Program-made: the position numbers and the translations under genes
Assembly: GCF_030028105.1 (NCBI RefSeq)
Contig: NC_092377.1
Location: 72,632,569 to 72,696,568 of the forward strand
Direction of reading: 5' to 3'
Source of the DNA: Mobula birostris
Lineage: Eukaryota
Length of the DNA stretch: 64,000 nt
Shown here: piece after piece, positions 1 to 64,000 of the stretch
How positions within the stretch are numbered: the stretch's first letter is position 1
How the letters are laid out: every line of letters begins with the position of its first letter
The notes under the pieces: generated by a model
Databases searched by the model: none
Told to the model about the DNA's origin: nothing
The model's input: the letters and a program-made list of their open reading frames with translations, nothing else

Positions 1-633
1 GCCTTCTCCCCGTATCCCTTCTTGCCCTGACTAATCAAGAATCTATCAGCCTCTGCCTTAAGTATACATATGATTTGGCCTCCACAGCCTGTGGCAAAGA
101 ATTCCACAGATTCACCACTCTCTGGCTAAAGAAATTCCTCATTTCCATTCTAAAAGGACGCCCCTCTATTCTGAGGTTGTGTTCTCTGTCTTAGACTCTC
201 CCATCATAGGAGACATCCTCTTCACATCCAGTCTATTAAGGCCTTTCACCATACGATAGGTTTCAATGAGGTCATTTTTCATGCTTCTGAATTCTCGTCC
301 TCTCAAAATGAATGTTAACATTGCATTTGCATTCCTCTCCACAAACTCAACCTGCAAATTAACCTTTAGGGAATCCTGCACCAGGACTCACAAGTCCCTT
401 TGCACCTCAGTTCTTTGTATTTTCTCTCCATTTAGAAAATAGTCAAGCCTTTCATTTCTTCTACCAAAGTAAATGTATTCCATGTGTCATTTCTTTGCCT
501 AGTTTCCTAATCTATCTGTCCTTCCATAGCCTCTCAACTTCCTCAAAACTACATGCCCCCCACCTATCTTCATATCGTCTGCAAACTTTGCAACAAAGCC
601 ATCAATTTCATTATCTAAATCATTGACCTATAA
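1..633 (-). mobile_element. CR1 LINE 3' fragment (RT C-terminus), degenerate
   Basis: Minus-strand ORF 166-381 (DSLKVNLQVE...DLIETYRMVKGLNRLDV) matches the CR1 RT C-terminus and resembles the copies at 22050-23060 and 62593-64000. Confidence 0.85.
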
Positions 634-1254
634 TTGACATTGATAACTGCCTCCTTCTCTGCTCACCACCTCAACATGACCCAGCTTCCTTCCCAATGCA
701 TGTTTCTTATGAGAGTCCCCTTTGCTTGAAGATGGCAGAAATCAAATTGGAAAGGTGGTTAGTGATGGAGTGAGGGTTCAGATAGGCTGGAGCCATGACC
801 AGCAGTAGCCTGCAATATTTTTAGAGGCAGGTTAAAATACTATCTTCTCCTCCTAGCTCCACAGAAAATAATATAAATAAGATGCGTTGTGGTTATTATT
901 CCAGCAAATTCCTGCGGACATTTTTGGACCGTCTTGATAGATCTTGCTGAATTGAGTATGTCTGGTGCAAAATTCATTTATTCATGCAAAAAAATTCTGT
1001 TTGAAATTCCATAGCACTGATTTTGCAAAGACTAAATTCCTTATACTTGCTTATGATAAGCAGTTAATTGTTTTTTTTTTGTATATTCGTTTTGCTAAGA
1101 CAAAACTATTTACTCCATCTTCATTAATCTGCCTTGTTGTGTAAAGCACTGCATAATTGTTAGAAGTGAGTGAATCCAATCATAAATGAGGCTCTCTCTG
1201 TTCGCCTCACTGTAAATAGTTACACTGTGCAGTTTACCAACTCACAAATAAAAA

Positions 1255-1422
1255 CGGCCATTGCTGAAAATATTCTGCAGGTCAGGCAGCATTTGGGGAA
1301 ACAGAAACAAAATCTACTGGCTCAGGTTAACAGTCTTTAATCAGTGCTATTCTTTCCACAGGCACAGTCTAAGTTGGTGAGGATTTCCAGCGTTTTTGTT
1401 TTATGCTTTTGGATTAGCAGAT
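1255..1422. repeat. Highly decayed palindromic Penelope-terminal-repeat-like element
   Basis: The arms tgctgaaaatattctgcaggtcaggcagcat and gaggatttccagcgtttttgtttt resemble the inverted arms of the 20695-20858 element; no ribozyme core remains. Confidence 0.35.
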
Positions 1423-1451
1423 CATACTTGGTCTTGTCTTACCAAACTTAC

Positions 1452-1686
1452 CTTGGCACCTTTGAAGATACACACAGCCAAGTATATACAGTCCAGTTCA
1501 CACATGAGTAATATATTGATCTGGACGATAGTGAGATTTGGGGTGTCATCCAAAAACGTAAAGCGTTTGTAAACACACCCAAAATCTCCGTGCATGCAGT
1601 CAGTATCAAATCCACTTCTGTTCCAAATTTCAATATTACCAAGTCAGAGCACTTACGAAAATTGGTCTTTCCTCAAACACAAGTAT
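1452..1686 (-). other. Putative spliced exon (235 nt; 5'UTR plus possible start codon) of an unidentified host gene
   Basis: Minus-strand acceptor ttcccttttttatttgtgtattttcatactgtag| and consensus donor AAG|GTAAGT in non-repetitive sequence; ATG at 1595 is open to the donor in phase 0 (MHGDFGCVYKRF...IFKGAK) with in-frame stops upstream. Confidence 0.5.
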
Positions 1687-3469
1687 CTACAGTATGAAAA
1701 TACACAAATAAAAAAGGGAACTCATCTTCAGATTTAATATTGTTATTTGCTGTTTTTGTCCTGCCTTGAAACAAATCCTGGTTTAAGTATATGAAAGCAG
1801 AATATCATGTATTTGCAGCTGGCCATCCTGCAGCAGAGATGTTATTTGTGTCATAGAATCATAGAGCACAGGATCACGCCATGTCCATACCACCCGCTGT
1901 AACTATCTGCACAAATTCTACCCACTTTGCGATGGTAAGACAGTGGGCCATGCACGTTATTTATTGGGTATAATGAATCAGGCAGTACTCCCTTCACAGT
2001 CATCAACGTGAAGGCCATGACACAGTGAAGTATACCAGGGTGACAAGAAGACTGCTACATCACAATCTGACCGTATTTCCTCAAATCATTCTCAGATCAA
2101 AACCTTGCCTTTCATCTGCAAACTATGGGAGGTTCACTCTTACTGTGAAACTATCACACTGTTTCAGATTCTTCATTTATCGAGGTAATTGTGAATCAAA
2201 ATCAATTGTGAGCAGAAAATAGCAAACGGCCATTGCACAAGATTGATATCCTCTCTGCATTATACTTGATAGACCACTCAAACATGACCCCTGTTAAAAT
2301 ACATAGGGTTATGAGGTGAAGTCAGATCTTACCTGATATAGGAGTCAGAGCTGATCTCGACTAATGATTTACAATTGACATTCATGTCAAGGCAGGGACT
2401 GAGCTGTGGTATCTCTGCTTGGCAGCTGTCTCAACTATCTCTCTTCCATTCCACCTGCTCATTCATAACACCCAGCAGCCATGGAAAATGGATAAAACTG
2501 TCACACTGACTTATGCTTTAGAGGTCTCAAGAGGAAGCCCCAAAGTTATCCAAAGGAATAAATCTAATCCTCACAAGCAGCAGCTCTCTAAATTTTACAA
2601 GTCATTTAAATCCTTTTGGTAATGGCTTTGCTTCATTTCCATGATACTGGACAATGAAGTTTTTGAAGGAATGGTTAGGATTATTCCCACTGCTAGATTT
2701 TATTAGTGGCCTAATAACATTTACTGTGGCTCAGTGTATAACTAAAGCATTTTCTTTAAGTTAATTCCCTTGAGGACCTGCGGCTCTAAAGTTGCACATT
2801 GGTGCTGTTTTTTTGTGAGAGTACACATATTTATCAGATTTGTGAATAGCAGATCCCAGTTAGCATTTTGATTAAATCTTGCCAAGGGGGTATTACCAGC
2901 CCAGGAATTCTTCTATGATAATGCAGCAATGAAGGAGCATTAAGTGATGTAACGCTAGTGGGGGTAAGGATCTGGGGCACTTCCAAGTTGCTGGTTTCAA
3001 TCCAGTCTGCACAAGTAATAATGCTGGCTAAAGATCTTTAAAGAGCATGGTCTGTCAGAATTTACAGCAACACAAGATTGCTCCAAAATGTAACTGTCTC
3101 ACTTGAACGGATATTACAGATATGTAATTAGATAAATGAAACATTTATATCAATAGTTGCCAACTTTCAATAGGAATGAGTTAACAACTGAGGAACTTGA
3201 CATCAGCTTCAAATTCACAGGAAGTGGTGCACAGCACAAGGTGGGGGAGAATTTGAATCCATTAATTTAACTGTGGTTGTGGACTGGAATCCTGCCAGGT
3301 TCTGGCAAGGCGATCGTTAAAACATTGCAATTATCTCCAAGGTGATTGTTTCTGACTCGCCAAATTGTTATCCAATTTTGGAGTTAAATCAATGGGTTCT
3401 GACCTCTTGTTCCACATGGAGTACCAGCAACTTAAAGTGTTGGAATTTGAACCCAAATGCCACTTTAAT

Positions 3470-3780
3470 TAATATATTGCCTTTAATGTACAAAAATGTT
3501 CCAAGGTGCTTCCCCTGAGCAATCATCAGGTAAAATTCCTCTACATGTTAGGACAACTCAAACAGATACTCTATGTTTTCAATAGTGTCTTAAAGGAGAT
3601 GCAACAAGGCTCAGAGAAGGATTTTTGGAGTTTTTATTGCTGAGCAGCCAAAAGGTTGGAATTAGAGAGGAGTGAATTTGTAGGCCAGGATGGACATTTT
3701 AGAATGCAGGCATTGTTCGACCGAGGGTCAATGAACTGCACATGTGGAGGAGGAGGCCAGAAGTGGATTACTTTTAGTCT
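3470..3780 (-). mobile_element. Ancient L2-like LINE 3' end
   Basis: atattgcctttaatgtacaaaaatgttccaaggtgcttc resembles a reversed L2 3' terminus; related to 31590-32170. Confidence 0.4.
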
Positions 3781-4194
3781 TATCCCACTGCATGACACGG
3801 GCAGCCTCACATCCAGGATACTTGGATTTCTCCTCCAGCTCTCTTCAGTTGATGCTTGAAATGGAACGTTCATTGTACCATTTAAAGTAGGTCATGAATT
3901 TGCAGTCAAAGACTATTGTAGAGATGCTCGGGACTTTGCTAAATGTAGATATTTCTGAATAAAGTGTGTTTACCTATGTGAATGGGTTAAAATTTGGAAC
4001 GAAGGTCAGGATTTTCAGAGAAAAATTCCCTGCTGAAAGTAGCATGTAGAAATACACTCAAATACTTTGTGTATTTCAACTTATATATATTACTTTAATG
4101 CTTTAATTTTTTTAATATTCATTCACAGGATTTAATCACAGCCAGCCATATTGTCCAGCTACCTTTCAAAAGAATAACTTCTGGGACATTCAAA

Positions 4195-4490
4195 AGAATG
4201 ATTAAGGAAAGGAATGGCTTGCTCCATCATTCAATAATGGGTGATCATCTATCTCAGTACCACATTCCCACTCTCTACCTATAACCCTTCATGAGTTTTT
4301 CATCTAGAAATCTACCTCTTTCTTAAATATATTCAATAATAGTCTCTACCGTCTTCTGGGGTAGTGAGTTCCACGGTTTGAAGACCTTCTGTGTGCAGAA
4401 ACTTGTCTCCTCATAGTCCTATATCTCTTGGCCTGGAACCTGAAACTGTGACTACACCCCCCTCCCCCAATTCTAGGAGAATATCCAGTC
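4195..4490 (-). mobile_element. Old CR1 3' UTR/RT-end fragment
   Basis: Similar to the reversed CR1 tails at 1-170 and 62600-62900 (e.g. ttctggggtagtgagttccac...ccttctgtgtgcagaaac). Confidence 0.5.
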
Positions 4491-4569
4491 TGCAATACAA
4501 CAACAGTTAACCAGCTATAGATCTTGGGGAAATATAGGATTAACCTGATAGAAATCTCTAGAAAATGTT

Positions 4570-4778
4570 ATTGTACCAGAAAGGTGTGGACAATGATCTA
4601 ATGATGTCAGAGACACCAGTACTGTTGCTGCTTTTGTCTTCAGCACTACAATTTATTTGATTTACTGAATTCAAATTCCTCAGCTGTCATGGTGATATTT
4701 GATCTTATGTCTGCAGTTTATCAATAGCGATCTCTATATTGTCAGTTCAGTGACATGACCTCTAAGTTATCATACCAC
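4570..4778 (-). mobile_element. Old tRNA-derived SINE relic
   Basis: actgaattcaaattcctcagctgtcatggtgatatttgatc reads as a decayed B box on the minus strand, with an A-box-like remnant near 4765. Confidence 0.35.
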
Positions 4779-4933
4779 AAATGGAAATTCTAATCAATTT
4801 CTAACATTGTTGGTTCATCCATTTGACATTACAAATTAATGGAAATGTTGTAAGAAATCTAGCTGTCAAAATGGGCCCAGATGGTTCCCTCTCTTGATCC
4901 TCAAAGACAAGCAAACGTGGACTTTACTCCAGT

Positions 4934-5549
4934 AGCACATACAAAATGCTGGAGGAACTCAGCAGGCCAGACATTATCCATGGAAAAAAAGTACAGTTGA
5001 CATTTTGGGCTGAAACCCTTCAGCAGAGCTGGAGAAATAAAGGCTGAGCTCTAGATTTAAAAGGTGGGGGAGGGGAGGGAGAAACCCTAGGTCATAGGTG
5101 AAAGCTGGAGTGGGAGGGATGAAGTAAAGAGCTGGGAAGTTGATGAAAGAGACAGAAGGCCGTGGAAGAAAGAACACCAGAGGCCAGACAAGGAGATGAG
5201 GTGAGAGAGGGAAAAGGGGTTGGGAAATGGTGAAGGGGGCCAGGGGTGCTGTGGGCATTACCAGAAGTTGGAGAAATCGATATTCATGCCATCAGGTTGG
5301 AGGCTACCCAAAAAGAATATAAGGTGTTGTTCCTCCAACCTAAGTGTGGCCTCATCATGACAGTGGAGGAGGCCATGGATGGACATATCGGAATGGGAAT
5401 GAAAGTGGAATTAAAATGGGGAGATCCTGCTTGTTCTGGTGGTCAGAGCGTAAATGCTCAGCAAAGCGGTTCCCAGTCTACGTCAGGTCTCACCGACACA
5501 CAAGAAGCCACACCGGGTGCACCAAACACAGTAAATGACCCCAACAGAT
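4934..5549 (-). mobile_element. Penelope-like element 3' fragment (GIY-YIG C-terminus plus terminal repeat with a dead hammerhead)
   Basis: Reverse complement of about 24750-25447; at 4994-5030 the ribozyme core reads CUGCUGA...AAAA-U-GUC (mutated). Confidence 0.85.
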
Positions 5550-5974
5550 TCCCATCTGTCTTGGGCCTCCGATTAAATCCAGTGCCAAGTACTTCTCCCT
5601 TCAGTGGTTCCCCTTTACCTGCTTGTCCCACCTGCCCATTGCTCCTTCACCCTTACACTAAGGTCCACCTCTGCTGCATCCCTCTTTTACTGTAGTTTAC
5701 TTGTTACTGCATATGTACAAATGTGCTAGTTGGTACCCATTTCCCAACCTTCTTTTTATTCTCTATCCTATTGCACTCTGTAACCTCTGTAGCCCACTGA
5801 TCCTCAACTAAGGTTCTTCAGAAGCCATAGAAATGGGTGACTTTAAAAAAAAACATGGTTTCCTGTAATTATGCAAAGACAAACAATCATTATATTGTTG
5901 ATTAAAACATACAGCTGGCATTCATTTTAAAAATTAAAATTTCAGGATTTCTTGAACAAAAACAGAAGATCTGC

Positions 5975-6140
5975 TTGTTATAACAGTGTGCTGTGGGAGC
6001 TTTCTGTGTGCAGGTTGACTATTGTTTTTACTATATTACAACAATAATCTCAAATGGAAAATAATTAGTTGGCTGAAAAGCTATTTAGGACTCCCTGAAG
6101 TTGTGACAAATCACATGAGGCTATTCCTTTTCCTTTCTAG
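5975..6140 (+). mobile_element. DeuSINE-like (AmnSINE1/SacSINE1-type) 3' part
   Basis: tgctgtgggagctttctgtgtgcag...ttacaaca...ttggctgaaaagctatttaggactccctgaagttgtga resembles the recalled Deu domain plus an L2-like tail. Confidence 0.55.
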
Positions 6141-6529
6141 TTTTCAGAATAAGCTTTTCATTGGCTTTTTGCCATTCTCCCGGGGGCCTGTGGCTTATGT
6201 GCCGTCCAATGCCATCCTGTTTAATGATGAGTTTCTTCGCCCCTTTTCTCTCTGTGTTGTTATGCTATTGGCCTGCTGGACATCTAGTGCTTTTTCACAG
6301 CTGTAGCTCCTCTGTAGCTGTGTTCCCTCCACCACTGAATACCCAAACACAATACGGATCTGAATCTTCCCATCTTGGTAGACAGACCTGACTCCTGCTC
6401 CTGCACCAGCCCTTGCATCCTCATGCTTGCAGACTCTTCCTCAATTACCACTATTCCACGCCGTCACCTCACTCATAACAATCTCCCCTTCCTTCACAGT
6501 GAAAAGCACAATCAAAGCTCATGGACTTT

Positions 6530-7272
6530 TTAAGGGGATAATGTTCGAAGCAATGAAGTTATGTTTTGGACCATGCATTTAGGTTACTTTGCCTGACATT
6601 GGTCTCCGTGTTATAAGATGTTGAAATGCAGTACGATTAGTGCAAAAATAAATTTTTAAGGATGTGGCCTGTACTGTGATGGTGTGTAAAAGAATATTGG
6701 GCAGACTGGGGTGAATTTTTTTCATAAAAGATTTGCCAGAGACCCACTAGAGGACTTTGAAATCATGACTGAACTCAAAAGGATACTTACAGAGACAATT
6801 TTTATCATTCAAAAGAATTCAGAATTCAAGGCCATAAATGCAAATTGTTTTTAATCCAAATGAGCACTGAGGACTGATTTCATTACTCATGGTGGGAGTG
6901 TGGGACTCCTTCCCGCTGGCATTGATTCAGGCAAGTTGCTTAGATATTTTCAAAAAGAAAATAGATGACCTCACATGGGGAAGATTTCACATGTGAGAGA
7001 GTTATGAGCAAGGGGATATAGATACATATCAGGTGCTGGTTATTTAGTGACGTAGAAAATTCTTCTCTCAGAGAGAAAGGAATCTCAGGAATTCTCTGCC
7101 ACCATGGGTGGCAAAGGCCAGATCATTAGATAAATTTAAGATGAAGGTCAAAAAATATTTCAAAAATCAAGGAGCTGGCACAGAAGAGGAGCCAAGATCA
7201 ACATCGATCAGCCACAGTGGGGCAGGCTCGAGGGGCCTTGTTCATGACTCCAGCTCGTTTTGTCTTATGTGC
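6530..7272 (+). mobile_element. Degenerate CR1 3' fragments
   Basis: Decayed RT C-terminal sequence plus a CR1-type 3' UTR (gatcagccac...ggggcaggctcgaggggcc...tcttatgt). Confidence 0.55.
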
Positions 7273-7730
7273 TGACAGATTGAGATCAAGTAGAGGAAAT
7301 AGGTGGAGAATTGTGAGGAGTTTATTTGGGCAATGATAGTCTGCCAAATGTGCAGTTGATGGAATTCCTCCTTTTCTGCCCCACCTCTAACATCAGGCTT
7401 TACTGCCTTTTCACCCACGGCCTCTCATTCTCAGCACTCTGTTCTGCTACCCATTCTTTCCCTCCACATCAGCTGCTGATCCTCTGCTTGAATGACTCTC
7501 AAGCTACCAACTTGATTAGAAACACAGCTCCAGGCTATTTGTGCAAAGGGAAAGAATTCAATTTTTTTGTGGATTTGAATCCCTGACTCCTGCATTCCAC
7601 ATCCAAGCTTGATCAGTTGCTTGATCCCTGACTTACACTCTATTTCTACAAAATGTCTGTTTCTCCAAGCCTCAGCTTCTCTCCCTCTCACAGAGAATTA
7701 TGTGGCTATAAGTTCCAAAGAGCCTCTTTG

Positions 7731-8198
7731 TGGAGATTTTGTGGACCTGAGAAGGACACCCGCATGGTTTGTTGCCTCCTGGGTGCCAGGGTCCAGGATG
7801 TCTCTGACTGGGTGCATGACATCCTGGTACGAGAGGGAAAGCAACCAGAAGTCGTGATACATGTAGGGACCAACAACATAGGCAGGAAGAGGGATGAGGC
7901 CCTGAAGTGTGAGTTTCGGGAACTAGGCAGAAAGCTGAAGAACAGGACCTCAAGGGTGGCGTTCTCAGGATTGCTGCCAGTGCTACGTGACAGTGATGGT
8001 GAGAATTGGAGGAGATGGCAGTTGAATACATGGCTGAGGAGTTGGTGCAGGGGGCAGGGTTTTAGATTTTTAGATCATTGGGATCTCTTCTGGGGAAGGT
8101 GGGACCTGTACAGATTGGTTGGGTTGCACCTGAACTCGAGAGGGAGCAATATCCTTGCAGGTAGGTTCGCTAGCATGGTTCAGGAGGGTTTAAACTAA
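7731..8198 (+). pseudogene. CR1 ORF1 SGNH-esterase domain (5'-truncated)
   Basis: LGARVQDV, VVIHVGTNNIG, FLDHWDLFWGR, VGLHLNSRG (DxxH block with D changed to V). Confidence 0.88.
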
Positions 8199-8233
8199 TT
8201 TGCAAGGGGGATGGGACCCGGAGTGATAGAGCA

Positions 8234-11065
8234 GTGAAAGAAGTGCATGGAGTAAAGCCAGATCTAACATATAGAGAGGCTTTGAGGAAAGAGAAGCAGA
8301 ATAAACGGCGTAAAGACAGTAAGGTAGAAGGGCTGAAGTGTGTGTACCTCAATGCAAGAAGCATCAGGAACAAAGGTGATGAACTGAGAGCTTGGATACA
8401 TACATGGAATTATGATGTAGTGGCCATTACAGAGACTTGGCTAGCACCAGGGCAGGAATGGATTCTCAATATTCCTGGATTTCAGTGCTTTAAAAGGGAT
8501 AGAGAGGGCGGGAAAAGGGGAGGAGGGGTGGCATTACTGGTCAGGGATACTATTACAGCTACAGAAAGGGTGAGTAATGTAGCAGGATCCTCTTTTGAGT
8601 CAGTATGGGTGGAAGTCAGGAACAGGAAGGGAGCAGATACTCTACTGGGGGTATTCTATAGGCCCCCTTGTAGTAGCAGAGATACAGAGGAGCAGATTGG
8701 GAGGCAGATTTTGGAAAGGTGCAAAAATAACAGGGTTGTTATCATGGGTGACTTTAACTTCTCTAAAATTGATTGGCACCTGATTAGTTCCAAAGGTTTA
8801 GATGGGGCAGAGTTCGCTAAGTGTGTCCAGGATGGATTCCTGTCACAGTATGTGTACAGGCCGACTAGGGGGAATGCCATACTAGATCTAGTACTTGGTA
8901 ATGAACCGGGTCAGGTCACAGATCTCTCAGTGGGTGAGCACCTGGGGGACAGTGACCACCGCTCCCTGGCCTTTAGCATTATCATAGAAAAGGATAGAAT
9001 CAGAGAGGACAGGAAAATTTTTAATTGGGGAAGGGCAAATTATGAGGCTATAAGGCTAGAACTTGCGGGTGTGAATTGGGATGATGTTTTTGCAGGGAAA
9101 TGTACTATGGACATGTGGTCATTGTTTAGGGATCTCTTGCAGGATGTTAGGGATAAATTTGTCCCGGTGAGGAAAGTAAAGAATGGTAGGGTGAAGGAAC
9201 CATGGGTGACAAATGAGGTGGAAAATCTAGTCAGGTGGAAGAAGGCATCATACATGAGGTTTAGGAAGCAAGGATCAGATGGATCTATTGAGGAATATAG
9301 GGAAGCAAGAAAGGAGCTTAAGAAGGGGCTGAGAAGAGCAAGAAGGGTTCATGAGAAGGCCTTGGCGAGGAGGGTAAAGGAATACCTCAAGGCATTCTTC
9401 AATTATGTGAAGAAAAAATGGATGACAGGAGTGAAGGTAGGACCGATTAGAGATAAAGGTGGGAAGGTGTGCCTGGAGGCTGTGGAAGTGAGCGAGGTCC
9501 TCAATGAATACTTCTCTTCGGTATTCACCAATGAGAGGGAACTTGATGATAGTGAGGACAATATGAGTGAGGTTGATGTTCTGGAGCATGTTGATATTAA
9601 GGGAGAGGAGGTGTTGGAGTTGTTAAAATACATTAGGACAGATAAGTACCCGGGGCCTGACGGAATATTCCCCAGGCTGCTTCACGAGATGAGGGAAGAG
9701 ATGCTGAGCCTTTAGCTAGGATCTTTATGTCCTCGTTGTCCACGGGAATGGTACCGGAGGATTGGAGGGAGGCGAATGTTGTCCCCTTGTTCAAAAAAGG
9801 TAGTGGGGATAGTCCGGGTAATTATAGACCAGTGAGCCTTATGTCTGTGGTGGGAAAGCTGTTGGAAAAGATTCTTAGAGATAGGATCTCTGGGCATTTA
9901 GAGAATCATGGTCTGATCAGGGACAGTCACCATGGCTTTGTGAAGGGCAGATCGTGTCTAACAAGCCTGATAGAGTTCTTTGAGGTGGTGACCGGGCATA
10001 TAGATGAGGGTAGTACAGTGATGTGATCTATATGGACTTTCGTAAGGCATTTGACAAGGTTCCACATGGTAGGCTTATTCAGAAAGTCAGAAGGCATGGG
10101 ATCCAGGGAAGTTTGGCCAGGTGGATTCAGAATTGGCTTGCCTGCAGAAGGCAGAGGGTCGTGGTGGAGGGCGTACATTCAGATTGGAGGATTGTGACTA
10201 GTGGTGTCCCACAAGGATCTGTTATGGGACCTCTACTTTTTGTGATTTTTATTAACGACCTGGATGTGGGGGTAGAAGGGTGGGTTGGCAAGTTTGCAGA
10301 TGACGCAAAGGTTGGTGGTGTTGTAGATAGTGTATAGGATTGTCAAAGATTGCAGAGAGACATTGATAGGATGCAGAAGTGGGCTGAGAAGTGGCAGATG
10401 GAGTTCAACCCAGAGACAAACTCCAAGGCAGAGTACAAAGTAAATGGCAGGATACTTGGTAGTGTGGAGGAGCAGAGGGATCTGGGGGTACATGTCCACA
10501 GATCCCTGAAAGTTGCCTCGCAGGTGGATAGGGTAGTTAAGAAAGCTTATGGGGTGTTAGCTTTCATAAGTCGAGGGATAGAGTTTAAGAGTCGCGAAGT
10601 AATGATGCAGCTCTATAAAACTCTGGTTAGGCCACACGTGGAGTACTGTGTCCAGTTCTGGTCGCCTCACTATAGGAAGGATGTGGAAGCATTGGAAAGG
10701 GTACAGAGGAGATTTACCAGAATGCTGCCTGGTTTAGAGAGTATGCATTATGATCAGAGATTAAGGGAGCTAGGGCTTTACTCTTTGGAGAGGAGGAAGA
10801 TGAGAGGAGACATGATAGAGGTGTACAAGATATTAAGAGGAATAGATAGAGTGGATAGCTAGCGCCTCTTCCCCAGGGCACCACTGCTCAATACAAGAGG
10901 ACATGGTTTTAAGGTAAGGGGTGGGAAGTTCAAGGGGGATATTAGAGGAAGGTTTTTTACTCAGAGAGTGTTGGTGCGTGGAATGCACTGCCTGAGTCAG
11001 TGGTGGAGGCAGATACTCTAGTGAAATTTAAGAGACTACTAGACAGGTATATGGAGGAATTTAAG
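8234..11065 (+). pseudogene. CR1 ORF2 (APE endonuclease plus reverse transcriptase), disrupted
   Basis: [60 protein letters not shown]; 493 aa open, then frameshifts near 9710 and 10020, stops at 10337 and 10862, and a 27-bp deletion near 10415. Confidence 0.93.
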
Positions 11066-11231
11066 GTGGGGGTTATATGGGAGGTAGGGTTTGAGGGTCG
11101 GCACAACATTGTGGGCCGAAGGGTCTGTACTGTGCTATTCTATTCTATGTTCTATGTCTCCTTTCTCACATTACAGTCTTCACACATCCAGTGACAGCAG
11201 TGGCTACAATTTTGTTGCACTTAAAATTAGC

Positions 11232-11356
11232 ACATGGATGATAGAAAAATGAAGAACTACGTAGGGTTAGATTGATCGTTGGTTAGAGTAGGTTAAAAGG
11301 TCAGCACAATATTGTGGGTCAAAGGGCCTGTACTGTGCTCTACTGTTCTATGTTAC
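11232..11356 (+). mobile_element. Short CR1 3' tail
   Basis: ggtcagcacaatattgtgggtcaaagggcctgtactgtgctctactgttctatgtt parallels the tail at 11096-11156. Confidence 0.75.
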
Positions 11357-11734
11357 AAGATCAAGTCAAATATCCAAAAAAGAGAAAACTAATAAGCAGC
11401 AGGTGAGAGAGCTGTCACAAATATGAATCATCTTTAAGACATGTGAGAAGAGAGGAAAAATAATGCAGTAAGTTGACAATCCAGAAGCAGGCAGATTGCA
11501 ATAATTGAAGTGTGCAGGAGCAAGACATGCAGAAAGTTAAAACCAGGTAGACTGAGGAGAATGACGCTCAAACCCAAAGATGGTTAGGATAAGATAATCA
11601 TATAAAAATGTTTCATGATCAATGACAGGGAAAAAAGTAAAGAGCTATAATATATATGGTAATCTAAAAGAAAGGCTACAAGACATATCCAGAGAAAGCA
11701 TAATGCAGAATTTGTTCCACTGCACGCAGTCAGA

Positions 11735-12140
11735 AACACACAACTTCCATGACCTGGATCAACATGTTGGCATCATGTGGAGGCTTGCATGTTTCAAGGA
11801 CTCCATCAGAAGATGCCGAATTAGGGCCACCCAGATTGGAACGGGTGTGGACAAGATGCCAGACGAAGATTGATCCAACCTTAGCTCCCGAACAGACAGA
11901 CTCGCATCTGCCCCTCCTGGGCCACACTTCATCATGCATTAAGCCAAATTTTCAACCCCAGATTGCCCCTGTGGTGCCTCAACCCAGGACGTCCTCCCCC
12001 TGGTCCAAACATGTCCTCTGACCAAGATCCGGAACAGTTTTGCCACGGTCCATCGACGCAGCCGTCAGTTGGTGGAGTGGCTTGACAAAAAACATTTAGA
12101 AGTGTGAAGAGAAAAACACCTGCTGTATGAAACAACAAGA
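11735..12140 (+). mobile_element. I-group (Ingi/Vingi-like) LINE 3' fragment
   Basis: Translates to DCPCGASTQDVLPLVQTCPLTKI...LVEWLDKKHLEV* (decayed CCHC knuckle), then a short UTR and an AAC-rich tail. Confidence 0.55.
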
Positions 12141-12152
12141 AACGTAAAATAC

Positions 12153-12453
12153 GGACCGGCTGGTGGCACAATGACATCAGATCTGGACTCTGGAACGGAG
12201 GTGCCCGGGTTCGAACCCAATCGGGTCTGCTCCCGAGTACACTTCCCATCCGTGCCGGGTTGAGTGTCGAGATCGCAACTCAACCTCGTAAAATGAAAGG
12301 AAAAATTACTGTGAAATGTCTGTGTGAGGAGTGACGTGCCATACAGTCTCTCTCTCTCACTTCACGCCTTATAAAGACATGGAAAAGACGTCATCGCGTC
12401 AACATCGCACAGGTAGAGACGCACGCACGCAAGGCGCACACGCCAAAAAAAAC
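12153..12453 (+). mobile_element. tRNA-derived SINE with A-rich tail
   Basis: A box TGGCACAATGA (12164), B box GGTTCGAACCC (12208-12218), A8 tail, TSD cgtaaaatac (12143-12152) / cgcaaaatac (12454-12463). Confidence 0.85.
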
Positions 12454-13019
12454 CGCAAAATACATGAATGTAGTTGGTACATTTTAAATCCAGTTTAAAG
12501 TTGACACACATCATTGATAAGTTGTAATCAATTTAAAGGTTGATTTTTTTTTAGATTGTTTTCCCTGAAAATTAGAAGTATTAAACTAAAAGAGAACAAT
12601 TAACCTTCTGCAAGACTATTTTTTGATTGCTTCAACCCTGCTTATTTCACGCATGCTTTTCTCTCGAATAGAAACTAGTAGTAACATTGTTTCAGAAAAC
12701 TAACTGCTGCAATGGGATAGATGGACAATACTGACAAGTCAATACTTCCTAGTTAACATTGCCACATAAAAAAATCTTTTTCATTTCCACAAATTTTCTT
12801 TAAAAGTAGCCTAAATTTATGGCATGCAAAAACAGTGTACAAAAACGTGTTCAGTTAAATTTGGGACTTACAAAGTATAAAACGATCAAAGCTGCACTAC
12901 CAGCCCTTTACTGCTCAGACATCTTAAGCCACTTCATGACCATGCTGATCATAAGCCAATTCTTAATGGGACACTGAGGCAGTATGGTTCCATAACAGTT
13001 GACATAAAGCTAACTGCTA

Positions 13020-13305
13020 CGCAATGTGGTTCATTGTAAATTGTCCAGTGATTAGACTAGGGTTGAATAGTTGGGTTGCTGGGCAGTGCAGCTCAATGAG
13101 CTGGAAGGGCCTGTTCCATACTCTTTCTCAAAGTAAATACATTCTCTGTGTGACTGAATGGCTCTTCCCGGGTGCTCTGCTTTCTCCCACATTCCAAAGA
13201 CTTCCCAGTTAGTAGGTTAATTGGTCACATGGGTGGAATTGGGCAGCACTGGCCTATTGGGCCAGAAGGGCCTGATACTGTGCCGTACCTCTTAATTAAA
13301 TAAAA
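13020..13305 (+). mobile_element. Two HE1-like V-SINE fragments with CR1-derived tails
   Basis: V-domain ttcccgggtgctctgctttctcccacattccaaagac and tail gggccagaagggcctgatactgtg. Confidence 0.7.
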
Positions 13306-14329
13306 ACCAAAGTAAAATCTGTGCAACTTCTGTGTTTCACTTTCAATAATAATTGTATTGTTAGCAGAAAGTCTCTTGAATACATGCGAACCTGGAGAAA
13401 ACAGTGCAGACAGGGTTAGCCTAGTATATGCACTGATATACAATAAAAAGAGCTCCAGGAATAATTCCTTGTGACAAAGCCAAGCAGCCTTTACTCAAGT
13501 TCTGGATGTTCGATGGACACACCTAAATATGTTTGAGCTCCCATAGTATCATTATATTCAAAGTCTTACATACGTTCTTAAGTTTGCTCCTCCGAATGAC
13601 AAAACTAGTTCTCCCTCTCTCTTCCCTCTTTGCATTTGCTCGTCCTCATCAGTCTGAGGTGCTTTTTATGTTCATCTTGCAGAGGCATGGTTATCATATT
13701 GAGTGTGCACTCCACCTCGTACACAAAATCAACTCGTAGACAACTGGAAAATCGGAACCCATTTGTTACCCTTGAACAGTCTATATTCAGTTGACAGATC
13801 AATTTGAATTATAGATTTATGGTATTTTTGTATACCAATGTAATTTAAAATATTATGTACATTTCATAAGTAAATAAATGCAGTGAAACTATATAAAACT
13901 TAAAAAGAACATTAGTTGTATTTATTTAATTATTTGAATCATTAAAATACATAAATGCTTCTTAGAGAGCAATTTGCTTCATCAAATCCAGATTTTGAAT
14001 GTTTTCAGACTACAGATGTTAAACTGGAGATCTTCACCTGGATCACAATGGCCATAAATAGCTTCAGAGATATTATGGGAACAGAGCACTCAGGTCATTG
14101 CTGAGTTAGAGAGGCAACTGTTTCTACTTTTGTATTGTTTCGGCAATTTTCTAATAAACTTATATGGAACATAGAGATCAGAAATGGTCATTTATCTTCA
14201 CAAGTCCATGACAGAGTTTATGTTCTAAACATACCTCTTCGCACCTCTCTTCATCTACCCCTATTAAGATATTCTTCTCTTATATCATTCAGGAATGGAT
14301 GCTTAATGTTCTAGGGCTTTCAGTGTTTT

Positions 14330-16375
14330 AGAAAAATGTGGCATGTGTTTACAGACCAACTACATAGAGTACACGACAGGTGTGTCTCAGTAAGGAAGAA
14401 GGACAATAAAGGTGAGGTAGGGAGATCTTGGATATCAAGAGCAGTAATTAATTTAGTCAAGAAAACATACGTAAGGTTTAGGAAGCTAAAGTAAAACAAA
14501 GTCCTTGAGGATTATAAATAATCCAGAAAAGAACTCAAAAAGAGAATTAGGAAAGGCAGGAGGGGCCATGGAAAGTCCTTGGTAAATAGGATTAAATAAA
14601 ATCCTAAGGCATTCTATACATGCATCAAAAGCAAGTGGATAACTGGGGAGCAGGTTGGAACATTCACGGATAAAGAAGAGGACATGTGCTTAAAGGCAGA
14701 GGATTTGAGTCAGGTCCTAAATGAGTACTTTACATCTGTATTTAGCAAGGAGAAGGGAATGAGTACAGGGAGATTAGCATGGAGCGTGCCAATATGCTAG
14801 GGTTATTTGAGATAGAGGAGGCAGTGGTCGGTCTTTTAAAGAACATAAAGTTTGATAAGTTCTCAGAGCCTGCTGGGTACCTTGTGTCTGTGCAACTACA
14901 TATCAATTAAAATACAAGTATCCATACAGGAGATGGCTTTAACTAGTGTATTCACATGAGGGAGAGGGGAAGGGGAGGGGGGAGTGGAGAAGATGGATGC
15001 ATAGACAACAGATCAATACGTAGTGCTAAGGGGAGTCATTGTTCTAAAAAAAAATAGATCCATACGTTATAGGGTATACCCCAGATTATTTTGAGAGACA
15101 GGAGAAGAGATTTCTGGGGCTTTGACCAATATCTTTGTGTCCTCTCTAGCCGCAGGTGAGGTCCCAGAGGACTGATGAGTAGCTAAAGTTGTTCCATTAT
15201 TCAAGAAGTGAAATAAGGATAAACCTGGAAATTATAAACTGGTGAGTCTCATGCCAGTGGTAGGCAAGTTAATAGGGAGGATTCTTGGGGATAGGATTTC
15301 TGAGCATTTGGAAAACCATGGCCAAATAAGGGACAATCAGCATGGCTTTGTGTGGGGCAAATTGTGTCTTACTAATTTGATTGAGATTTTAAAGGTGGTG
15401 ACGATAGTGAGATGAGAGTAGGGCTGTTGATGTTGTCTACAAGGATTTTAATAAGGTGCTTGATGAGGCCTTTTATGGGAGGGTCATCCAGAAGATTAAG
15501 GTGCCATTTGGATTCAGAATTGGCTTGTTCATTGAAGCCAGATGGCCATGGTCAGTGGGACTTATTCTGGCTTGAGGTGTGTGTTGAGTGGTGTTCCGCA
15601 GAGATCCGTACTAGGACCTTTGGTGTTTGCGATACGTAACCGACCTAGATGAATATTAGTAAGTTTCCAGACAAGATGAGTATTGGTGGTGTTGTGGCAT
15701 TAAAGACTGGCAAAGGATACAGAACCAGCTGCAGATATCAACAGGGAAATGATAGATAGAGTTCAATCCAGAAAAAAATGTGAACTGTTGCACTATGGGA
15801 GACGGTACACCGATAACAGCAAGTCCCTTTTCTCTGTTGATGATTCAAGGCATTTTGGGGTCCAAGGCCATAGCTCTCTGACAGTGGCTACACAGGCTGA
15901 TAGCGTGGGAACGAAGCACGTGGTATGATTTGCCTTTATTAGTCGAGGAATTGAGTTCAAGAATCCAAAAATTATGTTGCAGCTTTATAAACCTTGTTGT
16001 AAGATTATGAGGAACAAAGAGTCAATGGCCAATATCTTTCTCCCAGTGTTAAAATACCCAATACCAGAGGGCATGCATTTAAGGAGAGAGGGCAAGCTTA
16101 AAGAAGATGTGTGAGCATGTTTCATTTTTCCACAAAGAGAATGGTGGGTGCCTGGGATGTGTGGCCTGCAGTGGTGATGGAGGCAAACACGAAAGGTACA
16201 TTCAAAAAGCTACTAGATAGACACTTGAATGTGCAGGAAATGGAAGGAAATGGACATTGTGCAGGCAGAAAGAATTAGTGTAGTTGGGCATTTCATTACT
16301 AATGTAATCTGCTTGGCACAATATTGTAGGCCAACGGGCCTGTTCCTGTGCTGTACTGTACTGATGAAGAACTGT
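14330..16375 (+). mobile_element. Degenerate CR1 LINE (ORF2 second half plus 3' UTR) with an internal insertion at 14880-15071
   Basis: Colinear with about 9100-11150 (aggtcctaaatgagtacttt, cagcatggctttgtg, gggcctgttcctgtgctgtac). Confidence 0.85.
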
Positions 16376-16839
16376 GTTCTATGTTCAGTCTCTGACCTTC
16401 TGTGTCCTCAAGTGTGCATGTGAATATCGTTACCTTTTCACTCCCCTCCCATCACCACAGCATCCAGTCACTCATTAGTAACAGAAATGGACAATTGTTA
16501 CTTGTGCAGTAGCATGCCCCCTTAAGAACTGGCTGAGAAGAGCACAACCACTGGGTTGCATGCTGACAGCAGTGAGAACTACATCACATTTTATTGGAAG
16601 CACTTGTACTGAAACTGATAATATTAGATTCACCACAAAATTTTACCGTAAGCCTCAGCAATGATGCTCTGTAAATCTTATTTTGAAATTTTTGTTATTT
16701 ATATGACTGTCATAAGAACATTGGGATGACCCACAATTTGTTCCAGCAACAGGTTATAACATGTAGCAATTTCTGGGCCAATATCTCTATTTATCACATG
16801 ATAACAAAGAGAATCCTGGTTCTGTATAATTGAACTGAA

Positions 16840-19490
16840 CCATTTGTGAATTTTTTGGCATCCCAAGCAGCTTTTGGCCAAGTCTTCAGTCTGTTTATCT
16901 ATTCCCGGCCACCACACGGAGCTCTGGGTGAGGCTCTTCATCTTGACGGCACCGAGGTGTCCTCCATGCAGATTCTCTAACTCTGATGCACAGTTTAGGG
17001 GGAACCGCAACACGAGATCCACACATCAACAGTTGGTCCTGTCTCACTGAGAATGGTGGAAACATCAGCCTTGCATGGTGATTTCATAGACTTCTCACAA
17101 AGTTGGGTCATTCCTTGTTTCCCTTTGTATTTCAGAATTTGTTACCGGCAACTGGTCCACCAATGTAGTGTGGAACAATTCTTCTGGGTCACAGTATGAA
17201 GACTTTTCTACTTCAGTTACCAATAGTGGAAGACATGACAAGCCATCAGCGTTGCTGTGTCATTTGGTACCCTTGAGCTCTATATCATAAGAGCGGGCTC
17301 CTAGGAATAGTACCCAGTGTTGTAACCGGGTAGCAGTCATCACTGGAATTCCCTTCCTGGGATTGAAAATAGACACAAGGGGCTGGTGATCTGTCATTAG
17401 TGTAAACTTCTGTCCATAGGGGTAGTGGTGGAACTTCTTTATTCCCCATACTAGACTAAGGGCAGGGATGGGTCATGATGGGTAAGCAGTTCATCAGATG
17501 TTAATTGTCTCTTTGTTTCCTTGAATGCTTTCTCACATCGTTCTGACCATTCCCACTTTACTCTTTTCTGAAACAGTGCATTCAATGGATACAGAGTGTA
17601 GCAATGTTTGGGAGAACCCAGTGGTAGTAGTTTATAAGGCCAAAGTGTGACCTGAGTTGTGACACATTTTCCTGTTTGGGTGCCTGTAGCGCTGTTTCAG
17701 TTTTCTCTTGTGACCTTTGTAACCCATGCTTGTCAAAGACATGCCCACAATATGAAATTTCATTCCTGAAAAATTCACATTTCTCTCTCTCTGCGCACAG
17801 ACCATACTCACTCAGCCTGGTAAGCACTTTACCAAAGTTCTGGAGGTGCTGTTCATCATTTTTGCCAGTCACGATGCTGTCATCAAGGTAACATTGTGTT
17901 CCTGAGCTATCTTGAAGCACTTGGTCCATTGCTGTTTGCCAAATTGCTGGAGCTCATGCAATGTCAAAGATGAGACGATTATACTGGAACAGTCCCTTGT
18001 GAGTGTTGATTGTGAGGAACTTCCTGCTTGACTCCTCAATCTCCATTTGCAGATTGGCTTGTGACAAATCAATTTTTGAAAACTTATCCCCATCTGAAGA
18101 TGTCTTCTATTCATGGCAAGGGACACTGCACAGTACACAACATTGGCTTGATACTCACCTTGAAATCTCCAGATATGTGAACGGCTCTGGCCTTCATTTT
18201 CTTGATCACCGGGACAATGGGCGTGGCCCAATCGCTCTACTCAAACGGAGAGAATTCCATGCTCTGCAGTTCAGCATCCACTTTAGGACTTAGTGCATAT
18301 GGCACGGGATGTGCTTTATGGAGTCTTGGTATCATTGTTTCATCCAGATCAATTCTGACCTTCACGCCTTTGAGTTTACCAATCCTCTTCTCAAACACCT
18401 TGTCAATAGCATTAAGCAGCTGTGCCAATTGGTCTTACCATTTGCATTGCCATTGCCTGTTGATGTCACACTGAGGGCTTTGACTGAGTGCCAGTCCAGT
18501 TGGATTTTTCTCAGCCATTAATGTCCAAAGAGTGCTGCCCCTCCACTTTTCAATACACATAAGCTCTAACTGTTGTGCTTAGCCTCCATATGTCATACTT
18601 ACTTACAGTTTGCCTCTGGGAAACACTTCCTGCCTGTGTAGGTCTTTAGCATCACTGAGGTCTTCTTTAACAGTATCTTAGAAAGGAGTCTGTTGTAGTC
18701 AACCTCCGAAACTACAGACAAAGCTGACCCTATATCCGGCTCCATTTTCAGTTTTACACCAGACCATCCATAGTGATCCAGATGATTTTGTGATTTGCTT
18801 CAGTTATACTATGCAGTTTTAGGCATGACAGTTCACCTTTGTCAGACTCTATGTTGTCTGTTTCTGTTTCACATTCGATAACTTTATGCATTCCTTTGGA
18901 TTTGTGTTCAAGACCTTTCACTTGATTGTGCTTTTTGTCTGCCTTGCACATACTTTCTACGTACCCTTGTCTGTGACACTTTCTGCAGACTTTTCTTTGA
19001 ACCAACAGTCATCATGGGAGGATTTGCCACATCGATGTCACCTTTAGTTTTTTGCACCATTCAGGGACAGTTTGTGTATTTCACATTCTAGCCTCCTTTT
19101 CTGTAGTTCTGCTGCATCCTGGGCTGCAGTGTCGAATGATATTTCAATGGTCAATGCCTGTTCTAAGGTTAGGTCTCTTTCATATAATAGCCTCTTCTGA
19201 GTGCTTTAACCATGCATGCTACATACAAGTCTGTCCCTTAAAGCATCAGAAGGTCCATTTCTAAAGTCACAATACCGGGAAAGTATGCACAGTTCTGCAA
19301 TGTATTCAGAATGACCTTCATCTTTTGACTGGTTTATTTTGTAAAATCTACATCTCTCAGCTATTATCAGCAGTTTAGGGCTCAAGTGATATCGTAAAAT
19401 TATAACAATTTCATCAAACATCTTGCTTGCAGGCTGTTCAGTGGTTACTAGGTTGCGCAAGAGATTGTATATTCTTGGTCCCATCAAGCT
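16840..19490 (-). mobile_element. Gypsy LTR retrotransposon internal region (Mag-like gag-pol), degenerate, no LTRs seen
   Basis: gag (YNLLRNLV, IIAERCRFY), zinc knuckle CRKCHRQGY, protease KMEPDIGS, RT QCYLDD and KCEFF, integrase LHGGHLG...WWPGID...CLGC. Confidence 0.9.
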
Positions 19491-20694
19491 AAAATGACAT
19501 TAGATGACTGGCAATTTCCTGATTTCAGTTGGCGCTTTGGTTACTGTTGGTTGGTGTGGGGGGGGGGGTGTTAGGGAGAGAATACATATCGGGGGAAGCT
19601 GCAGTGACCGGGTCTCCGGTCCCGAGTCTGGTTCTGCGTCCCAGAGATTCCATGGACAGAGGAGCAGAAAGAAGATTCAGTGGACGTGAAAGAGACACCT
19701 GGAACGTATGTTTTCTCCCAGGTGCCAGGATCAGGAATGTCTTGGATCAGGTCGACAGCATTCTAAAGGGAGAGGGTGAACAGCCAGAAGTTGTGGTACA
19801 TATTGTTATCAACCACATGGTTATGAAAAAGGGGAAGGTCCTGAAGAGAGAATATAGTGAGTTCAGCAGAAAGCTGAAAAGCAGGACCTCCAGGCCAGTA
19901 ATCTCTGGATTGTTCCGTATGCAACTTCCCAGTGAAGATAAAAATAGGATGATTTGGTAGATAAATGCATGGCTGAAAAATTGGTGCAGGGAGCAGGGTT
20001 TCAGATTTCTGGATCATTGGGATCTCTTCTGGGGAAGGTATAACCTGTATAGAAAGGATGGCGTACACCTAAACCTGAGGGAGACCAATATCCTTGCAGA
20101 CAGGTTTTCTAGAGCTGAGGGGGAGGGTTCAGACTAATTTAGCAAGGGGGTGGGAACCAGAGTGACAGGGCAGAGAATGGGACAGTTGGTATACAACTAG
20201 ATGTAGTGAGACTGTGAGGAAGGACAGGTAGATGATACGGCAAAATTGCAGTCAGTGGGATGAGTAAAGTGAAAGAGGGAGCCAAAATCAAAAAGGGTGA
20301 TGAATACAGGACTGAAGGTATTATATTTGAATGTACGCAATATACGGAATAAAGTAGATGATCTTGTATCATATTTAGAGATTGGTTGGTATCATGCTGT
20401 GGGCATCTCAGAATTGTAGCTGAAAGAAGATCATAGTTGGGAGCTTAATATTCAAGGATACCCATTGTATCGAAATGACAGGCAGGTAGGCAGAGGGGGT
20501 GGCATGGCTCTGTCAGTAGAAAGTGAATTCAAATCCTTAGAAAAAGAGGTGACATAGGATTGGAAGATGTAGAGTCAAGGAACTGCAAGGGTAAAAAGAC
20601 ACTAGTGGAAGTTATATGCAGGCCTCCAAACAGGAGCAAAGATGCTGGCTACAAATTACAATGGGAGATAGAAAAGGCATGTGAAAACGGCAAT

Positions 20695-20858
20695 ACACAC
20701 AAAATGCTGGTGGAACGCAGGACTGACGAAGGGTCTCAGCCTGAAACGTCGACTGTGCTTCTTCCTATGGATGCTGCCTGGTCTGCTGTGTTCCACCAGC
20801 ATTTTGTGTGGTGTTGCTTGAATTTCCAGCATCTGCAGATTTCCTCATGTTTGCATTT
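20695..20858 (+). mobile_element. 164-bp non-coding Penelope-derived mini-element with inverted repeat and hammerhead core, inserted in CR1
   Basis: Inverted repeat 20696-20720 / 20786-20810 (24 of 25 complementary); TSD tgaaaacggcaat (20682-20694) / tgaaaaggtcaat (20859-20871); body matches 25353-25447. Confidence 0.85.
20723..20754 (+). ncRNA. Minimal hammerhead ribozyme core (5' strand of stem I missing)
   Basis: CUGACGA-AGG(gucucag)CCU-GAAA-C-GUC-gacu. Confidence 0.65.
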
Positions 20859-23064
20859 TGAAAAGGTCAATGTTGTGATAATCGTGGGGATTTCAGTATG
20901 CGCGTAGATTGGGAAAATCAGGTTGGTGCTGGATCCCAAGAAAGGGAATTAGTACAATGCCCATGAGGTGGCTTTCTAGAGCAGCTTGTGGTTTAGCCCA
21001 ATTGCCAAATGACAATACTGGATTGGGTGTTATATTGTGACCCAAATTTGACTAGGGAGCTAAAGATAAAGGAACCCTTAGGAGACAGTAATCATATTAT
21101 GATAGAATTCACCCCATAGTCTGAGAAGGAGAAGCGAAGATCTGATGTATTAGATTCACAATGGAGTAAAGGGGATGCATGAGGGGGGAGCTGGCCAAAG
21201 TTGGTCAAGCACAGCAATGGTTGGTGTTTCTGGGGGAAATTCGAAAGGTGCAGATAAGCTACATCTCAAATATAAAAAAAAAGTATTCCAAAGGGAGGAT
21301 AAGGTAACTGTGGCTGATAAGGGAAGTCAAAGAAAGCATAAAAAGCAAAAGAGAGGATATATAAATTAGCAAAAAGTGTGGGAAGGTAGAGAATTGAGAA
21401 GCTTTTAAAAATCAACTAAAGACAACTAAAAAGCCATAAACAGAGAAAAGATGAAATATGAAGGTAAGCTAGCCAGTCACCTAAAAGATACAAAAAGTTA
21501 TTTCAGATATATAAAGAGTAAAAGAGAAACGAAAGTAGACGTTGAACATAGTAATGGGGTAGAGAAATGGTGGACAAACTTAAATAAGTATTTCGTGTCC
21601 AACTCCACTGTGGAAAACACTAGCAGTATGCCTGAAATGTGAGTGTGTCAGGGGATAGAAATGAATGTCATTGCGACTACTAAGGAGAAGGTGCTTGGGA
21701 AGCTGAAAAGTGTGACAAGTTAGACAAGTCACCTGGACCAGATGGACTACACCCCTGGGTTCTGGAAGAGGTAGCTGAAGAGACTATGGAGGCATTAATG
21801 ATGATCTCTCAAGCATAACTAGTCCCTGGAATAGTTCTGGAGGAAATTGTAAATATCACTCCAATCTTTAAGAAGGGAGAGAGGCAGAAGAAAGGAAATT
21901 ATAGGCCAGTTAGCTTGACTTCAGTTGTTGGGAAGATGTTGGAGTCCATTATTAAGGATGGGCATTCGGGGTACATGATAAAATAGGCCAAAATCAGCAT
22001 GTTTTCCTTAAGGGGAAATCTTGCCTGACAAATCTGCTGTAATTTTTTGCTTAATGGTTGTTATTGGGAACGCTTCTTTTTACATTATATGTCAATGATT
22101 TGGATAAAGGAATTGATGGCTTTGTGACTAATTTTGTGGACGATATAAAGATAGGAAGAGGGACAAGTAGTGTTGAGGAAGTAGGAAGTCTGCAGGAGGA
22201 CGTGGACAGATTGGGGGAATGGGCAAAGAAGTGGTACATGGAATACAATGTAGGGAAGTGAATGGCCATGCATTTTGGCAGAAGGAATGAAGGTGTGGAC
22301 TATTTTCTAAATGGGGAGGAAATGCAAAAATCAGAGGTACAAAGGGACTTGGGAGAACTGATGCGGGATTACCTAAAGGTTAATGTGCAGGTTGAATCGA
22401 TGGTAAAAGAACCAAATGCAATGTTAGCATTCTGTTTGAGAAGACGAGAATACAAAAGCTAGGATACAATGCTGAGGCTTTATAAGGCATTGGTCAGACC
22501 CTACCTGGAGAATTGTGAGCAATTTTGGGTGCATTATCTAAGAAGGGATGTGCTGGCATTGGAGAAGATCCATTGAAGGTTCCCAATAATGATTCCAGGA
22601 ATTAAAGTGTTAACATACGAGGTATGCTTGGTAGCTCTGGGACTGTACTCACTGGAGCTTAGAAGAATGAGGGGGGAATCTCAATGAAACCTATTGGATA
22701 TTGAAAGGCCTAAATAGAGTGGACGTGGAGCAGATGTTTCTGACAGTGGAAAACCTAGGACCGCAAGGCACAGCCTCAGAATTTGGAGTTGTCCATTTAG
22801 AACAGAGATGAAGAAAAATTTCTTTAACAAGAGGGTGGTGAATCTGTGGAATTCATTGCCAAAGAAAGCTGCGCAGACCAGTGTATTGGGTATATTTCAA
22901 TTGAAAGTTGATGGGTTCTTGATTTATCAGGGCATTAAAGGACACAGGGAGATGGCAGGAGAATAGGATTGAGAGAGCTAATAAATCAACCATGATGCAA
23001 TGGGGGGCACAGATTCCATAGGCCAAATGGCCTAATTCTTCTCCTATGTCTCATTATTGTCTAT

Positions 23065-23320
23065 ATTTAACACAGCAAGATCCACAAGCAGCAATGTGAT
23101 AACAGCTGAGCAATCTGTTTCAGAAATACTGGTTACAAGGTAAACATTGACCACAAGAGCAAGCAAAGCTACCACTTGCTCTTTAACTTTAATTGTAGGA
23201 TATTTTATGTTTACCTACACAAAGCTGGTGGGGGGGTTGAGACCTATCATCTTACTTGACAAACAGCACCACTCCCCAATGGCTCAGTTCCCCCCAAGTA
23301 AATCTACAGCGCATCATCCT
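23065..23320 (-). mobile_element. DeuSINE-like relic
   Basis: acacagcaagatccacaagcagcaatg...cttgctcttt...ggatattttatgtttacct parallels 56830-57160. Confidence 0.5.
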
Positions 23321-23327
23321 CAAACTT

Positions 23328-23795
23328 CAGAGTTCAAAGTATATTTATTATCCAAGTTTCATATTTCATCATATACTACCATGAGATGGGTTCATTTTCC
23401 TGCAGGTATTCACGTAGAACAAAGAAATGCAATTGAATCAATAAAATCACTACACAAACAAATATCAGCGAGCAACCAATCCGCAAAAAAAGATAAACTG
23501 TGAAAATACAAACAAAGAAACAAACAAATAAATAAATAATGCTGGGAATACCAGTTAAAGAGTCCTTGAAAGTGATTGTGATCGGCGATCTGTTTGGTGT
23601 TGAGGTGAGTGAAGCTATCTACGAAGGTTCAGGAGCCTGATAGTTGTAGGGTAATGAGTGTTCCTGGGCCTAGTGGTATGGGACTTAAGGCTCCTGTACC
23701 TCCCTATTTGCTGCAGCAAGAAGAGTGGATGGCCTGGATGGCAGGGGTCCTTCATGATTGATGCGGCATTCTCATGGCAGTGCTCCTTGTAAATG
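23328..23795 (-). mobile_element. Rex1/Babar-type LINE 3' fragment
   Basis: Begins with the reverse complement of the tail seen at 34960-35362 and continues into reversed RT C-terminal sequence. Confidence 0.7.
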
Positions 23796-24055
23796 TGGAT
23801 GTTCTGTTCAAGTTTGAACCCACAAATCTCTGATTAACACCTGGAGTTAGCTAAGACAGACATTACAATAGAAGAGGTGGAAAAATGCTGAATGATCTTC
23901 TTCAGCCTTCATTGAAGGGCTAATATAACACTCTGGTTATGCAATGGCACCATTGCTGGTTAAAACTTTGATGCGCATTGTACTAGATTGCCCCTTTGTC
24001 TGCACTGAGAGAGTCCCCGTGCACTAAAGCCCATTAAAGTGGTTTTCCTTTTTAA

Positions 24056-25051
24056 AACTTTCACCCTGCCCTCAAGTTTACCTGGTCCATTTCCAACACC
24101 TCCCTCCCCTTTCTAGATCTTTCTGTCTCTGTCTCTGGAGACAGCTTATCCACTGATGTCTACTATAAGCCTACTGACTCTCACAGCTATCTGGACTATT
24201 CCTCTTCTCACCCTGTCTCTCGCAAAAACGCCATCCCCTTCTCGCAATTCCTCCGTCTCCGCCGCATCTGCTCTCAGGATGAGGCCTTTCATTCTAGGAC
24301 GAGGGAGATGTCTTCCTTTTTTAAAGAAAGGGGCTTCCCTTCCTCCACTGTCAACTCTGCTGTTAAACGCATCTCCCCCATTTCACGTACATCTGCTCTC
24401 ACTCCATCCTCCCGCCACCCCACTAGGAATAGGGTTCCCCTGGTCCTCACCTACCACCCCACCAGCCTCCGGGTCCAACATATTATTCTCCGTAACTTCC
24501 GCCACCTCCAATGGGATCCCACCACTAAGCACATCTTTCCCTCCCCCGCTCTCTCTGCATTCCGCAGGGATCGCTCCCTACGCAACTCCCTTGTCCATTC
24601 GTCCCCCCCATCCCTCCCCACTGATCTCCCTCCTGGCACTTATCCGTGTAAGCGGAACAAGTGCTACACATGCCCTTACACTTCCTCCCTTATCACCATT
24701 CAGGGCCCCAAACAGTCCTTCCAGGTGAGGCAACACTTCACCTGTGAGTCGGCTGGGGTGATATACTGCGTCCGGTGCTCCCGATGTGGCCTTTTATATA
24801 TTGGCGAGACCCGACGCAGACTGGGAGACTGCTTTGCTGAACATCTACGCTCTGTCCGCCAGAGAAAGCAGGATCTCCCAGTGGCCACACATTTTAATTC
24901 CACATCCCATTCCCATTCTGACATGTCTATCCACGGCCTCCTCTACTGTAAAGATGGTGCCACACTCAGGTTGGAGGAACAACACCTTATATTCCATCTG
25001 GGTAGCCTCCAACCTGATGGCATGAACATCGACTTCTCTAACTTCCGTTAA
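24056..25051 (+). pseudogene. Penelope RT C-terminus plus GIY-YIG endonuclease, uninterrupted 331-codon frame, 5'-truncated
   Basis: NFHPALKFT, LPFLDL, VYYKPT, YLDYSSSHP, YPCKRNKCYTC, VIYCVRCSRCGLLYIGETRRRLGDCFAEH, PDGMN. Confidence 0.92.
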
Positions 25052-25348
25052 TGCCCCACCTCCCCCTCGTACCCCATCTGTTACTTATTTTTATACACAC
25101 ATTCTTTCTCTCACTCTCCTTTTTCTCCCTCTGTCCCTCTGAATATACCTCTTGCCCATCCTCTGGGTCCCCCCCCCCCCCGCCGTCTTTCTTCCCAGAC
25201 CTCCTGTCCCACGATCCTCTCTTATCCCTTTTGCCTATCACCTGTCCAGCTCTTGGCTCCATCCCTCCCCCTCCTGTCTTCTCCTATCATTTTGGATCTC
25301 CCCCTCCCCCTCCAACTTTCAAATCCCTTACTCACTCTTCCTTCAGTT

Positions 25349-25384
25349 AGTCCTGACGAAGGGACTCGGCCTGAAACGTCGACT
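25349..25384 (+). ncRNA. Minimal type I hammerhead ribozyme, intact core
   Basis: Stem I AGUC/GACU, core CUGACGA, stem II AGG/CCU with a 7-nt loop, GAAA, palindromic ACGU in place of stem III, GUC cleavage triplet (predicted cut at 25380/25381). Confidence 0.8.
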
Positions 25385-25529
25385 GCATCTCTTCCTAGAG
25401 ATGCTGCCTGGTCTGCTGCGTTCACCAGCAACTTTTATGTGTGTTGCTTAAAGTGGTTTAAACAGGTTGTCTTTTCAAACAATCTGTCCACCCCAACATT
25501 TCACTAAAAAGGTGACAGCTTTATGGAGA

Positions 25530-26432
25530 CACAAGACACAGAATCTGGAGCAACAAGCCATCGGTTGGAGGAACTCAGCAGGTCGAACAGCTCTGATCTA
25601 GTCAGGTCAGTTTAGATTATTGTCAGACACAGAAGGGAACAAAGAAATTCTTTGCTCATGTGAAGCTCTCAGAGTAAATCGTACAGATGGTAATAATAAA
25701 TTAACAATAAATACAACAACAGGTGCAAAAAACAAAGGAATGCACAGAGTAGTAGTGAGCTGAGGTAGTGCCAAACGAAATACTAAAGTGACAATGGCAG
25801 AAAAGATAGAATTAAGGACTTGAGAACAAAACAGCACCACTAGGAAGGCGATGTGCAAGAAGTGATTAGTTCAGAAGTCTGATAGCAATAGGGAAGAAAC
25901 TGTTCTCGAGTCTGGTCGTTTGGGCTTCCTGTATCTTCTCCTAGACGGTATGAGAGAAAATGAAATGGCTAGGGTGACAGGCATCTTTCAATGATACTGT
26001 CAGTCTTCCTGATGCAACACTCTGTGAAGATAGACTGAATAGGAGGATGTTCTAGGTAAATTTATTATCAAAGTACATTTATGCTACTATATACTACCTT
26101 GAGATTAACTGACTTGCATGTATTTACAGGAAAAATAATACAATAGAAAAACTGTGAATAATCTGACAAAAACTAACAGCTAATGCAAAAGAAAACAAGC
26201 TGTGCAAATAAAATGATACTGATTTGTAAAGAGACCTTGAAAATGAGTCTATAGTTTGTAGAATCAGCTCCGAGTCGTGGAAAAGGAATTGTCGATGCTA
26301 TGGGTTGAAGCAGGGCTCATCAGTGTTTTGTGTCGAAACTCAGCATCAGCACTGGTCAAGTTGACGATTCCTTTCCTCCCTACAGATGCTGCTTGACCCG
26401 TCGTGTTCCTCCACCAGATGGTTTGTTGCTAC
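25530..26432. repeat. Decayed palindromic Penelope-type mini-element split by Rex1-type LINE fragments (about 25605-26310, minus strand)
   Basis: gcaacaagccatcggttggaggaactcagcaggtcgaacagc (left) is inverted relative to gctgcttgacccgtcgtgttcctccaccagatggtttgttgct (right); the middle holds reversed Rex1-type tails. Confidence 0.55.
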
Positions 26433-27499
26433 AGCTTTGTGTACAATTAGTAATCAGTGGCCCCAATCATCTACTGAAACTTCCAGATTTGGCTAAAAGC
26501 TGACATGCCCGTGGATTCTCCGGGAACATTAATATTTTAAAAGGATGTGCACTGAATAAGAATTTCATAAAATTTACAATTTACTAAATACACCAACATT
26601 TGTCACTGGCTAAAGCCATGTGCATCACTGCTGATCTTCTAAACTTTCAGCAAAACAATGTTTAATCAACGGGCATTATTATGCTACACACATGTCAGAT
26701 TCATGCAAAAAAAACGGCCTTGCAACAAAATCAGTGTAATATAATTGAGGCATTAGTAAAATCTGTAAATGCCTCATCCATCAATATGTGGAAGTGGCTG
26801 GCTAAACTCAGACTGCTAACAGGTGTGCTGCAAGTTTGCAACTCACTGATTTGAACTGGAATTCTTGTAATTTGACCTCTTTCCCTACAATCCAGACACT
26901 GTAATTTTCCATCATTCTAGCCTTTTGCCTGAGGGATTACTAACTATGCCACTCAACATAATTTGCTTTAATGTAGTCTTGCAGCTCCTCTAACAGATTC
27001 TGTTTGCAATGGCCTTGGGTTTTTAGTCTAAATTAGTCTGAAAATGCAAAAATCTACATTCCTAGAAATTAGATCTATTTTACTCCTGTTTTCTATGCAC
27101 AAAACGGATATAAAAGCCAGTTTGCACATCTTCGCATGGTCACCACCACACGTCAGGAAATGTTTCTGTGCACGTTTCACCATGGTGCGGCTCATGTTGA
27201 TCCACAGGCATTCACACGCATGATGACATCGTCAACCTGTACGGCAGTCACCTCCGTTTTACCAGCAGAAACTGGGGCAATAGCGTCAACTCCCAGTAAA
27301 ACAAAGAGAAAATCCCATAATTTACTCAGGAATTCCCAGATGGGATGTGGATCTGTTGTTGACTCCATTAACCAGTATCACTTTTCAATGTCTGTTCTGC
27401 TTCTCTTACATCATAGAGACAGGATCTTCATCCCATCAAATTGGCACTAACCATCAATTATCATTTACGTTCACACTATTTTACTCTTCCTACGCTCTC

Positions 27500-27635
27500 A
27501 TGAACCCTCTCCCATTAGATTACTGTGGCCAAATTAAGCTACTAGCCAACATATACTTAGTATGTGGGGAGAATCCAGAGCACCTAGAGGAAACCCAGGC
27601 CTTCAAAGTGACACCATGCAAACTCCATATAGGAA
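27500..27635 (-). mobile_element. V-SINE fragment
   Basis: tgtggggagaatccagagcacctagaggaaacccagg...tgcaaactcca is a reversed V-domain. Confidence 0.7.
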
Positions 27636-28849
27636 ATAGTTGTATACTTGCTAGTGTTCTCATCTGACTAATGAGCTCATTCCATGCAGAACTGCAGGAC
27701 CACTCACCACCTGGATCTCACTCTGTGAGGACAACTGAGGAAGAAGGCTATCCATTGAAGATCTGCGCCCTCCTTCCCTACATCTACACTCACTTTCAGA
27801 GTAGCCTTTACTGTCTCTGCACCTTAGCGGCCATGGAATGAGTTATTTGAGGAAGTGGCCTGCTTACCACAACCTCCAGAGCAAGGTGACCCATTTACAG
27901 TTAGCAGCACACTAAATAGGTGAAAAACCTACTTTCCAGGTTACAGTCTCCTCATACAAGACAAGAAAGTTAATCAGGGGTTGAATCATTCTGGCAGCAA
28001 TTGAATATTACACTCAGAAAATAAGACTGGATTTCTAGAAGAGCATCTTCATCACATTTGTTCTCCTTGTCAGACTTTTATCGGAATATTAAGTCTCCTA
28101 TTCCTTCAGCTAGAAAGCAAGACGTCAACCTTAGATTGATCACTTCTAAAGTTCAGCAACATATGAATCTTGTTTTCAACTCCACCCTCCAATATGTTTT
28201 GGAGGTAGCACCGGTCTCAGCTCTCATGTTAATGACAGGGCAATACATCTGCTAAACTGCAGTCCGGATGTGAATCTGCATCAACAAGTGCTCACTAACC
28301 ATTACTCTCGTCCCACAATTGCTCCTGGAGAAACAAAGGTTAAGGCCACAGGCCAGGCATTAATACTTTCCACCCTTTTTAAGAGCTTATTAAAGAGCAG
28401 TTAACTGGATTCATGGAAAGTTGCTCAGCCTTGGCTTCAATCTGCCATCACATTAAGGGTGCCTTAATCTAGGCATTGCAAAAACCTGGCAATGATCCAA
28501 TGTGAAACAAGGCAGCAACCGTAAATGATGCCTGTTAATTGTTCCAGGATTATGTACCACATCAGGCATTTTAGCAGCCCTCAGTGTGGTAAGCAGGTTG
28601 ATAGGTAGTGAGAGGCCAAAAGAACTGGAAAGCTGAAAACCAGGGAAATCACGCCAAGCTTCAGGTGTAGAACTAGCTACTTCCTGAGCTTGTCTCTACA
28701 ACACGGGCAAATTACCACCTCCTGAGAAATACTTCCCAAGGGGGCCAATTCCACATGAACAGAACTTCACGGTTGTGCTATGAGAATCAACTGTATGGCA
28801 CCCGGAAACATGAATACAAGATATTGAGGAGGCTACTTTGGGGCCCTGC

Positions 28850-29215
28850 ACCTCTCCTACCAGGTGCACTCTGAGTTTCTTTCTACGTGCTTCATATTTC
28901 CTTTCACAGTCCAAAAAGTTAATTGTTCACTGTAAATCGCACCCCGCCCACACCCCTGGGTTTAGGTGTGTAGTAGAATCTGCTGCAGGCGGAATGGTGT
29001 ACTGTGCTACTTTTTCTTGTGCTGGTTGAAATGATGAGCGAATGCTGAGATATTGAATGTAGAACATGAGATCTAGAACATTACAGAACAGGACAAGTTC
29101 TTAAGCCCATAATGTTGTGCCGACCTTTTAAAAGACTAAGGTCATTCTAATCTTTTCCTCTTTTATAATTCCCCATTTTTCCATCATCCATATGCCTATC
29201 TAAGAGTTTCTTTGA
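28850..29215. mobile_element. Degenerate V-SINE (+) followed by a CR1 3' tail (-)
   Basis: tttcctttcacagtccaaaaagttaattg, then agaacattacagaacagg...cccataatgttgtgccgacc. Confidence 0.5.
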
Positions 29216-29244
29216 ACACATATAGTACTTACTGAAAATACATG

Positions 29245-30077
29245 TGTAGCCCTCTCACCGGGCTCTTACACAAACTCGGCTCGTTAGTTCTCTCTGCTAA
29301 CAGCCACAGACTCCAGCAGTGAGAGGCCCACTTTCATAAGCAATATACGTCAAGGGTCGGTCTGATTTGCGGTTCAACCAAACAGGAACGTCGTGATGTT
29401 CCATTTAAAGGAATCTTGGTTTGAGCAAGTGCTGAATAAGTACTGCCCATACACAGTTATCAGCTGGCAAATAACAGATTGTACACAACACATAAAATTA
29501 TAAAGAAAGTATATTTACCAATTTCATCTTTATCAAACAGTTAATAGGAAAAAGAAAAGGGCCTATTACAGTTAAACCAGTCCAATATGCACATAACCAA
29601 TGGAACTCATACTGGAGTATCCAGGAGTGTATCTCTTACTCATACGCTGGACCCATGGTCTGCGAGAAGGCACCTGCCATATTCCAAACATTGCTCAGAG
29701 TCTATCTCGAATGAACTGGCTCTCTCCGAGGTATTGGCCCTTCCTCCTTGGAGCCATTCATCTGCACAAAGCACTTCTTGCAATGGGGACTCTCCTTCCA
29801 ATGGCTTTCTGCGACACTTCCCATTCTGTCCCGCTTTGCGACTCCTGCCAAAAAGACCCCTGTCCTTCAGAAAACACTTTCCCACAGCTCTTTTGAACTT
29901 TCTCTCACATCCCACAATCCTGATTGGCTTACTCACCTTCCTAAACTTGACAACATTGGTCCTTCCCTCAGCTGAAGCCAAAACACACATTCTAGCATGG
30001 CACACTGCTGTTACACAAAACTGCCAATATAAACTACCGCCCAGCATAGCAGTGGAAATCTCAACTGGGGCAGTATA
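29245..30077. mobile_element. Putative solo LTR (about 830 bp)
   Basis: Starts TGTAGC and ends ...GTATA (possibly a mutated TACA); flanked by CATG on both sides (29241-29244 / 30078-30081); no coding similarity recognised. Confidence 0.4.
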
Positions 30078-30264
30078 CATGATCATGCCAATTCACTAAT
30101 GTAAAAGTTAACCTAATATATTTAATGTACCTAATTTGCCTGTCCTGGATTCAGAGAACTAGCTGCGTACAAATTGATTGTCTTACTCAGTCACATGGCC
30201 TAAAGCCATTTGCAGAAAATGATAAAAGTTTGACTGGTGGTTGGGGGAAAAAAAAAAGAGTAGC

Positions 30265-30560
30265 TTATTTGTGCATAGTAAGATCCCACAAAGACGTGGA
30301 TATTTAAACTGAGTGATGACTCATCTAAAACAAGCATAAGTTAGGAAATTGAGTAATTTACCAAGTTTTTGCCAACATTTATAGGATCTTCAAGGTGTAT
30401 AAAGAACCTGAGTTAACATCCCATTTGAAAGGCAGTAGCTCTTAGTGTATAGCAGACTCTCTTTATGAAATTGCAAGTGACAGCCCGGATTATAATTTCA
30501 GAGCTTTGCAGTGATTCTTGAACCACAGCATCCCGAGTCAGATGCTGAATTATCACTTAC
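30265..30560 (-). mobile_element. DeuSINE-like relic
   Basis: gtgcatagtaagatcccacaaa...gagttaacatcccatttgaaaggcag...cttgaaccacagc. Confidence 0.5.
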
Positions 30561-31142
30561 TGAAGCAAGTCAGGCAGAATAAGGAGGCAAACAGCAAGGA
30601 TAACAAGGCTTCTGCACCTAGACTCAAATTAATATTTACTGCTGAAGAAGAAAGATTTACACATGACCTAGCTGCTGCTACAATTGACATTAAACTGCTT
30701 CTTCCAGGATCTAAAACTGGTTAACATGATTCATTCCCTTTTCACTGACATCTAGAAAGTGAAGGAAACAGTGCTAAAAAACCAACATCAATACATGTTC
30801 ATTTAACTTTTTTTTTTACACACGTTATCTCTGAAATACAAATTAGATGGATTACTGCACCACCACAGTATCAAATTCAGGGGTGCAATTTTCTTGTGTG
30901 CATTTGTCTTTAAATTATCAATGTATTTTGCAACATTTATTGGGGAAATTTAGTTGAGACTTAGAGTGCTGCTTTGCAATTCTCATCTAGAGAGTTGACC
31001 TTGGTGTTGTGCCAAATGCCTGAAATAGAAGCAGTAGCAAGAAATTGTAACTAAATATTGTTTTAATGAAATAACCATCACATGAAATTTCACAGGCATA
31101 TTAGCATACAACTTTTTCACTAAGCTATATTAGGAGATTTAA

Positions 31143-31447
31143 GGGCATCCGTTAGTCTTGCGAGACCATGGATCTGCGCCTGGAAAGCCTTCACTCTCCG
31201 GGGCGTGGGCCTGGGCAAGGTTGTATGGAAGACCGGCAGTTGCCCATGCTGCAAGTCTCCCCTCTCCACGACACCGATGTTGTCCAAGGGAAGGGCAAGG
31301 GCCGATACAGCTTGGCACCAGTGTCGTCGCAGAGCACTGTGTGGTTAAGTGCCTTGCTCAAGGACACAACATACTGCCTCGGCTGGAGCTCGAACTCACA
31401 ACCTTCAGATCGCTAGTCGAATGCCTTAACCACTTGGCCATGTGCCC
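31143..31447 (-). mobile_element. tRNA-derived SINE (CORE-like centre, RTE-like tail)
   Basis: Minus-strand A box TGGCCAAGTGG, B box GTTCGAGC, centre tgtgtccttgagcaaggcacttaac; near-identical inverted copy at 35023-35339. Confidence 0.9.
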
Positions 31448-31589
31448 GCATGATGTAAGGGGACAGATTAATAAAAGAGTCTTAAAGCAGGGAGAAAGGC
31501 ACAGATGCTTAGTGGTGTGATTTTGACACTGAAAGGAAGTAAGTGCTTTTTCTAATCAGTAACCACCTGTATAAATACACTATATAAAA

Positions 31590-32170
31590 TGATATATATT
31601 ATATCTCAAGCTTCAAAATGTCCTGGGGTGATTCACATATAAATTATCAAAAAAATTTGAAACTGGGCCATAGAAGGAGAATTTGAACCCATCATCAAAA
31701 GATTGAAGGAAGAAGGTTGCAATAATTTTGAAAGAGTAAACGAAGGTTTGGAGATGAAGTCCATGGCTTATGGCGAGATGATTAAATTCAGGAATGTTCG
31801 TGTCCAGAATTGGAGGGGCGCAGCTACCTCAAATGATTATAGCACTTAAGGAGATTACAAAGAGAAAAGGAGCAAGCATGGAGGGATTTAAAAACAAGCA
31901 TTGGGATTTTAAAGTCAATACTTTGCCTTATTAGGAGAGAATGTCAATGTGCACAAGGGTGAAGCGTGAACAGAACTTGGTGTGGGTCAAGAGATAAGCA
32001 TTAACATTTAGGTGGATGTCAAGCCAATAGAGGAAGCTGGAGGGAAACAAAAATTGTGTTAGAGATGTTAAATTGGGGGATAGCAAAGACATCAGTGAGA
32101 TTTTCAGAAGCAGATGTGTTGAAGCGGTGGTTTACCATCTGGTATTTCTGAAACAGAAATAAAGCAGTCT
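31590..32170 (-). mobile_element. Ancient L2-like LINE 3' end
   Basis: aaaatgtcctggggtgattcaca...aaaatttgaaactgggccatagaaggaga; same family as 3470-3780. Confidence 0.4.
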
Positions 32171-34249
32171 TGGCTAGTCATAAACTTACAAACTAAAACT
32201 TGAACAGGGATCAAAAATAATACCAAGGCTGTAAACACTGCAAGTTATTCCAATTATACTTAATTCCCTTTCACCTTTTATACAGTAGAAATTGTTCTCA
32301 AATTGACAAAAACAGATGCATTTTATAATAAAAGGTACATTTATACAAAAGTTATAACAAGCTATCACAAAGTAATAAAGAGAATGCAAGTATAATGAAG
32401 TTTGTGAACATTTGGATTATACTACAGCTATACTCTATGTTTGTTTTGACAAACATTTTTTCCATTATTAATTCTTATTCTCAACTCAGCAATCCAGATG
32501 GATTTATTTGCCACTTCCATAGAGAGCTGAACCATGTCTTTATCTCCAATTTTTTTTTGATCTGCCAGTGACTTCTTCTAGTATGTTCATTCTTATTTGT
32601 GTACATGTTTTGTAAGACATGACATAGAGAAAATATTTACCTAACATTATTGATGGATTAAACATTGATTGAAGGGGAAACAGCAGCAACACTATTTTAC
32701 CCACTTGCAGCTAATTCTTTTCATTACCAGAAATGAGTGGCATCAATTTCATGGCAGTAGTGCAGTGGACAAGTGATACTGAGAATTTTTTGGAAAAGAA
32801 GCAAAGCACAGAAGAAATGTCAACAAGTTTGAACTTCAAGGTTAAACTTGATAAGCTGAAGACAAGAGGAACACAGGGGCATTATTATAATCCTATTCTC
32901 TTTGCTTTAACCACGGCTTTGTCAATGCCATCCATGTCCTCTGTCTCACAAAGCTAATAAAGGCAAATAAGAATACACCCTCTTGTGGCTTATTCTGAAA
33001 ACTGTTAGAGTAGTGGGCTGCCAGAACCAATTAGCTTGGTTGAAGGGTTAATAAATAATAAAATGAGAAAGAAGTTAGAATGGACTATGTGCATATTATT
33101 GCTTTTTGCCTCTAATTCTCAGACAAAGGGAATACTTGTTTCAAACAGTGGCTACGTCACGGGCAAGGAACCTGATCGAAGAACAGTCAATTCGTAGGAT
33201 TAGAGAACGGAGTGTGACTGGCAGAATCTCGTGCTGAAAGCCTTGCTTATTAAAGAATGCTACTACATGTGGCCTGTCAATGATAGCTCTGACATGGACT
33301 CTACTTCTGAAGGATAGGGTATAATGGAGTAACTGTACTGCCCTCTGGACAGTGGTATAGGGGGAGGGTGGCTCTAATTTGTCAAAGTTGTATCTTATTC
33401 CACAGAACAAAGTTGGTAAAGGAGAACTCAGCGAATCATGAAATAATTGTTCATTCAGCAGCACCTTGATTTAATGATATGGGGAATCTTAAACACTGCT
33501 CCAACGCCAGTGTAACCTGAGAAACCACAATCAGTTTGCTGATAAATATTTCTGCCCTGGAGACATGAGTGCGGCATGTTCCCTTTAACAGGATAATTCC
33601 CCTCCTCTATATCAAAAGATAGCATCAGCATCTTTCAGTATCCTCCATACAAGCTATCCCAAGAGAAATGAAAGAATGCTTTAGTTGCCCTGTTTATTCC
33701 TCTAGAAAACCTCATCACTTTCTCATAACACAAAAGGAGTCATTTCAGGCATTAACAGACTGTCTCTTAAAAGTGAAAGAAATCTGAAGAAATAGATTTT
33801 TACCATTTACCAAAGTTCACAATCAAATTCTAAAAAGTTATGAGGCCTGTAAACAGCAATACAACAGTCCTGTTACAGAGGTAGATGACTTATATGCTAG
33901 CATTGTGAGACAAGTTAGCAGTCAGAAAATTTATTATCAGTATAACAGTGTAAGCTACTGAACAGGTTGAAGGAATGCCGAATTGCCACTTGATGACAAA
34001 ATGTGTCCTTTTTCATTAGTTACCAGGTGCAGCAGCAGATTTGGAACTTTGTAGTGCACTGTGTTCAAACCTTGAAACTAGTCATAAACCTAATGAAAGA
34101 TCTTTGGCAATATTTGCCAAATTAATGATGCCATGCAGCCTTGTGCTCGTTTGATGAAGAAAGGAATGGAAAAATTACCTAATTTTATTTTGTGATTATA
34201 AGCTGCCTTTGAACTTTGATCCAGCAAGTTGCTACAGGAGGTCATTTTC

Positions 34250-35362
34250 AGCACTTATATAAGAGTGAGATTGGAAATCTGGCTGGGTGGTGCCATAACA
34301 ACAACCTCTTACTCAATGTCAGCAAGGCCAAGGAGCTGAGGAAACCAGAGGTCCATGAGTCGGTCCTCATTGGAGGATCAGAGTTGGAGAGGGTTAGCAA
34401 CTTTAAATTCCTTGGTATTATCATTTCAAAGGGCTCAGCACATGCATGCAATTATGAAGAGAGCACAGCGGCATCTCTACTTCCTTAGGAGTTTGCCAAC
34501 ATTTGGCATGGCATATAAAACTTCGACAAACTTCTATAGATGTGTGATAGAGAGTATATTGGCTGGCTGCATCACAGTCATGAATGGAAACACCAATGCC
34601 CTTGAATGGAAAATCCTACAAAAAGTAGTGGATATGGCCCAGTCCATCATGGGTAAAGCCATTCCCACCCTTGATCACATCAACAGGAAACACTGTCACA
34701 GGAAAGCAGCATCCATCATCAGGGACCCCACCTAGGTCATGCTCTCTTCTCACTGCTGTCATCAAGGTGGTGGTACATGAGCCTCTGGACTCACACCACC
34801 AGGTTCAGGAACAATTACTACTTCTTAACCATCAGGCTTTTGAACCAAAGGGGATAACTTCACTCAACTTCACTTCCCCCATCATTGAAATGCTTCCACA
34901 ACCTATGTAAGCATGTGGCAGTCTTTCATTGATTCTATTATGGATTTATTGAGTATGCCCACAAGGAAATGAATCTCAGGGTTGTATATGGTGACAATAA
35001 TGTACTTTGATAATAAACTTACGTGGGCACGTGGCCAAGTGGTTAAGGCATTGGACTAGTGACCTGAAGGTTGTGAGTTCGAGCACCAGCCGAGGCAACG
35101 TGTTGTGTCCTTGAGCAAGGTACTTAATCACACATTGCTCTGCGACGACACTGGTGCCAAGCTGTATGGGTCCTAATGCCCTTCCCTTGGACAATATTGG
35201 AGAGGGGAGACTTGCAGCATGGGCAACTGCTGGTCTTCCATACAACCTTGCCCAAGCCTGCGCTCTGGAGAGTGAAGACTTTCCAGGCACAGATCCATGG
35301 TCTCGCAAGACTAACGGATGCCTTTATTTATTATTTATTTAAACTTACTTGGAACTTTGAAT
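34250..35362 (+). mobile_element. Rex1/Babar-type LINE 3' fragment containing a SINE insertion
   Basis: WCHNNNLLLNVSKAKEL, FKFLG, AQRHLYFLRSL, NFYRCVIESIL; tail gtactttgataataaacttac|ttggaactttga. Confidence 0.88.
35023..35339 (+). mobile_element. tRNA-derived SINE, full length, (TTTA)n tail
   Basis: A box TGGCCAAGTGG, B box GTTCGAGC, perfect TSD taaacttac (35014-35022 / 35340-35348). Confidence 0.92.
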
Positions 35363-35864
35363 CAAGAGGCTTCTTGATGGCAAGAAAAATAACACTCATT
35401 GAGCAAGTCACAGAGTATTCATAAAAACTATTTGCAAATATTAATTGTTAATTCTTATCAAATGATTGAAAAACTACTTAATTGCTATAAGTATTTTAAA
35501 ATTTAATGCACTTAGTTGTGAAGTATAAAGTAGTTTCGCGTTTGCAAAAATCCTGAATTAACCTGCATGTATCTATTCACATCATTGCTAATAACTGATG
35601 TAGTCAGTCTTCAGTTCACAGGTTACCTACCAAATGAGTTTAGAAACAAATGCAGATTGACTGAATCCTAAAATCAGAGCATTGATATACTGACATCTTT
35701 GCTATGATGTTCTTGTGCATTTTAATGAGGTATAGAGCAGCTCATGCATCAAGTTAAAATTAACACTGAAAGCATAGCATTTTTAATTCTCAGTTGTACT
35801 GATAATCAGTTAAAGGTTAAAAGTTACACAGGATAGAACTTTGAACTCACTTCATTAAATACAC

Positions 35865-36560
35865 TCCACAGGGGTCCATGTTTGGTCTGCTCTTTTTCAT
35901 GTTATATGTCAATGATTTAGATGACAGAATTGATGGTTTTATGGCCAAGTTTGCAGATGATACTAAGGTAGGTGGAGGGACAAGAAGTGCTAGGGAAGCA
36001 GGGAGTCTACAGAAGGGCTGAGGCAGATCAGGAGAATGGGCAAAGAAGTGGCAGATGGAATATAGGGTAAGGAAGTGTATGGTCATGCACTTTGGTAGAA
36101 GGAATAAAGGTTTTGTCTATTTTCTAAACGGGAAGAAAATTCAGAAATCAGAGGTGAACAGGGGCTTGGGAGTCCTCGCACAGGTTTTCCTGAAGGTTAA
36201 CTTGCTGATTGAATTAGTGGTAAGGAAGGCAAAATTAAGTTAGCACTCATTTCAAAAGGTCGACAAAATAAAAGCAAGGATGAGGACAAGAATAAAAAAG
36301 CAAGGATGAAATGCTGAAAGCCATTGATCAAGCTGTACTTGAAGTATTGTGAGCAATTTTCTGAAAAAAGATGTGCTGGCATTGCAGAGGGTCCAGAAAA
36401 GGTTCACAAGAAAGATTTCAGGAATGAAAGGGTTAGCATATGAGTAGTGTGTGATGGCTCTGGGCCTGTACTCACTGAAGCTCTGGAGAATGGGGAGGGG
36501 TAGTATCTCATTGCAATCTTTCAAATTTTGAAAGGCCTAGACAAAGTAGATGGAGAAAGG
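35865..36560 (+). mobile_element. CR1 RT fragment
   Basis: ccacaggggtcc, YVNDLDD, KFADDTKVGG, KCMVMHFGRRN. Confidence 0.85.
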
Positions 36561-37928
36561 ATAAACAGTTGCTGCTTCAGGCTGCGACCCTTTTTTTAAA
36601 ATTAGAGGGGGAATATAACAATGATCATTTATTGATGGCTTCATATCACTGTAATTGGACATGATTATAGCAGATGAAAAAAAAATCACTTATTAGTAAT
36701 GTGACCAGAGGAAGGCTTTGAAAAGAATTCATTTTTATTGTTCTTTATTCCAGTTTGGAAGTTATGAATCATCATTCTCACACACTGATATTTTTTATTG
36801 GCACATTTCCTACTCTCTCTATTCAGACAATAGTTGGACTAAGTCAGTGGTGCTCGTGATGTTGGGTCACAAAACTGTGAGTTCATTGTCACCTCTGAAG
36901 GACTTCCATACTTTATTCCAGACTTTCTTTATAAAAAGGCAATGAGGGAGTCTAAGTTTTCCAGCACTACTGTCCGTTGAGATGAAAATTAAAGTTAAAA
37001 TTGTCTTAACACCACAGTAAAAAATTAAAGTTTTTCCATAGTTATACAATTTTGATTAATGATTCTTTCTCTCTGTTTCTTCAATCACAGTTGATGTCAC
37101 TCTACTTTTATCTTCCTTTCTGACTGCTCTGAGTGCCTTGTGGCCAGGAAATGTAGGTTGCCAGTTCTGCTCCACTTAAAGACCTGTTTTAGCACAGCTA
37201 ATATATTAACGTTCTTTTCTAACATTGCCATCTGCTTTGTTCCCTAAACTGCATTTACTGCATATACATTGTTAAGTGCAACTGGGCTCCTCTTTTCTCA
37301 TCTATCTTAAATCTTTCTTCTGCTTTTAACTTCCACTTTTTTCAAATGTCATTAGAAGAGTAACATGCAGAATAAATGCACCCTCTCCTCTTTCTGAGAT
37401 GCTTTTCATATCCAATAATAAAGGGTTTCAGAGTGAAGTAGCTAGTTGGATGTTTTGAAGTGGAATGGGCAACGTGAAAGACTGTCAACACACTAGTTAA
37501 GGTGAAGTGTGAACAGGTTGAGGAAGCAGGGTGGTGAGGAGGAACCACACAGAACGCCGACGTGGGTGGCGATGGAAGAGCAGAAGCAGCAGCACGGTCC
37601 AGCACAGACCTAACCAAGTGGTGTGGACTTGGCAAGGTCAATTACAGTGGCTTCGACCAACTCAGTGCAGACCAGGCAGGGAGGAACTTAAACGGACCTG
37701 GAAAACACAAGCACAGGATAGAATGCAAGATGACCTAGAAGTGGGCAATTATCTGTATCATAATAAATACATACACAGATTCTGGAAACATAAATGTTTA
37801 AATACTCATTCAACAAGAAGGTATTTGTAAGTGATTTGTTAAATGCAATGGTTATTTTAAGCCAATGAGGCTTATAAATATCACTTTAGTAATTATTGCC
37901 CAAGCCTGATGGACAGATTTTGCTACAA

Positions 37929-38305
37929 AGTCTTGATGAAGGGTCTCCGTGAGAAGCGTTGACTGTTTATTCCTCTCCGTAGATGCTACCTGACCTGCTG
38001 AGATCTGCTGTGTATTTAAAATTTCAGTAATGTTTGACTAATATTGTAAACATAGTGTTTTATTAAGCATTTTTTGTTCATTTACACAATTCATTATGGG
38101 TTATATATAAGATGCATGTAAATGGCATATGCCACTTGGCCACCATGTCACATGTGTGCTCCTCTCTAAGAAAATGAAACTAAGTAGACACGTTATCCCC
38201 CGGCTGCCGTGTTTTTCTTTTGCTTTATTTTATGCTTCAGTGTTACAAAGCATCACAAGTTCCTCCAACATTTTCTGTGTTTTACAGCAGATTTCCAGCA
38301 TCTGG
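37929..38305 (+). repeat. Decayed Penelope terminal repeat (hammerhead remnant) interrupted by a solo LTR
   Basis: agtc-UUGAUGA-agggtctc...gaag-cgtt-gact, gatgctacctgacctgctg; resumes at agttcctccaacatttt...gatttccagcatctg. Confidence 0.75.
38006..38257. mobile_element. Solo LTR (252 bp)
   Basis: TG...CA termini; 5-bp TSD agatc (38001-38005) / agttc (38258-38262); removing it restores the host repeat. Confidence 0.75.
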
Positions 38306-39671
38306 AAAACACTTGAGTTTATGAAAACTGGCATAGGAAATTTTCCTACCAAATCCGGGTTATTGTATTTTCTGTTCATGTAAGTTAGAGCTGCTGAATG
38401 TTGTATTGACTGTAGGAGGCAAAATAACAAGGAGTAGCAGCTGTATCAGCCATAAGATTAATATTAGACATGATCTTCATTAGGCTCACGTCGTTCCGGT
38501 GGTGCCCATCACAAGGCACTTCTGGGACACCATGGTTCCATGCTGTTAATACGAGTCCTGCAGAAATACATACTTAGATCCTTGGAAGCCTTCATTCTTT
38601 CATTTAACACTCTCCCCCATCCCTGCCTGCCCTCCCAAATCGACAACAGCTGTCTTGCTGCCTTGGCACCATGCCAACTCATCCTTCAGCAAGCGCTGGA
38701 ATGTCTGGACTTCAGAAATGATAATTCACCTGCTCAGGCCTAAGAATGTGGATTCCATGAGACGCGATACCCTCAGCTTTGAAACATTCAACTTCAACCT
38801 ATTGAAAATTGTATTTGAGACATTTGAAAATATAGATCACCAGAGCAAGATCCTAATATGACATCAGAGGATCTGTAATTAAGCAAACTAACCTTAACCT
38901 TGAAATAAGTTTAGGTAATGTTAAAAATAAATAATTAAAACATATGGTTAAAAGCACATTAAGCATTAAATTCATTAAAATTAAATATGCTTTTAGAATA
39001 AGTGAAACATTTACCTTTCTCAGTCGGCTTGATGATTCCATTCAATTGACTTACCATCTGTAAATCAGCCCTCTCGTGCACAAGGTGGGATGTAAAATGC
39101 GACCTCACTATATTCTCAGGGAATTAGTGCTGAATCCACTCAGCAGCAGGCTGGCCAAGCATATACTCCAGGAAATTATGTCCTTTATATCCTGGATACT
39201 TAGTTCTGCATTTCTGGAAATCCAGGGTGCTCTGGGCTACTAATAGCATAAAACCAGCTGCTCGTCTTTTGACAAGTAGCACAACAATACAAGAAAATGT
39301 GATTGAACTACTTGGGAAGCTAGGTCACATTTCTTGAAAAATCAACAAACAGTGTATATTTCAAAGATCCTCCTAAAGGGTGGATTGGGGACTGGGTGCA
39401 GAGAATAATTTCTGGTTAGTTCAACAGCTAGGTTCAAAAGCTGCATTAGAACCAATCCCAGACAAGTTGGGCACTGGACATCCACTCCCAATCTGGTATG
39501 GTTTACGCCTGTCATTGACCTGAGAAGGAGGTGCATTCGAAAAATGAATGAATTTGAGAAATACTACCGCTTTAAGAGTTGTAGTTTTGACTGACACCAA
39601 TATGGTTAACAAGATCAATCTCAACACAGCAAAAACTTTTCTTTAAATTGTCCTGGTGAGGTTGAGATAGC

Positions 39672-42368
39672 GTGCTAATCGGCCACCACTCCCTAGCATA
39701 CTCCTGGATAACGTTCAGTCCCTGGACAACAAGCTGTGCGAGCTGAGAGCAAGAATCTCCTGTCAGTGGGAAACAAAGGAATGTAACGTTTTGTGCTTTG
39801 TGGAGATCTGGCTGATGGAGGAGATACTGAATCATGCCATTGAGCCCTCTGGGTTCGCCCTGTTCCGAGAGGACAGGTCAAAAAACCTCTCTGGGAAGAG
39901 TAAAAGAAGTAGGGTATGCTTCCTGGTCAATAATGCTTGGTGCGACCCCTGGAATGTGCATGCTCTCAAATCCTTTCGTTCCCCGGATCTGGAGTACCTT
40001 GTGCTGCTGTGTAGACCTTTCTGGCTGCTGAGGGAGTTCACGGCTGTTATCATCACAGCAGTGTATATTCTGCTGCAGGCTGATACTGACCTGGTTCTCA
40101 AGGAACTCTACAAGGTCATCAGCACCCTGGAGACTGTTTTCCCAAAGGCTGCCTTTATTGTGGCCGGAGACTTTAATGGAGCGTTGCCATCTAAAGTCTC
40201 TCCGAAGTTTTGTCAACGCACCCAGGTGAGCACACGGGGAGATAGCATACTTAGTCACTGCTACTCTCCCTTCTGCAATGCTTACAAAGCGTTCCTCCGC
40301 CCGCCATTTGGAATGTCAGATCACTCTTCCATCTTGCTTTGGCCAATGTACAGTCAGAGGTGGAAACAGGAGGCGGCCATATTTAAAACCGTCCACTATT
40401 GTTCTGACCAATCAGCCTCCATGCTACAGGACTGCTTTGATGAAGTCAATTGGAATGCCTTTCATGATGAGGATGTCTCCGAGTTCACGGAAGGGGTCAC
40501 AAACTTCATTGCAGAAGTGCATCGAGGATGTTGTCCCCCAAAAATCGGTCAGGATCTATCCAAACCAGAAACTCCAGATCACCAGTTCCATACATGCAGC
40601 TCTTAGCGCGTGAGACAGAGCCTTCACTGCCGGTAACCACCAGGAACTCAAGAAGTGCAGCTACGATCTATGATCTATTATCAAGGCAGCGAAGCAATAC
40701 GGGGACAAGATCCAGACACAACTCTCCACCAACAGCACACACAGCTTATGGCAAGGTCTGCACACCATCGCAGACTTCAAACCTAAACACAGTGGTGCTG
40801 CCAACATTGCTGCCTCTCTCCCTGAGAAGCCAAATCTTTTTTACGCTTGGTCTGAGTCCTTGAGGGGAGTTGCTGAAGCGGTCTGCACCTTGGTCATCTC
40901 CAAGGTTGAAGTACGCAGGCGTTTCCAACGAGTGGATGGTCGTAAGGCTGCGGGACCAGACGGCATCCCGGGGTGGGTACTCAAAATGTGCGTGGCACAA
41001 CTGGCAGGTGTGTTTACAGACATTTTAATCTCTCCCTCTCCCAGTGTAGAGTGCCCTCCTGCTTCAAATTATTCACCATGTTCCTATACCTAAAAAGATC
41101 TGTCTGAACAACAGGCATCCTGTCGCACTCACCTCAATAATAAGGAAATGATTTGAGAGGCTGGTCAAGGACTACATCTGCAACATGCTACCACCCACAC
41201 TGGACCCCTTACAATTTGCCTACCGACACAACTGATTGACAGATGATCAATAGCCACAGCCCTACACACCATCCTTACACATCTGGAGAAGGATGCTTAT
41301 GTGAGAATGCTGATCTTGGACTACAGTTCAGCATTCAACACCATAATTCCCTCCAGACTTGACTAGAAGCATTAGAGACCTCAGCCCTCACCTTGCCTTG
41401 TGCAGCTGGATCCTGGATTTCTTGCAGGTGGTAAGAGTGGGTTCCCTCACCTCTGCCCCTCTGACCCTCAACACAGGTGCCCCTTAGGGCTATGTCCAAA
41501 GCCCCCTCCTCAACTCCCTGTATACCCATGACTGTGTTACCACCCACAGCTCCAATCTGCTAATTAAATTTGCTGATGATACTACATTGATTGGCCTCAT
41601 CTCAAGTAATAATGAGACAGCCTACAGAGAAGTGGTCATCACCCTGACGCAGTGGTGTCAAGAAAACAACCTCTCCCTTAATGTCACAAAAATAAATGAG
41701 CTGGTTGTGGACTACAGCAGGAATGGAGACAGGCTAACTCCTATTGACATCAATGGACCTGGGGTTGAGAGGGTGAACAGCTTTAAGTTCCTCGGCATAC
41801 ACATCACCGAGGATCTCACATGGTCTGTACACACCAGCTATGTGGTGAGAAAAACACAACAGCACCTCTTTTACCTCAGACGGTTGAAGTAGTTTGGTAC
41901 GAGTCCCCAGATCCTAAGAACTTTCTACAGGGGCACAACTGAGAGCATCCTGACTGGCTGCATCACTGCCTGGTATGGGAACTGTACCTCCCTCAATCGC
42001 AGGACTCTGCAGAGAGTGGTGCGGACAGCCCAGCATATCTGTAGATGTGAACTTACCACAACTCAGGATATTTACAGAGACAGGTGCATAAAAAAGGCCC
42101 GAAGGATCACTGGGGACCTGAGTCACCCAACCACAAATTGTTCCAGCTGCTACCATCTGGGAAATGGTACTATAGCATTAAAGCCAGGACCAATAGGCTC
42201 CAGGACAGCTTCTTCCACCAGGCCATCAGACTGATTAATTAACGCTGATACAATTTTATTTCTATGCTATATTGAATGCCCTGTTGTACATACTTTTTTT
42301 TACAAATTACTATAAATTGCACTTTGCACATTTAGACGGAGATGTAACAAAGATTTTTACTCCTCATG
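39672..42368 (+). mobile_element. Rex1/Babar LINE copy 1 (APE plus RT), degenerate
   Basis: [60 protein letters not shown]. Confidence 0.93.
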
Positions 42369-45097
42369 GTCCTAAGATGGGGCTGTGTGCGGCGGCCGTG
42401 TACGAACTCTGTTCCAAATCTACAGTATACTACCAATTTCTACGATTTTCTGTTCAAGTAGGTGATAATCACATCAGAAACGATAGACTGACACTTCTGA
42501 ACATTGGAAAGACAGTATTTACCCACTACGTGCCGCCTTTACACTGGGAACCCCTGCTTGCGTGATCCATGGGAGACTCATGGAAATGAGGGAGAAAGAC
42601 CGGCATACTGGTGGGACTAAGACAGCATGCAAATCGGCCGCTTGCTGTGACCCCCAGAATGTGCATGCCCTCAAATCCTTTTGTTCCCCAGACCTGGAAT
42701 AGCTGGTGCTGCTGTGAAGACCCTACTGGCTTCCTAAGGAGTTCACAGCTGTTATCATCACAGCGGTGTACATTCCACCCAGACTAATACTGACCTGGCT
42801 CTCAAGGAACAGTACAAGACCATCAACATGCTACAGACTTCAGACCCATAGCCTGCCTTCATCATCGCTGGTGACTTTAATCGAGCATCGCTGACGAAAG
42901 TCTCTCCGACGTTTTGTCAGCACATCCAGGTAAGCACTTGTGGAGATAAGATACTTAACCACTGCTACACTCCCTCCCTTCTGCAACACTTATAAAGCTC
43001 TCCTTCGCCTAGCTATTGGAAAATCAGATCACTTTGATCCTGCTTTTGTCGATGTACTGGCAGAAGCTGAAACAAGAGGCAGCCATAGTTAAAACCATCC
43101 ACTGTTGGTCCAGGCAGTGGGTCTCCATGCTGCAGGACTGCTTCGATGATGTCAATTGGAACGTCTTCCATGATGAGAATGTCTCCAAGTTCATTGATGC
43201 AATCACGTGCTTCATCTGGAAGTGCATCGACGATGTTGTCCCCCAGAAGTTGGTCAGAGTCTTCCCGAACCAGAAACGCTGGATCGGTAGTTCTGTGCAA
43301 GCATCACTTACTGTGCGACACAGAGTTTACACTGCCAGTAATCAACAAGAACTCAAGAAAAGCAGCCACAATCTGCACAAAGCTGTCAAGGCTGTGAAGC
43401 AACAATACAGGGTCAAGATTAAGTCAAGATTCTCAACGAATAGCACACGTGACTTGTGGCAGGGCTGCACACCGTCGCAGACTTCAAAGCCAAACATTGT
43501 TGTGCCGCCAACATCGCGGCTTCTCTCCCAGATAAGCTCAATTTCTTTAATACTCGGTTCGATGTCGCTAACTCTGAGCCTCCGAGGACAGCCGCCATTA
43601 CAACCTGGTCATCTCTGAGTCTGAGGTACGCAGAAGTTTCCAACGAATAGACAGTTGCAAGGCTGTGGGTCCGGATAGCGTTCCAGAGTGAGTACTCAGG
43701 ATGTATGCACACAACTGGCAGGTGTGTTTACTGATAATTTTAATCTCTCCCTCTCCCAGTGTAGAGTGCCCTCCTGCTTCAAATTATCCACCATTGTCCC
43801 TCTACCAAAAAAGACCAAGGTAACATGCCTGAACGACTGGTGTCCTGTCCCACTCACCTCAATAATAAGCAAATTCTTTGAGAGGCTAGTCAAGGACTAT
43901 ATCTGCAGCTTGCTACTACCCACACTAGACCCGCTACAATTCACCTACTGACACAGCCGATTGACAGATGACACAGTAGCCAGTGCTCTACATACCGTCC
44001 TTACACATCTGGAGAAGGACACTTTATGTAAGAATGCTGTTCTTGGACTACAGTTCAGCATTGAACACCTTCATTTCATCCAGGTTCGACAGGAAGCTCA
44101 GAGACCTTGGCCTTGACCCTGCCTTGTGCAGCTGGATCCTGGACTTCCTGTCAGATCACCAGTGGGAAGAATGGGCTCCCTCACCTCCACACCTCTGACT
44201 CTCAACACAGGAGCCCCTCAGTCCCCTCCTTTATTCCCTGTGTACCTATGACTGTGTTGCCACCCACAGCTCTAATCTGCTAATTATATTTGCCAACTGC
44301 ACTACATTGATCGGCCTAACCTCAAGCAATAATGAGGTGGCCTACAAGGAAGAAGTCCTCTCTCTGACACAGTGGTGTCAAGAAAACAATCTCTCCCTCA
44401 ATGTCGCAAAAACAAAGGAGCTGGTTGTGGATTACAGGAGGAATGGAGACAGGCTAACCCCTATTGACATCAATGGATCTGGGGTTGAGAGGGTAAACAA
44501 CTTTAAACAGCTCCACATCACCGAGGACCTCACGTGGTCTGTACACAGCAGCTGTGTGGTGAAAAAGGCACAACAGCGCCTCTTTCACCTCAGATGGTTG
44601 AGGAAGTCCTAAGAGTCCTTAGAATTTTCTACAGGGGCACAATTGAGAGCATCCTAACTGGTTGCATCACTGTCTGATACGGGAACCGTACCTCCCTTAA
44701 TCACAGGACTCTGCAGAGAGTGGTGTTGACAGCCCAGCGCATCTGTAGATGTGACCTTCCCACTGTGCAGGACATTTACAAGGACAGGTATGTAAAAAAG
44801 GCCTGAAGGATCACTGGGGACCTGAGTCACCCCAACCACACAATCTATGCCAACTGTTACCATCCTGGAAATGGTATCACAGCATAAAAGCCAGGACCAA
44901 CAGGCTCTGGGACAGCTTTTACCACCAGGCTATAAGACTGATTAACACGCTGACTTGAGTGCATTTCTATGTTACATTGACTGTCCTATTTATTATAAAT
45001 TGCTATGATTGCACATTGCACATTTAGACAGAGATGTAACGTAAAGATTTTTACTCCTCATGTATGTGAAGGATGCAAGAAACAATGTCAATTCAAT
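42369..45097 (+). mobile_element. Rex1/Babar LINE copy 2, with 5' UTR and complete tail, internal deletion near 42645
   Basis: Starts gtcctaagatgggg; N-terminal RNDRLTLLNIG motif; colinear with copy 1; ends aatgtcaattcaat. Confidence 0.92.
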
Positions 45098-45619
45098 ACT
45101 GTATAGCAGTGAGGTTGCTCTTTTGACCCATTACTTCAAGTGTAGCTAACTGAGTTACAATTCATGTATTCTGTTACACGATTGTACCTGCCTTTGGAAA
45201 TTAAAGTACCACCTCGAGTGCTCGTGCGCAACATGTGGCCAATAGTTATTAATAAAATTATTTCATGATAAGCCAGCTTGCTTCACCTTTCTTGCAATTT
45301 ATACAATCAATACTGTGCATATTGATTCATTTAAATGTGCTGAGATTTTGACTAAGAAACTCAAAGAATTTACTTTGGCACAACTGAGGGATATTAGAGC
45401 TGATAATACCTGTCACCATTTGAAGTTTTTTAATAAAAACACAATAAGTAGCTTCTGAGTAGTCTTAAGCTGCAAGTTATGCCAAACTTCTCTGACGTCG
45501 ACACCTTGACCCTTCTTTTCAAGCTTTCTTTTAATTTTGAATAAAATTTCTCAATCACTGAACCAAAAAAATGCATTATATTGTAAAAATAAGTTTGTGA
45601 GCAAACTCAAAAACATTTG

Positions 45620-46050
45620 TAGTGCCGGAGCCTTTGGCTGTCTGTCGTTTGATCAATTTAAGCGCCCGCCCAGATGGACTGAAACAACAGGGTGTTGGGA
45701 TCTGGGGTGAGATCAGATTTTGCTCATTCTCCACGATGGTCACCTCTCTCACTCACTCACTATGGCTACTGTGCTCCATGCCTGCTAATGTGCTGAACTG
45801 ATAAGAGGGGCTTTGGGCCTACTCCAGGCTACTCTGAGGTTTGAATCCGAAGACTCAATTTTTGGTTTGGATAATGTGGTTCTCTTCCATTGTTGCATAA
45901 TTTGTTTTTCTTTTCCCCCTCTTGCATATTGGGTGTCGGTTTTTATTTTTATTTATTTTTCCTTAAATTAGTTCTGTCAGGTTTCTAGCTTTATGACTGC
46001 CTGTGAACAGACAAATCTCAAGATTGTATAATTTGTATATTTTTGGATAA
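45620..46050 (+). mobile_element. Non-coding element with Rex1-type 3' tail
   Basis: Ends gacaaatctcaagattgtataatttgtatatttttggataa, similar to the tail at 34970-35020. Confidence 0.5.
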
Positions 46051-47200
46051 CAGGTTCCAGTGTCAGGTACATCTCGGATTGCATCCACAAAATTTTTGGA
46101 GGGAGAGGGAGATCACCCAGATGTCTTAGTACATATTGGTACCAATGACATAGGAAGGAAAAGTAAAGAGGTCTCGAGGGACAACTTAGAGAGTTAGGCA
46201 GAAAACTGAGAGCTGAAGCAGGAGCTCTAGGGTAGTAATTCCTGGATTGCTACCTGTGCCATGAGCCAGTGAGGGTAGAAACAGGATGATTTGGCAGATA
46301 AATGTGTGGCTGGGAAGCTGGTGCATGGGGCAGGGCTTCAGGTTCCTGGAGCATTGGGATCTCTTCTGGGGGAGGTATGACCTGTTCAAAAGGGATGGCT
46401 TGCACCTGAACCGGAGGAGGAAACAATATTCTCCCGGGCAGGTTTGTAAGAGCTGTTGGGAGGGTTTAAGCTAATTTGGCAGGGGTGTGTGACCCTGAGT
46501 GAAGAGACTCAGGATAGGACGGATGGTTTAAAAAAAAGTGGTTCAGGAAGGACAAGTGGATGGCAGGAAAAGATTGTAGGCTGAGTATCAGTGCATTCGG
46601 TATGCAGAATCACAAAGGGTAGCAAATACAGTACTCAAAGTGTTATATCTCAATGCATGGAGTACAAGAAATAAGGTGGATGATCTTGTTGCACTATTAC
46701 AGATTGTCAGGTATGATGTTGTGGCCATTATTGAATTGTGACTGAAGGATGGTTATAGTTGGGAGCTAAATGTCCAAAGTTACATAATGTATTGGAGATA
46801 CAGGAAGGTAGGCCTGGTGGGGGGGGGGGGGGGGTGGCCCTACTGGTAAAGGATGGCATCAGATCAGTAGAAAGATGTGATATAAGATTGGAAGATGTTG
46901 AATCCTTGTGGGTTGAGTAAAGAAACTGCAAGGGTAAAAGGACCCTGATGGCAGTTATATACATGCCTCCAAACAGTAGCTGGGATGTGGACTACAGATT
47001 ATAACAGGAAACAGAAAAGTCATGTCAAAAAAGCAAAGTTATGACCGTCATGGGAGATTTTCACATGCCAGTCAATTGGGAAATTCAGGTTGGTAATGTA
47101 TCTCAAGAGAGTGAATTTGTTGAATGCCTATGAGTTGCCTTTTTAGAGCAGTTTGTCATTGAACCTACTAGGGGTCAGCTGTACTGGATTGGATGTTACT
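46050..47200 (+). mobile_element. CR1 fragment (ORF1 esterase C-terminus plus APE)
   Basis: HIGTNDIG, FLEHWDLFWGR, DGLHL, YLNA, MGDF. Confidence 0.88.
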
Positions 47201-47221
47201 GATGCTGTTGGCCATTATTGT

Positions 47222-48215
47222 TCCTTTCTTTCTTTCTTTTTAAATCTTTTTATTGAATTAGTACATAAAAGGTAAAACATATAGAAACTAGTACACTGTT
47301 GCAATAGAAATTTACAAGAGATATTAATACATAAAAACAGTAGAAACAGTGCAGTTTAGTTATAAAATAATGAGGTATATAGTAGTATACTAATTTTCCA
47401 TATATATCAATGAGGAGAAGAAAAAAAAACTAAAAACCCACCGTGCAACTAATCTAAAAAGCAAAGCAAAGCAATGGGCTAACTAGGTACCAAGTAGACT
47501 TAAACAATCACATCCTCAAACCCAACCTCCATTAATAACAGTTAAAAACCAAGAAGGGAATGTAAATATGGTCAAAGAGAAAAAAAAAGTTACATTAAAT
47601 GAAAATGTTGAATAAAAGATCTCCAGGACTATTCAAATTTAACTGAAGTATCATAAAGATTACCTCTGATTCTTTTCAAATTTTAACATAGTATCGTTTG
47701 AGAAAACCAAAAAAACGTAGTTGGGGCATTAATCTCCTTCCAATGTTGTAAAATACATCTTTTCGCCATTAAAGTAAGAAATGCAATCATTCTACGGGCT
47801 GAAGGGGAAAGATTACTGGAAGTTTTAGGTAATCCAAAGATAGCAGTAATAGGATGGGGAGAAAGAGATAATATTAAAAATGTCTTTCCAAAAAGTTTTC
47901 CAGAGTAGGACAGGACCAAAACATATGAGTGAAGGAAGCTATCTCCCCATGACATCTATCACAAAGAGGGTCAATATGAGAATAAAAACGAGCTAATTTA
48001 TCTTTAGATATATGTGCTCTATGAACAACTTTAAATTGAATTAGGAAGTACTTGGAACAGATAGAAGAAGTATTGACTAGTTATAAAATATGCGCCCAGT
48101 CATCCGCCAAAATAGTAAAGCCCAATTCTTTTTCCCAATCGGACCTAATCTTATCGAATGGAGCTATCCCAAATTTCATGATAGTATTATACATAATAGT
48201 ATTTTTCCTTATAAA
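47222..48215 (-). mobile_element. L1-clade LINE 3' end
   Basis: Minus strand IQFKVVHR, CDRCHGEIASFTHMFWSCP, AKRCILQHWK; AATAAA and A-rich tail at about 47225-47255. Confidence 0.88.
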
Positions 48216-49250
48216 CATAGAACATAGAACATAGAATAGTACAGCACAGTACAGGCCCTTCGGACCACAATGTTGTGCCGACCTTCAAACCCTGCCTCCC
48301 ATATAAGCCCAACTTAAATTCCTCCATATACCTGTCTAGTAGTCTCTTAAACTTCACTAGTGTATCTGCCTCCACCACTGACTCAGGCAGTGCATTCCAC
48401 GCACCAACTACTCTCTGAGTAAAAAACCTTCCACTAATATCCCCCTTGAACTTCTCACCCCTTACCTTAAAGCCATGTCCTCTTGTATTGAGCAGTGGTG
48501 CCCTGGGGAAGAGGTGCTGGCTATCCACTCTATCTATTCCTCTTATTATCTTGTACACCTCTAACATGTCTCCTCTCATCCTCCTTCTCTCCAGAGAGTA
48601 AAGCCCTAGCTCCCTTAATTTCTGATCATAATCCATACTCTCTAAACCAGGCAGCATCCTGGTAAATCTCCTCTGTACCCTTTCCAATGCTTCCACATCC
48701 TTCCTATAGTGAGGCAACCAGAACTGGACACAGTACTCCAAGTGTGGCCTAACCAGAGTTTTACAGAGCTGCATCATTACATCGCGACTCTTAAACTCTA
48801 TCCCTCGACTTATGAAAGATAACACCCCATAAGCTTTCTTAACTACCCTATCCACCTATGAGGCAACTTTCAGGGATCTGTGACCATGTACCCCCAGATC
48901 CCTCTGCTCCTCCACACTACCAAGTATCCTGCCATTTACTTTGTACTCTGCCTTGGAGTTTGTCCTTCCAAAGTGTACCACCTCACACTTCTCCGGGTTG
49001 AACTCCATCTGCCACTTCTCAGCCCACTTCTGCATCCTATCAATGTCTCTCTGCAATCTTTGACAATCCTCTACACTATCTACAACACCACCAACCTTTG
49101 TGTCGTCTGCAAACTTGCCAACCCACCCTTCTACCCCCACATCCAGGTCGTTAATAAAGATCACGAAAAGTACAGGTCCCAGAACAGATCCTTGTGGGAC
49201 ACCACTAGTCACAATCCTCCAATCTGAATGTACTCCCTCCACCATGACCC
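48216..49250 (-). mobile_element. Young CR1 3' kilobase, same subfamily as 7731-11156
   Basis: Near-identical RT C-terminus (GVPQGSVLGP, FADDTK, RRFTRMLPG) and (TTCTATG)n tail. Confidence 0.95.
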
Positions 49251-49305
49251 AGAAATGTTCATCAGAAATGTTCAGTTTTGAAAATGCCGCTATACTGAGC
49301 CTTAC

Positions 49306-49426
49306 CTCACCGTGTTCAATGCAGTTCAATTTATCTTGCAGATTTTGCAGCACGTTCAATTAACTGGCAGCTTGATCTGCCTCATTCCTGGTTTATCTCT
49401 GTGCCATCTGGCATTCAAAAGCTACA
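49306..49426 (-). other. Putative non-coding exon (121 nt)
   Basis: Acceptor ttgaattttatttcag| and donor GAG|GTAAGG; stops in all three frames; unique sequence wedged between repeats. Confidence 0.4.
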
Positions 49427-50255
49427 CTGAAATAAAATTCAAGTCCGGTTTCTCTCTCTGCAGCTGTTGCTTGGCCTGTTGAGTAGCTCGAGCACTTCTT
49501 ATTTATTTCTAATATCCAGCATCTGCAATATCTTGTTTTTGATCCAGAGATTTAAAAAAATTAAAAGTTAGAGTGACTATAAAGATTTCCAAATTGTATG
49601 TGCACAGTTTGTCCTACTGGGCAAGAACAATCTTGTCATCCACCTCTCCCATTTCAAGGGGAGTGCCGATGTCTCTTCCCTGCAGCCTTGGAAACAGTCC
49701 ATTCATTGTTCTACCACTACAGGGACTTCTCATTTAATGATGAACAGCAGCCCTTAAAGAGTTATTGTCTAGTTGAATTTTATTCTTTCAATATAATGTG
49801 AGCTGACAAGATTTTCCATCACCAGCAGCCATTCAGCTCAACATGAGGGCTATATTATTTAATATAGTCTACACTACAAGCTGCCAAACATGACCTTTTC
49901 TGCCATTCTTACAACATTAGCACTGGCTTGAAAATAAACTGGTTTCCATTGAAGATGCATTTGAGGCTGTAGCTAACTTTTGATTTTGAGGACTGGTGCT
50001 CCTTTCATTTTGTTGAGAAACTTGCAGAGCAGAGATTAAGCCCTACTCATTAGACATGTTCAAGGTACAAAGTACAGATCAGCCATGACCTAACTGAATG
50101 GTGAGCCACAACTGAAGAGCTGAATGGTATCCCCTTGTTCCATAGTTCAAGAAGAGGATCGCTGTTATCCTTCCTTATTTTCAGTGGTGAAAATGAAGGT
50201 TGTGTATACACAGAGTTTCATTTCTAGTGCCTTTCACATCCTCAGGACAAAATTT

Positions 50256-51062
50256 AGAAGGTGGAGCGGAGTGATGATGGAGCTAAACGGCAACTCCTTC
50301 ACTTGCATCTTCAGAAACAACTCTATTTCCATCTTCAGTGTCTTTATTTTTCCCTTTCAGGGTCCTTTTGAAGACCCTGACCTGGAATTACACGCTGACT
50401 ACAGTTCTTTGCGGGAATGGGACCCGCTCTCGGGGTTTCATAACCGGCCATTGTTCTTTTGGCACACCAAAAGCTCGGCCTAGGATCCGGCTTGGATTCG
50501 GAAGCCTATGATCTTGGTGCTCTGGAGACGGGCAGATCAAGTGTCGGTGTTACAACAGGAGACCCGCGTGCCATCAGGGGAGTTGGAATATCTGAGGTTG
50601 TGTGCCCAGCTTTTTGGGCACAGAACTTGAAAAAAGCGACATGGCAGACTATTAACGTTGTAAACCAGCAAGTTGTTTGTTACGTCTCCCTGCCCGCTGG
50701 GAAAACGGAGACACCTCCTTCTCCCTTATCAGGGAGAGAGAGAGAGCCTGTCGTATACCGAGTGAAACGCAAAGTCTCTGGGGTAACTGCATGTCTGTGC
50801 TTTTACTGTTGCTTTGCTTATGCTTGTGTGCTCGGTGGCGGGTGCCAATGTTTTCTTTTTGCCAGTGGGGGAAGGGGAGGTTGTTGCTTGCTGCTGCTTA
50901 CACACGGGAGGGAGGAGAGCTGGGGAGGACTTCAGGGTTCTAACGTATAACTGTCGTTCATTCTTTGGGGCACTCCTCTGTTTTCATGGATGGTTGTGAA
51001 GAAAAAGCATTTCAGGATGTATATTGTATACTTTCCTTTGACATTAAGTTGTACCTTTGAAC
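50256..51062 (+). mobile_element. Non-autonomous, non-coding retroelement (about 800 bp) with Rex1-type tail
   Basis: GC/CpG-richer body, LINE-5'-like start gatgatggagctaaacggc, tail tttcaggatgtatattgtatac...attaagttgtacctttga. Confidence 0.55.
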
Positions 51063-51210
51063 AATTCAAAATACTTTACAGCTGCAAAGTAGTTTTGAAT
51101 TCCATTTCCATGTGAAATAGGAAATGTAATGAACTGTAATGAGCAAATAGATATTATACCAGTTGTCGATTGGGGGAAATAACACTGGCATAACAGACAA
51201 CTCCTCTTGT

Positions 51211-51529
51211 TGTCAGGAAATGTAGACGAGGCTTGATCCAAAAGCAGATCAGCAGAGACAATTTAGCAATGAGTGATCACTTTAGTAATCAACTGCAAAA
51301 TAACAAGCCACAAGAAACCACAAAGCAAGAGAGAGCAGATAGTTAACACAACAATGCAACATAGTAACTGAAGGCTAGGAGCAACTGGTTGAGGCTGGCT
51401 GGTTCCCATGAGTGAAAAAGAATTGTGGATGAGAGCTGGGTTGAAATGCACTGCAGTTGGAAACAAGTGGCAGCTGATGCCTGTTAGCTGGGTGGAGAAT
51501 GGGTGCAATGTGCATCCGCAGGCCTGATA
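51211..51529 (-). repeat. 3' LTR of the chromovirus
   Basis: TGTCAGG...CCTGATA termini with an adjacent polypurine tract. Confidence 0.85.
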
Positions 51530-52779
51530 TGACACCCCTTCCTACGACCAGCACCTATAGTCCAGGATGATCTGGATGGGTCTGGTGGAACTCCAATGAG
51601 TGACAGATCCAAGTTGTAAATGGATGGTATCCAAGGTCTCTCCTCTGGGCTGCACCCTACCCAGTCAAACAGGTACTGCACACCCTGTCCACGGTGACAC
51701 AAACCTGTCCACCAGCGAACCGTGCACACTGGACCCCATTCCACCATCCTAAGTTTGGGAGGTGCAGGCTCAAGTGGTTTGAGTGGTTCATGGACAACAG
51801 GCTTGAAGCACGACGCTTGGTAAATAAGTGTGATCCGAGGGATGGTGGCAGTTGCAGAAGATAAGTGACTGGATTGGTGCGATGGGTAATCCTGAAGGGA
51901 CCAATGAACCAGGGTGAGGGCTCACGGGTAGGGCCGGTATGCAGTAGTGGACAGCCAGACGCGATTTCCAGGCCAGAGTAGTCTGGGTAGACACTAATGG
52001 CAGTTATTCTGGCAGCAGCTGGTAGCAAGGATGATCCATCATGTCATTTTCCAAGCATTCTGGCAGTGGCAAACCAGGGCCCTGATGGACAGGACCTCCA
52101 CTCTTGGCTCCTCTGCAGGGATAGTCAGAGGACAAACTCACCAAAGTGCAGAGAAGAGAGCAGAAGGTTCACCAGAAGCTGGAGAAGAATTGTGGGTGCC
52201 AATCCAACCTAATGTCCTGAAGGAAACTGGGGAGGCAAAATACAAGCTGGAGAGCCAAGTTTGTCATCTCAGCAGCTGACAGAGGTTTGGGGAAGTGAGA
52301 TGAAATGAGCCACCCTGGAGAACTGGTTCATCACTCTCAATCACTGTGGGCCCATCAGAAGGGAGCAAACCCATGATGAAATCTATAATGATGTGGAACC
52401 ATGGGCGTCCAGGGAGTGGTAGGGGCTGCAAGAGCCCAGAGAGCCACTGGTTGGAGAAATTAGACTGGGCGCGTCGAGTGCAGGCAGCAACAAACTGATC
52501 GATATCTACGATCATGGTGGGCCACCAGAACTGGCATCGCAGAAAATGTAGGGTCTGTCATGCACGTGAACGGCAGGAGAGGGGTGAGGAGTGGACACAC
52601 TGGAGTGCATCAGAGTGCACAGCTGCCTTTATGTACATGAGATTGTCAGGTGTCAGTCAGAGCAAGCTCGTGCTACAGAGCCTAATGGATCTAGTTCTCA
52701 AGATCCCAGGTGATCAAGGTGTCGATCTGAGAGGATGAAGTGAACGGCTGAGGATTAAATTGTCATGACAGGGTGTCCA

Positions 52780-55675
52780 CCAAACTGAGTAAGTATTTTG
52801 CATCAGTCTTCACTGTGGAAGACACAAGCCGTATGGTGGAAGTTCCAGGTGTCAGGGGTTATGAAGAGCATGAAGTTACTTGAGAAAAGGTTCTTGGGAA
52901 ACTGAAAGGTCTGAAGGTAGATAAGACACCTGGACCAGATGGCGTACATCCCAGGGTTCTCAAAGAGGAGGCTGAAGATAATGTGGAGGCATTAGTAATG
53001 ATCTTTCAAGAATCATTAGATTCTGGAATGGTTCCAGAAGCCTGGAAAATTGAAAATGTTACTCCACTCTTCAAGAAGTGAGAGAGGCAGAAGAAAGGAA
53101 ACTATAGGTCAGTTCAACTGACCTCAGCGGTTAGTGGTTGGGAAGATGTTGGAGCTGATTATTAAAGATGAGGTCTCAGGGTAGTTGGAGACACATGATA
53201 AAATAGGCCACAGGCATCATGGATTCCTTAAGGGAAAAATCTTTTCAGACAGATCTGTTGGAAGACATAACAAGCAGGATGGGCAAAGGAAAAATCAGTT
53301 GATGTTGTGTACTAGGATTTTCAGAAGGCCTTTGACAAGAAGCCAAACACGAATCTGTTTAACAAGCTATGAGCCCATGGTGTTACAGGAAAGATTCTAG
53401 CATGGATAAAGCAGTGACTGATTGTCAGAAGGCAAAGAGTGAAAATAAAGGGTTCCTTTTCTGGTTGGCTGCTGGTAAGTAGTGGCATTCCACAGGGGTC
53501 TGTGTTGGGACCGATTCTTTTTACGTTATATGTCAATGATTTGGATGATGGAACTGATTGCTTTATTCCAAAGTTTGCGGATGATATAAAGATAGGTGGA
53601 GAGCCAGGTAGCTTTGAGGAAGTAGAGAAGCTACAGAATGACTTAGATTAGGAGTATGGGCAAAGAAATGGCAGATGATATAGTGTTGGAAAATGTATGA
53701 TTATGCACTTTGGTAGAAGAAATGAAAGGCTTGACGATTTTCTAAATGGAGATAAAATACAAAAAAACAGATGCAAAGGGATTTGGAAGTCCTTATGCAA
53801 GACTCCCTAAAGGTTAATTTCCCATTTGAGTCTGTGGTGAGGAAGGCAAACACAGTGTTTATAACCATATAACAATTACAGCACGGAAACAGGCCATCTC
53901 AGCCCTTCTATTCCGTGCTGAACTCTTACACTCACCTAGTCCCACCGACCTGCACTCAGCCCATAACCCTCCATTCCTTTCCTGTCCATATAGCTGTCCA
54001 ATTTAACTTTAAACGACAACATCGAACCTGCCTCAACCACTTCTGCTGGAAGCTCGTTCCACACAGCTACCACTCTCTGAGTAAAGAAGTTCCCCCTCAT
54101 GTTACCCATAAAATTTGGCCTTTAACTCTCAACTCATGTCCTCTTGTTTAAATCTTCCCCACTCTCAATGGAAAAAGCCTATCCACATCAACTCTATCAA
54201 TCCCCCTCAATTTTAAACACCTCTATCAAGTCCCCCCTCAACCTCTTACGCTCCAAAGAATAAAGACCTAACTTGTTCAACCTTTCTATGTAACTTAGGA
54301 GATGAAACCCAGGCAACATTTTAGTAAACCTCCTCTGTACTCTCTCAATTTTACTGACATCTTTCCTATAATTTGGTGACCAGAACTGTACACAATACTC
54401 CAAATTTGGCCTTACCAATGCCCTATAAAATTTCAACATTACATCCCAACTCCTATACTCAATGCTTTAATTAATGAAGGCCAGCATACCAAAAGCTTTC
54501 TTCACCACCCTATCCACATGAGATTCCACCTTCAGGGAACTATGCACCATTATTCCTAGATGCCTCTGTTCTACTGCATTCTTCAATGCCCTACTATTTA
54601 CCATGCATGTCCTATTTTGATTAGTCCTACCAAAATGTAGCACCTCACATTTTTCAGCATTAAACTCCATCTACCATCTTTCAGCCCACTCTTCTAACTG
54701 GCCTAAGTCTCGCTGCAAGTTTTGAAAACCTACTTCATCATCCACAACGCCACCTATCTTAGTATTATCTGCATACTTATTGATCCAATTTACCACCCCA
54801 TCATCCAGATCATTAATATATATGACTAACATTGGACCCAGTACAGATCCCTGAGGCACACTGCTACACACTGTCCTCCAATCTGACACATAGTTATCCA
54901 CCACTACTCTCTTGCGTCTCCCATCTAGCCACTGCTGAATCCATTTTACTACTTCCATATTAATGCCTAACGATTGAACCTTCCTAACTAACCTTCCATG
55001 TGGAACCTTGTCAAAGGCCTTACTGAAGTCCATATAGACAACATCCACTGCTTTACCCTCATCAACTTTCTTAGTAACCTTATCAAAAAATTCAATAAAA
55101 TTTGTCAAACATGACCTTCCATGCACAAATCTATGTTGACTGTTCCGAATCAGACTCTGTCTATCCAGATAATTATATATATCATCTCTAAGAATACTTT
55201 CCATCAATTTACCCGCCACTGACATCAAACTCACAGGCCAATAGTTGCCAGGTTTACTCTTAGAACCCTTTTTAAAAACAATGGAACCACATGAGCAATA
55301 CGCCAATCCTCCGGCACCATCCCTGTTTCTAATGACATTTGAAATATTTCTGTTAGAGCCCCTGTTTGCATTGTTTGCATTCACTTCAAGAAGACTAGAA
55401 TATTAAATCACGGATGTAACATTGAGACTTCATAAAACACTGGTGAGCTCTCAGATGGAGTATGACCCCTTATCTTAGAAAGGATTTGCTGAAGCTAGAG
55501 TGTGTTCAAAGGAGGTTTATGAAATTGATTCCAGGAATGGATGCCTTGTCATATGAAGAATGTTTGATAGCTCTTGGCCAGTATTTCTTGGTATTCAGGA
55601 GAATGTGGGGTGACCTCATTGAGCCTATTGACTGGTGAAAAGCCTTGGTAGAGGGGATGTGGAGAGGTGTTTTGG
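52780..55675 (+). mobile_element. CR1 RT region inserted in the chromovirus, itself split by a younger CR1
   Basis: PGPDG, GIPQGSVLGP, KFADD; resumes near 55365 with gcattcacttcaagaagactagaa. Confidence 0.85.
53861..55364 (-). mobile_element. CR1 3' 1.5 kb (RT plus tail)
   Basis: [35 protein letters not shown]; tail tgctgtaattgttatatggtt. Confidence 0.92.
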
Positions 55676-56010
55676 GCGAGTCAATCAGGAGTCATTGGAT
55701 GGACTTGTGGTACTCCCCAATGCTCACTTGCATAACCTATCTCAGACCTCAAGGGACATCCATCAATGGCCATCATGCTGAAGGGGTGAGAGATAGGCTC
55801 GTTAGGGAGTCCAAGCTACACACGGAGGTCCAGAAATTTGTTGCACTGGAATCTTCCATAGTCTCCTATGCGCACAGAGAGGTTGGGGTGTGGAGAGGGA
55901 CAGGGAGACAGACAGAGCGCACGCCTGCTTCTGGATTGTGTCCTCATGTCAGAGGACAGCTTTCATTATGCCAGCAAACTCTGCTCAGTCAATCGCTGGT
56001 TCACTCATCC

Positions 56011-56318
56011 TGTTAGGAAATGTAGAGGAGGCATGGCCCAAAAGCAGAGCAATGGAGATAATTTAGCACTGAGCAAACTCTAGCAATAAACCGCAAAATA
56101 GGAGTCCCAAGGGTCCCCCCATAAAGCAAGAGAGAAAAGATACTTAACACAAGGTAACTGAAGGCTAGGATCAATTGGTTGATGTTGGCTGGATGAACAA
56201 GAGTTGTAGATGAGAGCTGAGTTTAAATAGGCTGCAGGTTATTAGTTGGAAATGAGTGGCAGGTGACTCCTGTTAGCTGGGTGGAGACTGGGAGGAGCCT
56301 GCATGCACATGCCTGACA
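56011..56318 (-). repeat. 5' LTR of the chromovirus
   Basis: TGTTAGG...CCTGACA; colinear with 51211-51529. Confidence 0.85.
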
Positions 56319-56829
56319 CTTCTCTTTGTAATAGTAATTTCGTATTTTTCAGACTATTCACTAGAGCAGTTAGATTTAAAGCTTTGATTACAAGTTAACA
56401 GCATTAGTAATTAATCAACATCTCTTGTTGCATTGTTCAATTAATTCAAATGTACTGTATAACTGTGTTCAATCATTTTGTCCCCAATTAGTGTTTCGCA
56501 AAGTTGAAAAACATCCAGAAATCTGTCCTTCTGCACAGTTACACAGCACTAAAGTTTGATTTTTTAAGGCTTCTCTCTTCAGATATTCTGTGGTTAACTA
56601 ATGACATCCTGGGAGCTCCACATTTATTGAGGGAATAGATCACTGCGTATTGCACATGTCAGATCAGTAATGTGTAAATTGCCTGGTCTCTGAATTATGT
56701 ATTTTTTTCTGGGTCACAGGGTTTCTGTGTTACAGTTGTAAATGCATAAACATTCTCCAATACATGGACATTTTCTATGCTCAAAGCACATGACCTCAAC
56801 GGACAAGAAATAGCCATATAAGATTTCTG

Positions 56830-57160
56830 TGCAACTTTTCAATATTTTACAACCAAAGATGTACTTCTGAAATCACTGTTGTAATGCAGGAATTACAGCA
56901 GTGTAACTGCACACAGCAAGCTCCCATAAAAAGGATGTTTGATGGTAAAACGATGATCGGTTTTACTGATACCAAGAGATAGGTTTGGCATTGACAGGGG
57001 TTAGGGTAGTGTGCATAGCTCCAACGCTCTTCTTCGTAAGTGTCATTTGGTCTTCTGTCTCCACCGGAAAGAAGAGTGGAATTCTATTTAGTGTCACCCA
57101 GCAGAAATAACATCCAACAACAGAACGTTTTCCTGGCACTACCTTTCTGCTGTAATGCCT
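56830..57160 (-). mobile_element. DeuSINE-like (AmnSINE1/SacSINE1-type) relic, best-preserved copy
   Basis: gtacttctgaaatcactgttgtaatgcagg...tgcacacagcaagctccca...gctcttcttcgtaagtgtcat resembles a reversed Deu domain. Confidence 0.6.
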
Positions 57161-57289
57161 GAGAATGGCAGATGCAATGAAAGGCAAACGGCTTCTCATT
57201 TAGTCGTAACTTGGTGACAAGTCACCTGAGGACCCTGAGGTGGCAGATTGGTGCAGGAAGCAATACCAGTGCCTCACAGTGTTGGAGAT

Positions 57290-57585
57290 ACTGGCCTTCA
57301 ACACTGTGTGGAGTTTACACATTCTCCCTGTGATTCTGTGACAGCTTCCTCTGCTTGCCTCCCACTTTCCAAAGATGTGCAATTTGTTATGCTAATGGAC
57401 TGTTGTAACTTGCTCCTAATATAGGCAAGTGATAGAACCTGGGAGGGCAAGGGGAAGCCGATGAGAACATGGGAAAAATTCAAGCAAAGCGCAGTTAGAG
57501 CAGGATTACAGAAAAAGGTGGCTGTTGATTGGGGCTGAATTTGTGGGCTAAAGGGTCTGTTTCTCTGCTGTACAACTCCGATTCT
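57290..57585 (+). mobile_element. V-SINE with CR1 tail
   Basis: tgtgtggagtttacacattctccctgtg...cctcccactttccaaagatgtgc...gggctaaagggtctgtttctctgctgta. Confidence 0.75.
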
Positions 57586-58524
57586 GTGACAAGTGACAAG
57601 CTTTACATTGTACCCATGAATGTACCCATGAATGCAAAGATCTGCAAACTCAGTGCTTACCATACCGTGTTGAAGAATCAGCCTCAATTATGATGGTCAA
57701 GTTTTCTGAGGATGCACTTGAACAAATAACCTTCTGACCCAATGTCAGCAGGGCTGTCCACTGTGCCTCAGCACTCACCTACACAATTAATGTATTACAA
57801 CTGAATCCATAAAAACCACCATTTATTGACTTATCAGTCAGGCTCTCTATCAGGCATTGAGCCATGTCAATACATCATGGAAGATTAACAGCAGTCTGTA
57901 GCAAGTGTGTGAACCGACATCATAGTGATGTTAAGGGTGCATTTCTGCTAGGTGTTTTATAGACCTCGATGTTCTGGCACTTAAGATGTACCTAATGCCT
58001 GATCAGAGTCCTCACACCTCCCACCCACCTGTCATCATAGCTGACATTTGAATTAAATGCAGATTGTTATCGTGGTGGACTTGTTCCAGTCTATGGGGAA
58101 GCCTGTGTTTGTAATCCACATTCTCTCCTCTTTCCCCATCATTTCTTAAGGGTTCTGTTCTATCTGCCACTCTCTGCATACAGTTCAGTAACACCATGAA
58201 TTGACAGCAATAAATGCAACTTTCCACTGCTCTCCTTAATCACTTTGTTTAACTTAGTTATTTTATCCTGTCTTTTATTATCTCCCTAGATTTTCTACAA
58301 CCATACGAAGACATTTCTCCATTAGTTTATCTGCTTCTTTATTTATTTATTTTGTGATGTCATATAAATAACTAAAATAAAGTTGATAATATTGTTCGAT
58401 TCTCAGACAATTATGGGACTTGAGCTTTTCACTTTGTATTACAAAAGAATATGCTTGCTGCATGAAAAAGTTGCACACAAGAGAAATCCAAAGCAAAATA
58501 TAAGGATGCAGCTTTCATGAAACT

Positions 58525-60510
58525 AGAGTCATAGAATACTACAGAACAGATAGAGGCCCTTCTGCCCAGTGAGGCCATTCCGACCACAGTGCCAATCTCT
58601 TTTTCAGGCATTTTGTTCCATACATGTGAAAAAAAGTTGTCCCTCTGGTCTCCCTTAAATCTTTCAGTTCTCATCTTAAATATATGACCCTGGTTTTGGA
58701 CCCTCTACTATGTGGAAAAGGCTGTTTCAGTCACCTTATCTATGTTTCTCAAAATGTTAAACATTTCTGTAAGGTCGCCCTCATTCTCCTACATTCCAAG
58801 GAATAAAGACCTCATCTGGCCAGCCTCTCCCCATAACTCAGGCCTTCTTGTTCAGGCAAAATTCTCATAAATGAGATGATCATGAGATGACAAAGGAGAT
58901 GGTTACCAACTTCAGGAAAACCCGCACCAAACGCATCCTTCTGCACATCGGTAGCACAGCAGGAAACTGACCAGTTTCAAAGTCCGGGAGTGCACATTTC
59001 ACACAATGTCTCTTGTTCCCAAAACACATCATCCACAGTCATGAAAGCTCATTGACACCTCTACTTTGAGGAGGCTGAAGAGAGCTAGTCTTTGCATGAC
59101 CTTCTATAGATGTGCAATTGAGAGGATCCTAAAATGCTGCATCACTGCGTGGTACTGAAACTGTACTCTGGCTGACAGGAGGTCTCTACAAGAAGTAGTT
59201 AAAACAGACCAATGCGTCACTGGCACCAACCTACCCACCATCAAGGACTTGTGTACAGAAAGGTTCCATAAAAAGGCCAACAATATCATGAAGGATAGTA
59301 CCCACCCTGCTTATGGACCGTTTGACCCTCTCCATTCTGGAAAGAGGACAGACAGGACCACTAGACTCAAAAACAATTACTTCCCCCAAGCCATGAGCAC
59401 CCCTACCCTTTAACCCACCACCTCTACATACACATCACCTTATATATATACAATCAGTCTATTCATGTAACAGTTACTTGCACATTGTATTTTATTGGAT
59501 TGATTTTGTATTTACATTTATTGGTTTTTCATGGTGCTCTTTATATTTATTGTGTTTTTATGCTGGATCAGATCCAGAGTAACAATCATTTTGTTCTCCT
59601 TTACGCTCTTGTGCTGCACCCTTTCCAGTTTGACTAAGCCAGGGGGACCATAACTGCACACACTACTCCAAGTGCAGCCTCACAATCTGCAACATAACGT
59701 CCCAGCTCCTATACTCAATGCCCCGACTGATGAAGCCAGCACACCACACTCTTTTTCACCATACTGTGTATCTTGAGACACCACTTTCAACGAACTACGC
59801 ACTTGCTCTCCCAAGTCCTTCTATTCCATTACACTACCTCGTGCCCTCTCATTCACAGTACAAGTCTACACTGGATTGACTTTCCAAAATGCATTACCTC
59901 ATATTTATCTGCATTGAAATCCATTTGCCACTTCTTGGCCCACTTCCCTAACTGATCAAGATTCCCTTGTAATCTACTATAACCTTCTTGACTATCAGTA
60001 ACATCACCTAATCTCATGTCATCCACAAATTTACTGATCGAATCTTGAGCATTTGCATCCAAATCTTTTATTTAAATAACAAGAGTCTTACACTGACTCC
60101 TGTGTCACACGACTAGTTATTAGCCTCTATTCTGAGGAATAATCTTCAACTACGTCCCTCTGGTGTGACATCCTACCAATTCTGAATCCACCTAACCAGC
60201 TCTCCATGGATTCCATGGGACATAAGCTTCCATAGCAGCCGACCATGTGGAATCTTTTTAAATGCTTTGCTAATGTCCAAATAGACAACATAGCACAGAG
60301 CCATATTGACTCCTCCTCCTCAAAGTCTCTCTGTCTGTCCAATGCTGAGAAATCCTGTCCCTCAGAAATCCCTCCAGTAACGTCTCCATTACTAATGTCA
60401 TGGCTGGCCGGCTTGTACATAGTTCTTTGGCTTGTCCTTACTATTCTTAAAAAATGGAACAATATCAGCCACCTTGCCTTCTTCAGACGCTTCAACAGTT
60501 ATTAATGATG
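58525..60510 (-). mobile_element. Old CR1 3' half, split by a Rex1 fragment
   Basis: Tail at 58525, KFVDDMRLG, WAKKWQMDFN, reversed AF.KIPH region. Confidence 0.8.
58880..59615 (+). mobile_element. Rex1/Babar 3' fragment
   Basis: ttctatagatgtgcaattgagaggatcct...tgcatcactgcgtggta, colinear with about 41690-42240. Confidence 0.8.
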
Positions 60511-60519
60511 AAGCAAATA

Positions 60520-61583
60520 CAGTCCTTATAAAAAGTATTCATCCCTGTTAGAAGTTTTCATGTTTAATTGTTTTGCAACATTGAATTGCAGTGGATTTAA
60601 TTTGGCTTTTTTGACACTGATCAACAGAAAAGACTCTATCATGTCAAAGTGAAAACAAACGTCTACGAATTGTTCTAAATTTATTACAATTATTAAACAC
60701 AAAATAATTTCTTGCTTAATTACTCACCCCCTTCAAGTCAGTATTTAGTAGATGTACATTTGGCAGCAATTGCAGCCTTGAATCTGTGTGGATAGGTCTC
60801 TATCAGCTTTGCACATCCGGTCACTACAATTTTCCCCATTCTTTTTTACAGAGCTGATCAAGCTCTGTCAGATTGCATGGGGATAGCAAGTGAATAGCCC
60901 TTTTCAAGCCAGCCATAAATCCTCAATTGGATTGAGGCCTGAAGTCTGACTAGGCCACTCAAGGGCATCAACTTTTGCTGTTTTTAAGCCATTCCTGTGT
61001 AGCTTTGGCTTTACGCTTGGGGTAATTGTCTTGCTGGAAAACAAATCTTCTCCCAAGTCATAGTTCTCTTGCAGACTGCACCAGGTTTTCCTCTAAGATT
61101 TCCCTGTATTTTGCTGCATTCATTTTATCCTTGACCTTCACAAGCCTTCCAGGGCCTGTGGCTGTGAAGCATCCCCATAGCATGATGTAGCCACCACCAT
61201 GCTGTGTTTTTGATGACGTGCAGCTTTTGGCTTACACCAAACATAACGTTAGTCTGATGGCCAGAAAGCTTAATTTTGGTTTTATCAGACCATAGAACCT
61301 TCATCCAGCAGACTTCAGAGTCTCCTACATGCCTTCTGGCAAACTCTAGCTGAGATTTCATGTGAGTTTTTTTTTCCCCAACAGTTTCTTTCTCTTTGCC
61401 ACTCTCCCATAAAGCTGCAACTGGTGAAGCACCTGGGCAACAGTTGTTGTATGCGCAGTCTCTCCCATCTCAGCCATGGAAGCTTGTAACTCCTCCAGAG
61501 TTGTCATAGGTCTCTTGGTGGCCTCCTTCACTAGTCCCCTTCTTGAACAGTCACTCCATTTTTGAGGACAGCCTACTCTAAGC
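60520..61583 (-). mobile_element. Tc1-like DNA transposon (one inverted terminal repeat plus most of the transposase), degenerate
   Basis: TA|CAGT terminus; TTLEELQ, GRVAKRK, VLWSD, FQQDN, EWPSQ, NPIEDLW, TKY*. Confidence 0.92.
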
Positions 61584-61584
61584 A

Positions 61585-62592
61585 CTTGTTTCTCTTCCTT
61601 TTAATGGTGGTTGGTAGTCCAACTTAAATGTGCATTACCACCACCAACTGGACTGAACTGTGGTGCAGAGAGTTGGGAAATAAAACTCCTACTAGTTCTT
61701 TATCAAATGAGAACTAAATTACCCTATACAAAAAGCCCTATTAATTTTAAGTAATGAAAGGCAATATTGTGAATTAAATTAAAGTCACTACCATAACTTA
61801 AAGTTTTTAAATGAAGTCTGTCAACCCTCATAGCTAGTAGTGCAGTCTGCATTTGCTTTCTTTTGACTTTGTATGCTTCACATTGTAAAATAATGTGTTC
61901 AAATGTGCTATAATGATTTCAACACCAACGCACCCCAGAGTGATGTTTTCCAACAAGCTACAAGGTATAATTAAGTGTAGTATGCCCAATTCTGTCAAGT
62001 CAATATAATTCCCTCCCCTCTTGTCTTACTCCCTTCTCCCATCAATCCAACAGTTTTGTGTACTGTATTCTGTGAAAGGGTCACCCCTTATGTCCACATT
62101 CCCACAGGTCTTATCATTATCCCCGATCTCTTAGGCCCACCAACCCCTTAGCTTCTGATTTGCTAAGTGAAAGGTCCATATCCACAGATGAAATTCTAAC
62201 ATCATTTTTGGCCAAACAATCAACTCACTAATTCCCCTCAAGGCCTCTATGTGCAGGGAGCCATGAGAAGACATGTAAACAAATACACTGAATATGAAAT
62301 AAACTTTGAAGAGCTTCCAGCAGTAAATCTGACCTACCACTGGAACAACCTGATTTAAGACTAGTCAAAACCGAAAAAGAATCTGAACAAATTATAACTT
62401 TGCAAGGATAGGTTGCCTCCACCCACTGCAAGCCCAAACTGATGGCAACTAGTTCTGCAGCATACACTGGTAAATAGTTCGTCAGATGCTTCTTTGTTGC
62501 TACCTGTAATGCAGACACAAAAACAGCCAAACCAATATTCCCCGCTAAATAATCTTTTTGATCCATCAGTAAAAATGGTTAACATATCACAA
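61585..62592 (-). mobile_element. Nimb (I-group) LINE 3' end with RNase H
   Basis: IFTDGSK, YAAELVAI, ICSDS, WLPAHRGLEGN, RIGHTTLN; 3' UTR ccagttggtggtggtaatgcac. Confidence 0.85.
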
Positions 62593-64000
62593 TGACCATA
62601 AGACAGAAGTAGAATTAGGCCATCTGGCTCAGAGTCTGCTCAGCCGTTCAATTTTTTGTTCTCCTCCTCAAACCCAGTTCCCAGGCTTCTCCACATAACC
62701 TTTGATGCCGTGTCCAATCAAGAACCTATCAATCTCTGCCTTAAATACACCCAACAACCTGACCTCCACAGCTGCATGTGGCAACAAATTCCACAATTTC
62801 ACCACCCTTTGGCTAAAGAAATTTCTCCGCATCTCTGTTTTGAAAGGGTGCTCCTCTATCCTGAGGCTTTGCCCTCTTGTCCTAGACTCTCCCACCATGG
62901 AAAACATCCTTTCCTCTGCCTAGGCTTTTCAACATTCGATAGGTTTGAATGAGATCCTCCCTCATCCTTCTGAATTCAAGTAAGTACAGACCCAGAGCCA
63001 TCAAACGTTCCTCGTATGATAACCCTTACATTCCTGGAATCATCCTTGTGAACCTCCTCTGGACCCTTTCCAATGCCAGCATATCTTTTCTAAGATGAGG
63101 GGCCCAAAACTGTTCACTATACTCAAGGTGAGGCCTCACCAGTGCCTTATATAGCCTCAGCATCACATCCTTGCTCTTGTATTCTAGACCTCTTGAAATG
63201 AACGCTAACGTGGCCTTTGACTTCCTCAGCACCGACTCAACCTGTAAGTTAACCTTCAGGGTGTTCTGCACAAGGACTCCTAAATCCCTCTGCATCTCAG
63301 ATTCCTGGATTTTCTCTCCATTTACAAAATAGTACGCACATTTATTTCTACTACCAAAGTGCATGACCATGCATTTTTCAACATTGTATTTCATTTGCCA
63401 TTTTCTTGCCCATTCTCCTAATCTGTCGAAGTCTTTCTGCATCCTACCCATTTCCTCAACACTACCTGCCCCTCCACCAATCTTTGTATCATCTGCAAGT
63501 TTGGCAACAAAGTCATCTATTCCTCATCTAAATCATTTCTATACAGCATAAAAAGTGGTTCCAACACCGACCGCTGCAGAACACCACTAGTCACTGGCAG
63601 CAAACAAGAATCCTTTTATTCCCATTCGCTGCCTCCAGCAATCAGCCAATGCTCTAACCATATTAGTAACTTTCCGTGTAATACCATGGGCTCTTAACTT
63701 GGTAAGCAGCCTCATGTGTGGCACCTTGTCAAAAGCCTTCTGAAAGTCCAAATATACAACATCCACCGCATCCCCTTTATCTATCCTACTTGTAATCTCC
63801 TCAAAGAATTCCAACAGGTTCATCAGGCAGGATTTCCCCTGAAGGAAACCATGCTGACTTTGTACTATTTTCTCCTGTGTCACCAAGTACTCATCCTTAA
63901 CAATTGACTCCAACATCTTCCCAACTACTGAGGTCAAAGTAACTGGTCTACAATTTCCTTTCTGCTGCCTTCCTTCTTTCTTAAAGAATGGAGTAACATT
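62593..64000 (-). mobile_element. CR1 3' part (RT plus tail), runs off the window
   Basis: [40 protein letters not shown]; tail tcttatggtca. Confidence 0.93.

Follow-up and report, generated by a model that had tools for sequence, protein, structure and literature searches.

A short self-complementary insert in a LINE of Mobula birostris, probably formed by two head-to-head 3' ends of a Penelope-like element

In the window analysed here (the whole stretch of 64,000 nucleotides of Mobula birostris DNA), a decayed LINE is broken by a short self-complementary segment that carries the letters of a hammerhead ribozyme. A preliminary description of this DNA offered two origins for the segment, an extremely truncated Penelope insertion or a self-propagating mini-retroelement family, and the question raised by the locus is which of the two it represents and how its palindrome was formed. 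The insert is best explained, with a probability of roughly 0.88, as two 3' ends of a Penelope-like element in head-to-head orientation, one with a tail and the other shorter and with a 63-base gap, likely produced in a single integration and likely never recopied.

The insert, its target site and its arms

The features identified at and around the insert are as follows (coordinates of the window).

19673-21113, plus strand: host, a decayed LINE with an apurinic-endonuclease region, broken by the insert; we take it to be a CR1
20682-20694, plus strand: left copy of the 13-bp target-site duplication, present as a single copy in host relatives
20690-20720, minus strand: inverted arm, a second copy of the pLTR end, tail-less and with 63 nt missing (from pairing, fold and arm classification)
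20718-20725, no strand: turn CAG-GA-CTG at the centre, where the two copies meet head to head at the 5' boundary of the hammerhead; this join recurs, with 382 exact genomic matches
20723-20754, plus strand: minimal type I hammerhead with the 5' strand of helix I replaced (from sequence and fold; as defined in PMC4209133)
20723-20858, plus strand: direct arm, the 3' end of a Penelope-like element (pLTR end and tail), 97% identical to copy L002
20818-20858, plus strand: tail, on the direct arm only (from the fold; tail as defined in PMC11167929)
20859-20871, plus strand: right copy of the target-site duplication (from the sequence and host relatives)
24140-25452, plus strand: 5'-truncated, tail-less copy of a sister subfamily with the RT end, CX4CxxC linker, GIY-YIG and native pLTR (hammerhead at 25353)

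The insert spans 20695-20858 (164 bp), contains no coding sequence and is flanked by two copies of a 13-mer that share 11 of 13 letters by sequence inspection. Among six matches to the left flank (self excluded), four host-LINE relatives (window position 46912, L059, L135 and L134) cross the site with a single 13-mer and without the insert, a fifth (L106) is also uninterrupted with a single 13-mer, slightly out of register, and the sixth (L193) stops short of the insertion site. Since the uninterrupted relatives hold one 13-mer, the pair represents a true target duplication, and the discrete non-coding insertion described previously is confirmed by both the sequence and these empty sites. Four contig sets from other samples were compared with the locus, and none of them spans it. 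The apurinic-endonuclease region of the host was detected by tblastn and by Pfam on the relative within the window. The last five bases of the left duplication (20690-20694) also fit the end of the Penelope-like element. Overlaps of a few matching bases between the duplication and the ends of the element were observed at 20690-20694 and 20855-20863 of the window and at other loci including L048, L082 and L087, a hint that primer and template may pair over a few bases at both cuts.

The inverted repeat of 25 bp noted before was found at 20696-20720 and 20786-20810, with pairing at 24 of 25 positions, and the fold of the insert is far more stable than its shuffled versions (z = -6.84; none of 200 shuffles equally stable). 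The hairpin extends past one bulge to about 20690/20817, so that the unpaired 3' extension, estimated at about 48 nt in the preliminary description, does exist with a length of about 41 nt. The sequence caggact was verified at 20718-20724. Read in reverse complement, the left arm (20690-20720) corresponds to positions +64 to +94 of the pLTR end, as counted from C of CUGA; between this arm and the centre 63 nt are absent, and the 3-nt microhomology CAG flanks the gap on both sides. The direct arm was matched to L002, which is an ordinary copy with the native upstream sequence.

The parent element and the hammerhead

Pattern search of the 4.0-Gb genome with exact matching found the native core 52,322 times and a word of the insert's subfamily 4,546 times; such searches require near-exact words, and older copies are under-counted in these numbers. 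Ordinary copies are up to 97% identical to 20723-20858, and their upstream sequence is a pyrimidine-rich untranslated region. Ten long copies were retrieved, with longest frames of 520-1014 aa and with RT motifs, the CX4CxxC linker and GIY-YIG ahead of the same end; in the long copies with this end, a frame of 790-1014 aa includes all three, and GVIYC...LLYIGET could be read. The match of the parent frame to Pfam RVT_1 (E 5e-5) was below the cut-off, no GIY-YIG domain was found by Pfam in the parent frames, where this domain was read from the motifs, and Pfam analysis of ten frames of the window gave nothing for the Penelope frames. Copies of the insert's own subfamily extend 1.2-1.46 kb into the parent frame in three of 30 cases. 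Of 30 copies retrieved with the 5' part of the ORF, 11 have a hammerhead and tail 388-390 nt upstream of the query, and in nine of these 11 the sequence farther upstream (40 nt to 1.5 kb) belongs to the end of a preceding copy. The pLTR is present at the 3' end and again ahead of the ORF, in a partial-tandem layout.

The translations include the linker CKRNKCYTC and the CCHH motif CVRCSRC...H...H. As described in PMC8557442, a CX2-5CxxC linker before GIY-YIG and an internal CCHH are motifs of the Neptune clade, and the linker is common to Neptune and Nematis. By its motifs the parent is probably Neptune-type, with marks that would fit either Neptune or Nematis, and the insert appears to be the product of an EN+ Penelope-like element with RT and C-terminal GIY-YIG in one ORF. 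The first of the two origins offered, an extremely truncated Penelope insertion, is supported by these results, the insert being the 3' end of an abundant Penelope-like element.

The window copy at 24140-25452, 85% identical to the insert over 102 nt, is, as judged from its sequence, a member of a sister subfamily and not the parent of the insert. This copy has an open frame of 303 aa and is 94-96% identical to the other 129 places that were scored; its subfamily is young and highly abundant, and open frames elsewhere reach 1014 aa. Among the long copies, two stand head to head with an identical 3' flank on both sides (L123), and three recur every 3,027 bp, flank included (L124); both arrangements may be local duplications or assembly artefacts. 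In the 5' part of the ORF of L118 and L125, the proline- and serine-rich N-terminal region contains an internal repeat with a period of about 320 bp, of which the copy number differs between copies.

Further relatives are present in the window. Of the two older palindromic relatives proposed previously, that at 25530-26432 was found as an old inverted pair (25542-25591 and 26388-26437; 78% complementary, with the arms about 800 bp apart) which matches the insert's pLTR family at 72.5%, and that at 1255-1422 did not hold, since no inverted repeat was found there and the sole family match was 16 nt at E 0.04. An older pLTR copy at 37934-38304 is divided into two parts separated by about 250 bp, apparently through a later insertion, and another at 4938-5021 (minus strand) is 80% identical to the insert and has the native upstream sequence. 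A direct repeat of 2.4 kb (39935-42368 and 42640-45062; 78% identity) was also observed.

The intact hammerhead core claimed for the insert was recognized in its letters: CUGACGA at 20723-20729, helix II at 20731-20742 and GAAACGUC at 20743-20750 are all present. The helix III loop is lacking (GAAAC-GUC), and the predicted cut is after 20750. The structure resembles the minimal type I hammerhead in CUGANGA with one unpaired base ahead of helix II, in GAAAC-GUC with palindromic 15.2-16.2 and without loop 3, and in its copies, which are mostly single and truncated with some pairs on opposite strands; it differs in the replaced 5' strand of helix I and in G10.1-C11.1, which is G-U. Upon folding as a single strand, helix II gave pair probabilities of 0.87-0.97, and helix I, which in this type has 4-5 bp beside the core, did not close the core, its core-side pairs being A-G and G-A mismatches with a pair probability of 0.0. 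In native copies helix I is formed by AGUC paired with GACU; the insert has AGGA in place of AGUC, leading to two mismatches beside the core. The loss of stem I in cis, as claimed before, is valid for these two pairs, while the stem has not wholly gone, five outer pairs being possible by chance. The hammerhead core was absent from the minus strand of the insert. An Rfam scan of the window gave nothing at E up to 1, but this silence was not counted against the hammerhead because the minimal form lacks helix III.

The active fold would cost 17.3 kcal/mol in the insert versus 4.0-10.9 in four ordinary copies, these values being for single strands, although minimal hammerheads work as dimers. In PMC4209133, minimal hammerheads showed no activity as monomers and weak activity as dimers. 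The ribozyme is predicted to be a passenger, inactive in this copy. Its substrate half is retained, predicted to be paired inside the hairpin, and an intact partner ribozyme might cut the insert RNA, which would then serve at most as a cut partner.

Recurrence of the central turn and the question of a family

Of the 382 exact matches to the turn CAGGA-CTGA, the 70 loci listed first besides the insert, from contigs C1, C3 and C4, were classified by their arms into full mirror (33), gapped (21), re-copied (5), short (4) and armless (7), the armless loci retaining just 5-7 mirror bases. The 21 gapped arms resume at 16 different positions, and 19 of them break within 3-8 nt of the centre; break point +59 was seen three times among the gapped loci, each time with different ends. 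The recurring mechanism suggested previously is supported by this turn, which is shared by hundreds of independent insertions. It had been proposed that a junction shared by many copies would indicate a family and a unique one an independent truncation; the outcome was a third one, the central turn being shared by hundreds and the gap being nearly private.

In five loci (L039, L052, L055, L056 and L058) the final 7-60 bases before the turn are copied two to three times, restarting after CAGGACT. This pattern represents repeated copying of the template end by a telomerase-related RT.

The exact junction of the insert was found in the 4-Gb genome at three loci within one mismatch and at five loci within three mismatches, the insert included. 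These few copies, together with the own target duplication, the non-coding nature and the intact catalytic letters of the insert, are what could be expected if it belonged to a retrozyme- or MITE-like non-autonomous family that propagated itself with the Penelope protein acting in trans, and trans-mobilisation of pLTRs is regarded as possible in PMC3846280. Among the other four junction loci, however, two carry the tail on the opposite arm and two have the letters of other subfamilies. The right arm of the insert differs from L002 at three positions in 88 nt, compared with 11-17.5 from the other four junction copies, and each of the five is closer to ordinary copies than to one another. On a tree of the five junction copies and 41 of 84 ordinary copies, five origins were needed for the junction, the same number as with shuffled labels; a single clade of the five was not rejected formally (p-AU 0.136), the alignment having just 91 columns. 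No gap-free second copy of the 164 bp was detected among the best 40 of 2,662 candidates.

The same reading was examined against retrozymes. According to bioRxiv 10.64898/2026.07.22.740005, non-LTR retrozymes consist of head-to-tail tandem units that each carry a complete hammerhead, and the insert shares with them the short, non-coding, hammerhead-bearing nature and the derivation from a Penelope pLTR. It differs from them as a single head-to-head monomer with a broken hammerhead (helix I) and without daughters. Many copies sharing the junction, ends and derived letters, as expected for a non-autonomous family, were not found; there are five loci, with differing ends and subfamilies. The self-propagating mini-retroelement family is contradicted by the junction count, the differences between loci and the tree, by which it appears largely refuted, and we consider it very improbable; the five junction copies are read instead as repeated independent origins, as far as their sequences tell.

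5' ends, formation of the arms and relation to known insertions

A tail was found on exactly one arm in 57 of the 59 two-armed loci, 29 on the left and 28 on the right, and on both arms in none. The 5' ends were then located in 100 matches anchored on the 3' part of the insert's subfamily, a sample in which both arms of one insertion can count: 13 fall at -5 to -1 from C of CUGA (10 of them at -4 or -3), 15 at +1 to +10, 12 over -6 to -120 and 41 farther upstream. An inverted partner is present in 30 of the 54 matches that begin downstream of -60. In a second, core-anchored sample, 11 of 30 5' ends are within 11 nt. The pattern with a non-native base before GTC gave 6,574 matches in the genome, and true truncations accounted for 24 of 30 such matches scored, two or three being doubtful. 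Two of 11 long copies also start at the front edge of the hammerhead. By these counts, the front edge of helix I is where the cDNAs tend to stop.

A second pile-up at the ribozyme cut site, hinted at by three of 30 ends, was unsupported in the 100 matches, in which four ends fall at +27 to +33, one of these at +29, versus 10 over +34 to +64. A pyrimidine tract upstream of the hammerhead edge prompted the idea of a splice acceptor, and the intron of Drosophila Penelope ends at helix I according to PMC4209133; this origin of the 5' edge was set aside, since 30 copies are cut at GTC without a common upstream exon. The likeliest cause of the front-edge ends would be an RNA start at AGUC, to judge from the position of the ends. 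The surrounding TTAGTC is presumably an initiator-like motif. An internal promoter has been described for the Drosophila element (PMC2377424). A G copied from the cap gave no clear sign by hand among the first 100 of the 6,574 matches listed (T 47, G 32, C 21).

For the element PAc (Poseidon, Anolis), both strands were cut and extended in vitro, two RT start sites bracket the tail, and hammerhead cleavage was dispensable for insertion (Frangieh et al. 2024, PMC11167929). The two start sites and the dispensable cleavage fit the presence of one tail per insertion and the scarce 5' ends at the cut site; PAc differs in being Poseidon-type, with an ORF that begins inside the hammerhead (PMC11167929). 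The joining of the two cDNAs and their stop points are not treated in the main text of that paper. The one-tail rule and the two start sites of PAc together point to a course in which both cut ends would be primed, as read from the layout, and the cDNAs would run off near AGUC to be joined through AG/CT. The endonuclease of the element would cut both strands 13 bases apart, and both cut ends would serve as primers for reverse transcription, which would begin at the tail start site on one and at the inner start site on the other. Synthesis of both cDNAs would stop close to AGUC at the hammerhead's front edge, likely the 5' end of the RNA, and a match of two bases (AG/CT) around GA would join their ends. 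In the left cDNA, the 63 nt between two CUG triplets were likely skipped.

The mirror arm could also have been produced from one cDNA by fold-back self-priming at the AG-GA-CT mini-hairpin, followed by opening of the hairpin. The turn is indeed a 2-base loop with paired flanks, the seven armless loci with their few mirror bases would fit such a start, and self-priming, on an antisense template, is the course preferred for such junctions in PMC3846280. A fold-back copy, however, cannot exceed its template strand unless a second priming or later trimming took place, and the longer arm precedes the GA loop in 29 of the 59 two-armed copies and follows it in 28. These counts oppose fold-back, which we regard as quite unlikely compared with priming from both cut ends.

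The timing of the gap is a separate point. A full palindrome of about 227 bp with the same origin might have landed and later lost 63 nt through repair of the hairpin centre at the CAG microhomology. Palindromes undergo centre-break repair, and a break near the centre would be expected from such later repair as well. The most frequent class, with 33 of 70 loci, is that of full palindromes around this centre, the gaps are located at short microhomologies, and microhomology-mediated deletions are known in Penelope copies (PMC3846280). Against later loss, five of the 70 loci have a repeated copy of sequence directly after CAGGACT; a deletion could not produce this pattern, and it shows that the template was switched at the turn during synthesis. 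Gapped copies are in addition not clearly older than full ones (median 2.9 versus 2.4 differences in 85 nt to the nearest relatives), a weak comparison of 14 gapped copies, the insert included, and 22 full copies hand-picked from the 70. Loss after landing is a possible but rather unlikely course, and the gapped loci are likely to represent forward template jumps.

The layout itself has already been published in PMC3846280 and PMC8557442, which include the inverted pLTR with its tail and duplication as well as the palindromic join and the deletions at microhomologies. Insertions of EN+ Penelope-like elements are described there with an inverted 5'-truncated pLTR, an optional tail of 30-40 bp and a target duplication (Pen2a_Av, PMC3846280; legend of Fig. 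2, PMC8557442), and an inverted 5'-truncated copy beside the pLTR, a tail at one end and a target duplication are all found in the insert. It is similar to the Pen2a_Av type in the head-to-head pLTRs, the tail at one end only, the target duplication, the palindromic join and the deletion bounded by microhomology, but is different with respect to its two copies, both too short to retain coding sequence, to its join, which falls at one recurring base position, and to its duplication of 13 bp versus 8-10 bp described for Adineta. In the openly accessible literature searched, neither a pile-up of 5' ends at the hammerhead edge nor a count of the one-tail rule was found described. For the front edge and the two-armed layout, the present addition is the counts and not the idea.

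The insert itself is a real, ordinary dead stub and matters little. We propose tentatively, at somewhat less than even odds, that such stubs, which exist in thousands, are a fossil record in which both cut strands would have been primed, always from different starts, on a transcript starting at the hammerhead's front edge and left uncut by the ribozyme, with the cDNAs joined through AG-GA-CT and with template jumps at this site. With its tail on one arm and its 5' ends at the front edge, none being piled at the cut site, the stub class bears on the role of the hammerhead, and it yields countable predictions on how Penelope-like elements finish their integration.
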